This document shows positions 1 through 64,000 of a DNA stretch of 64,000 nt, one piece after another (positions within the stretch are counted from its first letter, which is position 1; the number at the start of each line of letters is the position of its first letter). Below the pieces are notes generated by a model. The model did no database searches, was not told the origin of the DNA, and saw nothing but the letters and a program-made list of their open reading frames with translations. Source of the stretch: a virus (lineage: Duplodnaviria > Heunggongvirae > Uroviricota > Caudoviricetes); the IMG/VR virus record IMGVR_UViG_3300027375_000001. One strand, given 5' to 3'. The translations under genes and the position numbers were made by a program.

Positions 1-214
1 ACGGCACAGAGATGTAACGACCATTCTGTCTCGACTCCCATCCGTGATTCATAAACGACAACATTGAGTTGCTGGGATTGGGAAGATATGGAACAAAGCG
101 TACGATATACGTCTTGTCAATTTCTGGTTTAAAGAGATTATCGTTTTTCGGTGATGCACTTTGTGGTGTTTGTGAGGTTTGAATTTTGCTGAAGATTTCG
201 TCGAGAATAGACAT
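1..214 (-). CDS. gp32: Single-stranded DNA-binding protein gp32-like, N-terminal part (runs off window start; not in ORF track)
   Basis: Manual translation from ATG at 214: MSILDEIFSKIQ...LFKPEIDKTYIVRFVPYLPNPSNSMLSFMNHGWESRQNGRYISVP. The 'IRFLP...NHGF...G.WYI' pattern of T4 gp32 is recognisable, and the gene sits in the replication module. Confidence 0.7.
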   Translation of the reverse strand, partial: MSILDEIFSKIQTSQTPQSASPKNDNLFKPEIDKTYIVRFVPYLPNPSNSMLSFMNHGWESRQNGRYISVP

Positions 215-237
215 AGTGTTATTTGGTTGTGTATTTT

Positions 238-266
238 ATTATAATTGTTGGTTGTTTAGGATTCAA
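238..266 (-). promoter_or_regulatory. Sigma70-type promoter upstream of gp32-like gene
   Basis: Minus strand reads TTGAAT-N17-TATAAT, ending 23 nt before the ATG at 214. Confidence 0.6.
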
Positions 267-912
267 GAATTTTTTTAGTGTAGTTTTGTAGTGCTTGGTA
301 TAGTTGTTGTGTTTTTGGTTTGATATCTGATCTATCGTATTTAGTCTTGTGTGAGTACAAATTCACATCTCCAAGAAACAAACCAAATTCTTCTGGGTGC
401 AGCCCGTTCATAATAGAAAATGCATCTGGAAATGCAAAGATGGCATACAATGATACTTGGTGTTGTTTGATATGCTTAAGAAAGGTAGATGTATATCCTT
501 GCTTAAACTGGCAGTATTGTGATGCTCTAATTTTATTCTCAACACAAAAATCACGGATGAACTTAAATGATTGTATGGTGAGTGCTGCTTGTTGTGGATC
601 ATCTGGTTCCAGCAATGACAAATACTTCATATATGACGTATAGTCTTTAATTGCTTTTGGTGATATGTAATACTCAAGTGCTATCCTGCCGTTGTTTTTT
701 TGTGATTTGTGGATTTTGTATGGAGCCGCAAAATAATCTTCCCATTTAATATGCGGGTGCTTACCAAAGAAATGGCTCAGTCTTTGTAGATATGGATAAT
801 CCTCTCTACAATCAAAATTCAGCCAATTTTCTCTTAATCTAAATGGCTTATTAATTTGTCCAGAAGTAGTAGCAAGCCATTTATTGTAAATCTGTTTTTC
901 GTTTTCTGTCAT
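256..912 (-). CDS. Hypothetical protein (possibly a gp59-like helicase loader, by position only)
   Basis: 218-aa ORF in the co-directional run between gp41 and gp32; no motif firmly recognised. Confidence 0.55.
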   Translation of the reverse strand: MTENEKQIYNKWLATTSGQINKPFRLRENWLNFDCREDYPYLQRLSHFFGKHPHIKWEDYFAAPYKIHKSQKNNGRIALEYYISPKAIKDYTSYMKYLSLLEPDDPQQAALTIQSFKFIRDFCVENKIRASQYCQFKQGYTSTFLKHIKQHQVSLYAIFAFPDAFSIMNGLHPEEFGLFLGDVNLYSHKTKYDRSDIKPKTQQLYQALQNYTKKILES

Positions 913-1192
913 TACTTTGATTTAGTGCATATAATATTTTCTTTGATCTATTGACAATATCGTAATTGTACGACATCTTTCTCACAAAATCATAATATGT
1001 AATATCCATGATATCACACATTATTTTACGCAATTCCTGATTTTGTATGAAAGAAATAATAATCGATGTAGGACTTAAATTCTTATTTGATAAAAGACAG
1101 ATCAAAGAGCAAGATTTGATATAATGTTCGTCGATTTCATTTTCGCCTAAAAATTCTGTTGATTCATAATCCTTTTTTGTTTCAAATTCCAT
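881..1192 (-). CDS. Hypothetical protein
   Basis: 103-aa ORF packed between the helicase and the next gene, overlapping it as in an operon. Confidence 0.55.
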   Translation of the reverse strand: MEFETKKDYESTEFLGENEIDEHYIKSCSLICLLSNKNLSPTSIIISFIQNQELRKIMCDIMDITYYDFVRKMSYNYDIVNRSKKILYALNQSNDRKRKTDLQ

Positions 1193-1216
1193 GCCTGTAT
1201 TTAGACATACAAAGAA

Positions 1217-2584
1217 TTATGTCAACTTCAGGTCTTTCATTGCATTGTTAAAATCATCATCATCGAAATTGGTTTCTCCCGATGATAATGTCTCCGCATC
1301 ATATTCCGAAAGATGCAAAGTATCATAATCAATTTGAAACGCTGTATTGCCATGATTAGGTCCAAAACGGTTCTTCATCAAGTTAAGATGCAAAATCCCA
1401 GCTTCCCGATCTTCATCTGTACACCAGATACCGAACTGAGCGTCTGCTGTCATAGGCAACCCCATCGATTCACCTGTCGTCTCTAATCCAGGATTTGCTT
1501 GATCATATGCCGACCTATTTAATTGAGTGGCACTAATAACAGGTGCATTGAACACATACGACAAGGCACGCACTTCTTCTGCAATTTTCTTAATTTTTTC
1601 ATAAGAATTGCCATCACCAGAGCCTCTGCATGGAATCATCAAATTCAAATAATCCAAAATGATGGCATCAATCTTAATTCCTTTACGTACGAGCTTTGTT
1701 AAGTACGCTCTAATATGATTTGCACTAATCGACGATGGCGGAAACTCTTTAATGAAGAGCTTTGAATCCATATGATTTGAGGTGTACTCATTCATCCAAT
1801 CACGGAGTTCTTCTTTCTTCTCTGCAAGTGTATTGATAGGAATCCGAGATAGCTGTGCAGAAATACGCTTAGCATAAATCTGCTCAGGCATTTCCAAACT
1901 AATAATCACCGCACACTTACCTTGTGCCACAATGTTATTAGCTATATTGCCTAAGAAGATTGATTTGCCTACATTCGTAGTACCGCAGAAAATATACAGT
2001 GCTCTTCCTTCTTCCAAAAGCCCACCACCAAGCTTCTCATCAAGCCAATTCCACCCTGTCTTGAGACGAGATTCTTTTCGATCAAGGTAATCCAAATGCT
2101 TTTCAAAGTCCTTGAAATACTCAAGACCAACATCATCAATCAGCGACATTGTCACCGCAGTCTCAAGCTCTGCATATGCTGCAGTGTAATCTACACTGCC
2201 TTCTTTTGCTAGCTGCGTTGCGGTCTTACTCAAGAATGCAACAAGCGATCTTTCTTTCAAAAACTGCTCTGTATTCGTGAGCAATTCTTTTAAGTTAAAT
2301 GTCTTGTCGATCGCTGTGAACTCTTTTAAAAGCTTTGCAAACAACTCTCTTTCGGTTGACTCTTTGAGTCTTACTTTGATTTCCGTGATAGACGGAATTT
2401 CATTGTGCTCATTGAAAAAGTCAACGATAGGAAAGATCGCAGCCTTTGTCTCCGGTCGATGAAATAACTCAGGTTTAAGATGGTCGATAATGCTTGCGAG
2501 ATACTCTGAATTAAACAGAGCATGGTATGCAATTACCGATTCAAAAAGATTTAAATCAAGCTTCTTCGTTGTCTTCTTCGTCAT
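1217..2584 (-). CDS. gp41: Replicative DnaB-like helicase
   Basis: Walker A GTTNVGKS, ISLEM, ILDYLNL, ISATQLNR, ESMGLPMTAD, MKNRFGP motifs. Confidence 0.95.
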   Translation of the reverse strand: MTKKTTKKLDLNLFESVIAYHALFNSEYLASIIDHLKPELFHRPETKAAIFPIVDFFNEHNEIPSITEIKVRLKESTERELFAKLLKEFTAIDKTFNLKELLTNTEQFLKERSLVAFLSKTATQLAKEGSVDYTAAYAELETAVTMSLIDDVGLEYFKDFEKHLDYLDRKESRLKTGWNWLDEKLGGGLLEEGRALYIFCGTTNVGKSIFLGNIANNIVAQGKCAVIISLEMPEQIYAKRISAQLSRIPINTLAEKKEELRDWMNEYTSNHMDSKLFIKEFPPSSISANHIRAYLTKLVRKGIKIDAIILDYLNLMIPCRGSGDGNSYEKIKKIAEEVRALSYVFNAPVISATQLNRSAYDQANPGLETTGESMGLPMTADAQFGIWCTDEDREAGILHLNLMKNRFGPNHGNTAFQIDYDTLHLSEYDAETLSSGETNFDDDDFNNAMKDLKLT

Positions 2585-3656
2585 TGGTGTCTAGGTCGGT
2601 GGTTGAATACATCAGTTCAGTGTCGAGTTTCTTTTGAAGATTAGGAATAATGGTATTCTCCCAAAGATCTTCATTCTTGCGCCACTGTTTAAAATATCCG
2701 AGCTTAGTGCCATCTGGCAACTGATATGTTGCACCAGTTTGCTTAACAACTTCATATGCAATTGCCATCACCTCAAGGCCCGAAAATTTATCGAGACCTG
2801 TTTTAAAGTTAAGCTCTAGTTCAGTCTTCAAGAATGGCGGAACTACACGATTTTTAACAGTCATTGCAGACATAGTAATGCCGCTAACTTTATTTGCAAT
2901 GGCGATTTTTTTATCATCATCGTCCTCGTCTTTATTTTGTGTCATTGACATCTGAACTAAAACAGTTGAAAGATAAATTGGTCCCTTACCACCACCTTGA
3001 TTCTTAATCAATGATGGAAACATCGCAGATGGGTCATCATAGATATGGTTTGTGAATAAAATTGGAACCTGTGCTTTCGATGCTTTATTGCTCAATGTTC
3101 GCATAAGGCTTTTCATCGCCCTTGCACGAAGACCCATATCCGCAGATTCTTTGTCTTTGGAAATGTCTTGCAACTCTTTTGCATTGATAAGGTTGCCAAG
3201 AGAATCAATTGCAAAAATAAATTTACCTTTCATTTCTGGATCTGCGATAATTTCATCCAGAAACTTAACCATATCATTACGACATTGCTCGATCGTATCT
3301 GCCGAGTTCCAAATATAATTGTTGACATCACACCCAACACCCTCAGCTGCTCTGCGATCAACCGCACCCTCTGTATCCCAGATGACTGGAATCATTCCTT
3401 GTTTTTGTGCATTCCCAAAAATCTTATTGATAATAAGAGTCTTGCCACATCCGGATGGACCAGAAAATCCTGTAATACGACCCTTTGGTACCCCACCATC
3501 TTTGATCTTGCCACTGATGATAGCATTCAGTGCATAGCTTCCTGTATCAATGAAGCCTGTAATAGTCGATAGTGTACTGTTATTAAGGAACTCAGCGTCC
3601 GGATTAATCTTCTTTAAACTCTTGAAAGCCTTTTCTAAAATCGGATTCTTTTTCAT
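2556..3656 (-). CDS. uvsX: RecA-like recombinase UvsX
   Basis: IDTGSYALNAIISG, Walker A GPSGCGKT, FAIDSLGNL, DMGLRAR, FTNHIY, GGGKGPIY. Start taken at MKKNP. Confidence 0.95.
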   Translation of the reverse strand: MKKNPILEKAFKSLKKINPDAEFLNNSTLSTITGFIDTGSYALNAIISGKIKDGGVPKGRITGFSGPSGCGKTLIINKIFGNAQKQGMIPVIWDTEGAVDRRAAEGVGCDVNNYIWNSADTIEQCRNDMVKFLDEIIADPEMKGKFIFAIDSLGNLINAKELQDISKDKESADMGLRARAMKSLMRTLSNKASKAQVPILFTNHIYDDPSAMFPSLIKNQGGGKGPIYLSTVLVQMSMTQNKDEDDDDKKIAIANKVSGITMSAMTVKNRVVPPFLKTELELNFKTGLDKFSGLEVMAIAYEVVKQTGATYQLPDGTKLGYFKQWRKNEDLWENTIIPNLQKKLDTELMYSTTDLDTNDEEDNEEA

Positions 3657-3706
3657 GTATATCAATATAAGAGGCGGTGTGTGTTAAATCACATGTATTG
3701 TGCAAT

Positions 3707-3734
3707 AAAAAAGCCCCTCCGAAGAGGGGCTTTT
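3707..3734 (-). terminator. Rho-independent terminator with C(UUCG)G loop
   Basis: Minus strand AAAAGCCCCTC-TTCG-GAGGGGCTTTTTT downstream of the 3752..4135 gene. Confidence 0.85.
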
Positions 3735-3751
3735 GGTTTAGTTTGGTTTGA

Positions 3752-4135
3752 TTATTCGTCAAAAAGCTTGACAACCTTTGGGTCTGAAATCGGCTGCACC
3801 AAAGGCGGCGGTGCAAACATTGCTTCATATTGGCCGTACAACTTGAAGTCAAAGGTGGCGCCATTGGTAAGTGCAATTGAACTCTTTGGATAATTGAAGA
3901 CAATTGGTTCTTCGAGGCTTGCGCCGAATTCGCGGAAGAATGCAGGCAAGAGTTGTAGTGCCATGTTCTGTCCTTGGGGAACAACATGAACTACTACTGG
4001 ATTCTTGATTGCTACTGTAGTATCTGTATCGAGATGTGGAACCAATTCACCGAATCCAGTGCGTCCTGCTGGATCGATAAATGCGATAAGGTTTTCCTTG
4101 ACGAATGTGCGGATGTTTGGTGTTTCGTTACTCAT
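3752..4135 (-). CDS. Hypothetical protein (possible Sm/SH3-like small beta-barrel)
   Basis: 127-aa ORF with its own upstream promoter-like motif and a downstream terminator. Confidence 0.7.
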   Translation of the reverse strand: MSNETPNIRTFVKENLIAFIDPAGRTGFGELVPHLDTDTTVAIKNPVVVHVVPQGQNMALQLLPAFFREFGASLEEPIVFNYPKSSIALTNGATFDFKLYGQYEAMFAPPPLVQPISDPKVVKLFDE

Positions 4136-4175
4136 AAATTTATATGTTATATGTTATATTGTGGTTGTTGTGTAT

Positions 4176-4649
4176 TCAACTATTATTTCTTGATTTTAAC
4201 TCTTTTTCAACTGCATTGATAAATTCAGTGTGTGCTTTTGGTACTGATTTAAATTGAAATCCATATTTTCTCTTGCTGAGGTCTTTGTATACCTTTTGTA
4301 ATTCTGATGTATTGATTTTGCTGAGGTCATTATCTTCGTCATTAGATTCTTTGTATTCCTCTTTGTCTTGTTTTAGTTTATCGTGGGCTTTTTCAAATTT
4401 TTCACGATCATTTCCTTTATAGGAAACACCCGTCATTTTAACCCAATTGGCTACTCTATCATAGTTTTGTTTTGATGGATTCTTTTCAAGGAAATTCAGA
4501 ACGAATGACAGTTTTTTGCTCGGGTCTTTGATGTCTCTAGCGTCTGTTCGAACAATCTGCCATTTGATGTCAAATTTATTGGTTTGTTTCGACTCTCTTA
4601 AAATTGATTCTTGTTCCGCCGTGTTGATGTATTCTAAAAATGTATTCAT
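4176..4649 (-). CDS. Hypothetical protein, possibly a late/head-internal protein
   Basis: Start re-called at MNTFLEYI (4649) because the longer ORF overlaps the PRTase gene. TAAATT lies just upstream; N-terminal ILRE|S motif. Confidence 0.6.
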   Translation of the reverse strand: MNTFLEYINTAEQESILRESKQTNKFDIKWQIVRTDARDIKDPSKKLSFVLNFLEKNPSKQNYDRVANWVKMTGVSYKGNDREKFEKAHDKLKQDKEEYKESNDEDNDLSKINTSELQKVYKDLSKRKYGFQFKSVPKAHTEFINAVEKELKSRNNS

Positions 4650-4657
4650 ATAATAAT

Positions 4658-5128
4658 TTATTCCCATGGAAATACAATCCATTCATCTAACTTCCATTCT
4701 GTGTTGAAAATATGCCGACATGGCCATTCGCACTTTCTTTTACGACCAATCGTGGCGACAATGATTCGTTCATGGATTTTATCTGTATTGATAAACGATC
4801 TGCACTCATGATCAATTCTCCAGATAATATTATTAATGACTTTTCCGGTATCCAGGACATCATCAAATATAACCAAGTACCTTTGAGAATTAAACAATGA
4901 AAGAAGATTAAGACGAATTAGATCTGTTTCATTAATTGCTGGTGGTTTGAATTCGGTGGATGTCAAATTTCGTATCGCATTGACTGTCATTGTGGCTACA
5001 GGCCACCCTCCATAATATGGTGCCAAAATTACAAAATCATTTAGCTTATCTGAATAATCTGTAACGAGCGTTTGTGCTAATGATTCAGTACTTTCCTCTA
5101 CGTAATCCCAAGATAGATAAGTCTTCAT
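4658..5128 (-). CDS. Type I phosphoribosyltransferase (Gpt/Hpt-like)
   Basis: N-terminal LSWDYVE, PRPP-binding loop LVIFDDVLDTGK and C-terminal WIVFPWE typical of xanthine-guanine PRTases. Confidence 0.85.
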   Translation of the reverse strand: MKTYLSWDYVEESTESLAQTLVTDYSDKLNDFVILAPYYGGWPVATMTVNAIRNLTSTEFKPPAINETDLIRLNLLSLFNSQRYLVIFDDVLDTGKVINNIIWRIDHECRSFINTDKIHERIIVATIGRKRKCEWPCRHIFNTEWKLDEWIVFPWE

Positions 5129-5130
5129 TG

Positions 5131-5694
5131 TTACCAGAGCTCCTGATCTAGTTTAGCTAAAATATATTCAACATAACTATCGGGGTTACCTTGCGGAACT
5201 TGCCAAATAGGCGTAGAAAGAGTGCTTGTAATATCTAGCCACCGATAGCCAATATCTGACATTAGATTGTAGATCTGCTCCTGCCATTGAACATCCAATG
5301 ACCGAAATCCGTCATCTTTCATTTCAAGAGGTGGTAATACGAAAATATGATCATATTGATGCATAGTCTCCGCATAAATTTCATAGAATGTTTTCCATTC
5401 CTTGAATGAATATTTTCCAATGAGATAATCATGCGTAGCGTACGTAAACGCATCTAATGCACCCCTGTCGGTGATGAACTTCGGATGTCTATAGATATTA
5501 CGATGATGCTCCTCAAGAATAGTCATCTGAGATTCATAATTCGAATCTTGATTGATTTTAATATTCTTTTCTTTCACCAGCCTTCTTACAGGCTCATCAA
5601 TAAAATGATACTGGTCAAAATTACCGCACTCTTTAAGTTTGCGCATTAGAGTACTTTTACCCGCACATTGGGGTCCGCTAATACAAATTTTCAT
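5131..5694 (-). CDS. P-loop nucleotide (NMP) kinase-like protein, thymidylate kinase/AAA_28 type
   Basis: ICISGPQCAGKSTL P-loop, FIDEPVR, FITDRGALDAFTY, YDHIFVLPP...DDGFRS. Confidence 0.8.
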   Translation of the reverse strand: MKICISGPQCAGKSTLMRKLKECGNFDQYHFIDEPVRRLVKEKNIKINQDSNYESQMTILEEHHRNIYRHPKFITDRGALDAFTYATHDYLIGKYSFKEWKTFYEIYAETMHQYDHIFVLPPLEMKDDGFRSLDVQWQEQIYNLMSDIGYRWLDITSTLSTPIWQVPQGNPDSYVEYILAKLDQELW

Positions 5695-6485
5695 TCAGTA
5701 ATATATCTAAAGGTTTTTATGTTATCAAGTATAATTTGCAGTTGTTCATCAGAAACCTCGCTATGAATCAAATCATTCATTTTGATTTTCTTCTTCTGAT
5801 AAATTCCCAATGCGTCATATTTAATACCAAGCAATCCGTGTAGAATTGGGCTTGATGTGTCTACAGAATTAATATCATTATATCCTCGATATCCCAATTC
5901 AATTGGCAAAGAACATCCGAGCAAATGATGATAGCAATCCGATTTCCATACTCCTGTTTCTTTGAGATGTTTCACAAATTGAATTCTGCCATTTGCTTGA
6001 TCCCAGTCTCTAGTCTCTGAATCTTTAACAAAGAAATCATGATTGAATCCGATGGCGATATTTCTAATGCCATTTTTGTAATATGCTACATAACACTCGG
6101 TCAGCTCATCCATTGATTGGCCTTGCACAACTGCCATTGGTAACAAATTACGTGGAGACCTGTTGAATTTGTCATGATATGTCGACATCCAAACCCTCGC
6201 ATTATGAATACTGTCTTCTTTATCTCCCAGAACATCTGGCAAGATGTACCTAGTAGGATTCAATCCCTGCACATGTACTGCATATTTATCCCAATCAAAA
6301 GCATGCCCTAGTTCAAATATACTGTTATCAAGTATTAGCTGATTGACTGGAATCTTGCTTTTGCTGTAGAAATGGTCTTTATATTCTTGTGATTCATCTA
6401 AAAGATGAACTAGAACATATTCATAGTGCGTTACTTTCTGTACTTGTTTTAATATTGCTATTGGTGCTTCGTGTGCTATTTTCAT
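5691..6485 (-). CDS. tRNA-guanine transglycosylase (TGT)-fold protein, DpdA-like
   Basis: TGT motifs in the correct order: ILDNSIFELG, ILPDV, MAVVQG, IAIG, HHLLG, SVDTSSP (nucleophile Asp). No C-terminal zinc site. Confidence 0.75.
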   Translation of the reverse strand: MKIAHEAPIAILKQVQKVTHYEYVLVHLLDESQEYKDHFYSKSKIPVNQLILDNSIFELGHAFDWDKYAVHVQGLNPTRYILPDVLGDKEDSIHNARVWMSTYHDKFNRSPRNLLPMAVVQGQSMDELTECYVAYYKNGIRNIAIGFNHDFFVKDSETRDWDQANGRIQFVKHLKETGVWKSDCYHHLLGCSLPIELGYRGYNDINSVDTSSPILHGLLGIKYDALGIYQKKKIKMNDLIHSEVSDEQLQIILDNIKTFRYITE

Positions 6486-8839
6486 AAGGCAAAAAGATCT
6501 AAAAAATCACATTGATATTGTCTGCTCATGTCTGGAATTTGCCAGCCGATACAACTATACACTCTTTCAATGCAAGGTGCAACTAGCTTCTCAAACATTT
6601 TTTCTGTGTCGATTTTAATGTCGAACTCTGGTGGGATTGTGTCATTAAATCCAATACATTTGAGCCCGTATTTGTTTTGGGCTGTGTATACATACCGAAT
6701 CTTTGTGCCCGAAATGATTGGCATGTATTTTGATTTCAAATTCAATGTATTAATTAATGTATTGAAATAAATCGCCGATTTGACATGAATAGGAGTATGC
6801 AATGCAATATTGAATCCGTTCGACTGTGAAGCATATTTCTCATAATCTTTAATAGAGGAACGCAATGCAATATCATCAATTGGTAAGGTCTTGAAACTCT
6901 CATAACACTCTCTATACTTTGCGTCAGTAATCGCACGATCTTTTGATTTAAACGCGGTCGTAATGATATCCTTCATCAACTTCTTAACAGCATTTGAATA
7001 TGTACTGCGCTGAACTTCAACACCAACATATTTGTATTTGTGTTTGTTTCTTTTGCCATCATACCTCACACTAAGAATATACCGTTTCTTTTCCAAGAAA
7101 AGACCAACATCACAAATTGATTCTCTCTTGAAGAAGTATCGCGGATCTACTGAATGTAATGTATTGCGCGCCCAATGATTAATTTTATCATTGATGAATG
7201 ACTGTAGTGTATCCGTTGCTGCAACGCATTCTTCTGTAACGTCTCCGTTTTCCTTTAAGATCGGAATATTATGTTTTGTGAGGTAATCTTTAATAGTTAA
7301 ATAAACCGAATCTGTGTCTCCATATACGATATAATCCTTATCCGGCAAACCATTTTCCTCGACAAAGAATTTATTAACAATCGATGCTGCTTGTTTAATA
7401 ACCGCCTGCCCTGTTTCCGTAATACTTGCAGCCATATCAATATCATAGAACGGACTGTATTTGTTCGCATAAGTACCATACGCAGAATTCAAGAAAATCT
7501 TGATTGTGTACTGCATCTGATCCAAATGCTTAATCTTATGTTTAATTTCTGGTGTTACTTGCTGTGATTCAAGCTGTTCAATTTGGTTTTGGATAACAAC
7601 CCGTTCTTGATAAAGTGAATCAATAAAAGTCGGACAAATGCCTTTGACATCTTGACGATACAAAACACCTGCTTGTGATAATGCAAGCCTTCCTTTTGTA
7701 CAAAATTCCTCAAGCTGGTCTATGGTAAATACTTGTTCTTTTTTGTTGATAAATCTTACTTTGCATTCGGTGTCATCCCTGTAAATGATTTTACCGATTT
7801 TTGTTTCCGGTGAAAGATTCAGGGTGATGATCGTATTTGGATATAGGGAGTTGGCGTCAAATGATACAACTGCTTCATTCAACCCACGCTGCGGTTCTCG
7901 GACATATCCACCAACATAATCCTCTTGTGTTGCAACTGCATTGAATGTCGGAATGATTTTATTCATGCGATTAGCTTCCTTGCACATCGCACCAGTCACT
8001 ATCATAATTTTACCCAATGAGTCTTCGATTTTGGTAAATCCTTTATAAGCTAAGAATCTCGCAATAGTAACATAATTCAATTTTTCGTCCAACAATCTGA
8101 CAAGGTTTACGTCATGAATATTGTAATGAACAAATGAATTCCAATCGCTTTCAGCAAGCGCTGCCAAATCCGACGCATTGTGGGCCAATTTACCAATTTC
8201 AAGCTCTGCTGCTGCAATGTTGTTAAGAGAATATGAATCTTGTTCTCCTCTACTAAAGGTCTTGTACAAGTCCATATAATCAAGACAAGTCATTCCTCGA
8301 ATATACCACTTATTAATTTCTCTGCCAAACTTTGTAGCAATTCCTTGTCGAACATAAAGCTTGCGCACAGGAGAGAGCATCTTTGCTTCATCCTCTCCCA
8401 AAACATAAGAAATCCGATTAATGATATATGGAATATCAAACCCTTCAATATTCCATCCGGTTACTGCATCTGGATAATCTTTAGACCAAAACTCTAGAAA
8501 TTTTTGGAGCAACTCCGTTTCGGTTCTACAATAGGTATAATGGATTCTCTGAACATCCAACTCTTTAATTCCTTGCGATGCGAACGCGGCGTTGATGCCA
8601 GATTTTTCGTACGGATGTAAACCCCAACTATAAAAGCTTTCAGATATGTTATCATAAATTGTGATTACGTTGATTGGATGTTTTGCTTCGTCTGCTTCTG
8701 GAAATTCTGACTGATGAGTATAGCATGAATTATGATATGAAGTCCATTCCTTTGTCTCTTCGTCCCAGATTTCATATTGCTCAAGTAGTTGCGGATTTCC
8801 ACGGATTTCACCCAATGTTGTTTCAATTACTTCATTCAT
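6482..8839 (-). CDS. gp43: DNA polymerase family B, C-terminal fragment (ExoII/III plus polymerase domain)
   Basis: TGWNIEGFDIPY (ExoII), YNIHDV (ExoIII), SFDANSLYP, KIFLNSAYG, YGDTDS. ExoI is absent from this ORF. Confidence 0.95.
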   Translation of the reverse strand: MNEVIETTLGEIRGNPQLLEQYEIWDEETKEWTSYHNSCYTHQSEFPEADEAKHPINVITIYDNISESFYSWGLHPYEKSGINAAFASQGIKELDVQRIHYTYCRTETELLQKFLEFWSKDYPDAVTGWNIEGFDIPYIINRISYVLGEDEAKMLSPVRKLYVRQGIATKFGREINKWYIRGMTCLDYMDLYKTFSRGEQDSYSLNNIAAAELEIGKLAHNASDLAALAESDWNSFVHYNIHDVNLVRLLDEKLNYVTIARFLAYKGFTKIEDSLGKIMIVTGAMCKEANRMNKIIPTFNAVATQEDYVGGYVREPQRGLNEAVVSFDANSLYPNTIITLNLSPETKIGKIIYRDDTECKVRFINKKEQVFTIDQLEEFCTKGRLALSQAGVLYRQDVKGICPTFIDSLYQERVVIQNQIEQLESQQVTPEIKHKIKHLDQMQYTIKIFLNSAYGTYANKYSPFYDIDMAASITETGQAVIKQAASIVNKFFVEENGLPDKDYIVYGDTDSVYLTIKDYLTKHNIPILKENGDVTEECVAATDTLQSFINDKINHWARNTLHSVDPRYFFKRESICDVGLFLEKKRYILSVRYDGKRNKHKYKYVGVEVQRSTYSNAVKKLMKDIITTAFKSKDRAITDAKYRECYESFKTLPIDDIALRSSIKDYEKYASQSNGFNIALHTPIHVKSAIYFNTLINTLNLKSKYMPIISGTKIRYVYTAQNKYGLKCIGFNDTIPPEFDIKIDTEKMFEKLVAPCIERVYSCIGWQIPDMSRQYQCDFLDLFAL

Positions 8840-9008
8840 TGTTTCGGTAGTGTATCATGCGTTTTCTTGTGCATGGATTAATTTTCGATAAATAGATTTC
8901 AAATTCTTCGTCTGACATTTTTTTAAGTCTTGACGATGTTAATTGTTTTTGGTTTGTTTTGACTCCTTTTTTTGCTTTAGATATTGCTTCCCCGCGTTTT
9001 TTGTGTGT
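8832..9008 (-). pseudogene. Remnant 3' end of a probable free-standing homing endonuclease gene
   Basis: Open frame with no start at its 5' end: THKKRGEAISKAKKGVKTNQKQLTSSRLKKMSDEEFEIYLSKINPCTRKRMIHYRNNE*. It has a NUMOD3-like 'RGEAISKAKKG' motif, and its TGA overlaps the gp43C start (ATGAATGA). Confidence 0.45.
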
Positions 9009-9402
9009 CTATCTTTTTGCGTATTTTGACTTTTTTATCATTTTTATACTTTGCAGTATAAACTTCAATATCCAAATAAAATGTTTTGAATGGCAAATGA
9101 GACCAATCAAATTCTTTATCGCGATAAAGATCAAGTAAAAATTGTTGCTCTGCTCTCAAGTTATAGAACACACGACGAATGCCTGCATCCTTTACATATT
9201 GATTTCTTGCTGATTCGTTTTTGAATACAATCTTTTTAAGGTTGGTATTGAAAAGACTTTTTGCATCATACTGAGCACTGTTTGTCTCTACATACAAGAA
9301 TGGCTCATACTCAAAATCATACATTTTGCGTTTGCCATTTTTATCCCAACTCCACAAGAAAATCTTCTTGCGGCTATTGTCATAGTAAACATTTCTCCAC
9401 AT
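8977..9402 (-). CDS. gp43: DNA polymerase family B, N-terminal fragment (N-domain plus ExoI)
   Basis: MWRNVYY...YEPFLYVE...RRVFYNLRAEQQFLLDLY is a gp43-like N-terminus. ExoI FYLDIEV is followed by a basic tail and a stop. Confidence 0.9.
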   Translation of the reverse strand: MWRNVYYDNSRKKIFLWSWDKNGKRKMYDFEYEPFLYVETNSAQYDAKSLFNTNLKKIVFKNESARNQYVKDAGIRRVFYNLRAEQQFLLDLYRDKEFDWSHLPFKTFYLDIEVYTAKYKNDKKVKIRKKIDTQKTRGSNI

Positions 9403-9441
9403 GAGATATCATAACATGTGGTGGCTCATTAATCAAGCAAA

Positions 9442-10698
9442 TTATACATTGAATCCATTATTAGCGATGGCTGGTCTATTTTCGGTTGGCATCTTGAACA
9501 GCATCTCAACATGTTCATCAAGATGGTCATCTAGCCATCTCTTCTCTGCAAATTTGCGCGCCTTCACTGATTGCTTAAGGTATTCATTTCTATCTTTAAG
9601 CAGTGTTTCTAATTTAGAAATCATTTCATCGCCTGTTTTGAATTTGAACGGCGCCTCTTGGTATGGTTCCATGTCTTGATATACTCCGGGAATACCTAAT
9701 GCACCAGCCTCAAGCATTTTGATATCCGATTTTGCACGATTGAATTCATTACGTGCGAGTGGTGCGATTACGGCATTGATATTAAGAGATCCAAATGTTC
9801 TTGGCATTTCGTAAATGTTTACCCACGGCACGTGAATAATTTCTTTTCGATTTACAAAGGGCAGCAATCTCATCGGAATGCCACCCATAAATACCCACTG
9901 AAACTTATTCCGCGTTTTGATAATTGCTTCAATAACATGTGCAAAGTCATCTTGTTGATTCGCAGTATTAGCCGGGTCAAAATGAGTGCCAGATCCCATA
10001 TACCCGATTATTGGTTTCTTTTTATTTTTGACGTAATTCTTGTCAATCTTAATCGGGTCATAAAAATCATGAAGCCAGAATTTAGGGGCATAGTTTGGAA
10101 TGACGTTGATTTCTTGCTTGCCTGATTTTTTCTTATAGTAATCTCTCATGTATGGAGAGACTACACACATTTCATCACATAGATTAATAATTTCTATAAT
10201 ATTACTTCTAATTTGGGGATCTGTAAATGCAGGTCTGCTTGTGTTGTATAGGGGGATATCTTCGGAGAATACAACATCATCCACTTCGTAGATCAATTTA
10301 AATCCAAACTCTTTTTGCATTGATTTCAAGAATTTAACAAACATGAGTTGTTCGTTAGTTGCTTGTCTTTGTAATTTGATAGCATTTACTGGTCTGTAAA
10401 AATTGGGATCCGTATTCATTTGTGTCAACCCATTGACTACTGTTTTATTATACCCATTCATTAGCAATTCTGGCCATGACATTCTCCATAATCCACACCC
10501 ACCATAATCAGCATAGAAATGAATAGCTCTCTTGAGGCCCGCACCTGGAGGTTCAGTAGTATTGACAACCTGTTGAGAATTTCTCAACTGCTCTGTTTGT
10601 TGATCCATCCTATGGCGGAAGAATTCTGGATTATAATTTCCAAATGCGGGCTTGCCGAAAACACTACCATGAATATGTGGCTGGGTATTAAAATGCAT
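9442..10698 (-). CDS. GT-B fold glycosyltransferase (GT4-like)
   Basis: YADYGGCGLWRMSWP, IYEVDDVVF, IGYMGSGTH, APLARNEFNRAKSDIKMLEAGALGIP. Confidence 0.8.
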   Translation of the reverse strand: MHFNTQPHIHGSVFGKPAFGNYNPEFFRHRMDQQTEQLRNSQQVVNTTEPPGAGLKRAIHFYADYGGCGLWRMSWPELLMNGYNKTVVNGLTQMNTDPNFYRPVNAIKLQRQATNEQLMFVKFLKSMQKEFGFKLIYEVDDVVFSEDIPLYNTSRPAFTDPQIRSNIIEIINLCDEMCVVSPYMRDYYKKKSGKQEINVIPNYAPKFWLHDFYDPIKIDKNYVKNKKKPIIGYMGSGTHFDPANTANQQDDFAHVIEAIIKTRNKFQWVFMGGIPMRLLPFVNRKEIIHVPWVNIYEMPRTFGSLNINAVIAPLARNEFNRAKSDIKMLEAGALGIPGVYQDMEPYQEAPFKFKTGDEMISKLETLLKDRNEYLKQSVKARKFAEKRWLDDHLDEHVEMLFKMPTENRPAIANNGFNV

Positions 10699-10710
10699 AT
10701 AATTTAGAAA

Positions 10711-12522
10711 TTAAATAGTAGCAGTTTCCCTCAATGTCAATTCGGTTATGCCATTTTTTTTCTCTAAAAAGATTACATTGGCGTCGTTCATAAGTGTTGC
10801 ATTTTCCTTTCGGTGTGTGATGATATACATTGCTTCACTGTACTTCACCGATCTTTCTTTAAGCATATCTAGAACACTAGTAACACCTTCGCTGGATAAA
10901 GCAGAATCAATTAATTCATCATACACACTAATGTTAATAGTTGTATTAGACTGTAACCGGCGAATGTCTTGGAATGTGAATAACATTGCAAGATCGATTC
11001 TTTTTCTTTCGCCGCCAGAAAACGATTCATAAGAACATTCAATTCCTTTATCATTGTTAATTTTCTCTTCGAACACATCATCAAATGTGCATGTACATGG
11101 GGCGTTTAATGCCTTTAGATAATGTGCAAGTCTTGAATTAAGCAGCTTGAGAATTTTTTTGACAATAAATTTCTTAATGCCTTCTTCAGATAATAAGAAC
11201 TTAACTATTTCAAGAATTTCAATTTTATCTGCCTCTTCTTTGACTTTAATTTCGATGGTGTTAAGATGGCTGACTGCTGTATTGATTATTTTCGTAAAAT
11301 CATCATCTTCTAGATTTAGATTAGCCAAATCACTTTCAATAGTGGCTGTCCAATTTCTTAGTTGGTTAATGCGTGACTCTATGCTTGATTTTTCGCTTTT
11401 CTTTGTTTCTCCATAGACCAGCTTTTGATTAATTTCATTCAATGCATCGCTACATTTTATTAATCTTGATTCAATTTCATTATGCACATTAGTCCATTTT
11501 GTTATTTGGAGCGTATGTTCTTCTATTGATTGTTTTAATTTTTCAATTTCATCATCTTGGTTTTTAATGTCGGATTCGGTAAAAACACGCAGACATTTAT
11601 CACATGAAGGGCCGTGATTGCTAATATGTGATATCCTTTGTTTGTGTATCTTTATTTCAAAGCTAATGCGTGTTTTATTAGTCAAAACAACATCTTTAGT
11701 TTTTCGAAGTTCGTCTTGTTTTTGCTCAATGAGTTGTTTATTGATTGCCAACTTTTCTGCATCAGGTATTACGATTGAATTTAATTTTTCCGTTAATCTA
11801 CCAATTTCTGTTGCATTTGATTGAATACGTTCCTGTAACTCTGTGACTTTGCTTTGTCTTCTTTCAATGCTCTTTTGTGCCTGCTCTTCATACTGAGCAA
11901 GAGTTTTTTTCGAGTCATCTAATCTACTCGACGCTACTTCAAAATCTTTCTTGGTTTCGGAAATAATCTTTGAATGAACCTTTGCCATGTCAGTAAAGAC
12001 ACCTAGATGCAATATGCTTTCAATGAATTTTCTGCGGTCATTTTTATTCTGATTCATAAATCCGATAGAATCATTGAGCGTCATAATAACCGCGTATTTG
12101 AATACATCTGCAGTAGCATTTATGGTGTTCTCGATTACGTTGTCAGTCTCACGGATATTTTGGGTTATATCAATACCGTTTTTATACAGCTGCATTTTTG
12201 AAGGCGACAACTGCCTCATAAGAATATATTCATCCTTGTTGTGGTTGTCGTATACGTCAAATGTAATAACTGATTTGCAGGGCTTGCCTGTAATGTTATT
12301 AGCTATTTCTTTTTTGTTTAGCTTTCGGAGAGTATTGCCATAAAGAGAAAAGAAAAAGGAGTCGGTAAACAATGCAGATTTACCGACTCCGTTTGAGCTA
12401 TTTTTGTCGTGATTATATCCTGTAATGAAAGTTAGACCTGGTTTGATATCCAGTTCGACCCATTCATCTCCAATGCTTAGAAAATTTTTGATCTTTAATT
12501 TTTTTAAGACAACTCGCTTCAT
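10711..12522 (-). CDS. gp46: Recombination endonuclease ATPase subunit (Rad50/SbcC-like)
   Basis: IKNFLSIG, SNGVGKS, coiled coil with CDKC hook, FSGGERKRIDLA, YDELIDS, IITHR. Confidence 0.95.
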   Translation of the reverse strand: MKRVVLKKLKIKNFLSIGDEWVELDIKPGLTFITGYNHDKNSSNGVGKSALFTDSFFFSLYGNTLRKLNKKEIANNITGKPCKSVITFDVYDNHNKDEYILMRQLSPSKMQLYKNGIDITQNIRETDNVIENTINATADVFKYAVIMTLNDSIGFMNQNKNDRRKFIESILHLGVFTDMAKVHSKIISETKKDFEVASSRLDDSKKTLAQYEEQAQKSIERRQSKVTELQERIQSNATEIGRLTEKLNSIVIPDAEKLAINKQLIEQKQDELRKTKDVVLTNKTRISFEIKIHKQRISHISNHGPSCDKCLRVFTESDIKNQDDEIEKLKQSIEEHTLQITKWTNVHNEIESRLIKCSDALNEINQKLVYGETKKSEKSSIESRINQLRNWTATIESDLANLNLEDDDFTKIINTAVSHLNTIEIKVKEEADKIEILEIVKFLLSEEGIKKFIVKKILKLLNSRLAHYLKALNAPCTCTFDDVFEEKINNDKGIECSYESFSGGERKRIDLAMLFTFQDIRRLQSNTTINISVYDELIDSALSSEGVTSVLDMLKERSVKYSEAMYIITHRKENATLMNDANVIFLEKKNGITELTLRETATI

Positions 12523-12530
12523 TGTGAATT

Positions 12531-12559
12531 ACTATAAAGCACTATGTTAAAAAAATCAA
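12531..12559 (-). promoter_or_regulatory. Sigma70-type promoter upstream of gp46
   Basis: Minus strand TTGATT-N17-TATAGT, 8 nt before the ATG. Confidence 0.5.
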
Positions 12560-12562
12560 GAA

Positions 12563-12976
12563 CTAAGATATAAATTCTTTATCTAAATTTGCGCCTTCGT
12601 ATGGGCCAGTTTTATATTCGTAAACTATTGTATCGTCTTCTAATATTAGATATGTATGGCCTCCATAAAGAGTGAAACTTGCGTCACCTGGTAGAAGAAC
12701 TTCCTCAGCGATGATAGTATCGTCTAGATCATATAAAAAACACTTAACACTGCCCTTTATTACAATCCAAGATTCCTGCGCTATCTGATTCTCATGGGTT
12801 CTTTTTTTTGTTATATGTTTATGAGGGGGGAATGTTTTATTTTTTGGCATATTTAATGATGCACATTGAATAAAATTATTTTCCGGCACTATTTCGGTTC
12901 TTGATTCTATTTCACTTAATCTGTTTATTATGTGAAGTAGTTTATCTGGCACAACTTTTGAATATATTTTTTTCAT
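12563..12976 (-). CDS. WbuC-like cupin-fold protein
   Basis: KTFPPHKH, QESWIVIKG, GGHTYLILEDDTIVYEYKTGPY. Confidence 0.75.
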   Translation of the reverse strand: MKKIYSKVVPDKLLHIINRLSEIESRTEIVPENNFIQCASLNMPKNKTFPPHKHITKKRTHENQIAQESWIVIKGSVKCFLYDLDDTIIAEEVLLPGDASFTLYGGHTYLILEDDTIVYEYKTGPYEGANLDKEFIS

Positions 12977-13979
12977 AGTTTTTTTCTAACTTAGCCGTCC
13001 ACTCACCTATCATATCATCCATGAGCGTTTCGAAATTATATTCTGGTTCCCATCCTAGTGTTTTTCTTATTTTTGTAGAATCGCCTTTTAAGTATTTTAA
13101 TTCCTCTGCTCTTAAAAATTTTTGATCTTGCGACACGTATTTAGTATAATCTAAATCTAATTTTTTAAAAACATATTCAACCATTTCTCTAACTGAATGT
13201 GTTGTCATTGTTGACACAACAAAATCATCTGGAATATCATGATTTACTATCATGTGCATTGCTTTTACATAATCTTTTGAGTGGCCCCAATCGCGATAAG
13301 AATCCATATTACCCAATACTAAATTATCAGTTAATCCTAATTTTATTTCAACTGCCGTTTTGACTACTTTATTGGTTACAAAATTTGACCCTCTTCTTGG
13401 TGATTCGTGGTTAAATAATATTCCATTGCACGCATGCAATTTATATGCGTTGCGATAATTTCTGACGATATTATAACCAAAAACTTTAGAACAGCCATAA
13501 GGACTAACAGGATTCATGGGGGTTGTTTCTCTCTGAAACCCATCTATATCTACAGAATTTCCAAACATTTCAGACGAACTCGCTTGATAAAATCTAGCAC
13601 TTGGGCAAGAACGTCTATATGCTTCTAAAATATTAAGAACACCAATAGCGTTTGTTTGAATTGTAAATTGTGGAATGTCAAAACTAATCCTGACATGGCT
13701 TTGGGCTGCAAGGTTATAAATCTCATCCGGTTGTATTTGATCCAATAATTTTTCTAAACCACCCTGATCTAGTAAATCTCCGTAATGAATATTAACTTTA
13801 TGTCTGACATCTTCACTAAATCTGCTTTGTTGTGATTCTACAGTTGAATTTCTTCTTATAATGCCGTGAACTTCATAACCCAAATCCAGTAAATATTCGA
13901 CCAGGTAGCTTCCGTCCTGTCCGTTAGTACCCGTCAGAAACGCCCGGCGGCCTTTATAATTAATTTTTTCTTTTTCCAT
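12942..13979 (-). CDS. gmd: GDP-mannose 4,6-dehydratase
   Basis: TGTNGQDGSYL, YNLAAQSHV, YQASSSEMFG, SPYGCSK, GILFNHESPRRG, FVTNKV, RDWGH. Confidence 0.95.
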   Translation of the reverse strand: MEKEKINYKGRRAFLTGTNGQDGSYLVEYLLDLGYEVHGIIRRNSTVESQQSRFSEDVRHKVNIHYGDLLDQGGLEKLLDQIQPDEIYNLAAQSHVRISFDIPQFTIQTNAIGVLNILEAYRRSCPSARFYQASSSEMFGNSVDIDGFQRETTPMNPVSPYGCSKVFGYNIVRNYRNAYKLHACNGILFNHESPRRGSNFVTNKVVKTAVEIKLGLTDNLVLGNMDSYRDWGHSKDYVKAMHMIVNHDIPDDFVVSTMTTHSVREMVEYVFKKLDLDYTKYVSQDQKFLRAEELKYLKGDSTKIRKTLGWEPEYNFETLMDDMIGEWTAKLEKNYEKNIFKSCAR

Positions 13980-13983
13980 AATT

Positions 13984-14580
13984 TTATTTAAAAATTTCCA
14001 TTTTTGTCAGGTCGGGCCAATCAGTAACTAGCCATTTCTTAGGTGCAGTATCAATTGCCTGTTTTATTTTTTTTAATCCTAAATCGGCTACCTCTGGTGT
14101 CATATAGTAGTGATATCCAACTGTATCAATATTTTGTTCTCTCCATGGTATATTTGGTAACCTACCATCGTAAGACATTTTTTTAAGTATAGCGTAATCA
14201 TTTTTATTGTCAATCAAAATCATTCCACCACGACCCAGTGAAAGATGCTTTTGATATTGAAAGCTAATACACATAAATGTATTTGGTATATAGCTATCCT
14301 TTCTCCAAAGAACCGCAGCGTCTATTATCTTCTTACTACTGTAGTTAAGTACATAGTAGTCTTCCCATTCTTCATCTCTCCACACTCTTTGTAGTCCCAT
14401 TTTTTCCGCTAAAAAAGGCACTGATAAATACGTTCTTTTAGGTACATTTATTTTTGTCTCCTTTGTATATCTTAAGCATAATTCAATGCCATGAGTACAA
14501 CTATCTACTGCGACAGCATATGGTGAACCAAAAAAATTAGCTACAGCCTTTTCAAATTCATTAACGGTTTCAAATGACAT
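13984..14580 (-). CDS. Short DegT/DnrJ-type PLP-dependent sugar aminotransferase
   Basis: FEKAVANFFG..YAVAVDSCTHGIEL, IIDAA, SFQYQKHLSLGRGGMIL (PLP lysine), GYHYYMT; only 198 aa. Confidence 0.8.
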   Translation of the reverse strand: MSFETVNEFEKAVANFFGSPYAVAVDSCTHGIELCLRYTKETKINVPKRTYLSVPFLAEKMGLQRVWRDEEWEDYYVLNYSSKKIIDAAVLWRKDSYIPNTFMCISFQYQKHLSLGRGGMILIDNKNDYAILKKMSYDGRLPNIPWREQNIDTVGYHYYMTPEVADLGLKKIKQAIDTAPKKWLVTDWPDLTKMEIFK

Positions 14581-15397
14581 ATTTTATGTATCTATTTTCA
14601 ATAAAGTTTTTATAAATATAATCTTCCGCCATCAACAAGTCAACGGCTAATTGAAGATTTTTTTCAACTGATTTTATTTTAGAATAATACAGTTCAAAAG
14701 ACAGATCTTCGACTTTAAAATTATCATCCAATATTATTATACCATCAGTATCAAAGTAATCACTAATATTTGGCATACCGTAGTAAATCGGGATTGTGCC
14801 TGTCATAAAGCAGTCTGTTATTTTTTCGGTAAACATGTTGGAATACGTTGCATTTTCCATTGCTATTGAAAAGCAATAATCTTTTAAACCACTTTCTTTG
14901 TTTTGTATTTCATTGTAACCTCTGCCGAAATGATCACATTTACTTGAAAATTTTTGAATTATGTGCTGTCTATATTGATGGTCTGCACACATTATTTTAT
15001 TTGATGCGATCATTGATATTAATTTAGTTTTTGGATATATTTCGCCCTGCTTAAAATATGATTTGCCACTACATTGTGTTAATTGAAATATATCTGACGT
15101 TTTGGCTAATTGTGCATCATGTGTAAAAACTTTTATGAATTTTGTCTTCAGTAAATCAGAATTATTTTCGGCCCATGAATAAATATCGGGTATAATTGTT
15201 TTAGATTCACATATCCATCCATAGTTTTTTGTATGTGGTGTTGTTTGATGATATATTCCATGATCTATATAAACAGAAATCGATGCCGAGCCGTCTTTGG
15301 TCCATTCAATAAATTTTGGAGGCAGGTCGTTTGATGATATACTGTGTTGAAACCCGCCAGCAATCATATTGATTTTAACTTTTTTAAAATTCATCAT
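14570..15397 (-). CDS. Glycosyltransferase family 10 (fucosyltransferase)-like protein
   Basis: KTKLISMIAS.K, DHFGRG, YCFSIAMEN, FTEKITDCF..GTIPIYYG. Confidence 0.75.
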   Translation of the reverse strand: MMNFKKVKINMIAGGFQHSISSNDLPPKFIEWTKDGSASISVYIDHGIYHQTTPHTKNYGWICESKTIIPDIYSWAENNSDLLKTKFIKVFTHDAQLAKTSDIFQLTQCSGKSYFKQGEIYPKTKLISMIASNKIMCADHQYRQHIIQKFSSKCDHFGRGYNEIQNKESGLKDYCFSIAMENATYSNMFTEKITDCFMTGTIPIYYGMPNISDYFDTDGIIILDDNFKVEDLSFELYYSKIKSVEKNLQLAVDLLMAEDYIYKNFIENRYIKYVI

Positions 15398-15914
15398 AGC
15401 CTAATTTTTTAGCATTTTTGATTATTTTTTCAGGATTAATTTTTTTAACTAACACTGCCGGATTTCCTTTATAAACGCCCCATTCTTCTGTATCTCCCAT
15501 CAATAAACTACCTGCTGCTAGTAAAACACCTTTTCTTAGTATAGATCCGGGCAATACGATAGAATTTGTACCTATATTAGAAAACTCTTCCATCACAATG
15601 GGTTTTATAATTTGTGTTCCTTTTAAATCCTTTGGTATCATTGCACCAAATAAACCACTACCATCAAACCTATCAGACCCACATATAATCCTAGCACCCG
15701 CCATTATATTATTAAATCCCTTTGAAGTAAATGAGCCATCTTTACCTCCTATTATTGTTACATAAGGGCCGACATGCACATAACTACCAATAGTAGTGTT
15801 GGTTGTACAATAAAATCCCTTATCAATGGCTACATGTGAACCATTGATAATTAAATCCTGTTTTATAAAAATATCTTCATCTATAATTATATCGTCTCCG
15901 AGAACTTTTATCAT
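15384..15914 (-). CDS. Hexapeptide-repeat sugar acyltransferase
   Basis: Left-handed beta-helix repeats (IGSYVHVGPYVTIIGG; IGTNSIVLPGSIL), WGVYKGNPA. Confidence 0.85.
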   Translation of the reverse strand: MIKVLGDDIIIDEDIFIKQDLIINGSHVAIDKGFYCTTNTTIGSYVHVGPYVTIIGGKDGSFTSKGFNNIMAGARIICGSDRFDGSGLFGAMIPKDLKGTQIIKPIVMEEFSNIGTNSIVLPGSILRKGVLLAAGSLLMGDTEEWGVYKGNPAVLVKKINPEKIIKNAKKLGYDEF

Positions 15915-16003
15915 AAAATATCTATAAAAATTACAACCGACTCTTTACAAATCAAATCATATCATTTGTATTTATTGCAAAAAAGCTCGTATTCAAATGA
16001 ATT

Positions 16004-16591
16004 TTATCGCGGTTTTAATTCACTATAGGCTTCTTTCATCGCTGCGTTGTAATCCCTATATCCGTTTTGTAAATCAGAATAATTTGGCATTTGATACGCT
16101 ATCATAGGATCACACATATACATATTATGTTGAGGCATAATCAGGTTATAGTGAACATCCATTTCATATATTTGTGGTAAGTTTAAAATAGTATCATACA
16201 TTTGCGAATTTACAATATATGCATGTAGTGCATATGCGTGCGTTAATTTTATTAAGCAGTCGGATACTCTTGTAGTATGCGCAAGCAAAGATGCACCAAG
16301 ATATAGTACATCCCAATTATGATTTTGTATCTCGTTTACTGATCTCAGCAAAATATCATTCGCGTTGTCTTCAAACATTGCGTCATCTTCGAGAATTAAA
16401 ACATACGGCCATTTGCGTTCTTTTGCTATTCTGATGCATTGTTTGTGTGATTTGAATGCAGTTCTTGTCTCGTCGATAATTGCCTCAACCCTATATACAT
16501 TGCTAATAACATTGCTTAATTTTTTAATCTCATTAGTAATATGCTCAAACCTATCTTGCCTATGCTTTAGATTAATAATAAGTGTGTTCAT
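16004..16591 (-). CDS. Glycosyltransferase family 25-like
   Basis: IINLKHRQDR, SHKQCI, VLILEDDA, WDVLYLG, HAYIVN. Confidence 0.85.
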   Translation of the reverse strand: MNTLIINLKHRQDRFEHITNEIKKLSNVISNVYRVEAIIDETRTAFKSHKQCIRIAKERKWPYVLILEDDAMFEDNANDILLRSVNEIQNHNWDVLYLGASLLAHTTRVSDCLIKLTHAYALHAYIVNSQMYDTILNLPQIYEMDVHYNLIMPQHNMYMCDPMIAYQMPNYSDLQNGYRDYNAAMKEAYSELKPR

Positions 16592-16626
16592 GTAATGTTC
16601 TATTTTATATATTATCTCCGTCCAGA

Positions 16627-17292
16627 TTATGGTGTCAAATCTTCTTTAGCAAAAACATCCTGCCATCCATCTGCTATTATTCCACCGGATCTCGTGTAGT
16701 TAAAATACATAGAATGATCTCTTGCATTTAAGAGAATTTTTGGATTAAGTTGTTGGGTATATCTGTTGCAATCTACTTCAAATTGCCACGGATTGCAAGA
16801 ATGTGATTCTAGTAAATGTTTCAAATACTCGGTTTTCCAAATTGCAGGTTGTACGGAATTTAAATAATCACTATGTTGATTGAATATATACAAATTATTT
16901 TCAAGATGTTTTAATTCATATATGCCTGGTGGGTATAACCTATCAAATAATATTTTATCCGCATTATGATGCTCTAACATTTGAATATGCTCTCTTATAA
17001 ATTTCGACGTAATCGGCTCTGTCAAATAATAATCTTCAAGAATAAGACAAACATATGGTGTCTTAATTTCATTAAGACCTTTTAACATGATATCAGTCCA
17101 TTGTAAATTAGCCCCAGGAGTTACACTAATATAATCTTTATATTGTATCTTAATCGTTTCGCTTACAAAAATATTTTTTGTTTTTAATTGCCAATATCTT
17201 TTAAACAGAATGTCAAAATTTTCCCAAAGGTGGCGATATTTATCACATGACCCAATTAATACTGAGAGCAGATCTGCATCTTCTTTATTCAT
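16627..17292 (-). CDS. Putative GT-A glycosyltransferase
   Basis: VLIGSCDKY..LW, LILEDYYL, QPAIWK..YL, NPWQFE pattern; located in the glycan island. Confidence 0.55.
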   Translation of the reverse strand: MNKEDADLLSVLIGSCDKYRHLWENFDILFKRYWQLKTKNIFVSETIKIQYKDYISVTPGANLQWTDIMLKGLNEIKTPYVCLILEDYYLTEPITSKFIREHIQMLEHHNADKILFDRLYPPGIYELKHLENNLYIFNQHSDYLNSVQPAIWKTEYLKHLLESHSCNPWQFEVDCNRYTQQLNPKILLNARDHSMYFNYTRSGGIIADGWQDVFAKEDLTP

Positions 17293-17304
17293 ATTTTTTG
17301 TTGG

Positions 17305-18675
17305 TTAATTGGTTGTGTAATTTTTAATAAAGTACTCGAGATCTTCTGGTGTACCCAATCCCCACATCTTTTCGATATTATGTATTTTGATTGTTTTGCC
17401 GCCACAAATCGCTTCGTTAAAAACTGGGCAGATATAAAATTCATTATTAACACGAATATTCTTCTCAATCATCTGTTCTGCGTATTTGACATAGTCGCTG
17501 CCTTTTTGCCAGTAATATATACCGACAGATGCTATGTCGGATATTGGGTTCTTTTCTGCAACTTCAGTGATATTATTACTTTCGTCGACTTTGGCAAACG
17601 ACCATTTTGGGTGTGTAGATTTAAACGTTAGCATACCACCATCTGCTTTTTGTTCGATCATTTTATAGAAGAACTCGCTGCTATCCCATTCGATAAATTG
17701 ATCAGAATTTGCAATTAATAACGGCACATCATTATCGATTAATTCCTTCGCAATGAGCGTAGTGCATGCAGCACCTTCGGTTATACCATCAACTTCGACT
17801 ATACTACATTTTGGTGTTATTAATTTTAGTAAAGTATCTAGATTATATTTCTGCCTATGCTCTTTTTGGATAATATATATATAATTTGCATCGATATTCA
17901 AACTATCAACTACGCGCTGTATCATCGGGTCTCCGCGGACATCGATTAGTGGTTTTGGAAATGTATACCCTGCACTTTGGAATCTACTGCCTGCTCCTGC
18001 CATCGGAATTAAAACATTAAGATTTTCGCCTTTCCATTTTGGTATTTTCATGTTATTTTTATTGGTATTTATCTTATCGTATAATGATCCATGTGTCAAG
18101 TCATTTGGTGAATTTACTCTAAAAACATTTGCATTGCTTCTGCATGCGGCAATCAAACCATTTGGTGAATCTTCGACTATCAATGTTTCGCCTGGCATCA
18201 TCTTTAGCTTACTCATCGCGGTCCAGTATATCTCCGGATGTGGTTTGCTATTTTCAACATCATCATTAGATAATATCAAATCAAAATGCGATATTATTCC
18301 TAAATTTGAGAGAATAGTATTTACTGTTTTTCGAATAGAATTAGTACAACATGCAATCTTATAACCATCTTGGGATAAATTATCAAGTAGGTGTTTTAAC
18401 TTATCAGATTCTTTTATATCATCTAATGAATTAAGAGTCAGTCGTTGTTTTTCTATCCATATTTGCCTATGTAGGTGTTCTGGTAGATTCTTTTCCTTTG
18501 ATAACAATTTTAATTTTTCGCCTGTTTTTAATCCGTCGTATTTTATAAGATGCTCGTTAAATGATATTGTATATTTTGGGTCAATTGATTCTAATGCAGT
18601 ATTTAGACATTGATAATGTAGAGCTTTGGTATCTATCAAGACTCCGTCTAAATCAAAGATAATTAATTTTATCAT
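17305..18675 (-). CDS. HAD phosphatase fused to sugar-phosphate nucleotidyltransferase-like domain
   Basis: N-terminal FDLDGVL, KPHPEIY, IVEDS; C-terminal LIPMAGAGSRF...PKPLI, ANSDQ, AEKNPIS, GLGTPEDL. Confidence 0.85.
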   Translation of the reverse strand: MIKLIIFDLDGVLIDTKALHYQCLNTALESIDPKYTISFNEHLIKYDGLKTGEKLKLLSKEKNLPEHLHRQIWIEKQRLTLNSLDDIKESDKLKHLLDNLSQDGYKIACCTNSIRKTVNTILSNLGIISHFDLILSNDDVENSKPHPEIYWTAMSKLKMMPGETLIVEDSPNGLIAACRSNANVFRVNSPNDLTHGSLYDKINTNKNNMKIPKWKGENLNVLIPMAGAGSRFQSAGYTFPKPLIDVRGDPMIQRVVDSLNIDANYIYIIQKEHRQKYNLDTLLKLITPKCSIVEVDGITEGAACTTLIAKELIDNDVPLLIANSDQFIEWDSSEFFYKMIEQKADGGMLTFKSTHPKWSFAKVDESNNITEVAEKNPISDIASVGIYYWQKGSDYVKYAEQMIEKNIRVNNEFYICPVFNEAICGGKTIKIHNIEKMWGLGTPEDLEYFIKNYTTN

Positions 18676-19376
18676 TATTTGATTCTCCTTTCGGGTGGTA
18701 AAAAATTAATATACTCGCTATGTATGTATTCTTTGGTATCGTTGCACAAGTGCATGCCTCGAACTCCATCTTGTGACATTTCCCTAAACCATGATAAATA
18801 TATATTACGCTTTATCCAATAAAAATCATTTTCAATTCCTAGGTCGTTTATAAAAAAACGAATATCTCTTTTTCCTTGTAGTTTTGTTATATACTGTTGT
18901 GTTAATTGTATTTCAGGTACTTCAATCCATGTTGTGTCTTTTATGTCCCATAACGTGTACATATCCTCTACCGTCCCGAGCATTAAATGATCCGTTAAAT
19001 ATCCAGGGCAGGTTGTGTAACAGACATGATTTTTCCATGAAAACATGTTTAATTTATTTTTATCAAGATTGGAAATAAACCTTGTAAAATTGGTTGGGAT
19101 TATATCTGATCTTATTTTTAATACGTATTTATATCCCCTATTACTAGCCTCTTCTATGCCTTTTAATGTTGACAATATCTGTAAATTAAAATTCATAAAT
19201 CCTCTATCCTCTGGTATCTTATTAAAGATAACGTTATCGTTTGCATCATATAATGTTTCAGATCCTTCCCACGTAGATATTATTAAATTGTACTCCCCAT
19301 ATGCTTCTTTGATTTTATCTACATTAGCACTGGGGCCTTGTACTACTATAGCTAAATTATTTAATTCTTCTAGCAT
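18675..19376 (-). CDS. WavE-like polysaccharide synthesis protein
   Basis: AIVVQGP, IISTW, NLQILSTLKGI, VLKIRSD, DHLMLG. Confidence 0.6.
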   Translation of the reverse strand: MLEELNNLAIVVQGPSANVDKIKEAYGEYNLIISTWEGSETLYDANDNVIFNKIPEDRGFMNFNLQILSTLKGIEEASNRGYKYVLKIRSDIIPTNFTRFISNLDKNKLNMFSWKNHVCYTTCPGYLTDHLMLGTVEDMYTLWDIKDTTWIEVPEIQLTQQYITKLQGKRDIRFFINDLGIENDFYWIKRNIYLSWFREMSQDGVRGMHLCNDTKEYIHSEYINFLPPERRIK

Positions 19377-19479
19377 GTTGTATTTTAAATATTATTTATT
19401 ATCACTAAACATTTTTGCAATCATGAACACCTATATGTTATAAATCCATCCGTTTCTATTTGTGACTATTCTGAATGTT

Positions 19480-20229
19480 TTAGTCGTATGGTTGGATTAT
19501 TTTTTGATTTACGAGGCCATCTTCGAATATGCCATGACATGGTCTTGTCTGGCGTATTTTTACCTTTTCTCTATATATCTTTGGCAGTGGTTCGTTTGAT
19601 AATATTGTCTGTTTTGATAGACACCACACTGCAAATTGTCCTATCATGGCTTCTATACTTCCATAATTGTGTGAATTAAAATCACCAGCCCAAATATTTT
19701 CAAATTTTGCAAACCCGCATTTTACAGATTCTTTTATGTTTATAATTAATCCTTCTGGTTCAAAATGGATATCTCTTGTTATTGGCGAATCCACATCGAT
19801 CAAAGATAAATCACCACTGAATAGTAATTTATTTTCGTAAACATCTTTTAAATATTCTGTCAAAATATCAATTTTATTAGATTGCCAGTAAGTGTCTGAA
19901 TGTAAATGTATTATAACATCTAAATTTAGTTCGATCGCTTTATCTAACCCCTTCTGCAATGAAATTAATATTCTCTTGCTTAAGTTGAATCCGTAATGTT
20001 CTATTCCTAGGTAATTGACTGGCGTGCACCTAGGTACATCTTTATTTTCAATTACGAATATATTGTCATTTATATTTTCTAACTCTTTAAAACCGATATC
20101 TTCTTCTGATGTTGTTACTATTATAATAGGTGAGGTCTTTAATATACCATAGTCTTTTCTTATCATATTAATAGTGTTGGTGCATAGATCGATTTGTTTA
20201 TATGCTGTTATGATGAATCCCGTTTTCAT
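19480..20229 (-). CDS. Hypothetical protein, putative glycosyltransferase
   Basis: GT-A-like start (FIITAYKQ), HLHSD motif; island context. Confidence 0.5.
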   Translation of the reverse strand: MKTGFIITAYKQIDLCTNTINMIRKDYGILKTSPIIIVTTSEEDIGFKELENINDNIFVIENKDVPRCTPVNYLGIEHYGFNLSKRILISLQKGLDKAIELNLDVIIHLHSDTYWQSNKIDILTEYLKDVYENKLLFSGDLSLIDVDSPITRDIHFEPEGLIINIKESVKCGFAKFENIWAGDFNSHNYGSIEAMIGQFAVWCLSKQTILSNEPLPKIYREKVKIRQTRPCHGIFEDGLVNQKIIQPYD

Positions 20230-21335
20230 ATTATATTAATTGTCTGATTAATGCTTCTTAATTTTGATACTATTTCGTCAAAATATACGCCAACATGACT
20301 ACATATTATTGTGCATTTTTTGTTTGTCAAGATTTCGGGTTGTTCGACTCGCAGTTCCGTGCCAAATAAAAATTTACCAGATTTACTAGGTGCGTTATCT
20401 ATTATGGTAGTGATTTTTGATGTATCTAGCCCATTTGATATATAAAATTGCGACGATACATGAGCTCCGAATAGATATATTTCGTCTGTGCTAACATTTG
20501 TGATTTTGTTTATGTCTTTTATGTTAGATAGGTGGTGTGTAAAATTATTTGTAAATTTATTGCCTAATTCCAATTTAATTGGTTTTATATTTTCGTTAGT
20601 GGGTGTAATTTTTTTTAATTTAAAAAACACAGAATGATTTTTATAAAAAAAGAATTCGCTTACTTCAAATCCTGTTTTTTTTGCTATATAGTGAACTACA
20701 TCTTTATTTATAAAATATGTGTGCTCGAAATGAAGTATATTACCAGGCGAGTATCCGGCGTTTAGCAAGAAATCCATATCTGGAATTGAAAATACCATTA
20801 TACCATCATCCTTCAAGATATCATGACACTGCTTTAAAAAAGATATTGGGTCGTGCATATGTTCCAGCAAATGCGAATGGATTATAATATCTTTTTTTTG
20901 TGTCTTGAAATTTTCATCGAAAAATCCTCGTGTGAATTTTACGTTTTCAATTTTTATATTTTCTGGATTTGGTTCTATTATATCCCATGATGCAAATTCT
21001 GTAGACAATTTTGCTATTTTGGCCGAAGGATCACTTATTTCTAATATAGATTTATTGATGATATCATTTTTTATAAACCTCGCAAATTCTATATAATGAT
21101 TTTCCCAAATACTACCAACTGTGTTTATGTTATGGTTGTTTTGGTATACAATATTTACATCAAATAGCTCTTTTGTTTGTATCTCTCCACACTCTTGACA
21201 TTGTGTTAAAGATAATTTAAAATCTTCTGTGTGAGATGCTTCTTTTACGACACCCATAAAACATGGGAGTTTAAATTCTAATATATTGTAAAGTGTATTA
21301 TCACACAAAATGCACTTATTTCTTTCTTTCTTCAT
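20226..21335 (-). CDS. SAM-dependent methyltransferase (sugar C-methyltransferase-like)
   Basis: N-terminal CxxC...CxxC, HSHLLEHMHDP..FL, EHTYF, C-terminal YLFGAH...IIDNAPSKSGKFLFGT. Confidence 0.75.
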   Translation of the reverse strand: MKKERNKCILCDNTLYNILEFKLPCFMGVVKEASHTEDFKLSLTQCQECGEIQTKELFDVNIVYQNNHNINTVGSIWENHYIEFARFIKNDIINKSILEISDPSAKIAKLSTEFASWDIIEPNPENIKIENVKFTRGFFDENFKTQKKDIIIHSHLLEHMHDPISFLKQCHDILKDDGIMVFSIPDMDFLLNAGYSPGNILHFEHTYFINKDVVHYIAKKTGFEVSEFFFYKNHSVFFKLKKITPTNENIKPIKLELGNKFTNNFTHHLSNIKDINKITNVSTDEIYLFGAHVSSQFYISNGLDTSKITTIIDNAPSKSGKFLFGTELRVEQPEILTNKKCTIICSHVGVYFDEIVSKLRSINQTINII

Positions 21336-21350
21336 GAGCTGAACTATAAT

Positions 21351-21374
21351 CTATTTATTATACTATTTATTATA
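21351..21374. repeat. Perfect tandem 12-bp duplication CTATTTATTATA x2
   Basis: Intergenic. On the minus strand each copy reads TATAATAAATAG, containing both TATAAT and TAAATA. Confidence 0.8.
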
Positions 21375-21408
21375 CTATACTTTTTCATTAATCTATTATT
21401 TGGCCGAA

Positions 21409-22281
21409 TTAACTCACATACAGCTCTAGTTGTTTGCTATGGATGTGAAGATTTGCAATTGGTATTAGTTTGTTATCATGTACAGCGTAGGGCTTTTGGT
21501 TATCGAATATAACATCTAGCTTATTATCAATAATGCATTTGCCAACATAATGATTCGGATCACAGAATCCCTTAGTATGTCCGTTATTTGTGCCTCCTAT
21601 GTACTGCCCATAAGAAGCCCCGTCAAATAATATCCCTAAATTATTAAAATTGTCGTCTGCTGGTTCGAACGGCAATGCGGGAAGATAATCTATTATATTT
21701 TGTGTTCCCTTATATATTAAATCAATCATTACCATTTCTGATATTGGTGTAAAATATGGAATAACATTATTGGCGTATAATGATTGTTCGCCAATGTTCA
21801 GCAATTTTATCATTTTCGAGATAAATTGTTCTAAGTGAATCAAGGAATTGCAATAAACAAACCCTGCAGAGCTTTTATATTGATCGACTCTAGTGAAGTA
21901 CACCGATGGCTGTAATTTTTTAAGCATCGTCATGTCGGAGTATATTAAATTATCATACTCCATGTGAATAAATTCGTTAATATTATTATTCTTACAAAAA
22001 TGATACAGTACAAATAAACGTATCATCGTTGTGAACCAAAACGCATTTGTTGATTGTGATGGATATTTTTCTTTGCAGATTGTATATAATTTTTGTATGT
22101 CATGCTGCATGTATTTCATGACGTATTGATCATCAACGACAATCGGGTCGCATAGATAATGCTTGCATTGTTTGATACAGATATCTGCATAAGGAGGCAA
22201 CTCGTCGTACGTATAGTCATATATCATTTTGTCATTAATCGGCAATTTATGTGGCGATAAATGTATTAAAATTACTTTCAT
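21409..22281 (-). CDS. Hypothetical protein, putative glycosyltransferase
   Basis: FWFTTMIRLF, HMEYDNLIY (DxD-like), LFDGASYGQYIGG, NLHIHSK; island context. Confidence 0.55.
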   Translation of the reverse strand: MKVILIHLSPHKLPINDKMIYDYTYDELPPYADICIKQCKHYLCDPIVVDDQYVMKYMQHDIQKLYTICKEKYPSQSTNAFWFTTMIRLFVLYHFCKNNNINEFIHMEYDNLIYSDMTMLKKLQPSVYFTRVDQYKSSAGFVYCNSLIHLEQFISKMIKLLNIGEQSLYANNVIPYFTPISEMVMIDLIYKGTQNIIDYLPALPFEPADDNFNNLGILFDGASYGQYIGGTNNGHTKGFCDPNHYVGKCIIDNKLDVIFDNQKPYAVHDNKLIPIANLHIHSKQLELYVS

Positions 22282-22294
22282 TTGCTTTTAATTA

Positions 22295-23077
22295 TTACCA
22301 CGCATGGGAAGGTATGCACCAAGAATGCATATTAACTACATCGTATTTTTCTGATATGCCTCTTTGAATTAATTGTAGGGTTTCATCAAGACTCCAGTTA
22401 GTATCGTACGGATCTGATTGGAGTTTGCCAGTTCTTAAATCTTTTAACCTTTTTGATATATATAGCTCGGGGTAAAACATTTCAACAAAATTGCCATATA
22501 ATTCAAATTCAGACGGGTGACAATTATATGAAATTATATCATAGCTCTTTTCAATTATTTGTTGTGGTGTTAAATTTACATAATTTACTAGGTGTTGAAT
22601 AATATTTTTGTTAAAGAAACCGATATCGCCAATATATGTATGTGTTGCTTTTCTATCTAAATTGAACATTTTTTTATTGAATTCAAAATATTGGGGCTCA
22701 CATTGATCATATCCGTAATACCATATTGGTCTATTTTCTTCAAATAATTCCAGACGATTTGTAACAATAGCGTCGCAATCAATTGTCATGTAATATTCTG
22801 TTTTTGTAACGTTTTGGAAGAGTTTCAAAAATTGCTGCAGAATCCAATTCGGTCTAAATTTCCATTTTTGTGGAGTGGCATATGGTAGAATCTCTCGATC
22901 CAAATGATAACAGATATCATGCTCGCCTGTTTCAAATATTGGTGAAATTGGTGTGGGTGTACAAATATGAATCGTTGCAATATCAGGCACATTTCGTAAA
23001 AGATATTTAATGACGAGTCTAGACCTGAAAAGATCTTTTGGTGCTATTGGTAAAAATACGTCAATCTTTTGATTCAT
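22295..23077 (-). CDS. Putative GT-A/nucleotide-diphospho-sugar transferase (DUF6492-like)
   Basis: WILQQFLKL, YYMTIDCD, SEFELYGNF. Confidence 0.6.
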   Translation of the reverse strand: MNQKIDVFLPIAPKDLFRSRLVIKYLLRNVPDIATIHICTPTPISPIFETGEHDICYHLDREILPYATPQKWKFRPNWILQQFLKLFQNVTKTEYYMTIDCDAIVTNRLELFEENRPIWYYGYDQCEPQYFEFNKKMFNLDRKATHTYIGDIGFFNKNIIQHLVNYVNLTPQQIIEKSYDIISYNCHPSEFELYGNFVEMFYPELYISKRLKDLRTGKLQSDPYDTNWSLDETLQLIQRGISEKYDVVNMHSWCIPSHAW

Positions 23078-23843
23078 ATGCTTGCATAAGTTTAAATTTC
23101 AAATCTCTAAGACTTGGCTGTGGGATATTATTAACACGGATTTGGTGTTTATTATAAAAATACTCCCATATTTTATCTATAATATCCGCTCTGCTTCCAT
23201 CAGCTCTATTGGTTTGTAAGCGACTCGTTGCGATTGGGTTATTCATTATAAACCCATCTGAATTAACTATGTCAGCAAACCACCAAAATAATGAGCTATA
23301 ATCTTTTTTTGATTCTCTATATACCATGTCGACATCAAAACCATCGCGCATATTTTCATCATATTTACCTGTATCTAGAAAAGCCGATCTATGGTGGTAC
23401 GTAAATTCATTGCACATATTTTGATAAAATGCAACTTGCAAGTTATTAGGATAATCAATTATCGTTTTTGGTGTTCGGTGATGCGCATCTCCTGAACCAG
23501 CCCCTGTGCTTACAAAGCAAAAATACTTTAATCCAGTTCCTTTTGAAACCCTAATATATTCATCGAATATGCTTGGATTTAAAATAATCATATCATCCTC
23601 AATAATAAAGATATGCTCACATCCTTGTTCGAGTAAATATTCCACACATTCATTCCGACACACAGATGGATATTTATTTTGAGTATGCTGAATCCACTTG
23701 CCTGAATAATTATTTTGATATTTGTCACCTCCGTTTACTGTTACTAGACAATCAATTCTATCAAGGGGCAAAGATTCATACAAAGCCTTATAGTATGATT
23801 CCGAATTATATGTTGTGATTCCAACGCCGATTTTATCTTTCAT
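23061..23843 (-). CDS. Glycosyltransferase family 2
   Basis: IGVGITTYN, VTVNGG, IFIIEDD; paralogue of 24555..25337 (shared WWFADI). Confidence 0.75.
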   Translation of the reverse strand: MKDKIGVGITTYNSESYYKALYESLPLDRIDCLVTVNGGDKYQNNYSGKWIQHTQNKYPSVCRNECVEYLLEQGCEHIFIIEDDMIILNPSIFDEYIRVSKGTGLKYFCFVSTGAGSGDAHHRTPKTIIDYPNNLQVAFYQNMCNEFTYHHRSAFLDTGKYDENMRDGFDVDMVYRESKKDYSSLFWWFADIVNSDGFIMNNPIATSRLQTNRADGSRADIIDKIWEYFYNKHQIRVNNIPQPSLRDLKFKLMQAYESKD

Positions 23844-23886
23844 TATTTCAATAATTTAACTATTACTATTATGTTACTTAAGTCTG

Positions 23887-24558
23887 TTAAATATACCACA
23901 TCTCACCGATAATGTTTACATTGAATCTATTTGCAAATGAATTTACAGCATTAAACACACCCCATATAGGATGATAGTCGTCGCCGGTAAGTTTACCATT
24001 TTTATTTAAAATTTGTAGTGAATTATTAATATCACGAACAACTGCTTCATATGAATGATCTGCGTCGATATATATTAAGTCATATGTTTTTTTATTTGTC
24101 TTGAAAAAATCATCGCTGTAACCCTCGTATATGTTAACATTTGTGATGTTATTTTCCTTTAAATTTTCTAGAAATTTATTTTTGAATTTATTAGTTTCAT
24201 CCCAGTGACTCATGAAGCCGCTCATGTCCTCATTTGTAGTCCCTTCAAATGTATCAACAACTGTAATATTTACATTAATATCAAATAGTGTTGAAAATTT
24301 GTAGATGTCGATAACGCTACTGCCAATAAACGTCCCCACTTCTAAATAATCAATGCTTTTAATTGATTGTTTTTTTAGATTTTGAAAATATTGATAGATA
24401 TACAAATTGCGGCCAGAACCTGGAGAATAATTAAATAATTTCAATACTTCTTCTGGCCAATCAATGGCATCTCCAAGACCTGTAGGTGACCATGGAAGAT
24501 GTACTTTTACGTTATCAGGATATGTGAAATAATGGTTTAAAGCTTTTTTTATTTTCAT
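23887..24558 (-). CDS. Class I SAM-dependent methyltransferase (Methyltransf_24-like)
   Basis: YLEVGTFIGSS, VVDTF, YDLIYIDADHSYEAV..D, LTGDDY..WGV. Confidence 0.85.
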   Translation of the reverse strand: MKIKKALNHYFTYPDNVKVHLPWSPTGLGDAIDWPEEVLKLFNYSPGSGRNLYIYQYFQNLKKQSIKSIDYLEVGTFIGSSVIDIYKFSTLFDINVNITVVDTFEGTTNEDMSGFMSHWDETNKFKNKFLENLKENNITNVNIYEGYSDDFFKTNKKTYDLIYIDADHSYEAVVRDINNSLQILNKNGKLTGDDYHPIWGVFNAVNSFANRFNVNIIGEMWYI

Positions 24559-25337
24559 TTTAATTGTTTGTTATTTTTTAATTGTTTGAGCACTTCGATT
24601 GTTTTTTCTTCGCCCTCATATGGTACTTCAGTCATTTTGTAACCGTGCAGCACTTTAAATGAATCGTTCGCCTCGTTGAATGACTGCCAAAAATTGTTAT
24701 TTCTAATCGTACTATCTGTTGACATATTTGATTGATTTTTAATCATGCTCCAACTATTATATATGTCAGCAAACCACCAAAACGGCGTTGTATACCCGTG
24801 CTTGTATGCTCTATACGTTAGCTCTGGATGATCTCCGTGTCCTTTGTTGAATACACGATTATGTAGCCCAATTTCCATCAACGCATCTCTTGTATAAAAA
24901 GAAAGAGCACCGAGTATGTTTGGTGTTAATATAATTTTCGTTCCGTCTGGGTATTCGATAACTTTTTTATAAACCGGTTGTAAAGATGCATCTAAATTTT
25001 CACGATTCGAAAATCCAAAATTAAAATGACAAATTCCTGTTGACTTGCTCGCATTGATGTAATTCAAAAACACCATCGGATCCTCGATTAAAATGTCATC
25101 TTCTAAGGTGAAGATGTAATCACATTTTTGTTCGATAAGATATTTCATCGCGACATTTTTTGATCCACCAACTTGTATTTTTTTGGGGTTGTTTATAATA
25201 TGTGCTCCTTCTATATTATCGATTTTATTCCCATCATTGACGATGACTATATCATCAATATAGTCTGGCATGGTCGCCCATAATTTTTTTAAAAACTCTG
25301 GACGATTACATGTAATGATTCCTATTCCTATTTTCAT
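24555..25337 (-). CDS. Glycosyltransferase family 2
   Basis: IGIGIITCNR, VIVNDG, FTLEDD, WWFADI. Confidence 0.8.
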   Translation of the reverse strand: MKIGIGIITCNRPEFLKKLWATMPDYIDDIVIVNDGNKIDNIEGAHIINNPKKIQVGGSKNVAMKYLIEQKCDYIFTLEDDILIEDPMVFLNYINASKSTGICHFNFGFSNRENLDASLQPVYKKVIEYPDGTKIILTPNILGALSFYTRDALMEIGLHNRVFNKGHGDHPELTYRAYKHGYTTPFWWFADIYNSWSMIKNQSNMSTDSTIRNNNFWQSFNEANDSFKVLHGYKMTEVPYEGEEKTIEVLKQLKNNKQLK

Positions 25338-25343
25338 AATTGA

Positions 25344-25673
25344 TCAGCCTTCATCATTCATTCTGCTTTTTATATCATCGTCAATACTTTTCATAATGTC
25401 ATCAAAGTCCAATGTTGGTATCCCGTTGGTCTGTGACTTATAAGGAGATAAAGCATTAAAAAGATCCGTCAAGTCAATTGACTCTTGTGGTGTATAGAGA
25501 TTTGATATGTTTATATTGTCTGGGTCATTTTCAAATGATTTGAACATCGCATCAGATGTCTGTACCGAAATGCATGTGTCATCATTATCAACAAGGATGC
25601 CGTCTAATGACTGTGGTATTTCTAAGCCTGTTTTAACAACGTCGGCGTCGGGCTGCAATAAGTTTGTATTCAT
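25344..25673 (-). CDS. Hypothetical acidic protein
   Basis: 109-aa ORF filling the gap between gp47 and the island. Confidence 0.5.
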   Translation of the reverse strand: MNTNLLQPDADVVKTGLEIPQSLDGILVDNDDTCISVQTSDAMFKSFENDPDNINISNLYTPQESIDLTDLFNALSPYKSQTNGIPTLDFDDIMKSIDDDIKSRMNDEG

Positions 25674-25684
25674 GTTTTGTAAAA

Positions 25685-26728
25685 TTAACTAACTTGTCTA
25701 TATATTTCAACTAGTGTTTGAAGTATTCTTTGTTTCTTTGGTGCTTCCTCTGATAGCTTATCAACTATTTCTTTGAAGGTCTTTTCAATATCAATAGGAT
25801 CAAAATCTTCATCGATATCATCGAGCGTAATAGTTCCAGATGATTGATACTCAAAATTCAATTCAATAGGTTTCAGTGCTGATATTTGCGATTGCATCAA
25901 CTCAATATCTGAAACAGAAAGTTCTTCATCTATCTGTATACGAATGAAGTTATTTGCTATCGCTGAGCGATATTCAGCAACATTCTCGCGTATAGCCGAA
26001 CTTTTAAATTTCAGATGCTTTGGTGATATTTTATTTTCTATCGCTCTTGCTTTGCTTTCATTGATATCAAGCACCCAAATATACTTTGGTGTGTATGCCT
26101 CTCCCCAGCTCAATTCCATTGGAGATCCCACGTATATGATGCGTCCGTTATCATACTTCCTCATATCAGCCATGTGAAAATGACCTGTTAATACAAGAGG
26201 ACATAATGACAAAAGTTTAGAAGCAGACTCACCATGTTCACACACTTGTCCTTCGGATATGGTAAAGCTAGTTATTTCAAAATGGCCGAACATGATGTCA
26301 CACTTGTCTACCGTATCCATATTGGTAGCCCATGGGACAAATGTTATTTTTTTGTCGTTGTGTGTGATAGATGTGGCTTCCGATACGACATGGATATTCT
26401 GCCACCCGGTGAGGATATTCAATGAGTTGACATCAGACCGATCCCGATAAAATGCATCATGATTCCCTGTAACTAGGATAATATTAAAATCTTCAAGAAT
26501 CTTGAAAAATTCAGATGCGGTGTGCATTGTATTGACACACACTTCTTTTCTATTGTGAAAGATATCACCGCTAATAACAATGTCTTTGATATCTAGAAGC
26601 TTATACGTCTTGGACATCCATCTGGCAAATTCTAATGCCAATGTATGCCATAAAGTGCTGTCTCGATAAACACCTAAATGCAAATCTGCAATGACACCGA
26701 TCCGATCAGAATTAAATTTCATCATCAT
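25685..26728 (-). CDS. gp47: Recombination endonuclease subunit (Mre11/SbcD-like)
   Basis: IADLHLG, SGDIFH, TGNHDA, FGHFE, LTGHFH, YVGSP..LSWGE. Confidence 0.95.
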   Translation of the reverse strand: MMMKFNSDRIGVIADLHLGVYRDSTLWHTLALEFARWMSKTYKLLDIKDIVISGDIFHNRKEVCVNTMHTASEFFKILEDFNIILVTGNHDAFYRDRSDVNSLNILTGWQNIHVVSEATSITHNDKKITFVPWATNMDTVDKCDIMFGHFEITSFTISEGQVCEHGESASKLLSLCPLVLTGHFHMADMRKYDNGRIIYVGSPMELSWGEAYTPKYIWVLDINESKARAIENKISPKHLKFKSSAIRENVAEYRSAIANNFIRIQIDEELSVSDIELMQSQISALKPIELNFEYQSSGTITLDDIDEDFDPIDIEKTFKEIVDKLSEEAPKKQRILQTLVEIYRQVS

Positions 26729-27266
26729 TCTCTAGTCTAGTGTCTTTGCTATCATCGTAAAAGCTAGCCGTATCATTCTCGTAATAGAATTCATTGCTAT
26801 CCGATTCTGCAATCCGCTGGCGTCGTGTTTGATACCAAGCTTCATCGTTTGCCAAATTTGCAAACTGTTCTTCGCGGTATGCCTTGAGCGTATTTTGATT
26901 TTGTTTCTCTTTTTTAATTCTGCCAATAAAAGTATTGATAGCAATCTTGGTGAAGTATGAAAATGGGTTACCAATTTTGATATCATATTTCTTTTTTGAG
27001 AGAGCTGATATCATTCGAACAACAGCATCGCCAATCATTTCTTCTTTATATGAATAGTCTTTGAAGTTGGGAAGAAACCCAATTTTAGTAGCAATCTTTT
27101 GAACCATATCGCCAAGGATATGCGGAATCTCATTTGTTTCGTCTTGGTAGTACGCCAAGATTGCATCATGAAACTCTTCCGGTTTTACGTAGAACTCTTT
27201 GTTCTTTTTTGCTGGTTTCTTCTCTGATGTTTCATCTTCAGACTTCTTTGATTTCAATTTTTTCAT
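26712..27266 (-). CDS. gp55: Late-transcription sigma factor
   Basis: YVKPEEF, NFKDYSYKEEMIGDA, NPFSYFTKIAIN.FIGRIKKEK. Start re-called at MKKLKS. Confidence 0.9.
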   Translation of the reverse strand: MKKLKSKKSEDETSEKKPAKKNKEFYVKPEEFHDAILAYYQDETNEIPHILGDMVQKIATKIGFLPNFKDYSYKEEMIGDAVVRMISALSKKKYDIKIGNPFSYFTKIAINTFIGRIKKEKQNQNTLKAYREEQFANLANDEAWYQTRRQRIAESDSNEFYYENDTASFYDDSKDTRLENDDEI

Positions 27267-28707
27267 GGCTAATTTTTTCCTGCTTATAGAGGGATATTCT
27301 CTGTTGCAGATGTTTAAAACTATAGCGGGTATTGTCTGCAAAATCAAATAAAATCATTTTTTCTTTGCTATGATGTAAACGACTACCTCTACCAATCGAT
27401 TGAATGATGCGAATTCTTGATTTACCTCCGGAGCAGAAAAATACATAATGTAAGTTATTGATACTGATCCCTGTGCTAAAAATAGACGACATTGCAATGC
27501 AAATTATGTTGTCTTTCTCTTCCATCATCTTTTGCACCTTTTCTCTTTCTTCGACATCGACTTCACCTTCAATGAAGTAAATTTCTTTCTCGTTATTAAC
27601 ATCTAAAGACTTTGCTATCTCTAACATTTGTCTACCATGCTCTTTGCGATTGACAAGCAACAAGCTATTTTTCTTTAGCTTGTTTGCAAAGTTACACATC
27701 AATGTATTTCTGAAATGGTTTTGGATTAGCCATTCAGTTTCTTCAAGATATGCTTTGTTTGGTTCTTTAATATCTACGACGATATGAGGTGGATTTTGGT
27801 GCTTAATGAAAATGATCTTAGCGATCACATCGGCAATCCATTCATCGCTTCTCATTTCGTGTGCTTCGACTTTAGATAGCACAGGACCTATTTTACCAAG
27901 TAATGTCCAATAGTCTAGCTGTGCATCAGGTAGTGTCCCAGTAAAGCCATATCTGTGTATAGTCTCAAATTCATCGATGATCTTCGTGGATGCATTATCT
28001 TTTTTTAACGTATGCACTTCATCAACGATGATCAAGCCTGTATTCTTTTTCAGGTACTGCACTATCTCTTGTTGGCTTTCAGAACGAAGAATTGCTTGAT
28101 TGCAAACTATGACCTTGCTTGTTGAATCAAATTCAAAACTACCAGACCATTTGCTGCATGAATACTCCAAACCGTATTTAAGAAAGTCTGCATGTGTTTG
28201 ATTGACTAACCCAATATCTGGTACTAATATTAGAATATGCTTGCCATCTAGAGGATTTTCATTCAGTATCGTCTTGATTAACGATGCCATTGTTAAAGTC
28301 TTTCCTGTGGCAGTCGGCAAGACAATAATTCCTCGTCCTCTTGGTACCGCCAATTCAACAGATTCTTTTTGATATGGTCTCAGTTCGAATTGATCAAATG
28401 CTAATGCTTGTTTATTTTCTTCAAATTTAAATGAAGGTTTAAGAATGCTCTTTACTTTATCATCTAGAGATACACTAACAGGGAATCCCAACTGAGAAGC
28501 CAATTTAACTAGTTCAGGAACTAGTCCGATATCAACGACTCCTGCTGAGGTTATTGCATACGTTCTTGTTTTCTTTCTTTGAAATTTGCCACCACGTCGA
28601 AGAAACAATTCAGTCTCAACCGATAGTTGTTCTCTTATAATATCAAAGGCATCCGAGTGCAATACTGCTTTGTTATTCTTTTGGAATGTAAAATTCAAAT
28701 AAGCCAT
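27238..28707 (-). CDS. uvsW: SF2 DNA helicase UvsW
   Basis: LRPYQ, LPTATGKT, IIVDEVH, GFTGTL, FSTGISI, QSIGRGSR, LFDFAD. Confidence 0.93.
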   Translation of the reverse strand: MAYLNFTFQKNNKAVLHSDAFDIIREQLSVETELFLRRGGKFQRKKTRTYAITSAGVVDIGLVPELVKLASQLGFPVSVSLDDKVKSILKPSFKFEENKQALAFDQFELRPYQKESVELAVPRGRGIIVLPTATGKTLTMASLIKTILNENPLDGKHILILVPDIGLVNQTHADFLKYGLEYSCSKWSGSFEFDSTSKVIVCNQAILRSESQQEIVQYLKKNTGLIIVDEVHTLKKDNASTKIIDEFETIHRYGFTGTLPDAQLDYWTLLGKIGPVLSKVEAHEMRSDEWIADVIAKIIFIKHQNPPHIVVDIKEPNKAYLEETEWLIQNHFRNTLMCNFANKLKKNSLLLVNRKEHGRQMLEIAKSLDVNNEKEIYFIEGEVDVEEREKVQKMMEEKDNIICIAMSSIFSTGISINNLHYVFFCSGGKSRIRIIQSIGRGSRLHHSKEKMILFDFADNTRYSFKHLQQRISLYKQEKISHEKIEIKEV

Positions 28708-29102
28708 TAGGTGAGTTCAAGTTTCATTATCTCTGTAACATTTTTGATGTCGTTAGTCATATAGCGGAAAATAGATTCAACATGCTCAAGGTAGTCGATT
28801 ATGCTTTTTTGGTCTGCGATATCGTCGTTAATCTGTTTCATTTGAGGCGACGAATCTATTTTGGTTTTCATTGCATTATTGCTTAGCTGTATGTCAGTCT
28901 TTTCTTTCATACGCTTTAACGCTGCTTCTACTAATTGTTCTTTTTGCTGCTCTAATTGATATAAGCTTCTCTTATGAGCAATGAGTCTTGATACCCATTT
29001 GTGTTTAATTGCCGGCAACCTCATTGCGACATCTTTGACGTTGAGTTCATCAACGTGTGCATCTCTTGCTATTTCTTCATCATATTTTGCAATAATATCC
29101 AT
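28707..29102 (-). CDS. uvsY: Recombination mediator UvsY
   Basis: Helical 131-aa protein with LPAIKHKW and IDYLEHV...DIKN; adjacent to uvsW. Confidence 0.8.
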   Translation of the reverse strand: MDIIAKYDEEIARDAHVDELNVKDVAMRLPAIKHKWVSRLIAHKRSLYQLEQQKEQLVEAALKRMKEKTDIQLSNNAMKTKIDSSPQMKQINDDIADQKSIIDYLEHVESIFRYMTNDIKNVTEIMKLELT

Positions 29103-29112
29103 AAGTATAAAC

Positions 29113-29319
29113 GTGGGATCGAAATTCTATTTAGTATACAACACTATCATCGCAAATGCAAATATTATTAGCGAAGATGGCAATACAACTTCAACTGCGG
29201 GTGTTGGTGTTAAAGGTGATTATGCACCAGGCGATGCGAGAATGCCAAAAGCACTCTTTAAGGGTAAAATGTTCCGACGCCAGAAAATTAAGGGTGTATT
29301 AGAACCTAAAAAGATGTAA
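29113..29319 (+). CDS. Small conserved-type late protein (GTG start)
   Basis: GTG at 29113, 5 nt after TAAGTA. Translates to MGSKFYLVYNTIIANANIISEDGNTTSTAGVGVKGDYAPGDARMPKALF. The longer track ORF overlaps uvsY antisense. Confidence 0.6.
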   Translation: MGSKFYLVYNTIIANANIISEDGNTTSTAGVGVKGDYAPGDARMPKALFKGKMFRRQKIKGVLEPKKM

Positions 29320-29323
29320 GTCT

Positions 29324-29734
29324 TTGGGTATGCCAAAGAAGATTTCAACTAGTGCTGCGAAAGCAAAAGGCCGGCGCTTGCAAGATTATGTTCGCGATTC
29401 ATTCCGCGCGATACATAAAGAGCTTGAAGATGATGACATTAAATGTGCGATCATGGGTGAGAGTGGAACAGACATCAAAATGTCTCCAGCAGCAAGGAAA
29501 TTGATTCCGTTTGACATTGAATGCAAAAATCAAGAGAAGATGAATGTATGGGCTTCCATTAAACAATGCGAAACCAATTGCAATAAAGACCGCATTCCGC
29601 TATTAGTATTCAAGCGAAACCATACAAAACCCTATGCATGCATTGAATTCGAAACCCTCCTACGGCTTATATCGAGGACTTCAGATAATAACAGTCAAGG
29701 AGCTAGTCTGCAAAAGCCAGAACAAAATACTTAA
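29324..29734 (+). CDS. PD-(D/E)XK nuclease, putative Holliday junction resolvase
   Basis: AKAKGRRLQ, MGESGTDI, FDIECKNQE, PLLVFKRN. Confidence 0.75.
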   Translation: MGMPKKISTSAAKAKGRRLQDYVRDSFRAIHKELEDDDIKCAIMGESGTDIKMSPAARKLIPFDIECKNQEKMNVWASIKQCETNCNKDRIPLLVFKRNHTKPYACIEFETLLRLISRTSDNNSQGASLQKPEQNT

Positions 29735-30164
29735 TTTTTTAGACGACTATGGGATTAATGAAAAAAGTCTTCAAGGTGATATTAAAAAGATTGTTCTTCA
29801 TTGCTGCTTTGAAACTATCATAGATTTATTAAAAACTAGTACCACAACATTGATCGTGGATAATGGGCCTTTCAATAATGAAAGCATTGCTAATATCATA
29901 GGTGATTCCAAAGCCGACAAATGTCTTGACCAATTAAAGAAGGCATTACAGAAAATTTTTAAGACCAAGTATATTGCGTATGAAGGAGAAATATCTTTAA
30001 ATGATATTCCAGGGGAAATTATTGAGCGACTCCAAATCAATAAAAAATTTAATTTCAAAATATTAATTGAATTTTTTGATAGTCTTTCCCTTTCTGGCCT
30101 AAAGCGAAAGGTGAACGACAATTTGAGTGTGAGATGTTCCCTGTCCACATCATTTAGTAAATAA
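29634..30164 (+). CDS. Hypothetical protein
   Basis: 176-aa ORF; true start uncertain. Confidence 0.5.
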   Translation: MHALNSKPSYGLYRGLQIITVKELVCKSQNKILNFLDDYGINEKSLQGDIKKIVLHCCFETIIDLLKTSTTTLIVDNGPFNNESIANIIGDSKADKCLDQLKKALQKIFKTKYIAYEGEISLNDIPGEIIERLQINKKFNFKILIEFFDSLSLSGLKRKVNDNLSVRCSLSTSFSK

Positions 30165-30412
30165 TAATGAAGTATTCATTAAAAGTTTGTGAAATTGTGC
30201 TCTCTTTGCAATTATTTTTATTTTTTAAAATTTATTTTTTAAAATTACCTTGCATTTAAAAACGCGCTTGCGTAGTTAGAAATAGCTAATGGATAAGTGC
30301 TTATCTGGATTAAATTGAAAAATAGGATTTAAAAAAGAGACAAAGAAAAGAGAGCCAAAAAAGATTTCAAAGCATTTAAGGCATACTCTGCTCAATTTGG
30401 ATAAATATTTTT

Positions 30413-30637
30413 ATGAGTTTCAAATTCAATTCTCTTATAGAGGAAATTTTAAATACCCTTAATGAAGAACTAGGTTCCGCACTTGAATCCCCAGAAGTGA
30501 CGTCTGCGAAGAAAAAAGCTTCAGAGCTCGAAGCAGCAGCAGCCGATGCAAAGGTAAAACAAAAGGAACTAGAAGCAGCAGATGCTAAAAAGAAAGCAGA
30601 AATTGTTAAACAGAAGCTAAGCAGCACACCAATATAA
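30413..30637 (+). CDS. Small late protein, helical
   Basis: ATAAATA at 30401-30407 immediately upstream; Ala/Lys/Glu-rich helix. Confidence 0.6.
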   Translation: MSFKFNSLIEEILNTLNEELGSALESPEVTSAKKKASELEAAAADAKVKQKELEAADAKKKAEIVKQKLSSTPI

Positions 30638-30641
30638 CATC

Positions 30642-30956
30642 ATGTCTACTTTCTACAAAACTCTAAGACAACTTTGCATTGAAAATGTAAACAAGATTTA
30701 CGCAGAACAGGAAGACACTGCATTGCCTGGAATGCCTCCTGGAACAACACAAGGAGTTGAATTACCTCCAGACACAGCAGATCAAGAAAAGAGAGGAGTA
30801 TACAATGCTTTGCAAGTAGCAGCAATGGGTCTTTTATTTGATCCTACACATGTATCAGAAACAGACAAGGCTACACTATCTCGTTTGGCAGAAGAACCTT
30901 TTAGTGATTCCAATTATAGAACCATTGAAGGTATTCTGAATAGTTACCTCGATTAA
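30642..30956 (+). CDS. Hypothetical protein
   Basis: 104-aa ORF following 30413..30637 and converging on the gp5-like gene. Confidence 0.55.
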   Translation: MSTFYKTLRQLCIENVNKIYAEQEDTALPGMPPGTTQGVELPPDTADQEKRGVYNALQVAAMGLLFDPTHVSETDKATLSRLAEEPFSDSNYRTIEGILNSYLD

Positions 30957-33562
30957 TCCATTACTGGAGTCAATCCAGTCTTGAGATCGTGTTCAGCAGG
31001 ACATAGTGGTAATTTTTCTACAGACTCCATAACGATATCGGGTGCAACGATATCACCAAGCGATAGTACAGCATCAAGTGACACATCAGAGTTTGCTGTG
31101 GATAGAACTGGATCTCCTACAGTCAAAGAACTAAAATCAACCCCTTTGAACTTTTTGGTAATGTCAGGAACATACGCTGCAGGTTTAGCTAGCTTTGCTT
31201 GGGAAGCATTCATTCCAACTGCATCTGTTCTCATCTCTGCGCTAGTACCATAAAGCTGCAATGGTACGTTTTTGAATAAGTGGAAGTGAGGTCTTGTGTA
31301 GACTTGAGGTTCTTCTGAGGTTTTACCATAGATAGGAATATCTTCTTCAGTAACAATCTCTACACCAAATAGATCATAACCAAATTTTGTACCCTTTCGA
31401 ATGTAACCAATTTCAATTTCAGGAACAATATGTGCAGCGGTCACCTCTGTTTCAGTCGATTGATATTCGATAGGAGCACTAATGTGTTGGACATATAATT
31501 CACCTTCTACGTACGCACCACCTTTGGTGATGATATTTTTATCTACCTCTAAGTTCCCACCCACATAAACAGCAGCAACACCATCTTTGCCTTTAGGAAC
31601 CAGGCTAATGTTGTCTGCAGTAATATGTGCGCGGCGTCCACCATCAACATATACTTCATTATCAGAAGACAGAACCAATTGCTTGCCGGTTATAGTTGTG
31701 ACAGAACCACCGATATCGACAGCACCTGTAGTCTTAATGGAAACACCACCAGATCCCACAAGCATGGAACATTTATAGCCACAGGTTAAATTGAATGATC
31801 CAGTAGGAGGCGCATCTACATGAACTTTTTCTACCAATGGAGTAGCTGCTAATCTTTGGTAAGCAGTGCCAGGGGAAATTTTGACACCAGCCGGAGATAA
31901 CTTACCAATAGGATCTACTCGATATGATTGGAAATCATGCATCTCAGAACCAACGACAACAGCATGATTCTTTCCATAGTTGATAACGGCGTCTGCAGTA
32001 TTTCCTAATTGCTCTTCATATGGATACATTTGGGTCTGGAGCGAAACTAACGCACTCGTCATATCTGCTTTATCAGAATTTCTTGCCCATGAACCATCTT
32101 GTGTCGAAGGGCTCTTGCCCGTACCACCACAAGTTAAACAGATCTCTGTTGGTATAGTAGCAACGCCATATCCTTTTGGAAATGATTTTAGGCTAGTCTC
32201 TGTTGGACACTTGATATCGAACATCGATTGGGCCACTTCATCTGCAACATTTTCAAGAGCTGCGTATGCTGCTAGATTACAAGTAGGACATGCAGCAAAT
32301 GTGCCGGATTGCCCTCCGGCACTATCAATAATTGAACGCTGTATTTCAAAAGGGAGATTATACTTTTTATGGAATTCTTCCATCAATCTCTTGATAGACG
32401 CAGCAGGGGCTTTGTGATTTTTGGGATCACCAAACGTAACCCTATAAGCTCCTTTGATAATTAAATCGTAATCACCACCGACATACTCAGAGCGATGGCC
32501 ATTGACTGTATAGAACGCGTCATTTAACACAAGACGCTGATCGTTATTCGCAGCAAACTCAACAGTAGTGTAGTTATTGAATTCTTTATATGAACCGCTA
32601 AAATGCGTTAAATTGAGGATCTCTCGTTCAACTGTATTGACGAATGTCAGTGCACCTCCTCTTTGCACTAAAGAGTACTTGCTTCGATAAATCATATCAT
32701 CCTTGCTTGCTGCGTATTCTTTATCCTCTCTGCCTATTCCATTCTCAAATTTACCAGGATAATCAGGTGACGCACCGACAGAAGTAGTATCGTTATGACT
32801 ATCATATATGCCCTTCCAGTCTTCTTGACCATATGATACAGCAAAGATCACCGGCTTCATAGGATCGCCATTTTCAAAGAAAACCCATACGTGAGCACCC
32901 ACATTAGGAATGGCAAACGACCCAGCAGCAGTATTGGAATATGGCATCGGTCTATACGAATTGCTATAAGGATTTGTATATCGATTTAATTGAGTAGGAC
33001 CACTCGTTGCAAAGGCATCGAAAATGGGTTTGTCTTGGTATAACTTGGCAGGCTTATTCCCAAGAACATATTTGTCATCTACCAACGTCGGATATGATTT
33101 GCCTTTAGTTTTAGGCAATCCGTCCGTTCTTGATAAGTTGTCAAGTGTTGTCGGCAAGATGTCTTTCCATTCACCAACTTCTTTGCGAGCATCATTTTGT
33201 TCCTCAGCGCTTCGGTCACTAACAAAATCTAATCCTTCTGACAAATATTCAGATTTATCAGATATAGATCCACGATCAAGCACAGAATTGTAGACACCAG
33301 ATGTATTACCAGAACCAACTACTGGCATGGCCATTTCAGCCCACGGTAAAAATAATCTTAATTGTTCTATAATATTTGCATTGAGATCCGTAAAAGTATT
33401 TTTACCAACAAAATTAAACTGCTTATTCTTCTGGCTATTATTCCAACCATCATATACAGTCATATCAACATGAGGAACCCATACCTTAACACGACCTCTT
33501 TTAAGTGGGTCATTGTTTTGTACGACTATTCCAAGATAGTTTCTAATATACTGTTTTTTCAT
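30953..33562 (-). CDS. gp5: Baseplate central spike, gp5/VgrG-like (OB-fold plus beta-helix, no lysozyme recognised)
   Basis: YLGIVVQNNDPLKRGRVKVWVP; IPNVGAHVWVFFENGDPMKPV; C-terminal beta-helix repeats. Confidence 0.8.
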   Translation of the reverse strand: MKKQYIRNYLGIVVQNNDPLKRGRVKVWVPHVDMTVYDGWNNSQKNKQFNFVGKNTFTDLNANIIEQLRLFLPWAEMAMPVVGSGNTSGVYNSVLDRGSISDKSEYLSEGLDFVSDRSAEEQNDARKEVGEWKDILPTTLDNLSRTDGLPKTKGKSYPTLVDDKYVLGNKPAKLYQDKPIFDAFATSGPTQLNRYTNPYSNSYRPMPYSNTAAGSFAIPNVGAHVWVFFENGDPMKPVIFAVSYGQEDWKGIYDSHNDTTSVGASPDYPGKFENGIGREDKEYAASKDDMIYRSKYSLVQRGGALTFVNTVEREILNLTHFSGSYKEFNNYTTVEFAANNDQRLVLNDAFYTVNGHRSEYVGGDYDLIIKGAYRVTFGDPKNHKAPAASIKRLMEEFHKKYNLPFEIQRSIIDSAGGQSGTFAACPTCNLAAYAALENVADEVAQSMFDIKCPTETSLKSFPKGYGVATIPTEICLTCGGTGKSPSTQDGSWARNSDKADMTSALVSLQTQMYPYEEQLGNTADAVINYGKNHAVVVGSEMHDFQSYRVDPIGKLSPAGVKISPGTAYQRLAATPLVEKVHVDAPPTGSFNLTCGYKCSMLVGSGGVSIKTTGAVDIGGSVTTITGKQLVLSSDNEVYVDGGRRAHITADNISLVPKGKDGVAAVYVGGNLEVDKNIITKGGAYVEGELYVQHISAPIEYQSTETEVTAAHIVPEIEIGYIRKGTKFGYDLFGVEIVTEEDIPIYGKTSEEPQVYTRPHFHLFKNVPLQLYGTSAEMRTDAVGMNASQAKLAKPAAYVPDITKKFKGVDFSSLTVGDPVLSTANSDVSLDAVLSLGDIVAPDIVMESVEKLPLCPAEHDLKTGLTPVMD

Positions 33563-34563
33563 TATGATTGAATATATTTACCACTTACGTTGTCATCATT
33601 AAATCGCTCCAAATATGCGTATAATATTTTATTGCTAACCAAATTACTTCCTTTTTTGGATCCATTAGGATCGACTTCAGTTAAAATTCCTTCAATATCG
33701 AATTTATAAAGAAGAGTCACTTTACTTTGATCCATACGAGATACCAATGGTGTCAAATGATCCATCATCTTAAATCGATTTTTATATCGTTTTTTAGTAT
33801 TACTAAGAATACTGCTTATAGCAGCAGACACTCGAGTTGCTTTTAGTGCATCGTTGTTCAACACCAACCCATGTGCGTCACCGGGATTATAAGAAGATTT
33901 AACCTTGCCGTATGTTTTTTCTGGCAGAGTCTCGATGAACAAAGCATTAACAGAAGCATTTAATTTATCGACCCACTCATTAACCTGTGGTAATTGTTGC
34001 TGGATTACATTCAAGGGCATAACTGCCGGTATAGTTGGATCTGTGCCGTATACTAATCCATTGAATTGCTCCCGAGTAGTAAAAGTATGAGTCTTGGATT
34101 GATTTTGTAACTCAGTAGAAGACGCATCTGATGAGAACATTGCAATGGTTGCCACAGAGGGGGAAATAGGTTGATGCATTTCATTGACAGACACCAAGCT
34201 TGCTATCTCCGGATGAATGTTCTCAATTTTGCGTACAAAGTAACGCAGCTGTGCTGCCGACATTTTTGGGTAGATAAGTTTGCAAGGTCTTGTATTGGCT
34301 CTCACATTTTCGCAGTATCTTTCGTTTGCATCTGGATTGCCCTCTTCCGTATGCAGCTTTTTGTCATAGCATGCAATTAGATCAATACTATTTTGTGTCT
34401 GTAGGAACCATCGTATCTCATCAATGACTCGAGCTTCTTGACGTGTGATATTAGGATCAGAGCTTACATAGACGTAAAATTCTTCGTCTTGTAGATATTC
34501 GCCATCATATGTGGATGCAACCGTAAATGCCATACATTTAATTATGGCGTAGGCTCTGGCCAA
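33562..34563 (-). CDS. Hypothetical protein in baseplate cluster
   Basis: 333-aa ORF coupled to its neighbours. Confidence 0.6.
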   Translation of the reverse strand: MARAYAIIKCMAFTVASTYDGEYLQDEEFYVYVSSDPNITRQEARVIDEIRWFLQTQNSIDLIACYDKKLHTEEGNPDANERYCENVRANTRPCKLIYPKMSAAQLRYFVRKIENIHPEIASLVSVNEMHQPISPSVATIAMFSSDASSTELQNQSKTHTFTTREQFNGLVYGTDPTIPAVMPLNVIQQQLPQVNEWVDKLNASVNALFIETLPEKTYGKVKSSYNPGDAHGLVLNNDALKATRVSAAISSILSNTKKRYKNRFKMMDHLTPLVSRMDQSKVTLLYKFDIEGILTEVDPNGSKKGSNLVSNKILYAYLERFNDDNVSGKYIQS

Positions 34564-36089
34564 CCCTCTGTATTTAATTCATCAGGATCAAAATCTTGTG
34601 CAAGTGGTTTTAAATTCTGATATGAGTGTGTCTTGACACATGTCAGCTCATTCATATAACCAGTCTTGAAAAAGATATGGCTAATTTTAACCACAAACCA
34701 TTGTCCAAGCAAACGATTATCAAAGTCTATATTAGGAAATCCAGCCATTAAATCAATACCAATAAATCGCCCAGATCCTCTCGAAGTCAGACCTCTTGCA
34801 GTAAACGTAATACTATCGTTCAATTGAATCATCGACTCTACTAGCTTATTCCTACCCGAAATAAGCCGGCCATTTCGGGTAGGGTTCATATTATACTCAG
34901 GCTCTACTGTATATGATTTTGACTTCTTATATTTGTTAAGCAACACTAATGTATTGGTTTCGGTGTCACCCAATTGCTTCAGATGCTTAGTCATTTTACT
35001 AGCAACATATTTTTTAGCAACCGATGGTGTGTTCCACGTAATATCCCAATTGAATTGACCAGACCCATGACTGTAATACAGCTGTGGCTTGATTAGATAT
35101 GCACGAGAGTTATCAATACCACTAGATTGTGAATATTGATAATTAAAGATCACACTTTCGGTATATGACTTGGTATTAAAATAATCAGGAGACTTCAGTG
35201 TGAGCATTTGTTTATCCTGGTGTCCTTTGTATTGCAGGAAAAAGTTCTCCATGAAGAAATCGGTTTGTGCTTTTTCGTAATATTCAGACAAAGGTAGGAA
35301 ACTAAATTTGCCATTTTGCTTAGACCCCAAGACACCTTCTTTGCGAAAAATCATTGGAGAAAAATCTGTATCTTCATCGCCTACAGAATTACTGATCAGA
35401 TACTCCAAATCATCTGCTAAAAAGTTTTGACTAGGAGAAGTGTAAAAGAATAGATGTTCTTTACTGGTCTGTCTCCACAGATCACGATCAATACGACCTG
35501 CGAAGTTACATATATTTGGATCTTCTAAAAACAATTCAAGATTTTCATCTGCTCTTAAAGATCTTTCATAATTGGTCAATTTGAACTTTTGCTCTTTAGT
35601 CATTCCAGTAAATTTAGAATGCATTCCACTTGACCACGCTAAATTTTTATCAAGCATCATTTGATATTCGAGATCCCAGAAATACAATTTTTTAACTTTG
35701 AGCTGATTGTTATTAGACGCAATGTCTTCAACATCATACACAACAAACTTATGCTCGATTAGAAAGTCATCAGAAGTATCTTTAGGCTTGATGGAAACAA
35801 CAAGCTGGTCGTAGCAATCAAAACGATATTTGTAAAAGAATACAGGATCAATAGGATTGCCTCTTCCATCGGCGGGGGCAGAGCCTCTTTCAAATACTTC
35901 ATCGTGGTTAGCATACACGAGATATCCGTTAGAATACCATTGAAAGAAATTATCCTCAATGACAAGCTCTTCGATTAAATTAGGATTAAATTCATGGACA
36001 ATAGTTTCTGAATCATTTTTATTCAATAAAATGACCCTGAAGGTATACTCCTTGCCCCCTTTGTTATAATATTTATTATCCATTGGCAA
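34542..36089 (-). CDS. Baseplate hub protein, gp27-like
   Basis: Position upstream of gp5; C-terminal G.FIGI...DNRLLGQWFVVKISHIF..GYMNELTCVK pattern of hub proteins. Confidence 0.6.
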   Translation of the reverse strand: MPMDNKYYNKGGKEYTFRVILLNKNDSETIVHEFNPNLIEELVIEDNFFQWYSNGYLVYANHDEVFERGSAPADGRGNPIDPVFFYKYRFDCYDQLVVSIKPKDTSDDFLIEHKFVVYDVEDIASNNNQLKVKKLYFWDLEYQMMLDKNLAWSSGMHSKFTGMTKEQKFKLTNYERSLRADENLELFLEDPNICNFAGRIDRDLWRQTSKEHLFFYTSPSQNFLADDLEYLISNSVGDEDTDFSPMIFRKEGVLGSKQNGKFSFLPLSEYYEKAQTDFFMENFFLQYKGHQDKQMLTLKSPDYFNTKSYTESVIFNYQYSQSSGIDNSRAYLIKPQLYYSHGSGQFNWDITWNTPSVAKKYVASKMTKHLKQLGDTETNTLVLLNKYKKSKSYTVEPEYNMNPTRNGRLISGRNKLVESMIQLNDSITFTARGLTSRGSGRFIGIDLMAGFPNIDFDNRLLGQWFVVKISHIFFKTGYMNELTCVKTHSYQNLKPLAQDFDPDELNTEGWPEPTP

Positions 36090-36426
36090 ATGATAATTGA
36101 TCTAATAGCTGAGACATATAATTGAGCCGCAACAAATATATGCGAGCGCCTATTGCAGGTTTAATAAAGGGATTGTCAATTTTATTTAATGTGCATATAA
36201 CCCACCACACATTAAGATTGCCATAATATTTATATGCAATATTTGTATACGAATCTCCTGGCTTTATTACATATGGCTCAAATATTTCAAAGTCATTTAG
36301 ATTATCAGCATTGAGATTGATTCTTTTAAGAATATTAAAAAACACAAAACCATCATTATCTTCATACTTGTTGAACAAGGAAGACATTTTGTATATATCA
36401 ATATTTGTTTTGGTTAATTTTTTCAT
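36076..36426 (-). CDS. gp53: Baseplate wedge gp53-like, LysM domain
   Basis: YVIKPGDSYTNIAYKYYGNLNVWWVICTLNKIDNPF. Confidence 0.8.
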   Translation of the reverse strand: MKKLTKTNIDIYKMSSLFNKYEDNDGFVFFNILKRINLNADNLNDFEIFEPYVIKPGDSYTNIAYKYYGNLNVWWVICTLNKIDNPFIKPAIGARIYLLRLNYMSQLLDQLSFANG

Positions 36427-36440
36427 TGTACAAATATATT

Positions 36441-37514
36441 TTAAAAACCACCATAGTCTCTGATATATTGATTTGGGACGCCACGAGCACCAGCACTGCC
36501 GTCGTTTGCTCTAGCACCATTTTGAAGATTTTCATTAACGATTTCGCGGGTGTTTTTTGAAAAAACCTCAACTCTTTTATCTGCCTCTGTAATCCAAGAC
36601 AATAATTGTCTTGACTCGGCAAATAGATCTTGCATCGTGATATCTATTTGATAAGCTTCTGGCATTATTATTTGCCCACCAGATGACCCCAAAAGCTCTT
36701 GAGGCGAATATTTACGCATTTGCCCTAGCATTCTAATGTCGATTTTTTTCATGAAAGATGCGGGGGAGTATCTAACACCAGGTATTTCAACTTTATAAAG
36801 AACGGGAGCATCTTGAAGGGCGAGATTTCGTCGATTATAAGAATTATTATAAGTTAGTAAAGTAACAAGTGCCCAATTTTGTTGAGTACTCTGCAGGCTC
36901 ATTGTATTATGAAGTATAATACTAAATGAGTACTCCGCAACACCATGGGAACCGTCCCATTGTTTTGGATACTCTACTCCCAATTGACTGCCAGTAAAAA
37001 TACCAGCAGCGACACCAACTACTTTTGAAGCCGCGCCGATTTGCTTGATTTTATTGGTTTGCTTCTTATTAACATCAGCCCCCTGGCCTTTACTTGAAGT
37101 AAAAAAATCAGATAGTTGTTTTGCCTTATTATTCAAATTATTAACTTGCCAATTGTTAGATTTAGTTCGCAATGAAGATGTAAAATATGGTAGGATATAT
37201 GTATTACCTGTTGGCTTTGCGTTGTATAAAGATTTATAGTAATCAAGTGACTCACCAATAGACCTAAATGAGCCAAATGCATTTGCAATTAGTTTTTCAA
37301 TGCCTGCTATAGTTTGACTTCCAGTTGGCTGATATTCAGTTAGTCGTATACTTGGCACCCTATTGCGCGGGATTTCTTTTGAACCATCAAATACAGCCCA
37401 ATGAAAGTCTTTGACTACATCAATTTCACCCAATTCGCCCATATATTGATAAACAGAATCAGATGGAGTTCTTAATTGGCTTAGAATTCTATTGTGTAAT
37501 GATTTATTTTGCAT
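36441..37514 (-). CDS. Baseplate tail-tube cap, gp48-like
   Basis: EYPKQW...YSFSIILHN, PVLYKVEIPG, FMKKIDI, PEAYQIDITMQDL; precedes gp53. Confidence 0.6.
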   Translation of the reverse strand: MQNKSLHNRILSQLRTPSDSVYQYMGELGEIDVVKDFHWAVFDGSKEIPRNRVPSIRLTEYQPTGSQTIAGIEKLIANAFGSFRSIGESLDYYKSLYNAKPTGNTYILPYFTSSLRTKSNNWQVNNLNNKAKQLSDFFTSSKGQGADVNKKQTNKIKQIGAASKVVGVAAGIFTGSQLGVEYPKQWDGSHGVAEYSFSIILHNTMSLQSTQQNWALVTLLTYNNSYNRRNLALQDAPVLYKVEIPGVRYSPASFMKKIDIRMLGQMRKYSPQELLGSSGGQIIMPEAYQIDITMQDLFAESRQLLSWITEADKRVEVFSKNTREIVNENLQNGARANDGSAGARGVPNQYIRDYGGF

Positions 37515-37517
37515 ATA

Positions 37518-39551
37518 TTAATGTACGATTGAATTGCCTCGAATACGATTCCATGATGAAATTCTAAATTCATATGCTGGATCTCTAGATCCCCCAAATC
37601 CACCACCAGATTCACCACCGGTACTAACAACAACAGATGTATCACTGCCGCTATCTGGTGGTGCAAGTTGTGGGATCATATTGTTTAGTGTGTCTAATTT
37701 TGACGAAATGACTGATGTCATGTTCTTGATATCACTGCTCGATGCAACCAGAGGCGTTATGCTTTCGGTATTCCGAGTAACAGCCGGAGTGCTATAGTCC
37801 TGTGGGGGTGCGAGCATTGGTGACGGATTTACTATTGGGGTGCTTTGCACTGGTGTTGTTCTTTCAGAAGAACTTTGTTGTAGTTTATTAAATTGTTGCT
37901 TTAATAATTCAATTTCTTTAACAGCATCAGCACCAGGCAACGAATTGATTCGTCTCATCTCGTCGATTGTTTTTTGTGTGTCTCCCTGATACTTGTCAAG
38001 AATAACAGCAGCCATGCCAGGATTTATTCGCTGAATTTCACCTGCATCTGTTTTAACAGCAGCAGCATTGCTTTTAATTAACGAAGCTCCGATATTCAAA
38101 TTTTGTAGCAATTCTTTACCTTCATTAGTTGCACCCAATAACTCATTTCTTTTCTCAATAGACGCACGTGCACTTTGAGCTAAATCTGTATTTTGCTTAT
38201 TGCTTGCCACTAAATTAGCATCTATCTGATCAGATCCGTAGATTTTTTTGGCGATATCACCACCAGCAACCATGCCAGTCTTTGCAAGATAATCAGATGG
38301 GTTCGAAACTAAATCCAAAGTATTTTCTAGGAATCCACCAACACCACTTCGCTTTCTCATTTGCTCAGATTCCATTAATAGACGCTCCTTGCCTTCATCA
38401 GATAATAAGTCTTGAACAGTCCCGACAGCCTGCCCCGCAGTTACGGCAAGTGCGAGAGGGCCTAGCATTTTACCTGCTGATGAAGCCATTGCGCCAGCAC
38501 CCTTTGCAATACCCCCGGCAGCTCGCAACGCTTTGCCTCCTATTTTGGCAACGGTCTTAGCGCTTCTCGTGGCAGCACGTCTAACAGCACCTGCTCCTCT
38601 CGAAACAACCCCTCTTGAGGGTTTGGGTGCTCTTGCTGCACGCGAACCTCTTGGTCTGGAACCAGAACCGGTCGCGCCGCCGGAACCCGAACGAGATCCC
38701 CCGCCAGATGGTTTTCTAGATCTGGCAGATCCGCCCCCTCCAAATAATTCAGAAACTGAATCTACCAAGCCACCTAATAGACCCCCGCCTCCCATTTCTT
38801 CAGAAGATACTTCATTCCGTTTGCCTGCACTAATTTGATCAGAAGCTGCGAACAATCCCTTCAATTTACTAACAGCATTATCTCCGACATCTTGAAGAAC
38901 AACAGGAGTAGCAGTCACCTCTGCATCAAATATTGCATTTTGTTGTTGTGTTGTATTCTGCACCTTCAATGCATTTAGCATATCATTAGATGCATAATTC
39001 ACAGTAGGCGCCGAGGGCTGAGCATTGTTTGAAGCCAATTTTGATAAATCAGCTTTAATGCTCTCGATATTTATCTGAGGAATACTTTGAGGTGCAAATA
39101 ATGAATTATTAAACCCAGCCTCAATTAACGCTTTGAAATCTATATTTGACGTTTGAGATGAGGCGCGCTGAAATAATTCTGCAGCGAATGTACTATATTG
39201 TTCAGCTAGAGGTATTTTTAATTCGTCGAATATATTGACTGACTTTGAAGTATCAATGAAATTAGTATTCTTGATATTGTCAGATAAATTAAGCTTCAGA
39301 GATTCTATTATCGATGGGCGAATTGCATTTGCCAATGAATCATCCATTGTAGAATCTAAAATTTTATTGACCCTATCTCCTAGATCAATTAATAAATCAG
39401 ATTTAGTTATCGATGCTGATACCTTTTCTTTAATTGCACGTGCTAGCGCATACGAAATTTCTTCAGTCTCACGCCTTCCGATCAAATCTTGCAGATCTGA
39501 CATATTGATACGTACGTCAGATAGATTAATGCGTGTGGATTCATCGGCCAT
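37518..39551 (-). CDS. Tape-measure/gp29-like tail protein
   Basis: Helical protein with a Gly/Ser/Arg low-complexity segment and GKMLGPLALAVTAG amphipathic region; TAAATA upstream at 39557-39562. Confidence 0.55.
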   Translation of the reverse strand: MADESTRINLSDVRINMSDLQDLIGRRETEEISYALARAIKEKVSASITKSDLLIDLGDRVNKILDSTMDDSLANAIRPSIIESLKLNLSDNIKNTNFIDTSKSVNIFDELKIPLAEQYSTFAAELFQRASSQTSNIDFKALIEAGFNNSLFAPQSIPQINIESIKADLSKLASNNAQPSAPTVNYASNDMLNALKVQNTTQQQNAIFDAEVTATPVVLQDVGDNAVSKLKGLFAASDQISAGKRNEVSSEEMGGGGLLGGLVDSVSELFGGGGSARSRKPSGGGSRSGSGGATGSGSRPRGSRAARAPKPSRGVVSRGAGAVRRAATRSAKTVAKIGGKALRAAGGIAKGAGAMASSAGKMLGPLALAVTAGQAVGTVQDLLSDEGKERLLMESEQMRKRSGVGGFLENTLDLVSNPSDYLAKTGMVAGGDIAKKIYGSDQIDANLVASNKQNTDLAQSARASIEKRNELLGATNEGKELLQNLNIGASLIKSNAAAVKTDAGEIQRINPGMAAVILDKYQGDTQKTIDEMRRINSLPGADAVKEIELLKQQFNKLQQSSSERTTPVQSTPIVNPSPMLAPPQDYSTPAVTRNTESITPLVASSSDIKNMTSVISSKLDTLNNMIPQLAPPDSGSDTSVVVSTGGESGGGFGGSRDPAYEFRISSWNRIRGNSIVH

Positions 39552-39578
39552 ATTATTATTTACAGCCGACGTGTCTTA

Positions 39579-40430
39579 TTATTCGGTCACAAAGAAATTC
39601 GAGTTAAGATCTAATGGAAAATTAATAGTGGTGCCGTTGTATTCAAATTTATTATTGATGAGTGTTTCCTTTAATTGATTAAATTCTGATACGAATTTAG
39701 AAATTTTATCAAATGTAGACTTATCAAGCTGATTGACTAATTGAATGCGTTCATCTACTGTTAGTTTATTAAAGGCAATAGTACTGCCATTAATATCAAT
39801 TTCATCAATGAATTGGATAATGTTGTAGATAATAATCTCAGCCAAGAAATTATTTAAAGAATTTGGCTCCTCATCTGATATAGTATGAAGATCTGCTATA
39901 TGATTATTAACCACATATTCATCAATTTCCTTTTGTGTTTTTAGAGTCGGGATGCTAACTCGTACTTGAAGATTGCTTGAATTGATAACGGAATCTAATA
40001 CAACTGATGAGTAGTTTTGTTCAAAATTGTCAATAGCAATATCAATATCAAAATTATTATAATGCTTGACACCATCAACATTAAATTCGCATTTGACAAA
40101 ATTACCAGAATTAAATCGACGCAATTGATAGCATATGGCTATTTTATCCAAAATAGTAAATTGATCCACATTAGCATCGTCAACTAGGCAGTCTTTCAAA
40201 ATATTATACAGAACAATATTCATCTCGGACTTCAAAACAGACGCATTAATGGCACATTTTAAAAGTTCTTTGTGCTGCTGTGTTGTGAGTTGTCTGAATT
40301 TAAACGAACGAGATAGAGATGGAATCCATACAGCAGTTGCCGCAGACATTGTATTTTTCTTAATAAGATTTAACGCGTCATTAAAGTCGAGGATTTTTAT
40401 TGATTCTGGCATGCATTTAATTATGTCCAA
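39579..40430 (-). CDS. Baseplate hub assembly protein, gp26/gp51-like
   Basis: VWIPSLSRSFKFRQLTTQQHKELLK; paralogue of the adjacent gene. Confidence 0.6.
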   Translation of the reverse strand: MDIIKCMPESIKILDFNDALNLIKKNTMSAATAVWIPSLSRSFKFRQLTTQQHKELLKCAINASVLKSEMNIVLYNILKDCLVDDANVDQFTILDKIAICYQLRRFNSGNFVKCEFNVDGVKHYNNFDIDIAIDNFEQNYSSVVLDSVINSSNLQVRVSIPTLKTQKEIDEYVVNNHIADLHTISDEEPNSLNNFLAEIIIYNIIQFIDEIDINGSTIAFNKLTVDERIQLVNQLDKSTFDKISKFVSEFNQLKETLINNKFEYNGTTINFPLDLNSNFFVTE

Positions 40431-40431
40431 A

Positions 40432-41337
40432 TTACATTATATCAAGAAATTGATCTTCATAATCCGATGTCTCACGTTGTTGTTGTGTCGAATTGATTTT
40501 CAGAGAAATGAGATGGTCTCTTTCAATTGGAATTAATTGATTGATTGGTTGCCCAGGGAAAAGAGTCATGAAATTCATTTCCTTTGTATATAAATCTTGG
40601 AGATTTGCATTGTATATAGATATCACAAAATTAAACAATGAGTCTAGAGATGTATCGAGATGATACAGCAACGATCCACAATTGAAACATCGATAAGAAT
40701 ACGCGATTTCTTTATAGGTTTCCTTCTCAATAAAAGCATCAATAGTCTTATAAAAATTAGACGTTACAGACACACCCAACTCAGTTAACAACTTGAAATT
40801 ATTTTCAACGGTAAGAAAATGTGAAGGGACATTATTACCTTCAATAGACATCTCTTTTATGAACGACGATCTCCATAAATTGTGATCTAGCGTTCCTTTT
40901 TTGTCTGACAGTCTTCTATACTCAAGATCATTTACAATCCGGGGCCAACCGATAGTATATCGCAATACATTACCAAAATCAATACTAAGATGTGTGTCTG
41001 CATATTTAATTTTGCTGAGTACCTCATCAATCTCCAAATTAAAAGACATAGTATCACCACAATCACATTCAACGGAATACTTTAACTCTTTATCGAAGCA
41101 ATACCCTCGGGTGTATATGGCATAATATAATCGATCAATGATATTAAAATCATTATAAGATTCCATGCAATTTTCTTGCATGATTTTGTCAATAGCAAAA
41201 CAAAATGACGAAGAATTTAGCGTTGTCTGCTTCGCAGCCTTTGCAAGAATTTTTTCTTGGTCGTGCGTTATCTCAGCGAAGAATAATTCTTTCTCAGCAC
41301 TTGGTATCCAAATCTTATTAAACGACCGCAATATCAT
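40432..41337 (-). CDS. Baseplate hub subunit, gp26-like
   Basis: IWIPSAEKELFFAEITHDQEKILAK; ECDCG and YRCFNCG zinc motifs. Confidence 0.65.
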   Translation of the reverse strand: MILRSFNKIWIPSAEKELFFAEITHDQEKILAKAAKQTTLNSSSFCFAIDKIMQENCMESYNDFNIIDRLYYAIYTRGYCFDKELKYSVECDCGDTMSFNLEIDEVLSKIKYADTHLSIDFGNVLRYTIGWPRIVNDLEYRRLSDKKGTLDHNLWRSSFIKEMSIEGNNVPSHFLTVENNFKLLTELGVSVTSNFYKTIDAFIEKETYKEIAYSYRCFNCGSLLYHLDTSLDSLFNFVISIYNANLQDLYTKEMNFMTLFPGQPINQLIPIERDHLISLKINSTQQQRETSDYEDQFLDIM

Positions 41338-41363
41338 TAAAAGTTAATTACTATGAACGGGTT

Positions 41364-42128
41364 TCAAGATCCACTAAATGTTTTCCCAGATATAATCGAA
41401 TAATGAGAATAGGAAAAATTAACAGTGGTTGATATTATAGACGAATCCCCCACAGATGCATATTTTTCGCCGGCTATACTTGAAGGAAAAGCATTATAAA
41501 AATAATACGTCTTTCTTTTGATAGGTGCTTTACCCGGGCCAGTTAGTGCATATAAGCTGCATATAATATCGCTCCGCAATTTCAAATTGTCGCGGCGATT
41601 ATAAGCAACCAAACTATCGGCAGCAACATTGATCATCCATGGGCGAATTGCAGTATCCACATATGATATATTAGTCTCGAGAAAAGATATACGCAACGCA
41701 TCTAATTCATTACGACCCTCAGTAAGGATACCACCCAAGTAACCAGCAGATTTTTCTACAGCAGCCCTTTTAGTTGTAATCCCGTCAGATATAAAATCAA
41801 CACCCGTAGCCAACATATTTCCCAAATACCACCCATTTATTTCTTTTGTAGTTGCTGTCACAATCTCTTGACGCTGATCATCTACATCCCATGATTTTGC
41901 AGCGTCGGCCCCCTTCACGCCATATGATATTGATGGATTTGATAAAGGCTCAGACAAATATGTATTCATCACTCGAGGCACTGTCAGTTCTACAGACCAC
42001 ATAGTCTTGAGAGGAATTGACGTAGGCCATTTTCCTAACAAATCCAAAAAAGCAGGTATTGGTCCTTTGTCGGCGTCGGCACCAGCTGCTAGATTAAATT
42101 TATATGGTTGAGGTTCTGGGCAATACAT
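41364..42128 (-). CDS. Tail tube-fold protein (gp54/gp19-like)
   Basis: LRISFLETN, IRPW, YYFYNAFPSSI, TVNFSYSHY. Confidence 0.65.
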   Translation of the reverse strand: MYCPEPQPYKFNLAAGADADKGPIPAFLDLLGKWPTSIPLKTMWSVELTVPRVMNTYLSEPLSNPSISYGVKGADAAKSWDVDDQRQEIVTATTKEINGWYLGNMLATGVDFISDGITTKRAAVEKSAGYLGGILTEGRNELDALRISFLETNISYVDTAIRPWMINVAADSLVAYNRRDNLKLRSDIICSLYALTGPGKAPIKRKTYYFYNAFPSSIAGEKYASVGDSSIISTTVNFSYSHYSIISGKTFSGS

Positions 42129-42136
42129 AATTGAGT

Positions 42137-42502
42137 TTATTCTTTTTTCAATGAGTATGCACCATTTATGAGAATGAGCATTAACCCATTAGCAGAGTTC
42201 AATCTCTTTTCGGGTTCTTTTTCGGTAGGCCGTACGTTATAGAATGTCATTATTTCTTGTGCTATTGGGTCTGTTACTTTCATAATCGAGCCAGGAGCAG
42301 ATTTATCTATATTCTTTAGCATTTGGTCGGCAGATGTCGTTAGTGTCTGTGATACCTTGTTGTAAGGACGAAATTGATTTTTGTCCTTGGTTGTAGTGAT
42401 GTTCTGATGTTTACGGTCGAAATTATCAGGATTGTACCCACGATAATCCTTTTCACCTAATAATTTCACTTGATAATATGCAACCAATTCGTTATAATTC
42501 AT
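42137..42502 (-). CDS. Hypothetical late protein
   Basis: Start re-called at MNYNEL, 8 nt after a perfect TATAAATA. Confidence 0.6.
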   Translation of the reverse strand: MNYNELVAYYQVKLLGEKDYRGYNPDNFDRKHQNITTTKDKNQFRPYNKVSQTLTTSADQMLKNIDKSAPGSIMKVTDPIAQEIMTFYNVRPTEKEPEKRLNSANGLMLILINGAYSLKKE

Positions 42503-42510
42503 ATAGTCCT

Positions 42511-42518
42511 TATTTATA
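42511..42518 (-). promoter_or_regulatory. T4-type late promoter TATAAATA
   Basis: Exact T4 gp55 consensus upstream of the 42502 start; gp55 is encoded in the window. Confidence 0.65.
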
Positions 42519-42527
42519 CTTAGAGAG

Positions 42528-43562
42528 ATGAGCGAATTTGACAATAATTTACCAGCTGATTATGTGCTTGAGAAGTTTTACCTTCATGCAGGCAAAGCTC
42601 GGCGAGTTGGGGACAAATATAACGCATCATGCCCAATATGCAGAGAAGGTAAAAGTTGGTTAAAGAAAAAAAGGCTTTACTATTACCCAGGTTCAAATTC
42701 AATGTTTTGCCATAATTGTCAAAACTCATGGACGGCGCTGTGGTGGATTAAAGAGGTCACAGGACAAAGCCCGTCTCAAATTGTTAATGATGCCATGAAA
42801 AATTATGGATTTGATATGGGCACCGGTGGCAAATTTTTTAAGAAATTAGAGGCATCATCACAGACATACACAATTCCGGACCTACCCACCGATGCAATCA
42901 ATCTGCTAGATGATAATGTAATCGATTTTTATAAAAGTGACCCTGCTGTAACGAAAGCAGTTAAGTATCTTAAAATGAGAAAATTAGATACTGCCATAAA
43001 CAGACCAAAGGCGATTTATTTTTCACACAAGGACAAATACCACGGAGATCGTATTATCATCCCATTTTACGATATTGGTAATAAAATCTGCTTTTACCAA
43101 TCTAGAAAAATAAATGACAATGACGATGGCCCAAAATATTTGTCAAAAATCAATTCAGACAAAAGCATATTCAATTTGAATAATGTAAATAACGACATTG
43201 ACTATTGCTTTATTTTTGAAGGCCCTGTAGACGCATGCTTTGTCAAAAATGGAGTAGCAGTTGCGGGAATTGCATGCACTCCAAAACAAGAGAGCCAATT
43301 AGAAACACTAAAGGCGTTTTATAAAATTGTATGGGTTTTGGACAATCCATATCAAGATCGCAATGAAGATGTTACTGATAAATTTATTGAATTAGTAGAC
43401 AAAGGGGAAACCGTATTTGTATGGCCGGCTGCGTTATCTATATATAAAGATATCAATGATATTTGCATTGATAAGAAAATAAATGAATTTCCTTATCAAA
43501 TTCTACTAAAGCATGCTAAGAACGGCATTGCTGCAAAAGCATCATACATGCAAATAAATTAA
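42528..43562 (+). CDS. gp61: DNA primase
   Basis: CPIC...FCHNC zinc finger, RIIIPFY, YQSR, KYLS, TOPRIM FEGPVDA, VWVLDN, KDIND. Confidence 0.93.
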   Translation: MSEFDNNLPADYVLEKFYLHAGKARRVGDKYNASCPICREGKSWLKKKRLYYYPGSNSMFCHNCQNSWTALWWIKEVTGQSPSQIVNDAMKNYGFDMGTGGKFFKKLEASSQTYTIPDLPTDAINLLDDNVIDFYKSDPAVTKAVKYLKMRKLDTAINRPKAIYFSHKDKYHGDRIIIPFYDIGNKICFYQSRKINDNDDGPKYLSKINSDKSIFNLNNVNNDIDYCFIFEGPVDACFVKNGVAVAGIACTPKQESQLETLKAFYKIVWVLDNPYQDRNEDVTDKFIELVDKGETVFVWPAALSIYKDINDICIDKKINEFPYQILLKHAKNGIAAKASYMQIN

Positions 43563-44404
43563 TCACCCTCGACTAAGCTTTTGGCGACATCAATGTAGTT
43601 AGTTTCCATCTTAGACAAAAGCTCGCGGCGTTTGATGTATAAATCGTAGTCCCACTTTGTAGCCAATTTTACATCGATTTCTTTAATTTGCTTGACGATT
43701 TTTTCATCCATGATAACATCTTCACCGATAATGGTTTCATCGGCATCATCGATTAGTTCAGTGATGTTGTATTCTGCATTAAGACGTTCCATGTACTCAT
43801 CAATGCTCTCGCCATTGACGAGACCTTCTTGATTGATTTCAGCAAATAACTCACCGTCTGCTGTTTCAAGCACCATTCTATGCGATGCTGGCGATGACGA
43901 TTTATACTCAAACCCGCAACGTGATAATCTCTCAATCACGATTTCAGACGGAGTTAATTCACTTTCAAAAGAATCAGCCATTCTAATGTTCTTAGCCTTG
44001 CGATCCGATGCGATAACAAACCCAGCAATAATTTCTTTAAGTTCAGCTAAGTCGCTTGAAACACGCGCAACCTTATCCGAAATACGTGATGCAATTCCCT
44101 TAAACACACTATTATCTCTATCTAATACGTTGACTTGTCGGTTAATAGATCCAGTCGCAGTATCATTTAGGTATTTGACAAACTCATCAATATTTTGAAT
44201 CCAATCCTCTGCTGCGGCAACTTCGGCTTTGTATCCAGTGTTAGGGGGTCCAGGCTCTACGTCTAATGCATCTTCAGGCACATCATTTTTTGCAAGACGA
44301 TCACGAAGAGGTGCCTCATCTTGTTGTGCATCATAATTGGTTTCAGATTCAGGAGCTTCCTGTTCGAGTAATGTGTTTAGGAAAATTTGTTTGAGGTTTG
44401 CCAT
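43559..44404 (-). CDS. Acidic hypothetical late protein
   Basis: Start re-called at MANLKQ; TAAATA at 44409-44414. Confidence 0.6.
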   Translation of the reverse strand: MANLKQIFLNTLLEQEAPESETNYDAQQDEAPLRDRLAKNDVPEDALDVEPGPPNTGYKAEVAAAEDWIQNIDEFVKYLNDTATGSINRQVNVLDRDNSVFKGIASRISDKVARVSSDLAELKEIIAGFVIASDRKAKNIRMADSFESELTPSEIVIERLSRCGFEYKSSSPASHRMVLETADGELFAEINQEGLVNGESIDEYMERLNAEYNITELIDDADETIIGEDVIMDEKIVKQIKEIDVKLATKWDYDLYIKRRELLSKMETNYIDVAKSLVEGD

Positions 44405-44422
44405 ACAATATTTATTTATTAG

Positions 44423-44451
44423 TTGCAACCATCATTTCCGTATGTTATATT
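44423..44451 (+). promoter_or_regulatory. Sigma70-type promoter for queC cluster
   Basis: TTGCAA-N17-TATATT with an extended -10 TG, 5 nt before the ATG at 44457. Confidence 0.5.
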
Positions 44452-44456
44452 TATTT

Positions 44457-45194
44457 ATGAATAAGGTTATTATCTTTAGCGGCGGCTTAGATTCCACAGT
44501 GCTGTTGTATGACGTCGCTTCAAAATTAGAAGAAGGTGAAGTTTTATATTGTTTGAATTTCTTCTATGGCCAAAAGCATTCCATTGAATGTGCCAGAGCA
44601 GCTGCAGTAGTAGATCATTTGGCGGCGCTTTCGAACAACAAAGTAATTTTACATGAAATTTCGTTGAAGCATGTTTTTGACTACTTGCAAACATCTGCAT
44701 TGCTCAACGGAGAATATGACATACCAAAAGCAAAAGATGTTCTTGGAGATCCGCAGCCACTAAGTTACGTGCCTAATCGTAATATGATTATGCTGAGCAC
44801 TGCGGTAGGTTTCGCTGAAAGCACAGAATCAAATGAAGTATATTATGGAGCACAACAAGCAGATACTCTGTCGGGTTATTGGGACGCTTCTGCAGAGTTT
44901 TTGGAAGCAATTAATAGAGTTATTTGCCTTAATCGTAAAAATAGCATTGAAATTAAAGCACCTCTAATGACGATGAATAAAGAAGAAATCATTAGAAGAG
45001 GTGCAGAATTAAACGTACCATTCGAACTGACATGGACATGCTACGACCCGGTTTATATTCCGGGTGTTAAAACACTTTCATGCGGCGAATGTGTCGCATG
45101 CGCCAATAGATTACAAGGATTTATTAATGCCGGGTTAAAAGATTCCATGGAATATGCAATTTCCATTGACTATGAGAAATACGGCATTCAATGA
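44457..45194 (+). CDS. queC: 7-cyano-7-deazaguanine synthase QueC
   Basis: FSGGLDS, YGQKH, YVPNRNMIMLS, APLMTMNKEEII, TWTCY...CGECVAC..R. Start at MNKVII. Confidence 0.9.
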   Translation: MNKVIIFSGGLDSTVLLYDVASKLEEGEVLYCLNFFYGQKHSIECARAAAVVDHLAALSNNKVILHEISLKHVFDYLQTSALLNGEYDIPKAKDVLGDPQPLSYVPNRNMIMLSTAVGFAESTESNEVYYGAQQADTLSGYWDASAEFLEAINRVICLNRKNSIEIKAPLMTMNKEEIIRRGAELNVPFELTWTCYDPVYIPGVKTLSCGECVACANRLQGFINAGLKDSMEYAISIDYEKYGIQ

Positions 45195-45871
45195 GAATTA
45201 TGAAAAGTACTGATATTTATTTCATCACAGCGACAAAAATGCACCATTACGATTTTTGGTGTAATTCCCATCTTGGAAAGTTCTTGAGAAAGGCTAAAGT
45301 CTCGGACCAGACATATGTTGCTTATAACAATAAGCAAGGCCTATCCGAAATTTACAACCATGCAATTTTGGAATGTGAGCATGATTATGTAGTGTGTGTT
45401 CATGATGATGTCGTAATTGAAGATATTTTTTGGTTTGAAAAATTGAAAGAAGGATTTGAAAATTACGACATCTTGGGTCTTGCTGGTAGTTCTAATACAG
45501 AAATCAAATCACCGGCACTTTGGCATTTAATGTCACCTAGAGAACAATGGATGGGATTTGTGAATCATTATATTCCAAATACAAACCAATCTTTCGCAAC
45601 ATCTTTTGGACCTTCCCCATCTAGATGCATCGTTATGGATGGGCTGTTTTTAGCTGCTAATAGAAAGGCACTTATGGATAATGGTGTGCTTTTTGATCCT
45701 CAATTCGATTTCCATCATTATGATATTGATTTTTGTCTTCGCGCAAATAAAGCAGGGTTGAAAATGTCAACAGTTCCTATCCATGTCACACACGCATCAG
45801 GCGGACTGAGTTCTACAGATAATGAAAGATGGAAAAATAGTGAAAAGAGGTTTTTAGCAAAGTATAGTTAA
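45191..45871 (+). CDS. GT2-like glycosyltransferase (StrF/Glyco_tranf_2_5-like)
   Basis: GLSEIYN, VCVHDDV, ILGLAG, MDGLFLA, FDFHHYDIDFC. Confidence 0.8.
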   Translation: MRIMKSTDIYFITATKMHHYDFWCNSHLGKFLRKAKVSDQTYVAYNNKQGLSEIYNHAILECEHDYVVCVHDDVVIEDIFWFEKLKEGFENYDILGLAGSSNTEIKSPALWHLMSPREQWMGFVNHYIPNTNQSFATSFGPSPSRCIVMDGLFLAANRKALMDNGVLFDPQFDFHHYDIDFCLRANKAGLKMSTVPIHVTHASGGLSSTDNERWKNSEKRFLAKYS

Positions 45872-45875
45872 TCAT

Positions 45876-46496
45876 ATGTGCGGAATTTTTAAATCAACTA
45901 AATTGGAAAGATTCAATGAATTATACGACGCAAATACCGTTAGAGGGTTTAGTAGTTTTGGCGGAGTATTTCGGAGAAATAATAAACACACTATATACAA
46001 AAGTGATGACATGGATATCAGATTCAATGCGAATGATGCATCTCTTTATCTTGGTCATCTGCGAGCGCCTACTGGGATTGGTCATACATTTACACCAATA
46101 AGATGCCATCCTTTTGAATATCGGAATTGGTTGGTTGCTCACAACGGCATCCTAACAAACCACAAAGAGCTTATTCCCGAACACATTCGAGACAATCATA
46201 CATATGAAATAGATAGTAGTGTAATCCCGTTTCAATTGCATATCCATGGCTTTCAATGTTTTGAAAAATTTAAAGGAACGTGGGCTTGTTGGATGTATAA
46301 TATTTTAACCAATCAGCTTTTTGTTACACGTTCGGATAATACTCTATTCATGGATCCAGAGACTGGGGATTTTTCTTCAACAGCTACAAATAGATGTAGT
46401 CAGAGCATCAACCCTAGAGTAGTATACGAAATTAAAGATAATGAATTCATCGAAGTCCACAGTTATCAAACCAAGCCTCTTTATTTTATTCCATGA
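45876..46496 (+). CDS. Class II (Ntn) glutamine amidotransferase
   Basis: N-terminal MCGIF (Cys2), GHLRAPTG, HPF, VAHNGILTN, IDSSVI. Confidence 0.85.
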   Translation: MCGIFKSTKLERFNELYDANTVRGFSSFGGVFRRNNKHTIYKSDDMDIRFNANDASLYLGHLRAPTGIGHTFTPIRCHPFEYRNWLVAHNGILTNHKELIPEHIRDNHTYEIDSSVIPFQLHIHGFQCFEKFKGTWACWMYNILTNQLFVTRSDNTLFMDPETGDFSSTATNRCSQSINPRVVYEIKDNEFIEVHSYQTKPLYFIP

Positions 46497-46954
46497 GATG
46501 CAATGCTGGCATTGAGCCTAATATGCTATTAGATCAGCATTTAATCGCAGAGCAATCTGAATTGCTTATTGTGGATGGCATGTTGAGAAAAAATAAATTC
46601 AAAATGAAATCAAAAGTACCCAACGAATTTACGCTTGGGAAAGGACATATTTTATTTTGGACTGATAAGATTTTATACCTGCACAAGCGACATGTCGAAA
46701 TAAAAGATGAAATTATTCGCAGGGGATATAAGGTAACAGACAAGAAGTTTATCCTCGACGACTATCCAGATGAATTGCTCAACGATTGGAGACCCCACAA
46801 TAATGCAGTCGAAATAATCAAAAATCGAATTGCTGAAAAGATTTTGGCAAAAGGAGATAAAATATTTTGGCGCTATCAAGGATTATATATTGATTCTAAA
46901 GACATCCCGCTATATATTAACAAATTAACAACATCACCACTATATTATGTTTAA
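46493..46954 (+). CDS. denV: Pyrimidine-dimer DNA glycosylase, endonuclease V-like
   Basis: LLDQHLIAE..EL, FTLGKGHILFWTDKILYLHKR, RRGY align with T4 DenV. Confidence 0.85.
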   Translation: MRCNAGIEPNMLLDQHLIAEQSELLIVDGMLRKNKFKMKSKVPNEFTLGKGHILFWTDKILYLHKRHVEIKDEIIRRGYKVTDKKFILDDYPDELLNDWRPHNNAVEIIKNRIAEKILAKGDKIFWRYQGLYIDSKDIPLYINKLTTSPLYYV

Positions 46955-47546
46955 CAAAGAAATTACACAATACGACGGCTCGCTGATTCATCAAAGATTT
47001 GCTTATAGATATTTTGGCAAGAATGTACATCCGCTTGGCAATATCATGGCATTTCGAGGATCAATGGAAGTAACAGATAATCTCGTTGACCTTGAAGATG
47101 CTCTCAAGAATGATTACATTTACAGTGAGGACGCCATTCAGTTTGTTTGGGAACTTCCAAACGTCTGCAGGTTTGGTGGAGTAAGTTTCCAACGATTGTT
47201 CGCAGCGAAAGTTGCACAGCTTCTATGGGAAGAAGGAGTGCCAGGAGTATCTATCGAAGGAGACGACATTATGGTTAACAACGAATTTGTATCAGACCAT
47301 CATTCATTGGTTCTTCCAAAAGGAAAGGCTAGTGTTTCTATTTGTCATGAAGTAAATGGTGCAAGTCTTGGACACTTAGCAGTGAATATCAGTGCAGGAG
47401 CAAAGGCACCAGCATTCGCTTACTCGACACGAGATGTATTAGGAGATAGTGATAAATTAACGAAATTTACAAATAATGTCATTAATGAGTTTTATGTTAT
47501 GATTGATGACATTTTTGTCGCAACCTCAAAGACGGCAATTCTCTAA
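46947..47546 (+). CDS. DUF366-family protein (lipoate/biotin ligase-like fold)
   Basis: YDGSLIH..FAYR, AFRGSMEV, LVDLEDA, FQRLF, EGDDIMV, KASVSI, GHLAVNI. Confidence 0.7.
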   Translation: MFNKEITQYDGSLIHQRFAYRYFGKNVHPLGNIMAFRGSMEVTDNLVDLEDALKNDYIYSEDAIQFVWELPNVCRFGGVSFQRLFAAKVAQLLWEEGVPGVSIEGDDIMVNNEFVSDHHSLVLPKGKASVSICHEVNGASLGHLAVNISAGAKAPAFAYSTRDVLGDSDKLTKFTNNVINEFYVMIDDIFVATSKTAIL

Positions 47547-47929
47547 TGCTATTTGATTATCTTAAAAATATCCTTTATTCGAAACAACCAGAGTTGCTCG
47601 AAGAAGAAAATGACTTTGTGCCGTTTCTCATTCAAAGATGGCTATCAATGCATTCGCCAGAAGTTACATACATTCTGAACGAAACTACCAATAGATATTG
47701 GATGGCATTGGCTGATAAGCAAGATTGGTATAATGCGTTTATGACCTCATTGCCGAGAGTAAAATTTCGTAAATTAAACTACATCAAGAAAGCAAAAGCG
47801 GAAAATAGCAAAGACGACGATACTGTAAAATTAATTGCCAAAAATATGGAAATTTCTGAAAGAGAAGTTCGGTTGTATTTGGAAAGAATTGATTTTAAGG
47901 TAAAAGATCTTGACATCTACAAAAAGTAA
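47546..47929 (+). CDS. gp62: Clamp loader small subunit
   Basis: FVPFLIQRWLS, LNYIKKAK, IAKNMEISEREVRLY. Confidence 0.75.
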   Translation: MLFDYLKNILYSKQPELLEEENDFVPFLIQRWLSMHSPEVTYILNETTNRYWMALADKQDWYNAFMTSLPRVKFRKLNYIKKAKAENSKDDDTVKLIAKNMEISEREVRLYLERIDFKVKDLDIYKK

Positions 47930-47943
47930 CATAAATCACCCAT

Positions 47944-48285
47944 ATGGAAAATTTAGAAAAATACAGTAGCTCCGCACTTCCTGAAGACTATGAAATCAGT
48001 GAATTGTTTGGTGATACACTAGCAATTGCTTATAAAGATAATAACGGTGAAGGTCTTGTCAAGCGAGGCTCTCTGTGGGTAGACCCAGGTGTTACCTATA
48101 ACATGTGGAGAGTAGGAGAAATTATTCTCAAGGGACCCAAATGCAGCGACAATGTCAAAGTAGGAGATATGGTTCTATTTCCTAATGATCGAGGGATTCC
48201 GGGCATCAAACATAAGGGGGTCGAAGTTCGATATATTAACGAGGATAGACTATTCGGCAAAGTAAGCCTCAAAGAGGAACAATAA
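47944..48285 (+). CDS. GroES-like co-chaperonin
   Basis: WRVGEIILKGPKCSDNVKVGDMVLFP...RYINEDRLFG. Confidence 0.75.
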   Translation: MENLEKYSSSALPEDYEISELFGDTLAIAYKDNNGEGLVKRGSLWVDPGVTYNMWRVGEIILKGPKCSDNVKVGDMVLFPNDRGIPGIKHKGVEVRYINEDRLFGKVSLKEEQ

Positions 48286-48288
48286 AAT

Positions 48289-48681
48289 ATGGCATCACTC
48301 ACTGAACTAAGCAATCTGCTGGAAACTAATGTACTTGAGGTCAAATTCATTAGGCGCAATCCAAAGCCAGGGGCAGCATCAACTAGAAGAGCATTCATAA
48401 CAACAAGTAATAGTCTACTCAATAGCCCTCGAGGTAAAATTACACTACGATATGAAGGTGGTGGTGGGGGTGGATTAAAATTCACACCAGCAGCCCGCAA
48501 TCTAATTCTTGCATGGGATATTCTCTGGCAAGAATATAGATTGTTTGGTGCAGAGGGATCTTCGATCATTACACAAATTCCAGTAACGACAGAAGACGAA
48601 GTTGCAAAATTTTGGGACTATTTTGACTCAAATATGTTGCCGCTAAGCCCTGAAGATAAATTAAGATTCATGAACTCATGA
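48289..48681 (+). CDS. Hypothetical protein, WYL/SH3-like
   Basis: LETNVLEVKFIRR...NLILAWDILWQEYRLF. Confidence 0.6.
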   Translation: MASLTELSNLLETNVLEVKFIRRNPKPGAASTRRAFITTSNSLLNSPRGKITLRYEGGGGGGLKFTPAARNLILAWDILWQEYRLFGAEGSSIITQIPVTTEDEVAKFWDYFDSNMLPLSPEDKLRFMNS

Positions 48682-49022
48682 TAATAGACAAAATCGAAAA
48701 TGCGTTAAAGCAGCACTTCCAAAAAACCATTAAGCTATCAATTAATGGAACCAACGTATTCAAAACAGGCAGATTTGTGCTGTCAAAGATAAATGCGTTT
48801 TCGTTTGACCTCTACATCAAGACATCCAAACCATCTATTGAGATTCTGCCGATACCTATTCCGTTTGATATATTCATTACAGATAATGGGATAATTTTTG
48901 ATTATAGCGTAGACAAGATAGCAGTCAAAAACACGCAACCATATCAAGAGCTAATGTTTTATATTGGCAAGAATAAAACAAGCAAATACTTAAACGAGAA
49001 ATTGGTGATTTCATTCGAATAA
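48678..49022 (+). CDS. Hypothetical protein
   Basis: 114-aa ORF with a 4-bp overlap upstream and a terminator downstream. Confidence 0.6.
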   Translation: MIIDKIENALKQHFQKTIKLSINGTNVFKTGRFVLSKINAFSFDLYIKTSKPSIEILPIPIPFDIFITDNGIIFDYSVDKIAVKNTQPYQELMFYIGKNKTSKYLNEKLVISFE

Positions 49023-49051
49023 AAAAGGAGAGCTTTACGCTCTCCTTTTTT
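49021..49051. terminator. Bidirectional Rho-independent terminator
   Basis: AAAAAAGGAGAGC-TTTAC-GCTCTCCTTTTTT between convergent genes. Confidence 0.85.
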
Positions 49052-49073
49052 AGTTTATCAATATGACTGCCTA

Positions 49074-49811
49074 TTAGAAAAGATCCTTACCAGCGGCAAC
49101 ACTGCTTTTCACTTGAAACGGTTGTGGTTTAGCAGCACCAACGGCGCTAAGCTTGCCGCTACTGTCGTATGATTTTGTCGGGCTTGCTTTGCCTGGGCGT
49201 GCCACCTGTTTGCACTTAACTTTGTCTGTACTTGTTTGTGCAAGCTTAGCACCGGCTGCGAGATTAGCAGCTCCCATGCTATAATGACCTTCTTCTTCAA
49301 CGACTTCTTCATCGTCTTCTTCTTCCTCATCTTTGCTCTCACCTAATCCATAATCTTCTCCCCCTTCTTCTTCACCCTCTCCGCCATCTTCTTCACCACC
49401 AATGACTGCAGCCAGCAATGCATGAAGCTTTTTAGCCGTCTCTTTATCAAGGGTAATTGTCACATCTTCTCCTTCAGCACCAATAAGATCGGAATCGACT
49501 TGATCGTCGTCTGACATCATATCATATTCAGCGTATAGTTCACCATCTTCTTCTGCGAGCATATTTTCATGCTCAGTAAGTGTTTGCTCGAATAGACGAT
49601 TGAATCTAGCACCAAATGCAGGCACTCTTGATTCTTTAACGGTACTTTTTGGTTTGACTGGGGTTTTTGCTCCCTCAGGGCCTGCACCGGATAGCCCTTT
49701 TTTAGGCGCATTAAATGCATCGCCAGGAGCTTTAGTAGCTGACGTTTGTTTGAACTTCGCGCCTTTTGCTTTCTTGCGTGCCTCTAAAAGTTGTTTTAAT
49801 TTGACATTCAT
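49074..49811 (-). CDS. Late protein with acidic core, possible prohead core/scaffold component
   Basis: TATAAGTA at 49825-49832; basic termini, long Glu/Asp-rich centre with several (L/I)xE sites. Confidence 0.6.
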   Translation of the reverse strand: MNVKLKQLLEARKKAKGAKFKQTSATKAPGDAFNAPKKGLSGAGPEGAKTPVKPKSTVKESRVPAFGARFNRLFEQTLTEHENMLAEEDGELYAEYDMMSDDDQVDSDLIGAEGEDVTITLDKETAKKLHALLAAVIGGEEDGGEGEEEGGEDYGLGESKDEEEEDDEEVVEEEGHYSMGAANLAAGAKLAQTSTDKVKCKQVARPGKASPTKSYDSSGKLSAVGAAKPQPFQVKSSVAAGKDLF

Positions 49812-49878
49812 AGATTATAGATTGTACTTATATAGAATAGCCCCATTTTCGCACACAACAATAAAAATTGATAATGCA

Positions 49879-49886
49879 TATAAGTA
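49879..49886 (+). promoter_or_regulatory. Late promoter variant TATAAGTA upstream of terminase
   Basis: 11 nt before the gp17 ATG; mirrored by a divergent TATAAGTA at 49825-49832. Confidence 0.6.
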
Positions 49887-49897
49887 TATAAAATTAT

Positions 49898-51586
49898 ATG
49901 CAGTCAAAACGAACGCATTATCTCAATAACGAAAATCTACCATTACCGGCAACAAAGCACAACTATACATCGGAAATGATTGAGGAAATTGCGAAATGCA
50001 AAAAAGATCTCATTTATTTCGCACAATCTTATTTTACTATTATTAACATTGATGATGGAGAAAAAAAGATAGAATTATACCCCGCACAGAAGCGCGTTTT
50101 AAAGTCACTGTGCAAAAACCGTTTCGTAGTGACTCTAGCATCTAGACAGGTTGGTAAAAGTACTTTGATGTGTGTTTATTCATTATGGAAAGCATGTTTC
50201 ATTAAACACCAAAGAATCGTTATTGCTGCAAACAGAGAAGACACCGCAATTGAAATTTTTAGCCGCGTTAAAATGGCGTATGAGCAATTACCAAATTGGC
50301 TCAAGCCTGGTGTAGAGAAATGGGGTGAAACAGGGATGAAGCTAGAAAATGGATCATATCTATCAGTCGAAACCACATCACCGAATACGGGCCGTGGTAA
50401 GGCAACCAACTTAATCATCGTCGATGAGATGGCGTTCATCGCACCTAACATCATGGCGCAATTTTGGAAATCCGTGTCAGCTACAATTTCATCTTCTAAA
50501 ACGGCCCAGATATTTGTAGTTAGTACCGCAAATGGTACTGACAATATGTTTTATGAAATATATAAGAATGCAACGTCGGTGGCCCCGACAGAGGGTTTGG
50601 ATCAATGGCACGCAGAGACCATTCACTGGTCGGATGTTCCGGGCAGAGGCAAAAAATGGAAAGAATCAATGCTTGCAAGCCTAAACGGCGACGAAGAAGC
50701 ATTTGCTCAAGAATATGACAACAAATTTATCAGCACTGGTAGCGGATCTGTCGATGAGGCATTCATTGATGATATGCGTCAAAAAGCACGCGAACCTATA
50801 TTGCAATTAGACGATGGGCATTATAAGATCTTTGATTTGCCTGATAAAACGCATGTATATACAATCGGAGTCGATGTATCTGACGGCATAGGAGAAGCCG
50901 CGTCAGTTGTGGAAATATACGACATTACAGATCTTGGCAACATTAAGCAAGTCGCCGAATACCATGATAGGCAAATTGAACCGTTGACATTTACTAGAAA
51001 ATTATACCAAATAGCTCTACAGTGGGGCTCGCCAATGCTTGCAATCGAAAGAAATAACATGGGCGGCACTGTTGTCGATACCTTAGTTACATCATATCAT
51101 TATACAAGATTATTAGACTTCCTGCCGTCTAAACAAAGTGATAGAAACAAAAGAGGAATCTTCAGCCATACTAATGTTCGACATGATAGTGTATTAAATA
51201 TGCGTTATTGGGTCAATCACTTAAGATGTGTTGATGTCAGAAGCGGTGGCTTGATCGATGAATTTCGTACATTTGTAAAACACTCAAACGGCATTTGGAA
51301 AAAGAATGGTTCGAGAAATACATGGGATGATCGGGTCATGGCAACAGTGTGGGCTCTTTTTATACTAGAAAACGGCATCGTTGAAAAATATTATGATGTA
51401 TACGAAAGAGATCGCAATGGTAAAGTTTCTAAGTTAGTAGATCCGTATGGGTTTTATGAATATGCACCGATCAGTGAATTGACATTGGCAGTCGAGCCTA
51501 TATTCAGAGGCCAGATGCCGGTGTATTTTGATCCAAGCGCAGCAGAATTCAGCCAAGAGGATATTAATTATCTATATGCTTTCTAG
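49898..51586 (+). CDS. gp17: Terminase large subunit
   Basis: LYPAQ, ASRQVGKST, IIVDEMAFI, VSTANG, FAQEY, IGVDVSDG, IERNNMG, DDRVMA. Confidence 0.95.
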   Translation: MQSKRTHYLNNENLPLPATKHNYTSEMIEEIAKCKKDLIYFAQSYFTIINIDDGEKKIELYPAQKRVLKSLCKNRFVVTLASRQVGKSTLMCVYSLWKACFIKHQRIVIAANREDTAIEIFSRVKMAYEQLPNWLKPGVEKWGETGMKLENGSYLSVETTSPNTGRGKATNLIIVDEMAFIAPNIMAQFWKSVSATISSSKTAQIFVVSTANGTDNMFYEIYKNATSVAPTEGLDQWHAETIHWSDVPGRGKKWKESMLASLNGDEEAFAQEYDNKFISTGSGSVDEAFIDDMRQKAREPILQLDDGHYKIFDLPDKTHVYTIGVDVSDGIGEAASVVEIYDITDLGNIKQVAEYHDRQIEPLTFTRKLYQIALQWGSPMLAIERNNMGGTVVDTLVTSYHYTRLLDFLPSKQSDRNKRGIFSHTNVRHDSVLNMRYWVNHLRCVDVRSGGLIDEFRTFVKHSNGIWKKNGSRNTWDDRVMATVWALFILENGIVEKYYDVYERDRNGKVSKLVDPYGFYEYAPISELTLAVEPIFRGQMPVYFDPSAAEFSQEDINYLYAF

Positions 51587-52208
51587 TCCACTCAATAAAC
51601 AAACAGTCGATAGGTTTTTACTTGTACTCGACACGCCACCAGCATTAAGGCATTTAAAAACCAAAAATGCACGGACGAATCAATTGTTAAATTCGAACTC
51701 GATGCAATTCACTGTATATGGCTCTGTTATACCGTCAATCACAGTGCCATATCTGACAGAAAGATTAGCAGGGCAATCAATATCGGTGTCAACACATAAT
51801 AAACAAGCACCCGACCCAATTTCGGTAAGATTTAATGTAGATAATAATTTTAACAATTATTGGTTCATATATAAATGGCTTGACTTCATTTCTGATGATG
51901 TTCATGGCATTTATGATGGTAAAAATATTTCACGAGGAGTTGCAGGGATGCCAGGAATTGGATATCAAACAAATCTGACAGTTTATGCTCTGGATGAATA
52001 CCAAAAAGCAAAGACTATAAAATTTACGTATACAAATGCATTCCCAGTCTATCTAAGTGGTATTGATTGGTCATATCAAGACAGCAAAGCGATGGCCGGA
52101 GAGTTTCGTTTCATGTATTCACAATTCAGAGCAGAGCTTTTATGCGATACAGAATTCGAATCCGTATTAGACCCAACATCGAATAATTCAGTACAAATTT
52201 GTAGTTAA
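51576..52208 (+). CDS. Tail completion/sheath stabiliser, gp3-like (tube fold)
   Basis: ISVRFNVDNNFNNYWFIYKWL, FTYTNAFPVYLSGIDWSY. Start re-called at MLSSPL. Confidence 0.6.
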   Translation: MLSSPLNKQTVDRFLLVLDTPPALRHLKTKNARTNQLLNSNSMQFTVYGSVIPSITVPYLTERLAGQSISVSTHNKQAPDPISVRFNVDNNFNNYWFIYKWLDFISDDVHGIYDGKNISRGVAGMPGIGYQTNLTVYALDEYQKAKTIKFTYTNAFPVYLSGIDWSYQDSKAMAGEFRFMYSQFRAELLCDTEFESVLDPTSNNSVQICS

Positions 52209-52250
52209 ATCAAAAACGGCCATAAGATAAAATGTAAGTAGATTGTAATT

Positions 52251-54581
52251 ATGGCACGTACAATCGAATCACCAGGCGTAGAAATCAGAGAACGCGATCT
52301 AACCCTACGCGTTGAACCAACAGTTGGCACTAATACATGGGTTCTTGGATATGCAAGCCAAGGACCTACAGAAGAACCAATTACAGTTACAAGTTTTTCA
52401 GAATTTGAATCTGTTTATGGTACTCCGGCAAATGCAGCTGAAAGATATTTTTATCACACATGCCGCGAGTATTTGAATTCCGGTGGTAATCTTATCGCTA
52501 CAAGAATTCCATATGGTAGTGGTACTGGCAGCAGCTATGGTGAAAAATTTGGTGCACTGGTGTATCCTGTAATTCCTGCGTCGTCGACATATAGTGCAGC
52601 AGCAGTAGGAACAGCAACAGGAGCAACTTCATCGTTTAGCTTGATTTCTAATACATTGGTGTTTGGTGAACCATATCACGTCGAACTAACACAAGATGAG
52701 TATTATGACTTGATTAACAACAATATTTCATGGGCTGCGAGCGCTACGGCTGCTGCACTATCTGCAACAAATGCAACAAGATTTGCGACCGGCACGGGAG
52801 TTAATAAACTAAGTTCCGCAGGTATGATTGTGATTGATACCACAAAGTCGATGTCCAATAACATCCAAGAAGGATATTATGTCGGGATTATAGACAATGC
52901 ATTAGCAAATCCTACACAAGATTTTACAGACATTCTGAATCTGAAAGCAGTGAACAGTGCGAATACATATGCCACTGTCGATTCAAGCAGAGTTGGGTTT
53001 GCGCTAAGTGCATCCTACGCCGGTGTAGCCGGTTCTGTTTCAGAAATTCTTGAAACTGTACCGAATTTTGTATATGACACAACATCATACAACGATACAA
53101 TTGTCTTGGGTCTCTTTAAAGTACGCAAATCCATTTATGCTGGGGCGAGTAATAGTACACTCGACAAAGTTCTAGTAGAGACATATATCGGCTCGCTCGA
53201 TTCGTCACGCAGAGTTGCAGATCCGCTTGGAGGACCACCAAAATCATTCTTCATCGAAGATGTTGTAAATAATTCATCTTCTAATTTGAAAGTACTTGTA
53301 AATCCATATATTTCGAAATCTACTACATGGTCAGACGCTAGCGGTCAGCCAGCTAATAAGGTTCGCTTCTGGAAAACAACTGGTGTATCAGGCACAGGAT
53401 TTATCGTTCTGCCAGACGGCAAAACAATTGCGTCCACTAACATCTCAGAATCAAGAAGTCTTTATGAAGCTAGCACATTTGCGACAACTACAGATGCAAA
53501 TAAATTAATCGGTAATCTTCCAGATAAATTGGCTCGTATTTTTGCATGTGTATCGAATCCAGATTTGATTCCTATCGACATAACTCTCGATGGCGGGCTG
53601 AGCACTATCTGGGCTACGACAAGAACAACATCTGCCACATTAGGGTCTGAAATCTTTGACGATACTGTATTTGTACCGAATGCAGCACTTACCCAATTGG
53701 CTTCATTTGACGGTAGCTTCACTGGGGACAATGGTATTGGCGATGCTCACAAAACAATCTTCAATCTGTTCAACAACTTCGCAGAATCAACACGCAAAGA
53801 CCACATCCATATTAGTGATCCACTCCGCCAGCTCCTTGTTAATGGTACCAACTACAAAGTATTTGAATCCAAATGCGATCGCGTAACCAATCCATTCTCT
53901 AAAGTAGTATACTGGCCGCTACGCAATCTGTATCAAGCTGCAAATACATCATATTCAGTATCATATGCAAACTGGGTGAGAGTATACGACAGCGCCGCTG
54001 ATGGTTATTGCTGGGTTCCATTCTCTGGGTGGGCAGGGCGCGCATTGGCTGAAACTGATAGAGATCGTTTCCCATGGATTGCACCGGCTGGATTGACAAG
54101 AGGCATTGTACGCAATGTGGTAGATCTTGCAATCAATCCTAACCAAAAAGAACGCGATCTTCTCTATCGCATCGGACAAAATCCTGTGTGCTACTTCCCT
54201 AACGATGGGTACGTAATCTGGGGCCAGAAGACTCTATTCAGAAAACCAAGTGCATTCGATCGTATTAATGTGCGTCGCTTGTTCTTAGCTCTTGAGAAGC
54301 CAACTGCTAGAGTTCTTAAATACTTCGTGTTCGAGCCTAATACAGTATTCACAAGAACGCAAGTAATCAACGTATTGACACCGCTGTTTGAGAATGCAAA
54401 ACGCAATGAAGGTCTGTATGATTATCTGATCGTGTGCGATGAACGGAATAACACCGGTTCTGTAATCGATCGAAATGAGATGGTTGTAGACATTTATCTC
54501 AAGCCAGTCAGAGCGAGTGAGTTCATCCTTGTCAACTTCGTAGCAACAAGAACAAATCAAGACTTCGCTGAATTGATCTAA
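52251..54581 (+). CDS. gp18: Tail sheath protein
   Basis: SPGVEIRERDLT, FPWIAPAGLTRG, WGQKTL...SAFDRINVRRLF, FEPNT..TR, VCDERNNT..VIDRNE..VDIYLKP. Confidence 0.95.
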   Translation: MARTIESPGVEIRERDLTLRVEPTVGTNTWVLGYASQGPTEEPITVTSFSEFESVYGTPANAAERYFYHTCREYLNSGGNLIATRIPYGSGTGSSYGEKFGALVYPVIPASSTYSAAAVGTATGATSSFSLISNTLVFGEPYHVELTQDEYYDLINNNISWAASATAAALSATNATRFATGTGVNKLSSAGMIVIDTTKSMSNNIQEGYYVGIIDNALANPTQDFTDILNLKAVNSANTYATVDSSRVGFALSASYAGVAGSVSEILETVPNFVYDTTSYNDTIVLGLFKVRKSIYAGASNSTLDKVLVETYIGSLDSSRRVADPLGGPPKSFFIEDVVNNSSSNLKVLVNPYISKSTTWSDASGQPANKVRFWKTTGVSGTGFIVLPDGKTIASTNISESRSLYEASTFATTTDANKLIGNLPDKLARIFACVSNPDLIPIDITLDGGLSTIWATTRTTSATLGSEIFDDTVFVPNAALTQLASFDGSFTGDNGIGDAHKTIFNLFNNFAESTRKDHIHISDPLRQLLVNGTNYKVFESKCDRVTNPFSKVVYWPLRNLYQAANTSYSVSYANWVRVYDSAADGYCWVPFSGWAGRALAETDRDRFPWIAPAGLTRGIVRNVVDLAINPNQKERDLLYRIGQNPVCYFPNDGYVIWGQKTLFRKPSAFDRINVRRLFLALEKPTARVLKYFVFEPNTVFTRTQVINVLTPLFENAKRNEGLYDYLIVCDERNNTGSVIDRNEMVVDIYLKPVRASEFILVNFVATRTNQDFAELI

Positions 54582-54593
54582 TCAATACATTCA

Positions 54594-54628
54594 AAAATAA
54601 AAGCCAGCTAAAAACTGGCTTTTATTTT
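54594..54628 (+). terminator. Rho-independent terminator after sheath gene
   Basis: AAAATAAAAGCCAG-CTAAAAA-CTGGCTTTTATTTT. Confidence 0.8.
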
Positions 54629-54654
54629 ATGTTGATGATATAATTATATTCATA

Positions 54655-56394
54655 ATGGACGATGAATTACTCATAGAACAGATAAAAGCACAATTATACA
54701 CCAAAACAGGTAACATTAATAGTGCTGTGCTAAGACAACCCGGGTTTGATTCTAGTGAATTGTATCAAAGTATAAAAGAAAAGACCAAATTTCTAGACGA
54801 GCAAGCATGCTGTTCTGAACGAATTTACTGTATCGTCAATAAGACCACATCTCAGCAAAGATGTAAAGCTTGCAATAAGCCATTAAAATGGAAGGGGTAT
54901 AAAAACAAACCATATTCAAAAACTTGCTCAAACAACATTTGCAAGAGAGCATCTACAAAATGGAAATCATGCAAAGACGGAAAGATTAACACAGAGAAGA
55001 ATAAAAAAAATGGATTTGTTGAAATTTTAAATTCAAATCATGAATTAGTATCACATGATGCTTTAATGGCGTTCTGCCTCGAAAGGCTTCAGCAACCTAA
55101 TTCAACATTTAATACAGCGTTGCTAAGAACACATAGTACGCATCTATCTACTCTGCTAAAAATCGGATATATTAAGTATGGAGATGATATAAAATGGTCA
55201 CAAGTATTTTATAACTTTATACATAACATACACACACCACCAAAATGCCATAAATGTGGTAATCACCTTAACTTCCGAAATAGCAAATTTGGCTATTCAT
55301 CATGCCATGCAAAAAGATGCTCCCAGCAACTTGTAGCAGAGTCCAAAAAGAAAAATCGCATTAAATTAGTGACCGAACATTTTTTAGACAATGGCTACGA
55401 ATTGATTACCAACCACGGCATAAACGAAGGAAAACATCACATTAAGCACCAGACATGTGGCCACGAATTTACCAGATCCATATCGAGTGGTCAGTGGCAA
55501 AACACACTTATATGCCCTCAATGCAATCCTCGATCAAGTGCATTCGAATTAGAGGTATATCAATACATAAAAACCCTTGGGTTGGAGTGTATTAATAATT
55601 CAAGAGACGTTATACCACCAAAAGAAATAGACATATTTATTCCATCAAAAAACATAGCAATCGAATGCAATGGCATATATTGGCACAATGAATCAAATGG
55701 AAAAGACAAAAATTACCATCGTAATAAATATATGGAATGCAAAGCTAAAAACATTCAATTAATCCAGATATGGGAATCTGAATGGCAAACAAAGCAACAA
55801 ATTGTCAAATCTATTATAGATAGTAAATTGGGTATTTCGAAAAGGATATTTGGCAGAAAGTGCACCATCCACCAAATAACTGATAGACATGAGAAGGTCA
55901 AATTCCTAGACGAGAACCATATACAAGGAAACGATAATAGCCAAATTTCTTATGGGCTATACCATGACAGTCAATTGGTATCTATGATGACTTTTGGTCA
56001 TCGTAAAATTGTCAAAGGTGATTACAGTGATTGGGAGATGATTCGGTTTTGTAATAAATTAAACCACACTGTCATTGGTGGTGCTTCGAGGCTTCTAAAA
56101 TATTTCATTAATACACACAACCCACAAAACATCATCACTTATGCCGACTTGAGATATTCGAATGGTGATCTATACCACAAATTAGGATTCAAACATAAGC
56201 ATGACAGCAAACCAGGTTATTGGTATGTCATCAACAATACACTCAAACACCGCAGTGGATTTATGAAACATAGATTACACAAGGTCTTAAAAGAATATGA
56301 TGAGAATCTATCGGAGTATCAAAACATGTTGAATAATGGATTTGACAGAATTTGGGATTGTGGTCATGCAGTTTTTGTATACAAAGATAGATAA
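54655..56394 (+). mobile_element. Free-standing putative homing endonuclease (Vsr-like/Hef-like) with zinc-ribbon repeats and C-terminal GNAT-like domain
   Basis: SAFELEV, EIDIFIPSKNIAIECNGIYWH, IQLIQIWESEW; repeated CxxC modules; its own TG-n-TATAAT at 54636-54644; inserted between gp18 and gp19. Confidence 0.7.
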
Positions 56395-56408
56395 GTACAT
56401 TCAAACCT

Positions 56409-56759
56409 ATGAGTAATAAACTAGATGAAATTTACGGCGCTAGAGTATTTGGCAAACCTTCTATTCACATGGATCCGTTTGAAGCACCACCAGCGTCAAG
56501 AGCAGCAAAACTGACTGAGAGAGAAGCAGTCATCAATACATATTTGCCAGAGAGAATGCATGTCAAAACAGCATCTAATACCCCCCAAGCCTCACAGAAA
56601 ACATCATTGAGAGAAAAGTATCAAAAAAATCAAAATACAGACTCAAGTATGATTATGTTCCTTGAAGGCTATTTTAAAACAAATAGAATGGACCAATTCA
56701 ACGCAGTCGAAGAGATTTTGGAAGATATGTATGCGTTCCTAAAAGAAAATCAAGGTTAA
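56409..56759 (+). CDS. Hypothetical late protein
   Basis: ATAAGTA at 56391-56397 upstream. Confidence 0.6.
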   Translation: MSNKLDEIYGARVFGKPSIHMDPFEAPPASRAAKLTEREAVINTYLPERMHVKTASNTPQASQKTSLREKYQKNQNTDSSMIMFLEGYFKTNRMDQFNAVEEILEDMYAFLKENQG

Positions 56760-56774
56760 ATCATAAGTATTTTT

Positions 56775-57416
56775 ATGGCACAAGGTATTCAAGACTACTA
56801 CGACACAATCCAAAGAAAGGGATTTCAGCGAAGAAATCTCTTCCGCATTGCTGCGATCAATGGAGATGGCATTTTATCTAAACTGGCGGCAGAGTTAACG
56901 TCTCTAGATGGTGGCATTTCAAACGCATATCTAACGACAGCCACAGTGCCAGGCCGGACTATCCAAAACGTTACCGCACCATTTATGGGATTGGATTTTA
57001 ATGTACCAGGCAACGCCAAATATGATAACAGCAACAACTGGCAAGTTACATTCAGATTGCCTGGTGATCTTTCAATTCGAAACGCATTCGAGCAAATGAG
57101 CTACGATATCTTCGATGATGGAACATCCACGGGCTGCTATGGAGTGCCTAATAGCAGAAATATCATTACGCTAGCCTTGTTAAACATTAAGGGAGAAGCA
57201 GTAAGATACTATGATTTGATTGGTGTATATCCAGTAGCGTTTAATGGATTGTCATTTGAATTGACCGGCAATGCCGAAGTCATGACATTCAATGCAACAT
57301 TGGCATATCAATACTACCGTATCAATAAATCCAAAGTTCCTGGGGCACAAGTCATTACAGATTTCGACAGAACGACTGGCCTTACACCTGCTCTTGGTGC
57401 TGGAAACGCCTGCTAA
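56775..57416 (+). CDS. gp19: Tail tube protein
   Basis: FQRRNLFRI, TATVPGRTI, FNVPG..Y, WQVTF, FEQM, YDLIGVYP, FNATLAYQYY; ATAAGTA upstream. Confidence 0.8.
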   Translation: MAQGIQDYYDTIQRKGFQRRNLFRIAAINGDGILSKLAAELTSLDGGISNAYLTTATVPGRTIQNVTAPFMGLDFNVPGNAKYDNSNNWQVTFRLPGDLSIRNAFEQMSYDIFDDGTSTGCYGVPNSRNIITLALLNIKGEAVRYYDLIGVYPVAFNGLSFELTGNAEVMTFNATLAYQYYRINKSKVPGAQVITDFDRTTGLTPALGAGNAC

Positions 57417-57429
57417 TACTCAACCTCAA

Positions 57430-57675
57430 TTAATACCCGTCACCACCTAAGGGCGTAGTCATCTCACGGACTACGCCCTTTATTCTATCAAAAATCGCCT
57501 CCGCCTCTTGGATGGATTTAAATTTGATGGTTTTGCCGTTCGTAAATCGATAGACAATTTCTTGTGTCTCTCTATCGAGACGGATATTTTGTATGATAAA
57601 TACCCCAGGCGAAAATCCCAAGGATGAATATCGTTCGTTCAACACTTCAAGCTTTTCACCAGGAATATAATTCAT
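57430..57675 (-). CDS. Hypothetical protein
   Basis: Part of a tightly packed minus-strand run. Confidence 0.55.
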   Translation of the reverse strand: MNYIPGEKLEVLNERYSSLGFSPGVFIIQNIRLDRETQEIVYRFTNGKTIKFKSIQEAEAIFDRIKGVVREMTTPLGGDGY

Positions 57676-57944
57676 GCAGTCAAACGAGATGCGTATGGTC
57701 GGATTTTATTGGCGTTGCCAGATCCCATAATTTCAAAATAAATATCCCCGCTTATATCATCAATATAATCTTGAATGTCGTTTGGCGATAAATCAACAAG
57801 ATCTTCGTGAACTCCTAATTTATCGGCTTTATCAAAAATGACATTTACTGAACGGATCAGCGCGAGCCATCGTGAAACGACGTGCACATCTTGATCTTCA
57901 AACTTATTCGGTTTCGGCCTTTGGTATTTGCGGAGTTTTTTCAT
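57672..57944 (-). CDS. Hypothetical protein
   Basis: 4-bp overlap with the downstream gene. Confidence 0.55.
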   Translation of the reverse strand: MKKLRKYQRPKPNKFEDQDVHVVSRWLALIRSVNVIFDKADKLGVHEDLVDLSPNDIQDYIDDISGDIYFEIMGSGNANKIRPYASRLTA

Positions 57945-58347
57945 AGATTTTTAAAATTATTTGTTTGATAAAAGGAATGTTGTTAACTAATATGCCTGTT
58001 AAATTGTTATTTTCAACTATAAAAGTATAATTTTGTATATACGATTCTCTAAGATATTTGTCGATGGTTTCTTTAAATTTTTGTATGCATTGAGGAAATG
58101 GCAATCCGTATTTTGTAGTGTCGTATTTGTGTTTCTCTTTTGAGATTTTATGCATCAACTGCACATAATCACTCGATCTCTCGAGCATGTATTTGAATTT
58201 TTCCTGGCGTTGATTTTTCTGACATTCACCGCAAATAAAATTTGCACGTAATAGCTCTCTAGCACCATACTCAATAGTAGCCTGTTTCCAGCTTATTTGC
58301 GATCTTTGTTTGTATTTGTGGCATTTAATACATTTGCACGTGAGCAT
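57904..58347 (-). CDS. Hypothetical protein with CxxC...CxxC zinc motif
   Basis: CIKC...CGEC in the N-terminus. Confidence 0.55.
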   Translation of the reverse strand: MLTCKCIKCHKYKQRSQISWKQATIEYGARELLRANFICGECQKNQRQEKFKYMLERSSDYVQLMHKISKEKHKYDTTKYGLPFPQCIQKFKETIDKYLRESYIQNYTFIVENNNLTGILVNNIPFIKQIILKIYEKTPQIPKAETE

Positions 58348-58350
58348 ATA

Positions 58351-58704
58351 TTATTTTATTAAGCCAGAAATAAATCCTCCAATATACGAGATTATTTGAT
58401 TCTTTTTGTGGTCGTCAATTTTTGCAGCGGATACTATTTCATCAATAACCATAGGATCTGCATTTGTGAACATCGAATGCAATAATGTCTTTAACGACGA
58501 GCCAAGGTCTCTCGCATCTAATATTTGCTTACTCAACATCTCACCCACAGTATAGCAGTCTTTATCAAAGCAGGTAAGCTCTACTAGATGTTTTTTGGTT
58601 CTATCTGCAGGCGTTTCGTCGATCAAAGAAGATTTAAAAATATCCATTGAACGAAGCATTTCGCTATATTTTGATGTATCGATGTTACTGTATTGAGGAT
58701 TCAT
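58351..58704 (-). CDS. Hypothetical protein
   Basis: 117-aa helical ORF in an operon-like run. Confidence 0.55.
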   Translation of the reverse strand: MNPQYSNIDTSKYSEMLRSMDIFKSSLIDETPADRTKKHLVELTCFDKDCYTVGEMLSKQILDARDLGSSLKTLLHSMFTNADPMVIDEIVSAAKIDDHKKNQIISYIGGFISGLIK

Positions 58705-59095
58705 GATTAGTCAATAAAGTATCTACTGGTACGATCTTGCGAGCAGCATAAAATTTACCGTAAATGGCATTTATATTTTTGCAATGCACACATTCGTATT
58801 CTTCTTCATACACATTATAATCAATGATACTGGGCTTTTTGCAGAACGCACACTCAATATTCATTTTGATTGTTGGTGATGGCATTGTATCAACTAATTC
58901 TTGAATTCTTGAGGAACGAAAGAGATCCGCATACCATTTAACAGTGATCTGCAAGACTATCGCGATTGCCGTCGCAATACTGAATTTTAACAGACTCCAG
59001 TCAAAGAATAAGGAGAATACACCAGATATACTCGACCCCACTACGACCAGCAATAGAATCGATTTAAAGAGAGGTACAAAAAATGAACTAAACAT
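58685..59095 (-). CDS. Two-TM membrane protein with C-terminal zinc ribbon
   Basis: Two hydrophobic stretches, then CAFC...CVHC. Start re-called at MFSSFF. Confidence 0.6.
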   Translation of the reverse strand: MFSSFFVPLFKSILLLVVVGSSISGVFSLFFDWSLLKFSIATAIAIVLQITVKWYADLFRSSRIQELVDTMPSPTIKMNIECAFCKKPSIIDYNVYEEEYECVHCKNINAIYGKFYAARKIVPVDTLLTNHESSIQ

Positions 59096-59276
59096 TTTCT
59101 TTTTGGGTTTTAATGCGTTCAGCAACTTCTGCAGTTTGCTCTTTGATTTTCTGAATCAATTGTTTTTCAAATAGTGCTTCACTATCATAGTGCAACGCTA
59201 GAATCTCTGATATGTGCAATTTTAAATTGCAGGCATAAAGATTATAATCGTTAATTGGATACGTACGTATTTCCAT
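59088..59276 (-). CDS. Hypothetical protein
   Basis: Start re-called at MEIRTY, directly after the rnh stop. Confidence 0.45.
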   Translation of the reverse strand: MEIRTYPINDYNLYACNLKLHISEILALHYDSEALFEKQLIQKIKEQTAEVAERIKTQKENV

Positions 59277-59277
59277 A

Positions 59278-60168
59278 TTATGAAAACCATTGTGCCATGA
59301 CGTCACTCAATTTCGATGTAAATGGATTAAGCCAGTAGTGACTATCATTGGCAAGTTTGGTCATTTCTAATTTATTCGCGAGTTCGACAAATTTCACCGG
59401 ATCCTGTGTAGTATTTAACCAAGCATATTGATCTTCATACGATTTCATCTCGTCTGGCTCTGAAGACCACCCCATACCCAAATCCATGATTTTTCGATTA
59501 GTGAGAATGACTTCAATCTGATGAGCATCGCAAACACTACTCAAATTATCAAAGCCACCAATCTCCACAGCTAATTTCTTTGATTTCTTTTCACCATACC
59601 TATCGAGCCCTTTGATGTTATCGGAAGGATCCCCTAAAATACATTTATACAATACAAATTGTTCGATAGGAAGTCCTACTTCATTTTCAAAATTCAAATG
59701 TGTGTATGTTTTCTTCTGGTATGGATTAAAAACACTAACCCGTTCATTTACTAACTGCAAAAGATCTTTATCACCGGAAATGACTGTGATCGCGCCAGAT
59801 TCTTTTTGGCAAAGCCATGCAATAACATCGTCCGCCTCCATTCGATATGGATATATAGAAGGAACGCCCATATATTTAAGAAACTCAATAATATATGAAA
59901 CGGTATGATACACTGCCGTGTTGTCGCTTCGATTCTGCTTGTAATTATCATTCAACTCACTGCGGAACGAAGGTCTTGCTGGATCATAATCAAGCTTCTG
60001 GTCCCATGTAACGATGACATCCTTGGTATCATATCCAATAGCATACGACCGAATCATTTTCAAACTCTGTGCGATTGCAGCAATATTCACGCCGTCACTA
60101 TTCCGAAATTCAGGAATCGCAAAGCTCGCTCGAAATAATAGATTGTTTCCGTCGATGATAATCTTCAT
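59278..60168 (-). CDS. rnh: RNase H / 5'-3' flap exonuclease
   Basis: IIDGNNLLFR, VTWD, YKQNR, MEADDVIA, ISGDKDLLQL, ILGDPSDNIKGL. Confidence 0.92.
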   Translation of the reverse strand: MKIIIDGNNLLFRASFAIPEFRNSDGVNIAAIAQSLKMIRSYAIGYDTKDVIVTWDQKLDYDPARPSFRSELNDNYKQNRSDNTAVYHTVSYIIEFLKYMGVPSIYPYRMEADDVIAWLCQKESGAITVISGDKDLLQLVNERVSVFNPYQKKTYTHLNFENEVGLPIEQFVLYKCILGDPSDNIKGLDRYGEKKSKKLAVEIGGFDNLSSVCDAHQIEVILTNRKIMDLGMGWSSEPDEMKSYEDQYAWLNTTQDPVKFVELANKLEMTKLANDSHYWLNPFTSKLSDVMAQWFS

Positions 60169-60442
60169 ATGCTTGTTTGAATGGTTCTAATTTGTCACCA
60201 GAATATGACTTCTGTAGATCTGTGATATCACTTTGCGGCAGGGTTGCAATATACTCAACTTGTTTTTGTGCAATGCTAGCTAAAAATTCTGTTTTAGACA
60301 CAACAGCTTTGGAATAGGTTGGGTAAATCAGTAATGTCAAACTCAGCTCAGATTCATCAAGGATAATAAAGAATCTTTCTATGTAGGTTGCTTTATACAG
60401 GCAACCAATTTTGTCGGATTTCGTCTGCGATTGGTGTGACAT
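60110..60442 (-). CDS. Hypothetical protein
   Basis: 110-aa ORF between the kinase and rnh; overlaps both. Confidence 0.45.
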   Translation of the reverse strand: MSHQSQTKSDKIGCLYKATYIERFFIILDESELSLTLLIYPTYSKAVVSKTEFLASIAQKQVEYIATLPQSDITDLQKSYSGDKLEPFKQAYEDYHRRKQSIISSELCDS

Positions 60443-61067
60443 AATTTTTAAGGTTAAGATCTGGAGTGGTTGGCCAGCTAATGCATATATCTGCTCGATT
60501 CATCAATTTAGGGATTTGTTCCTTTTCAGTCTCATTGATAAAGGAAATTGGCATTTTGTTTCCATCAACAAGATCGTATCGATCGATATAGATTAATTTA
60601 CCATTATGCCTCTGCTGCAACCAATTAACTTCGTCATTTTCATATTCTTGAAAACGAATATCTGTAATACACAAAATTAACGGTTTTGTCGAATCGATGG
60701 GATTCGTTTGCGACCCTATAATTCGTTCCGAATCATAGTATTTCGAACGATTTACAGACTGAGTGACGGTGTGCTCGATTTGTTTATCAATTATATCTAA
60801 GAAATAAGTGCCCTTTGATTTGCTGCGAACTAGGTTGGCATATTCCACCATTAGCGGCCGGATTTCCTCTTTTTCCGCAGGCGTAAAGTTAAAAACATTA
60901 AGATTGTTACTAGCAAAGTACCCAAGATGATTTATGTCGATACGAATATAATCACCAATCGAGACTCTCCGCACTTGGTATTCCGGTAAAGAATTTTTCA
61001 ATATTTCGTAAAAAGTATCTTTACCTGACGTCGCTTTGCCCGCAATTCCTAAAATTAAATATTTCAT
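60393..61067 (-). CDS. Deoxynucleoside monophosphate kinase, gp1-like
   Basis: ILGIAGKATSGKDT, RVSIGDYIR, IRPLMVEY, ITDIRF..NE. Confidence 0.75.
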   Translation of the reverse strand: MKYLILGIAGKATSGKDTFYEILKNSLPEYQVRRVSIGDYIRIDINHLGYFASNNLNVFNFTPAEKEEIRPLMVEYANLVRSKSKGTYFLDIIDKQIEHTVTQSVNRSKYYDSERIIGSQTNPIDSTKPLILCITDIRFQEYENDEVNWLQQRHNGKLIYIDRYDLVDGNKMPISFINETEKEQIPKLMNRADICISWPTTPDLNLKNYVTPIADEIRQNWLPV

Positions 61068-61114
61068 GCAATATTATAATCTTTGTTTAAAAGATTTGCA
61101 ACGTAAATATTTGT

Positions 61115-61666
61115 ATGACAGCAAATGTCAATCTAACAAGCATATCAGCAATCAGTGGGACGTCGCCTATAACTGTAACGTTCTTAATGTCCACACTTCC
61201 ACCCGCAAATCTTGCAAAGGTATATTTTGATTTTGGGGATGGTTCGTCTAGGACCGTTTTTTGGTTTGCTTCGTCTGCACCTGCTTCGGCCGTCTCAGCA
61301 CTTCCAGTTTCGGCAGATCCCGGGAATGTGCGTAATTATAATATTTCCAAAACATATACAAGACAGAGCATATTAGATCAAAAAACATTCACGGTCCGCA
61401 TTTCTGCATACAGCGTCACTACTTTCCAACCAACCGCATACGCCGTGCCGGTGGGCCCGATACGTCTAGATTCAGCATCATCTATCAATGGAAGCACAAC
61501 AAGACTAATCAAAACAAGGTACATCAACAAAAATGAAATGCTCTTAGTTTTTGAAAATCAAACAACAGGGAAAATATATACAGTAATAGCAGATCCAAAT
61601 TTTGACAGTTCGATTACTTCAGACAGCACATATCGCTCTTTATGTGCAAAGTATTTCAATGATTAA
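61115..61666 (+). CDS. PKD/Ig-like domain virion protein
   Basis: YFDFGDGSS, ISKTY, FTVRISAY; TAAATA at 61104-61109. Confidence 0.6.
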   Translation: MTANVNLTSISAISGTSPITVTFLMSTLPPANLAKVYFDFGDGSSRTVFWFASSAPASAVSALPVSADPGNVRNYNISKTYTRQSILDQKTFTVRISAYSVTTFQPTAYAVPVGPIRLDSASSINGSTTRLIKTRYINKNEMLLVFENQTTGKIYTVIADPNFDSSITSDSTYRSLCAKYFND

Positions 61667-61687
61667 ACTATACCCCTAAATAAATCT

Positions 61688-64000
61688 ATGGCAGTAAAAT
61701 ACATCGACTGGAAACCAGTTAGCGTTAGCTATATCAATAATAAGCTAGATTTAAGCGATGCCGTTATTGGTACCAGCGATGGGTTAATTTTCTCAGAAAA
61801 TAATCTTGCATCATGTATTCGTAGTTTGGATTTTAACGAAAATAGTCTTGTATTTTTAACTGATCTTATAGAGGCACCAACCATTGAAACAAAAAGAGAT
61901 GAGGTCAAATACCAAAACAATTTAATACGCAACTGTATTATGACCTCAGCGAGTGGGTATTATTTAACAAGAACTCGGTATGATTCTGCAAATATCGCAA
62001 CATCTGCGGAATCTACGAATAATATATTCCAATTAGAGTTTGACACAAACGATGATGCACTAAGCATTGTTTCGGAAGATTTAAATCAGCGCTTATATCT
62101 AACAGTCGACGCCACTGGAGCATGTGCTTATTTTGATGTATATAACTCCGACATAGAACATCTTCAAAAATTCAAATATATTCTGAATACAGACACAAAC
62201 ACTCTTGTATTATTTTGTAGCACGTGCGACACTAGTGGGTATCGTGTGGTTTCATATGACGAATCAACACCAGGAACATCATTGGTGACCTTTGAAACCT
62301 ACAACCCATTATCTGCCAATAGCTGCTATTCATATTTGTTCAAGCTTAAAAATGTAGATTTGTCTATCAAGCCATATACATTAAATTCGAGCCGCTATGT
62401 AAAATATGAAAGTGTAATTGATAATAATGACACAATTTACGGAGACATGGAAATCGCATCGAGTCAATCGTTTCCTAATAACTATTTAATCGCCACATCG
62501 TTCAAAGATAGTGGCACATACACACCAACCACAGACTATACAGGACAGCTAAAATCAAATGCGGTATCTCTAAAGAATCTTTTCACACCAGAATACAAAT
62601 ATAGTAAAAGAAATGATGTAGTGTTAAATCGGGACTACCAAACAGTTACTCTAGGTGATAATATTGTCGATGACGCTTATAATAAAGTCACTACATCATA
62701 TAGTGCATCAACGAAACAATTTAATTTAGAACCAGATAAGCTGACATACTTCCATTATCCATATGGTACATCAACGGTACCAATTTCGTCATCTGGTTTG
62801 ATTGAAGCTGGTGCTATAGCTGGCCTATCTCCTATAAAAGCAGATCGTATTTGGAAATCACAATTCGGATACGAAACGAGCACAAACAATGGCAATTCTA
62901 CAACACGAAACGGCACATGGCTTTGCAGTTGGCTGAGTGGCAATAATTGTCAGTCTATATGGGTTGATAGATGGTATAATCCACAACAGATTGAATATAA
63001 GCTAGCACTAACTGCAGATGAACCAAATCCGTATATTTCAGACGCGCCATCAACATTGACATTCGAGGCTGGTGTTTTGTACAAATATTTTCATATCGGC
63101 GCAGAGTATAGCTTAAAGCTAATTGAAGATGCTGATTTCAATAATTGTGACAAGGTCCTTGAAATTAAAAATTGGACTAAAGCCAATCTTGAAAACGCAA
63201 CAAATAGTACCGAAGATAACATAACCTATACAAGGTTTAATAACTCGGAATTTACATTTACAGGCAGTGAGTATATTTCGTATTCCGCAAGCGAATCATT
63301 CTTTGCAAAATACAACCTGACCGTGGCTGCGTGGGTTTATTTTGACAACTGGTCAAATGCAGCAGCAGATCAAATAATTGGAAATTATTATAATGGTGGT
63401 TATGGTTTATCATATCACACAGGAATTAAAGATGATTTCTTGATTTATACTGATAGCACATACGGTCATATTTTCGTAACAAATACAGAAGGAAGATATC
63501 TTTTTGATAAAGCAATTCCAGGCACAAATGCAGCGGTTACAGATATGAGCGTTGATGGCGAAGGACGTGCTTGGATATTGGACGATAATCAGAATAAAAT
63601 ATTTGTCTATAATCCAATTAATAATGTATTTGAGAATATTATTGACCTCCCGGCAACGACATACAAATATGCCAGACATGACAAATACAACAATTTTTAC
63701 GTGTATAGCAGTAACAAGGTATTTAAAAAATATGACCGAAATGGCGACCTTCTGACTACTAAACCTTTAGCATTTCTCACAAATACTTTCTTGCCATTAT
63801 CAACACTGCAGGGATTTGATATTACTGGATTTTTTATAGACAGTGCATCAAATATACAACCATATATTGGTACTACAGCATTTGAGGATTTAAGCGGGAA
63901 CTACTGGCATCATTTTGGAAGCAACCTGATCAAAAATAACATTAATTACATTTTGCATATTACATCACCAGACGATCTGAAAGTAGATGGTGATCTTAAT
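61688..64000 (+). CDS. Large virion structural protein, partial (LamG-like and beta-propeller regions); not in ORF track
   Basis: Manual translation from ATG 61688 (MAVKYIDWKPVS...) stays open through GTWLCSWLSG..WVDRWYNP, LTVAAWVYFDNW and DMSVDGEGRAWILD. No stop seen in the parts read; TAAATA at 61677-61682. Confidence 0.7.
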   Translation, partial: MAVKYIDWKPVSVSYINNKLDLSDAVIGTSDGLIFSENNLASCIRSLDFNENSLVFLTDLIEAPTIETKRDEVKYQNNLIRNCIMTSASGYYLTRTRYDSANIATSAESTNNIFQLEFDTNDDALSIVSEDLNQRLYLTVDATGACAYFDVYNSDIEHLQKFKYILNTDTNTLVLFCSTCDTSGYRVVSYDESTPGTSLVTFETYNPLSANSCYSYLFKLKNVDLSIKPYTLNSSRYVKYESVIDNNDTIYGDMEIASSQSFPNNYLIATSFKDSGTYTPTTDYTGQLKSNAVSLKNLFTPEYKYSKRNDVVLNRDYQTVTLGDNIVDDAYNKVTTSYSASTKQFNLEPDKLTYFHYPYGTSTVPISSSGLIEAGAIAGLSPIKADRIWKSQFGYETSTNNGNSTTRNGTWLCSWLSGNNCQSIWVDRWYNPQQIEYKLALTADEPNPYISDAPSTLTFEAGVLYKYFHIGAEYSLKLIEDADFNNCDKVLEIKNWTKANLENATNSTEDNITYTRFNNSEFTFTGSEYISYSASESFFAKYNLTVAAWVYFDNWSNAAADQIIGNYYNGGYGLSYHTGIKDDFLIYTDSTYGHIFVTNTEGRYLFDKAIPGTNAAVTDMSVDGEGRAWILDDNQNKIFVYNPINNVFENIIDLPATTYKYARHDKYNNFYVYSSNKVFKKYDRNGDLLTTKPLAFLTNTFLPLSTLQGFDITGFFIDSASNIQPYIGTTAFEDLSGNYWHHFGSNLIKNNINYILHITSPDDLKVDGDLN

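Follow-up and report, generated by a model that had tools for sequence, protein, structure and literature searches.

Does a phage that replaces its guanine with a 7-deazaguanine base make the exchange on finished DNA, or on free nucleotides before the polymerase uses them? The question is raised by four close-set genes on the minus strand (4658-8839) of the window, as we call the whole 64,000-nucleotide stretch of Caudoviricetes DNA analysed here (IMG/VR record IMGVR_UViG_3300027375_000001). They encode the C-terminal part of a family-B DNA polymerase (PolB), a zinc-less TGT-fold protein, a P-loop kinase and a Gpt-like phosphoribosyltransferase (PRTase). Our reading, to which as a whole we give an even chance, places the run at the insertion end of a DpdA3-type 7-deazaguanine DNA-replacement pathway of a T4-like phage, with the exchange made on free nucleotides.

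Organization of the locus

8977..9402, minus strand: split family-B DNA polymerase, N-terminal fragment, 141 aa (BLAST clustering)
6482..8839, minus strand: family-B (T4 gp43-like) DNA polymerase, C-terminal main part, 785 aa (Pfam, PHROG)
5691..6485, minus strand: predicted DpdA3-family zinc-less TGT-fold 7-deazaguanine transglycosylase, 264 aa (tblastn, HHalign, AF2)
5131..5694, minus strand: predicted AAA_28 / deoxynucleoside-kinase-like P-loop kinase, 187 aa (Pfam, profile, AF2/Foldseek)
4658..5128, minus strand: divergent Gpt-like (6-oxopurine type) PRTase, 156 aa (PHROG, HMM, profile)
4176..4682, minus strand: ORF of the same run, 168 aa (family f58)
3752..4135, minus strand: last ORF of the run, 127 aa (no family match)
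3709..3734, no strand assigned: strong bidirectional terminator-like hairpin (11-bp stem, 6 GC pairs)
44337..45194, plus strand: QueC, 7-cyano-7-deazaguanine synthase family (PF06508, 1.4e-53)
45876..46496, plus strand: stand-alone class-II glutamine amidotransferase (GATase_6, 6.2e-9)

The tight packing of the four genes on one strand, described in the first-pass annotation, was confirmed; the polymerase stop codon and the DpdA3 start overlap as ATGA. The 785-aa ORF matches DNA_pol_B (4.3e-34) and DNA_pol_B_exo1 (7.4e-18) in Pfam as well as phrog_262 (3e-175). The 141-aa fragment, for which a Pfam search gave no match of its own, groups in BLAST family clustering with the 785-aa ORF and with the undivided 859-aa polymerase of a relative (L007). 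The run sits inside a long replication block. Its 168-aa ORF, for which Pfam, PHROG and NCBIfam searches returned no family, recurs 3' of the PRTase gene in L007-L009, the closest relatives, and the 127-aa ORF, equally without a family match, gave only weak viral hypothetical or Sm-like leads in an Atlas search. The hairpin has a T-run after the stem on the plus strand and a complementary site on the minus strand, and would end the run ahead of uvsX in the manner of a terminator.

The TGT-fold protein and the origin of its base

By sequence and predicted structure, the 264-aa protein is a member of the already known DpdA3 family, not a new kind. The zinc-less, DpdA-like TGT fold proposed at first reading thereby receives its place among the DpdA types. 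The protein shares 38% identity with 'DpdA' of Flavobacterium phage immuto and 36% with gp056 of Campylobacter phage CP220 (tblastn), and HHalign aligns it with phiST CGPG_00065, the founding member of DpdA3, with 98.5% probability (E 3.8e-15). Its AF2 model (pLDDT 92.8) matches DpdA 7ui4 first in the PDB and TGTs next. Both invariant Asp motifs of TGT-type transglycosylases are kept, while the zinc subdomain and about 120 residues of TGT/DpdA are lost. The invariant residues are D53, D84, Q121-G122, H186-H187-L-L-G190 and D209-T-S. On the DpdA3 tree, the window and L007-L009 form a clade on a long branch.

The family was published in 2023 as a complete guanine replacement system (100% of G) assumed to act after replication; in the same work DpdA3 could not be got to modify DNA in E. 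coli, and free ADG nucleoside was detected in CP220-infected cells (PMC10516641). A modified dGTP had been proposed earlier by Crippen et al. (PMC6884629). All characterised members of the TGT/DpdA superfamily act on polynucleotides, and the literature places the exchange after replication (PMC10516641; PMC12783734, 2025).

The queC gene seen at first reading was verified as the second deazaguanine locus of the window (6.4e-55 in a profile search of the genome), and the search it proposed for folE, queD and queE in the rest of the genome was positive: the genome encodes FolE, QueD, a QueE-like protein and QueC. With these genes the phage probably makes its own 7-deazaguanine base, and since QueF and DpdN are absent, this base would be of the type of preQ0, ADG or G+. 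The FolE gene has the same orientation as that of the PRTase and is found about 5.4 kb downstream of it, and the amidotransferase family (f8) also follows QueC in 32-33 other DpdA3 loci. The QueD stop is overlapped by a dUTPase-family ORF. Searches of the genome for HD, MazG, PRA-PH and NUDIX genes found none, and this ORF is the sole candidate for a dGTP-clearing enzyme; it could also be an ordinary dUTPase.

CP220, immuto and phiST all encode a homologous zinc-less 260-aa transglycosylase with an adjoining P-loop kinase, together with their own FolE, QueD and QueE, and in phiST and immuto the replicative polymerase is close by. The window departs from them in the coupling of DpdA3 translation to a split T4-type PolB, in the kinase and the Gpt-like PRTase that come directly after DpdA3, and in that QueC lies 40 kb away with a separate amidotransferase and a glycosyltransferase. 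Unlike immuto, its genome has neither QueF nor DpdN, and unlike phiST, neither DpdL nor MazG.

A kinase accompanies DpdA3

We surveyed 83 DpdA3 loci, the 80 metagenomic ones being best-scoring relatives and not a random sample. Where the flank suffices, a P-loop kinase or a DUF3310 gene lies 3' of DpdA3 almost universally. Of the 73 loci whose downstream flank measures 2.5 kb or more, 56 carry a P-loop kinase and 14 a DUF3310 gene on the same strand within 4 kb; in the four remaining loci, tblastn found a kinase in two and one has it further downstream. Counted over whole loci, 61 have the P-loop type, 16 DUF3310, one both and three neither, and in two of these three the contig stops at DpdA3. 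In the cultured phages the kinase lies beside DpdA3 (CP220 gp057, immuto gp203, phiST CGPG_00066 with AAA_18 at 9.4e-7), and CP220 has an additional HD and AAA_33 kinase fusion upstream.

DUF3310 occupies exactly the kinase slot in its 16 loci and is the sole Pfam domain (4.5e-23) of T7 gp1.7, a dGMP/dTMP kinase (PMC11897194). At about 88 aa, the DpdA3-linked proteins are missing the first 120 residues of gp1.7, and they perhaps do not act as kinases. On the DpdA3 tree, the P-loop and DUF3310 types replaced each other three or more times. The kinase is a near-obligate neighbour of DpdA3, replaced by a gp1.7-type domain in some clades. MazG/dUTPase-like pyrophosphatases and Gpt-like PRTases also recur: a MazG/PRA-PH or dUTPase/DCD-like gene is present in 30 of 38 well-flanked loci, and in phiST MazG lies two genes from DpdA3.

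For comparison, 17 DpdA1 (9g-like) loci, spanning few independent lineages, were searched with the same HMMs; all 17 contain FolE, QueE and QueD, while a kinase (marginal) and DUF3310 were each found once and PRTases and pyrophosphatases never. The system of Enterobacteria phage 9g resembles that of the window in its TGT-fold transglycosylase and its FolE, QueD, QueE and Gat-QueC, encoded beside clamp and polymerase genes. It differs in that its 317-aa DpdA1 is unrecognised by the DpdA3 profile (HHalign 0.4%), in that replacement is partial (dG+ at about a quarter of G), and in the essential absence of kinase, PRTase and pyrophosphatase. Coupling to the polymerase, which had been taken as an argument for a pre-replicative route, is therefore not diagnostic, because DpdA1 of 9g acts on DNA and has the same neighbours.

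The window kinase, of the P-loop type and not DUF3310, was first annotated as an NMP kinase. The P-loop assignment holds (AAA_28 5.7e-15, dNK 7e-4), and CP220 gp057 and immuto gp203 are homologues, but its likeness to nucleoside kinases (dNK, NadR-RNK) is at least as strong as to NMP kinases. Profile matches in the PDB are NadR ribosylnicotinamide kinase (2.3e-6), dNK (1.5e-5) and thymidylate kinase (6.6e-3), and the AF2 model (pLDDT 91.2) finds deoxyadenosine kinase 2jat (6.4e-7), dCK and NadR at the top of Foldseek. Its nearest structural relatives are nucleoside kinases, whereas gp1.7 is a dNMP kinase; the phosphorylation step is thus not fixed to one level, a weak point of the reading given below. 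AAA_28 kinases are common among phages, and the window's genome and CP220 each have a second paralogue elsewhere.

Exchange on free nucleotides or on DNA

The presence of a kinase after DpdA3 in almost every lineage checked suggests a swap on free nucleotides and not on finished DNA. We infer, with evenly divided confidence, that DpdA3 acts on a free 2'-deoxyguanosine nucleotide or nucleoside, putting the 7-deazaguanine base in the place of guanine. The dedicated kinase would then re-phosphorylate an analogue that host guanylate kinase would accept poorly, as T4 gp1 does with hm-dCMP. The last step to the triphosphate would fall to host NDP kinase, and incorporation by the phage polymerase would give full replacement. 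Such a swap would depart from the published post-replicative model.

The T4 hm-dCMP pathway employs gp56 dCTPase, gp42 dCMP hydroxymethylase and gp1 dNMP kinase, and the Z-genome pathway MazZ, DatZ and PurZ. Both follow the logic of our proposal: a pyrophosphatase yields the dNMP, the base is changed at the mononucleotide level, a dedicated kinase follows, and replacement is complete (for the Z-genome, see PMC12783734). The proposed steps differ from them in that the base changer would be a TGT-fold exchanger, with no known precedent on free nucleotides, and an obvious dGTPase is missing from the window's genome. Comparative evidence (kinase linkage, gp1.7-type replacement and recurrent dNTP-pyrophosphatase-like genes) lends the earlier idea of action at the nucleotide-pool level support, but no proof.

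The same linkage is also expected of a kinase and a PRTase whose sole task is guanine/GTP recycling. In the published model, which we consider a real possibility though below an even chance, DpdA3 is a very efficient post-replicative DNA-guanine transglycosylase, and PRTase and kinase salvage the released guanine through GMP and GDP into GTP that FolE can use, since every G of a fully modified genome costs one GTP. The family's authors proposed this model (PMC10516641), repeated in 2025, and it agrees with the polynucleotide substrates of all characterised relatives, with the DNA insertase 7ui4 as top structural match, with the polymerase-adjacent, DNA-acting DpdA1 of 9g, and, as regards recycling, with a Gpt-like PRTase and the nearby co-oriented FolE. 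Yet the kinase is dNK/NadR-like and not of the guanylate-kinase family, host Gmk already covers GMP to GDP, and the salvage PRTase occurs in only 29 of 83 loci against a nearly universal kinase. DpdA1 loci also release guanine and have neither gene, and the clustered dNTP pyrophosphatase genes are left without a role. The failure of DpdA3 to modify DNA in E. coli and its loss of the zinc subdomain and about 120 TGT/DpdA residues count against this model as well.

It is unlikely that a general dNMP/nucleoside kinase and a general purine-salvage PRTase lie near DpdA3 only as early replication genes. The wide distribution of AAA_28 kinases, the second paralogues and the surrounding replication block would fit such incidental linkage, but the slot immediately behind DpdA3 (or DpdA3-DpdN) persists in lineages with three different polymerase families and otherwise unrelated genomes, survives the swaps of kinase type and is absent from the DpdA1 control loci.

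The phosphoribosyltransferase

Annotation of the 156-aa protein as a Gpt-like PRTase was upheld by phrog_8995 (8.5e-5), by an HMM built from PF00156-positive PRTases of other DpdA3 loci (2.2e-12) and by a joint profile against the PDB (1vdm 5.7e-29, E. coli XGPRT 2.4e-15), the best solved relatives being archaeal purine PRTases and E. coli XGPRT. It retains the PRPP motif D89-D90..D93-x-G95 and a C-terminal W..FPWE, and has Tyr in place of the usual Arg in the R-G-G (PPi) loop. The first reading proposed to measure how often DpdA3, kinase and PRTase co-occur as a trio. The kinase nearly always accompanies DpdA3; the PRTase is missing in half or more of the well-flanked loci and was not seen in the 7-kb flanks around CP220 DpdA3 or in a 30-kb phiST stretch. 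As it occurs in no more than roughly one third to one half of the DpdA3 loci, the PRTase looks like an accessory and most simply a guanine recycler, the second of the two roles first suggested for it, rather than the entry step. If the exchange takes place on free nucleotides, it would most likely return released guanine to GMP and thence to the GTP on which FolE acts, or, with lower probability, ribosylate the deazaguanine base, as TubE does.

A tubercidin/toyocamycin-like route, in which base and PRPP enter through the PRTase and pass via kinase, diphosphate and ribonucleotide reductase to the polymerase, leaving DpdA3 to residual-G proofreading or tRNA modification, is very improbable: the CDG:PRPP phosphoribosyltransferase activity of TubE is biochemically proven (PMC6112128) and the PPi-loop Tyr could mean a changed substrate, but the PRTase is so often missing, CP220 and phiST replace all G with none seen in the stretches given above, and an analogue at the ribonucleotide level would find its way into RNA and GTP-dependent processes as well. 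The Streptomyces nucleoside-antibiotic clusters of TubE/ToyH, whose route from CDG to nucleotide is proven (PMC6112128), belong to bacterial secondary metabolism, lead to a ribonucleoside and lack a TGT-fold enzyme; they resemble the phage system in encoding a purine-type PRTase together with FolE, QueD and QueE genes.

A DpdA3 gene coupled to the polymerase of a T4-like phage

The phage carrying the DpdA3 run is uncultured, and the window corresponds to the reverse strand in its complete 195,888-bp virus record, which bears terminal repeats. The run and the features adjoining it are listed below.

Features of the DpdA3 run (window coordinates, strand, description)
8977-9402, minus: N-terminal piece of the polymerase, 141 aa; falls in one cluster with a relative's undivided 859-aa polymerase
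6482-8839, minus: main piece of the split PolB, 785 aa
5691-6485, minus: DpdA3, 264 aa
5131-5694, minus: P-loop kinase, 187 aa
4658-5128, minus: Gpt-like phosphoribosyltransferase (PRTase), 156 aa
4176-4682, minus: small trailing ORF, 168 aa, continuing the run
3752-4135, minus: small trailing ORF, 127 aa, continuing the run
3709-3734: strong hairpin with T-run, terminator-like, ending the run just before uvsX

Direct reading of the junctions bore out the layout that the first-pass annotation had drawn for the four genes from polymerase to PRTase. An ATGA stop/start overlap joins the polymerase to DpdA3 and recurs between DpdA3 and the kinase; kinase and PRTase are separated by 2 bases, and there is a 25-nt overlap between the PRTase and the ORF that follows. 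These genes form a compact same-strand run with a terminator-like hairpin at its close, and they are surrounded by T4-type replication genes (gp46-like SbcC, UvsX, gp41-like helicase, gp32). No near-DNA relatives of the region were detected by megablast against 50,697 phage records, and the 168-aa and 127-aa trailing ORFs gave nothing usable from Pfam, PHROGs, NCBIfam or Atlas. A 418-aa glycosyltransferase-like gene (9442-10698, minus strand; phrog_7162, 2.7e-21) separates the gp46-like nuclease subunit from the N-terminal polymerase fragment.

The 264-aa protein is a zinc-less TGT-fold enzyme of the DpdA3 family

The 264-aa protein matches no Pfam family, and its PHROG match is limited to 19058, an entry carrying no function. 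Its tblastn relatives in phage genomes fall into two groups only, each aligned over 99-100% of the length: Flavobacterium phage vB_FspM_immuto (38% identity, 7e-43), whose protein is annotated as DNA guanine transglycosylase DpdA, and the CP220 group of Campylobacter phages (36% identity to CP220 gp056, 3e-37). In Cui, Hutinet et al. 2023 (PMC10516641) these proteins and CGPG_00065 of Cellulophaga phage phiST constitute the DpdA3 subfamily. Comparison with DpdA3 and DpdA1 supports this assignment, the family profile recovering phiST CGPG_00065 with an HHalign probability of 98.5% over 238 columns, whereas DpdA1 of phage 9g goes unrecognised (0.4%).

Direct sequence tests for a tRNA-guanine transglycosylase (TGT) gave no match, either with Pfam or with the DpdA3-alignment profile against PDB, and the NCBIfam DpdA model reached just 0.042; the fold needed structural demonstration. 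An AlphaFold model from 38 homologues (pLDDT 92.8) has as its top solved match 7ui4, the DNA preQ0 insertase DpdA (Foldseek 2.6e-8), followed by hundreds of TGT chains. The protein adopts a TGT-type (beta/alpha)8 barrel.

Invariant in the 38-sequence alignment are D53 (in L-D-N-S), D84 (P-D), Q121-G122, H-H-L-L-G and D209 (D-T-S). In a single-sequence hhalign comparison of 6.9% probability, Q121-G122, H-H-L-L-G and D209 align with I-Q-G, Y-L-M-G and F-D-C of E. coli TGT, the last motif containing the nucleophile Asp. The catalytic Asp pair of TGT-type transglycosylases appears to be retained as D53 and D209, the equivalence of D53 being drawn by motif resemblance alone. The protein has 264 aa versus 375-413 aa in TGT/DpdA, and the family alignment contains no conserved Cys or His after D209. 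We are thus dealing with a protein about 120 residues shorter than TGT/DpdA and zinc-less, the latter as had been proposed from the sequence at first pass. Acidic pI was considered as a mark of no DNA binding and rejected: the DpdA3 median is 5.2, yet 9g DpdA1 (5.6) and E. coli TGT (6.0) are likewise acidic.

The gene is a member of a known family, DpdA3, in a lineage and context new to description. Its clade is a long branch, common to three IMG/VR contigs (L007, L008 and L009).

The linked kinase resembles nucleoside kinases

The 187-aa product of the next gene scores 56.3 bits against AAA_28 in Pfam (cut-off 27), dNK matching weakly. Walker A P-loop, Asp-Arg motif and Arg-bearing LID are all present, with G7, G12-K13-(S/T)-T15, E34, R37, D76-R77 and D128-G-x-R131-S invariant. 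Its homologues include the 'thymidylate kinase' genes that adjoin DpdA3 in CP220 (gp057, 33%) and immuto (gp203, 27%).

A 28-member kinase profile matched the ribosylnicotinamide-kinase domain of NadR (2.3e-6), deoxynucleoside kinase (1.5e-5), deoxyguanosine kinase (4e-3) and thymidylate kinase (7e-3). The structural model (pLDDT 91.2) lies nearest in Foldseek to deoxyadenosine kinase (6.4e-7), dCK and NadR, thymidylate kinase reaching 1.4e-5. Because profile and model are nearest to deoxyadenosine kinase, dCK, NadR and deoxynucleoside kinase, its resemblance to nucleoside kinases is at least as strong as that to NMP kinases. Of the initial label "NMP kinase", the P-loop kinase stands, while the NMP type is no better supported than a nucleoside type.

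A second AAA_28 paralogue of 234 aa is encoded about 3.4 kb beyond the window start (L088:4216-4920, plus strand; genome 128215-128919), 2 kb downstream of FolE and in the same orientation (1.6e-13; 1e-25 against the HMM of DpdA3-linked kinases). CP220 likewise has two AAA_28 genes. In L007, one of the three closest relatives, the kinase frame is broken after residue 122 (L007:10791-11289), by assembly error or as a recent pseudogene; it is intact in L008 and L009.

Near-obligate linkage of DpdA3 and a kinase

We clustered the neighbouring proteins of the best 80 of more than 550 IMG/VR loci with DpdA3 homologues, together with immuto, CP220 and the window. The usual layout comprises QueE, QueD, FolE, DpdA3, DpdN (a PurN-like formyltransferase), kinase, QueF, QueC and amidotransferase, after which comes a dUTPase/DCD-like or PRA-PH/MazG-like gene. 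In 73 loci the sequence extends 2.5 kb or more downstream of DpdA3; a same-strand P-loop kinase lies within 4 kb in 56 of them, and in 14 a small DUF3310 (PF11753) gene occupies exactly the kinase slot; both types occur in one locus and neither in four. Two of these four loci yielded a kinase by tblastn and one has it further downstream. Counted over whole loci, there are 61 P-loop kinases, 16 DUF3310 genes, one locus with both and three with none, two of the last being contigs that stop right at DpdA3.

DUF3310 is the sole Pfam domain of T7 gp1.7 (4.5e-23), which PMC11897194, citing Tran et al. 2012, describes as a P-loop-less kinase converting dGMP and dTMP to diphosphates. Since DUF3310 loci occupy at least three well-supported separate clades of the DpdA3 tree, each adjoining P-loop loci, the kinase type must have been exchanged repeatedly while the slot was kept. 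A kinase pairs with DpdA3 in all four cultured lineages as well. The linkage between DpdA3 and a kinase is near-obligate.

Pyrophosphatase-like genes are also frequent, being found in 30 of the 38 loci that have 6 kb or more of flank on each side (DCD-like 17, MazG-like 8 and 5). As a control, identical HMMs were applied to 17 DpdA1 loci from relatives of phage 9g. These loci, which represent few independent lineages, all carry FolE, QueE and QueD; a kinase (marginal) and DUF3310 were each found once, PRTase and pyrophosphatases in none of the 17.

Among cultured phages, CGPG_00066 of phiST is described in PMC10516641 as being without homologues in other deazaguanine phages. We found that it matches the P-loop kinase family AAA_18 (9.4e-7; phiST locus L092:16382-16861, minus strand) and lies between DpdL and DpdA3, directly upstream of the latter, with a MazG-like gene two genes upstream. 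Two successive ORFs (525 and 673 aa) in the un-annotated gap downstream of phiST DpdA3 (L092:11630-15230, minus strand) together encode a polymerase of DnaE type (Pol III alpha), with PHP, DNA_pol3_alpha, finger and HHH domains. In CP220, a gene fusing an HD phosphohydrolase to an AAA_33 kinase is situated upstream of DpdA3. The window run differs from other DpdA3 loci in its T4-like genome, in having DpdA3 translationally coupled to a split PolB and in the kinase-PRTase pair directly behind.

The phosphoribosyltransferase is dispensable in many lineages

The 156-aa protein has no Pfam match, missing the PF00156 threshold, and reaches 0.01-0.09 at most in NCBIfam. Against an HMM built solely from PF00156-positive PRTases of other DpdA3 loci it scores 2.2e-12, and the joint profile matches purine PRTases from archaea (1vdm, 5.7e-29; Sulfolobus GpT-1/2) as well as XGPRT of E. 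coli (2.4e-15). Aligned with its PF00156-positive relatives, it shows D89, D90, D93, G95, W150 and W155 to be invariant or nearly so, the PRPP-binding motif and the Gpt-type C-terminal W..FPWE hood being kept. Judged by these profile matches, homology is solid despite the missed Pfam threshold and supports the original Gpt-like designation, with the caveat that the pyrophosphate loop reads Y-Y-G-G in the window/L007 clade versus R-G-G in relatives, Tyr replacing Arg.

A Gpt-like PRTase is present in 18 of the 38 loci flanked by 6 kb or more on each side. The trio of TGT-fold gene, kinase and PRTase, grouped into one pathway by the first-pass annotation, holds together in part: the kinase is near-universal beside DpdA3, but the PRTase occurs in just 29 of 83 loci. 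As the PRTase is dispensable in many lineages, it would most simply turn released guanine into GMP and, further, GTP for FolE. TubE offers a biochemical precedent for the joining of a deazaguanine base to PRPP (PMC6112128); a TubE-like route would suit the distribution of the PRTase less well than guanine recycling.

7-Deazaguanine synthesis genes

QueC was confirmed in the window (44337-45194; 6.4e-55), and a search of the rest of the genome for the genes that would accompany it found FolE (5e-49) about 750 nt beyond the window start and, elsewhere, QueD (6.7e-16) and a QueE-like protein (6.1e-39 against the locus-family HMM, under the Pfam radical-SAM cut-off). QueF was not found in the genome. 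The absence of QueF and DpdN and the AAA_28 paralogue near FolE distinguish this genome from other DpdA3 loci.

Downstream of QueC (window 45191-47546, plus strand) are a GT-2 glycosyltransferase, a stand-alone class-II amidotransferase, a DenV-like pyrimidine-dimer glycosylase and a DUF366 protein. The QueC-amidotransferase succession recurs in about 32 other DpdA3 loci; the glycosyltransferase does not. The QueD stop codon is overlapped by a 188-aa dUTPase-family ORF (PF00692, 2.5e-21), after which comes the gp44 clamp loader (L089:2776-3890, plus strand; genome 147775-148889, outside the window), and a DUF6884 protein is encoded two genes upstream in the same region.

Guanine replacement at the nucleotide or the DNA level

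Both the DpdA3 gene family and DpdA3 phages with complete guanine replacement are already known. For the phages that replace every guanine with a 7-deazaguanine, the literature assumes that DpdA3, the enzyme held responsible, acts on finished DNA (PMC10516641), and the literature searched makes no mention of a kinase, a PRTase or a nucleotide-level route for DpdA3.

We propose that DpdA3 would swap guanine for a 7-deazaguanine base on a free 2'-deoxyguanosine nucleotide or nucleoside, that the linked kinase would bring the analogue back into the nucleotide pool, and that the phage polymerase would then incorporate it. Such a scheme mirrors the logic of T4 (gp56, gp42, gp1) and also that of Z-genomes, and a dedicated kinase linked to the base-modifying enzyme, as expected of a T4-type modified-dNTP pathway, is what DpdA3 loci contain. 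It would account for three results in PMC10516641: 100% guanine replacement in DpdA3 phages, plasmid DNA left unmodified by DpdA3 in E. coli, and free ADG nucleoside in CP220-infected cells. We regard this nucleotide-level model, taken as a whole, as evenly poised. Somewhat more tentatively, DpdA3 would be the first enzyme of the TGT superfamily to exchange the base of a free 2'-deoxyguanosine nucleotide or nucleoside, feeding, together with an obligate kinase (P-loop or gp1.7-type), 7-deaza-dGTP analogues to the polymerase. The model would revive a modified-dGTP proposal reportedly made by Crippen et al.

According to the published model, DpdA3 acts at the DNA level, after replication; in that setting the kinase and the PRTase could together act as a loop salvaging guanine to GTP. 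Every characterised relative of DpdA3 works on polynucleotides, and deazaguanine insertion is still described in the field as a nucleic-acid-level event (PMC12783734). However, the DpdA3-linked kinase is not guanylate-kinase-like and DpdA1 systems do without a guanine-salvage loop, and we consider this explanation rather doubtful. Entry of the base through the PRTase and incidental linkage share the small probability that is left.

Coupling to the polymerase, stressed in the first-pass annotation as a sign of pre-replicative action, carries no weight, because the DNA-acting DpdA1 of 9g adjoins a polymerase too. Searches of this genome for dGTP-clearing candidates found no HD, MazG, PRA-PH or NUDIX protein and no member of the cluster-specific DCD-like and MazG-like families. 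The sole pool-clearing candidate is the dUTPase-family ORF overlapping the QueD stop, which may be such an enzyme or an ordinary dUTPase.

The near-universal, repeatedly renewed coupling to a kinase, and the pyrophosphatases of many loci, make nucleotide-level exchange a directly testable alternative to DNA-level action. If true, it would represent a new reaction class for the TGT superfamily and an enzymatic source of 7-deaza-dGTP analogues, of use for restriction- and Cas9-resistant DNA. Prediction for deazaguanine phage genomes would change as well, DpdA3 with a kinase meaning full replacement. The window contributes a T4-like lineage with the module joined to the polymerase operon and with a different base chemistry, one operating without QueF and DpdN.

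Variant DpdA3 loci

Several surveyed loci depart from the usual arrangement. L064 carries a tandem duplication of DpdA3 (two adjacent genes), and in L022 (5261-6439) a 392-aa DpdA3 includes an extra domain of about 130 aa with no Pfam match. A Vut_1/YhhQ-type putative queuosine-precursor transporter (PF02592, 5.2e-21) lies inside the DpdA3 clusters of L066 (6146-6763) and four other loci. In L069, a locus without DpdN, the kinase linked to DpdA3 carries a fused, weakly matching GNAT acetyltransferase-like domain (6123-7079, plus strand; 0.0023), a union through which amine modification and phosphorylation may be tied to a single small-molecule substrate.

What the first reader, a model, noticed from the sequence alone, without database searches (positions are those of the whole stretch)
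6482..9402. DNA polymerase split inside the proofreading domain, with complementary charged docking tags on both halves
Seen: ExoI (FYLDIEV) ends the 141-aa N-gene, while ExoII, ExoIII and all polymerase motifs are in the 785-aa C-gene. In unsplit gp43-like enzymes DIEV runs almost directly into 'xEFP....HPINVIT'. Here 25 extra residues follow it (AKYKNDKKVKIRKKIDTQKTRGSNI; 10 K/R, 2 D). About 43 extra residues precede SEFPEADEAKHP (MNEVIETTLGEIRGNPQLLEQYEIWDEETKEWTSYHNSCYTHQ; 9 D/E, 2 K/R, aromatic-rich). An in-frame TGA six codons before the C-gene ATG means one sequencing indel cannot rejoin the halves. Known: split T4-family gp43 genes and composite active sites formed after homing-endonuclease insertion exist. 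Inference: the two tags form a dedicated non-splicing, electrostatic/beta-strand association module that rebuilds the exonuclease site in trans. It may be a general 'split-gene rescue' domain that tolerates mobile-element insertion and could serve as a protein-pairing tag.
Basis: partly seen in the sequence, partly recalled or inferred. Interest (0 to 1): 0.88.

Follow-up and report, generated by a model that had tools for sequence, protein, structure and literature searches.

The report
Endonuclease-split phage DNA polymerase with clasp
The only DNA polymerase gene of this uncultured river T4-like phage was cut in two by a selfish endonuclease gene, now a 173-base stump; the charged "tags" are the two halves of a small mobile mini-domain that probably clasps the pieces together.

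Summary
The N-gene (8977-9402, 141 aa) ends just after ExoI. The C-gene (6482-8839, 785 aa) carries ExoII, ExoIII and all polymerase motifs.

The 173 nt between the halves are the 3' stump of a homing endonuclease gene (HEG). Read in a third frame, it is 58% identical to the C-terminus of an intact HNH HEG at the same site in a relative (E 7e-18). It is 49% identical to a GIY-YIG HEG at that site in another.

The last 11 residues of the N tag are an out-of-frame reading of this stump.

The real tags, the N tag and the 43-aa acidic C tag, are halves of one roughly 58-aa mini-domain:
- It is contiguous and in frame in a 99%-identical relative.
- It is absent from a 97%-identical relative.
- It is scattered across the polymerase tree (AU test rejects one clade, p 1e-9).

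AlphaFold folds it confidently, and the break lies in its first hairpin turn. Co-folding supports reassembly (0.91 against 0.01 for the best control).

A profile search found the mini-domain only in PolB, so it is not a general rescue tag.

The closest precedent is Aeh1 nrdA/mobE. This scan has noted the same site on other DNA.

The parts
8977..9402 (-). gp43 N-half gene (141 aa): N-terminal domain, ExoI strand, N tag and a junk tail
   Evidence: ORF. A phmmer search found 166 homologues, all N-termini of PolB/gp43.
9061..9081 (-). ExoI motif FYLDIEV (residues 108-114)
   Evidence: D111, I112 and E113 are invariant in alignment A4.
9013..9060 (-). Conserved basic N tag YTAKYKNDKKVKIRKK (residues 115-130). 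It holds strand beta-1 of the mini-domain.
   Evidence: The same ...KYKDDxx[VI]K[IV]R[KR]K ending occurs in 11 diverged N-halves. Beta-1 is residues 124-129 in the AF2 model of the unsplit allele. The tag lies in the predicted interface.
8980..9012 (-). Non-conserved tail IDTQKTRGSNI, produced when the N-gene frame runs into the endonuclease remnant. The stop codon is at 8977-8979.
   Evidence: DNA alignment with L004 and frame analysis. It is absent from other N-halves and is not named in the predicted interface.
8832..9008 (-). 3' remnant of a homing endonuclease gene: 58 codons plus TGA, in a third frame. It encodes only the C-terminal DNA-binding module. Its TGA overlaps the C-gene start (ATGAATGA).
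   Evidence: BLASTP gives 58% identity, E 7e-18, to residues 201-255 of the 262-aa HNH HEG of L014. It gives 49% identity, E 2e-13, to residues 162-216 of the 217-aa GIY-YIG HEG of L011. The 173 nt at 8840-9012 are absent from L004.
8832..8918 (-). 28-codon ORF from an internal Met of the remnant (MSDEEF...). It is a possible leader for termination-reinitiation at the C-gene ATG. This role is inferred.
   Evidence: There is no Shine-Dalgarno sequence before either ATG. The same ATGAxTGA overlap occurs in L014.
8711..8839 (-). Acidic C tag (residues 1-43): strand beta-2, two short helices and the beta-3/beta-4 hairpin of the mini-domain
   Evidence: It is homologous to the starts of C-halves P0163, P0205, L011, L015 and L017, and to the insert of unsplit alleles. 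W32 is invariant.
6482..8839 (-). gp43 C-half gene (785 aa). Motifs: ExoII at 8426-8458, ExoIII at 8108-8125, motif A at 7838-7864, motif B at 7475-7501, motif C at 7307-7324.
   Evidence: Pfam PF03104 and PF00136. RB69 gp43 matches at E 6e-73. It is the only PolB in the 195,888-bp genome.

Best explanation
This is a 'gene in pieces' made by a homing endonuclease.

The insert. A subset of T4-like gp43 polymerases carries a roughly 58-aa mini-domain between the ExoI strand and the FPxP loop. Its layout is beta-1/beta-2 hairpin, two short helices, then beta-3/beta-4 hairpin.

The split. Free-standing endonuclease genes insert into the beta-1/beta-2 turn. They have HNH or GIY-YIG nuclease heads on a shared C-terminal DNA-binding module. 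The cassette supplies a stop for the N-half and a start codon for the C-half.

This window. The endonuclease gene has lost its 5' three quarters. Its last 58 codons remain and still overlap the C-half ATG, so the split persists without a working endonuclease.

Inferred function. The two polypeptides reassemble without covalent joining:
- The ExoI strand of the N-half slots into the exonuclease beta-sheet of the C-half.
- The N-terminal domain packs on as in unsplit gp43.
- The basic beta-1 strand (KVKIRKK) pairs with the acidic remainder of the mini-domain as an extra clasp.
No RNA or protein splicing is involved.

Inferred mobility. The mini-domain travels horizontally with the endonuclease by co-conversion during homing. 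This would explain its patchy distribution.
For: Shown:
- Remnant homology to intact HEGs at the same site. Intact cassettes occur in L010, L011, L014 and L015/16.
- An independent parallel exists: L017 keeps a 121-nt 3' remnant.
- L004, at 99% identity, has the insert contiguous and in frame.
- P0152, at 97% identity, has no insert. Its first 114 aa are identical, and substitutions sit at the junction: FSP|SEFPEAEE against YT[58 aa]SEFPEADE.
- The same clustering of changes next to the junction is seen in P0232 against L014.
- The 13 insert-bearing rows need 11 changes on the tree, no fewer than shuffled labels. The AU test rejects a single clade, with delta lnL 1095 and p 1.3e-9.
- The AF2 model of unsplit L004 residues 1-440 has pLDDT 91.4, with the insert folded at 81-91. 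The insert alone gives pLDDT 80 with the same secondary structure.
- Co-fold of the halves: ipSAE 0.91 against a best control of 0.01. That mark was reached by 58 of 80 solved complexes and 2 of 110 mismatched pairs. The runs agree on at least 90% of contacts, and partner pLDDT is at least 83. The interface covers N residues 104-130 and C residues 2-10, 12-13, 18, 21-27, 39-47, 54-65 and 121-129. This may pass partly from memory of solved single-chain gp43.
- The charge pattern is conserved.
- This is the only PolB in a complete genome.
- A contig from an RNA library spans 8717-9114 unspliced, with no joints.
Against: - No experiment shows that the halves bind or proofread.
- The C-half ATG has no recognisable Shine-Dalgarno sequence, and its upstream leader ORF has none either. 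How it is translated is therefore open.
- In Aeh1 NrdA, the precedent, the tails were not needed for the two pieces to bind each other. They were needed for a higher assembly step (PMC3045599). A clasp role here is therefore not a given.
- The native interface (ExoI strand plus N-terminal domain) gave the lowest-error contacts in the co-fold and may suffice.
- The direction of events is unresolved: the mini-domain may have come first, or the tails may have fused after loss of the endonuclease.
- Repeated loss, rather than transfer, could also give a patchy distribution.
Confidence: 0.75

Rival explanations
1. The split and its endonuclease origin are as above, but the tags are passive passengers. 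The mini-domain is a tolerated surface insertion. The halves assemble entirely through the native gp43 interface, and the charge pattern is incidental.
For: The lowest-error contacts in the co-fold are between the ExoI strand and the exonuclease sheet, not the tags. Most gp43 lack the insert and work without it. Aeh1 NrdA pieces bound each other without their tails.
Against: The N tag is better conserved than the host protein, at 9-10 of 14 residues against 35-47% overall. Every split at this site lies in the same beta-turn. Opposite charges are conserved in all 12 N tails and 6 C tails. The tags are in the confident interface.
Confidence: 0.2
2. The tags are a very reduced split intein that still ligates the halves by protein trans-splicing.
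For: The window's C tag contains HN|S. About 14 of the top 50 rows of the fold search that does not rely on Foldseek are inteins, aligned from their N- to their C-ends, with Z of 2.2-3.9. The best Foldseek row is the VidaL intein at E 2.6. A first-stage note (e1-5436280) made the same suggestion.
Against: There is no conserved Cys/Ser/Thr at the N junction and no block B. Asn before Ser/Cys is seen in only 4 of 14 sequences. At 58 aa it is far below the roughly 130 aa of a HINT domain. Pfam gave no hit even at E 10. hhalign against the resident motif-C inteins gave a probability of 0.35%. All fold scores are below significance.
Confidence: 0.03
3. The polymerase gene is dead: the split is a pseudogenising lesion in a defective or decaying genome.
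For: The endonuclease is degraded, the N-gene reads into junk, and the C-gene has no clear ribosome binding site.
Against: Both ORFs are intact and about 99% identical to the unsplit L004, and all catalytic motifs are kept. It is the only PolB in a complete genome with terminal repeats. The same allele is held in many riverine runs and in RNA libraries. Many diverged lineages keep the same split.
Confidence: 0.04
4. The interruption is removed or skipped at the RNA or translation level, by a group I intron, by ribosomal bypassing as in T4 gene 60, or by frameshifting.
For: Introns and a bypass element are known in T4-like phage genes.
Against: No Rfam intron matched at E up to 10. An RNA-library contig covers 8717-9114 colinear with the DNA, and no joints were seen. 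The gap is coding sequence of a known protein family in a third frame. All three frames hold stops across the gap.
Confidence: 0.02

Closest known systems
Aeromonas phage Aeh1 nrdA-a / mobE / nrdA-b (Friedrich et al. 2007; Crona et al. 2011, PMC3045599)
   Same: An essential enzyme gene is cut inside a catalytic domain by a free-standing homing endonuclease. The pieces carry extra tails absent from unsplit homologues: basic on the N piece (pI 10.4) and acidic on the C piece (pI 3.8). There is no splicing, and a composite active site forms.
   Different: - The host gene is PolB, and the cut lies just after ExoI.
- The tails are conserved across many lineages, whereas the Aeh1 tails had no database matches.
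- They form one folded mini-domain that also exists unsplit.
- In this window the endonuclease is only a stump.
- Function has not been tested here.
Split gene 43 (43A / IC-UTS / seg-like HEG / 43B) of Aeromonas phages 44RR and 25 (Petrov, Ratnayaka and Karam 2010, cited in PMC2677866 and PMC8351571; details from my own knowledge)
   Same: T4-family gp43 is encoded as two cistrons. They are separated either by an untranslated spacer alone or by a GIY-YIG endonuclease gene, and they are proposed to form a two-subunit polymerase.
   Different: That split lies in the polymerase half, between the 43A and 43B products, not in the exonuclease domain. No conserved paired mini-domain is described there. 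The window's spacer is a recognisable endonuclease remnant.
Fractured genes with split inteins and an intervening free-standing endonuclease (Dassa et al. 2009, PMC2677866)
   Same: The layout is host N-part + short element, then an endonuclease gene, then short element + host C-part. It occurs in phage-like metagenomic DNA, and the element halves were proposed to associate electrostatically.
   Different: The element here lacks the intein catalytic residues and block B, and is less than half the size of a HINT domain. It matched no intein profile. The halves are expected to stay unligated.
Intronless homing by T4 Seg/Mob endonucleases (from my own knowledge; SegF is cited in PMC8351571)
   Same: A free-standing endonuclease spreads with co-conversion of flanking markers. 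Here substitutions cluster in the codons next to the insert.
   Different: Seg and Mob genes usually sit between genes. Here the cassette sits inside an essential ORF together with an in-frame peptide module.

Membership tests
T4-type family B DNA polymerase (gp43) | ExoI, ExoII, ExoIII and polymerase motifs A, B and C, in order | tested here: met
   ExoI is in the N-gene and the rest are in the C-gene. RB69 gp43 matches at E 6e-73.
Endonuclease-fragmented gene with element-derived tails (Aeh1 nrdA/mobE type) | A free-standing homing endonuclease gene lies between the two halves | tested here: met
   The window keeps only the last 58 codons. Intact HNH or GIY-YIG genes occupy the same site in L010, L011, L014 and L015.
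Endonuclease-fragmented gene with element-derived tails (Aeh1 nrdA/mobE type) | Extra tails at the break, oppositely charged and absent from unsplit, insert-less homologues | tested here: met
Endonuclease-fragmented gene with element-derived tails (Aeh1 nrdA/mobE type) | Tails are required for enzyme activity, and the pieces are not ligated | not testable with these tools
   Only a co-fold was possible. This needs co-expression, mass spectrometry and assays.
Split intein / fractured gene | N-terminal Cys/Ser nucleophile and block B (TxxH) | tested here: not met
   There is no conserved nucleophile after DIEVxx and no TxxH in 14 aligned sequences.
Split intein / fractured gene | C-terminal Asn followed by Cys/Ser/Thr | tested here: inconclusive
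   N|SCY occurs in the window, P0008, P0043 and P0048. It is absent from L011, L015, L017, P0054, P0132 and others.
Split intein / fractured gene | HINT fold detectable by profile or structure | tested here: inconclusive
   Pfam gave no hit and hhalign a probability of 0.35%. In the fold search, inteins are enriched among weak rows but Z is at most 3.9.
Split gp43 43A/43B of Aeromonas phages | Break between the 43A and 43B products, in the polymerase half | tested here: not met
   The break here comes after residue 130, just past ExoI. The position of the Aeromonas split is from my own knowledge.
Group I intron | Match to a ribozyme core and a spliced RNA form | tested here: not met
   There is no Rfam match at E up to 10. 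An RNA-library contig is colinear and no joints were seen (contigs only).

The most novel reading that the evidence does not exclude
The roughly 58-aa mini-domain and the endonuclease gene together form a self-contained mobile element, a 'spliceless intein'. It invades insert-less polB alleles by homing. It disrupts the endonuclease's own target by inserting coding sequence. It keeps the host enzyme alive not by RNA or protein splicing but by carrying its own two-piece charged beta-hairpin clasp. After the endonuclease decays, that clasp remains as a fused domain. It may descend from a HINT domain that lost splicing.
Probability: 0.35. Interest if true: 0.8.

Novelty: new variant of a known kind. 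Interest (0 to 1): 0.6.

Why it matters
Crona et al. (2011) proposed that tails brought by a mobile element could be a general way to neutralise gene fragmentation. They had one case, and their tails had no relatives.

Here the tails are a conserved, foldable pair seen at several stages in natural populations:
- an empty site;
- a contiguous insert;
- an insert split by an intact HNH or GIY-YIG endonuclease gene;
- an insert split by a stump.

This makes two questions testable. How does an essential replicative polymerase tolerate a break through its proofreading site? Do such modules move together with the endonuclease?

If it works, a natural 16 + 43 residue charged strand-complementation pair is also a candidate protein-pairing tag. 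For genome annotation, it shows that these paired ORFs are one functional polymerase.

Tried and rejected
- tblastn of the N-half against 50,697 phage records found no match. DNA search found only short polymerase-core hits. There is therefore no cultured close relative in that collection.
- Pfam and PHROGs searches of the insert and of the remnant peptide gave nothing meaningful.
- Duplication idea. phmmer had aligned C-tag residues 22-43 to RB69 residues 99-122, which include its ExoI. This suggested a degenerate duplicate of the ExoI hairpin. hhalign of the mini-domain profile against the ExoI region of insert-less gp43 matched only the shared FP anchor, at 1.3% probability, so I rejected it.
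- Intein relic idea. hhalign against six resident motif-C mini-inteins was negative. Fold searches gave only sub-threshold rows, the best being Z 4.1 to a KOW domain.
- ESM Atlas feature search of the insert scored at most 0.87, which is uninformative.
- The DNA of the contig encoding P0152 could not be fetched. The co-conversion tract was therefore judged from protein only.
- No second copy of the endonuclease was found in the phage's own genome.
- The promoter and terminator scan of 8600-9700 was at chance level.
- Similarity between L004's 12-nt linker (AKNS) and the end of the remnant was at chance level once the shared codons were excluded. The order of events between L004 and the window is therefore unresolved.
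- RNA-library contigs in X20 and X21 do not cover 8817-8879. This says nothing either way.
Full report
**What is there**

On the minus strand, a 141-aa ORF (8977-9402) and a 785-aa ORF (6482-8839) lie 137 nt apart in different frames.
- The first ORF ends shortly after the ExoI motif FYLDIEV (residues 108-114).
- The second matches PF03104 and PF00136. It aligns to RB69 gp43 (E 6e-73) through ExoII, ExoIII and motifs A and C.
- The window comes from a 195,888-bp IMG/VR virus record with direct terminal repeats. This is its only PolB.
- The nearest cultured polymerases, from cyanophage and vibriophage, are only about 31% identical.

**What the gap is**

Close relatives from IMG/VR settle the anatomy.
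- L002, L003 and L006 (79-81% identity) and L008 and L009 (42%) encode unsplit gp43 of about 858 aa. They read DIEVYSPxEFP, with no insert.
- L004 (99% identity) encodes one unsplit ORF. In it, the two "tags" form a single contiguous in-frame insert of about 58 aa between DIEVYT and SEFPE.
- Aligning the DNA shows that the window carries 173 extra bases (8840-9012) inside that insert.

Read in a third frame, those bases plus the next few give 58 codons and a TGA. This peptide is:
- 58% identical (E 7e-18) to the last 55 residues of a 262-aa HNH endonuclease that sits between the polymerase halves in L014;
- 49% identical (E 2e-13) to the end of a 217-aa GIY-YIG endonuclease at the same place in L011.

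L010 and L015/16 carry further HNH genes at this site. The two nuclease types thus share one C-terminal module, which I take to be the DNA-binding part.

The window therefore holds a 5'-truncated endonuclease gene.
- The N-gene frame runs into it, which produces the non-conserved tail IDTQKTRGSNI.
- The remnant's TGA overlaps the C-gene start (ATGAATGA), with the same geometry as in L014.
- L017 independently keeps a 121-nt 3' remnant in the same position. This suggests that the 3' end is retained because it carries the C-half's initiation region. That is an inference.

**What the tags are**

A phmmer search of 1.8 billion representative proteins with the N-half found 166 relatives.
- Eleven short N-halves, only 30-47% identical to the query, end in the same way: DIEx, 2-8 residues, then ...KYKDDxx[VI]K[IV]R[KR]K, then a stop within four residues.
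- C-halves (P0163, P0205, L011, L015, L017) begin with the matching acidic segment ...TLGE...YEVWDEExKxW...SCY.. before FP.
- Eight further unsplit polymerases carry the two parts fused.

AlphaFold2 on L004 residues 1-440, with a 44-row alignment, gave a mean pLDDT of 91.4. The insert is folded at 81-91:
- beta-1, residues 124-129;
- beta-2, residues 136-140;
- two short helices;
- beta-3, residues 154-158;
- beta-4, residues 163-165.

The insert alone folds the same way, with pLDDT 80. Every split falls in the beta-1/beta-2 turn. The "tags" are therefore two parts of one mini-domain.

The N tails are net +1 to +7 and the C tails net -4 to -8.

**Mobility**

- P0152 is 97% identical over the exonuclease region, and its first 114 aa are identical to L004, yet it has no insert. 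The differences sit at the junction: FSP|SEFPEAEE against YT[insert]SEFPEADE.
- P0232 (no insert) and L014 (split) are sisters. Their differences are concentrated in the dozen codons next to the insert.
- On a tree of 191 exonuclease-domain sequences, built without the insert columns, the 13 insert-bearing rows need 11 changes. At least 8 of these are forced by well-supported branches, and the shuffled mean is 12.7.
- On a 48-row IQ-TREE tree, holding them together costs 1095 log-likelihood units (AU p 1.3e-9).

The insert is thus gained or lost by recombination far more often than the host gene diverges. This is what homing with co-conversion predicts.

Which came first is unresolved: the fused mini-domain, or the split form that later re-fused.

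**How it probably works**

Co-folding the N-half with C-half residues 1-400, using my own alignments A4 and A5, scored 0.91 against a best control of 0.01.
- That mark was reached by 58 of 80 solved complexes and 2 of 110 mismatched pairs in calibration.
- The runs agree on at least 90% of contacts, and partner pLDDT is at least 83.
- The interface covers N residues 104-130 (the ExoI strand plus the conserved tag, but not the junk tail).
- On the C-half it covers residues 2-47, the strand at 54-65 and the ExoII strand at 121-129.

Single-chain gp43 structures are solved, so this pass may partly reflect memory of that fold.

I infer non-covalent reassembly. The ExoI strand completes the exonuclease sheet, and the basic beta-1 strand completes the acidic mini-domain as a clasp.

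**No sign of splicing**

- Rfam found no intron.
- An RNA-library contig spans 8717-9114 colinear with the DNA, with no joints. DNA carry-over in that library cannot be excluded.
- The insert lacks the intein nucleophile and block B, hit no intein profile, and is 58 aa long.

Fold searches gave nothing significant. Inteins are over-represented among the weak rows, at about 14 of the top 50 with Z of 2.2-3.9. I keep this only as a lead on origin.

**Comparison with what is known**

- The closest precedent is Aeh1 nrdA split by mobE. There, a basic C-terminal tail and an acidic N-terminal tail derived from the insertion are essential for activity, but not for the two pieces to bind each other. 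The authors predicted that similar tails exist elsewhere (PMC3045599).
- Split gp43 with an untranslated spacer or a seg-like gene is known in Aeromonas phages, at another site (cited in PMC2677866).
- Fractured genes with split inteins share the layout but not the chemistry.
- A profile of the mini-domain found only family B polymerases (the search is limited by shared words), so it is not a general rescue domain.
- Literature searches found no description of this ExoI-site module.
- Earlier notes of this scan describe the same site and "clasp" on other genomes, and the same allele in two other assemblies.

**Verdict**

It is an endonuclease-made split polymerase of a known kind. The new features are:
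- a conserved, foldable and mobile two-piece mini-domain;
- a decayed endonuclease stump;
- near-identical genomes that show the insert-free allele, the allele with the fused insert and the split allele with the stump.

Function of the clasp is untested.

Noticed in passing
L004:5525-6025 (about residues 644-808 of its gp43): The 99%-identical relative carries a roughly 165-aa mini-intein in polymerase motif C (YGDTDS|C...VHN|S; PF14890, E 2e-11). The window lacks it. This is a second mobile-element polymorphism in the same gene. P0048 and P0238, which also bear the ExoI insert, have an intein at the same site, as do the insert-less P0181, P0187 and P0213.
   Followed up: partly
L011:5251-5460: The polymerase of L011 is split a second time, into 502 aa and about 240 aa, with a gap of about 200 nt in the polymerase half. 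This gives three polymerase pieces in all.
   Followed up: no
P0157 residues about 130-345: In this unsplit gp43 of 1144 aa, about 210 low-complexity residues lie in frame exactly at the beta-1/beta-2 turn of the mini-domain. They may be a read-through of a decayed endonuclease gene. Its sister P0049 has no insert.
   Followed up: no
P0007, P0013, P0021, P0022, P0036, P0156, P0211, P0215 and others: Many relatives carry inserts of about 340-460 aa at the ExoII site (SGWN|C...HN|C) with LAGLIDADG-like motifs. This polymerase clade is a hotspot for mobile elements.
   Followed up: no
L011:3088-3741, L014:278-1066 and window 8832-9008: HNH-type and GIY-YIG-type endonucleases at the same polymerase site share one C-terminal module (...HKKRGEAISKxKKGxKTNQ...MSDEEF...). 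This is an example of nuclease-domain swapping on a common targeting domain.
   Followed up: partly
P0155 and P0156, residues about 116-126: Relatives at 67-69% identity have a short 9-aa insertion (TRKADGSRG) in the same ExoI-FP loop. The loop is variable even without the mini-domain.
   Followed up: no
window 4658-6485 (-): Directly downstream of the polymerase lie a 264-aa gene, a 187-aa P-loop kinase-like gene and a 156-aa gene. This order is conserved in L004 and in the P0152 contig. Another first-stage note reads them as a DpdA-like DNA-modification module. I did not examine this.
   Followed up: no
window 8996: One low-depth RNA-library contig (X21, depth 2.5) has an extra T after 8996, inside the junk tail of the N-gene. 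It is probably an error.
   Followed up: no
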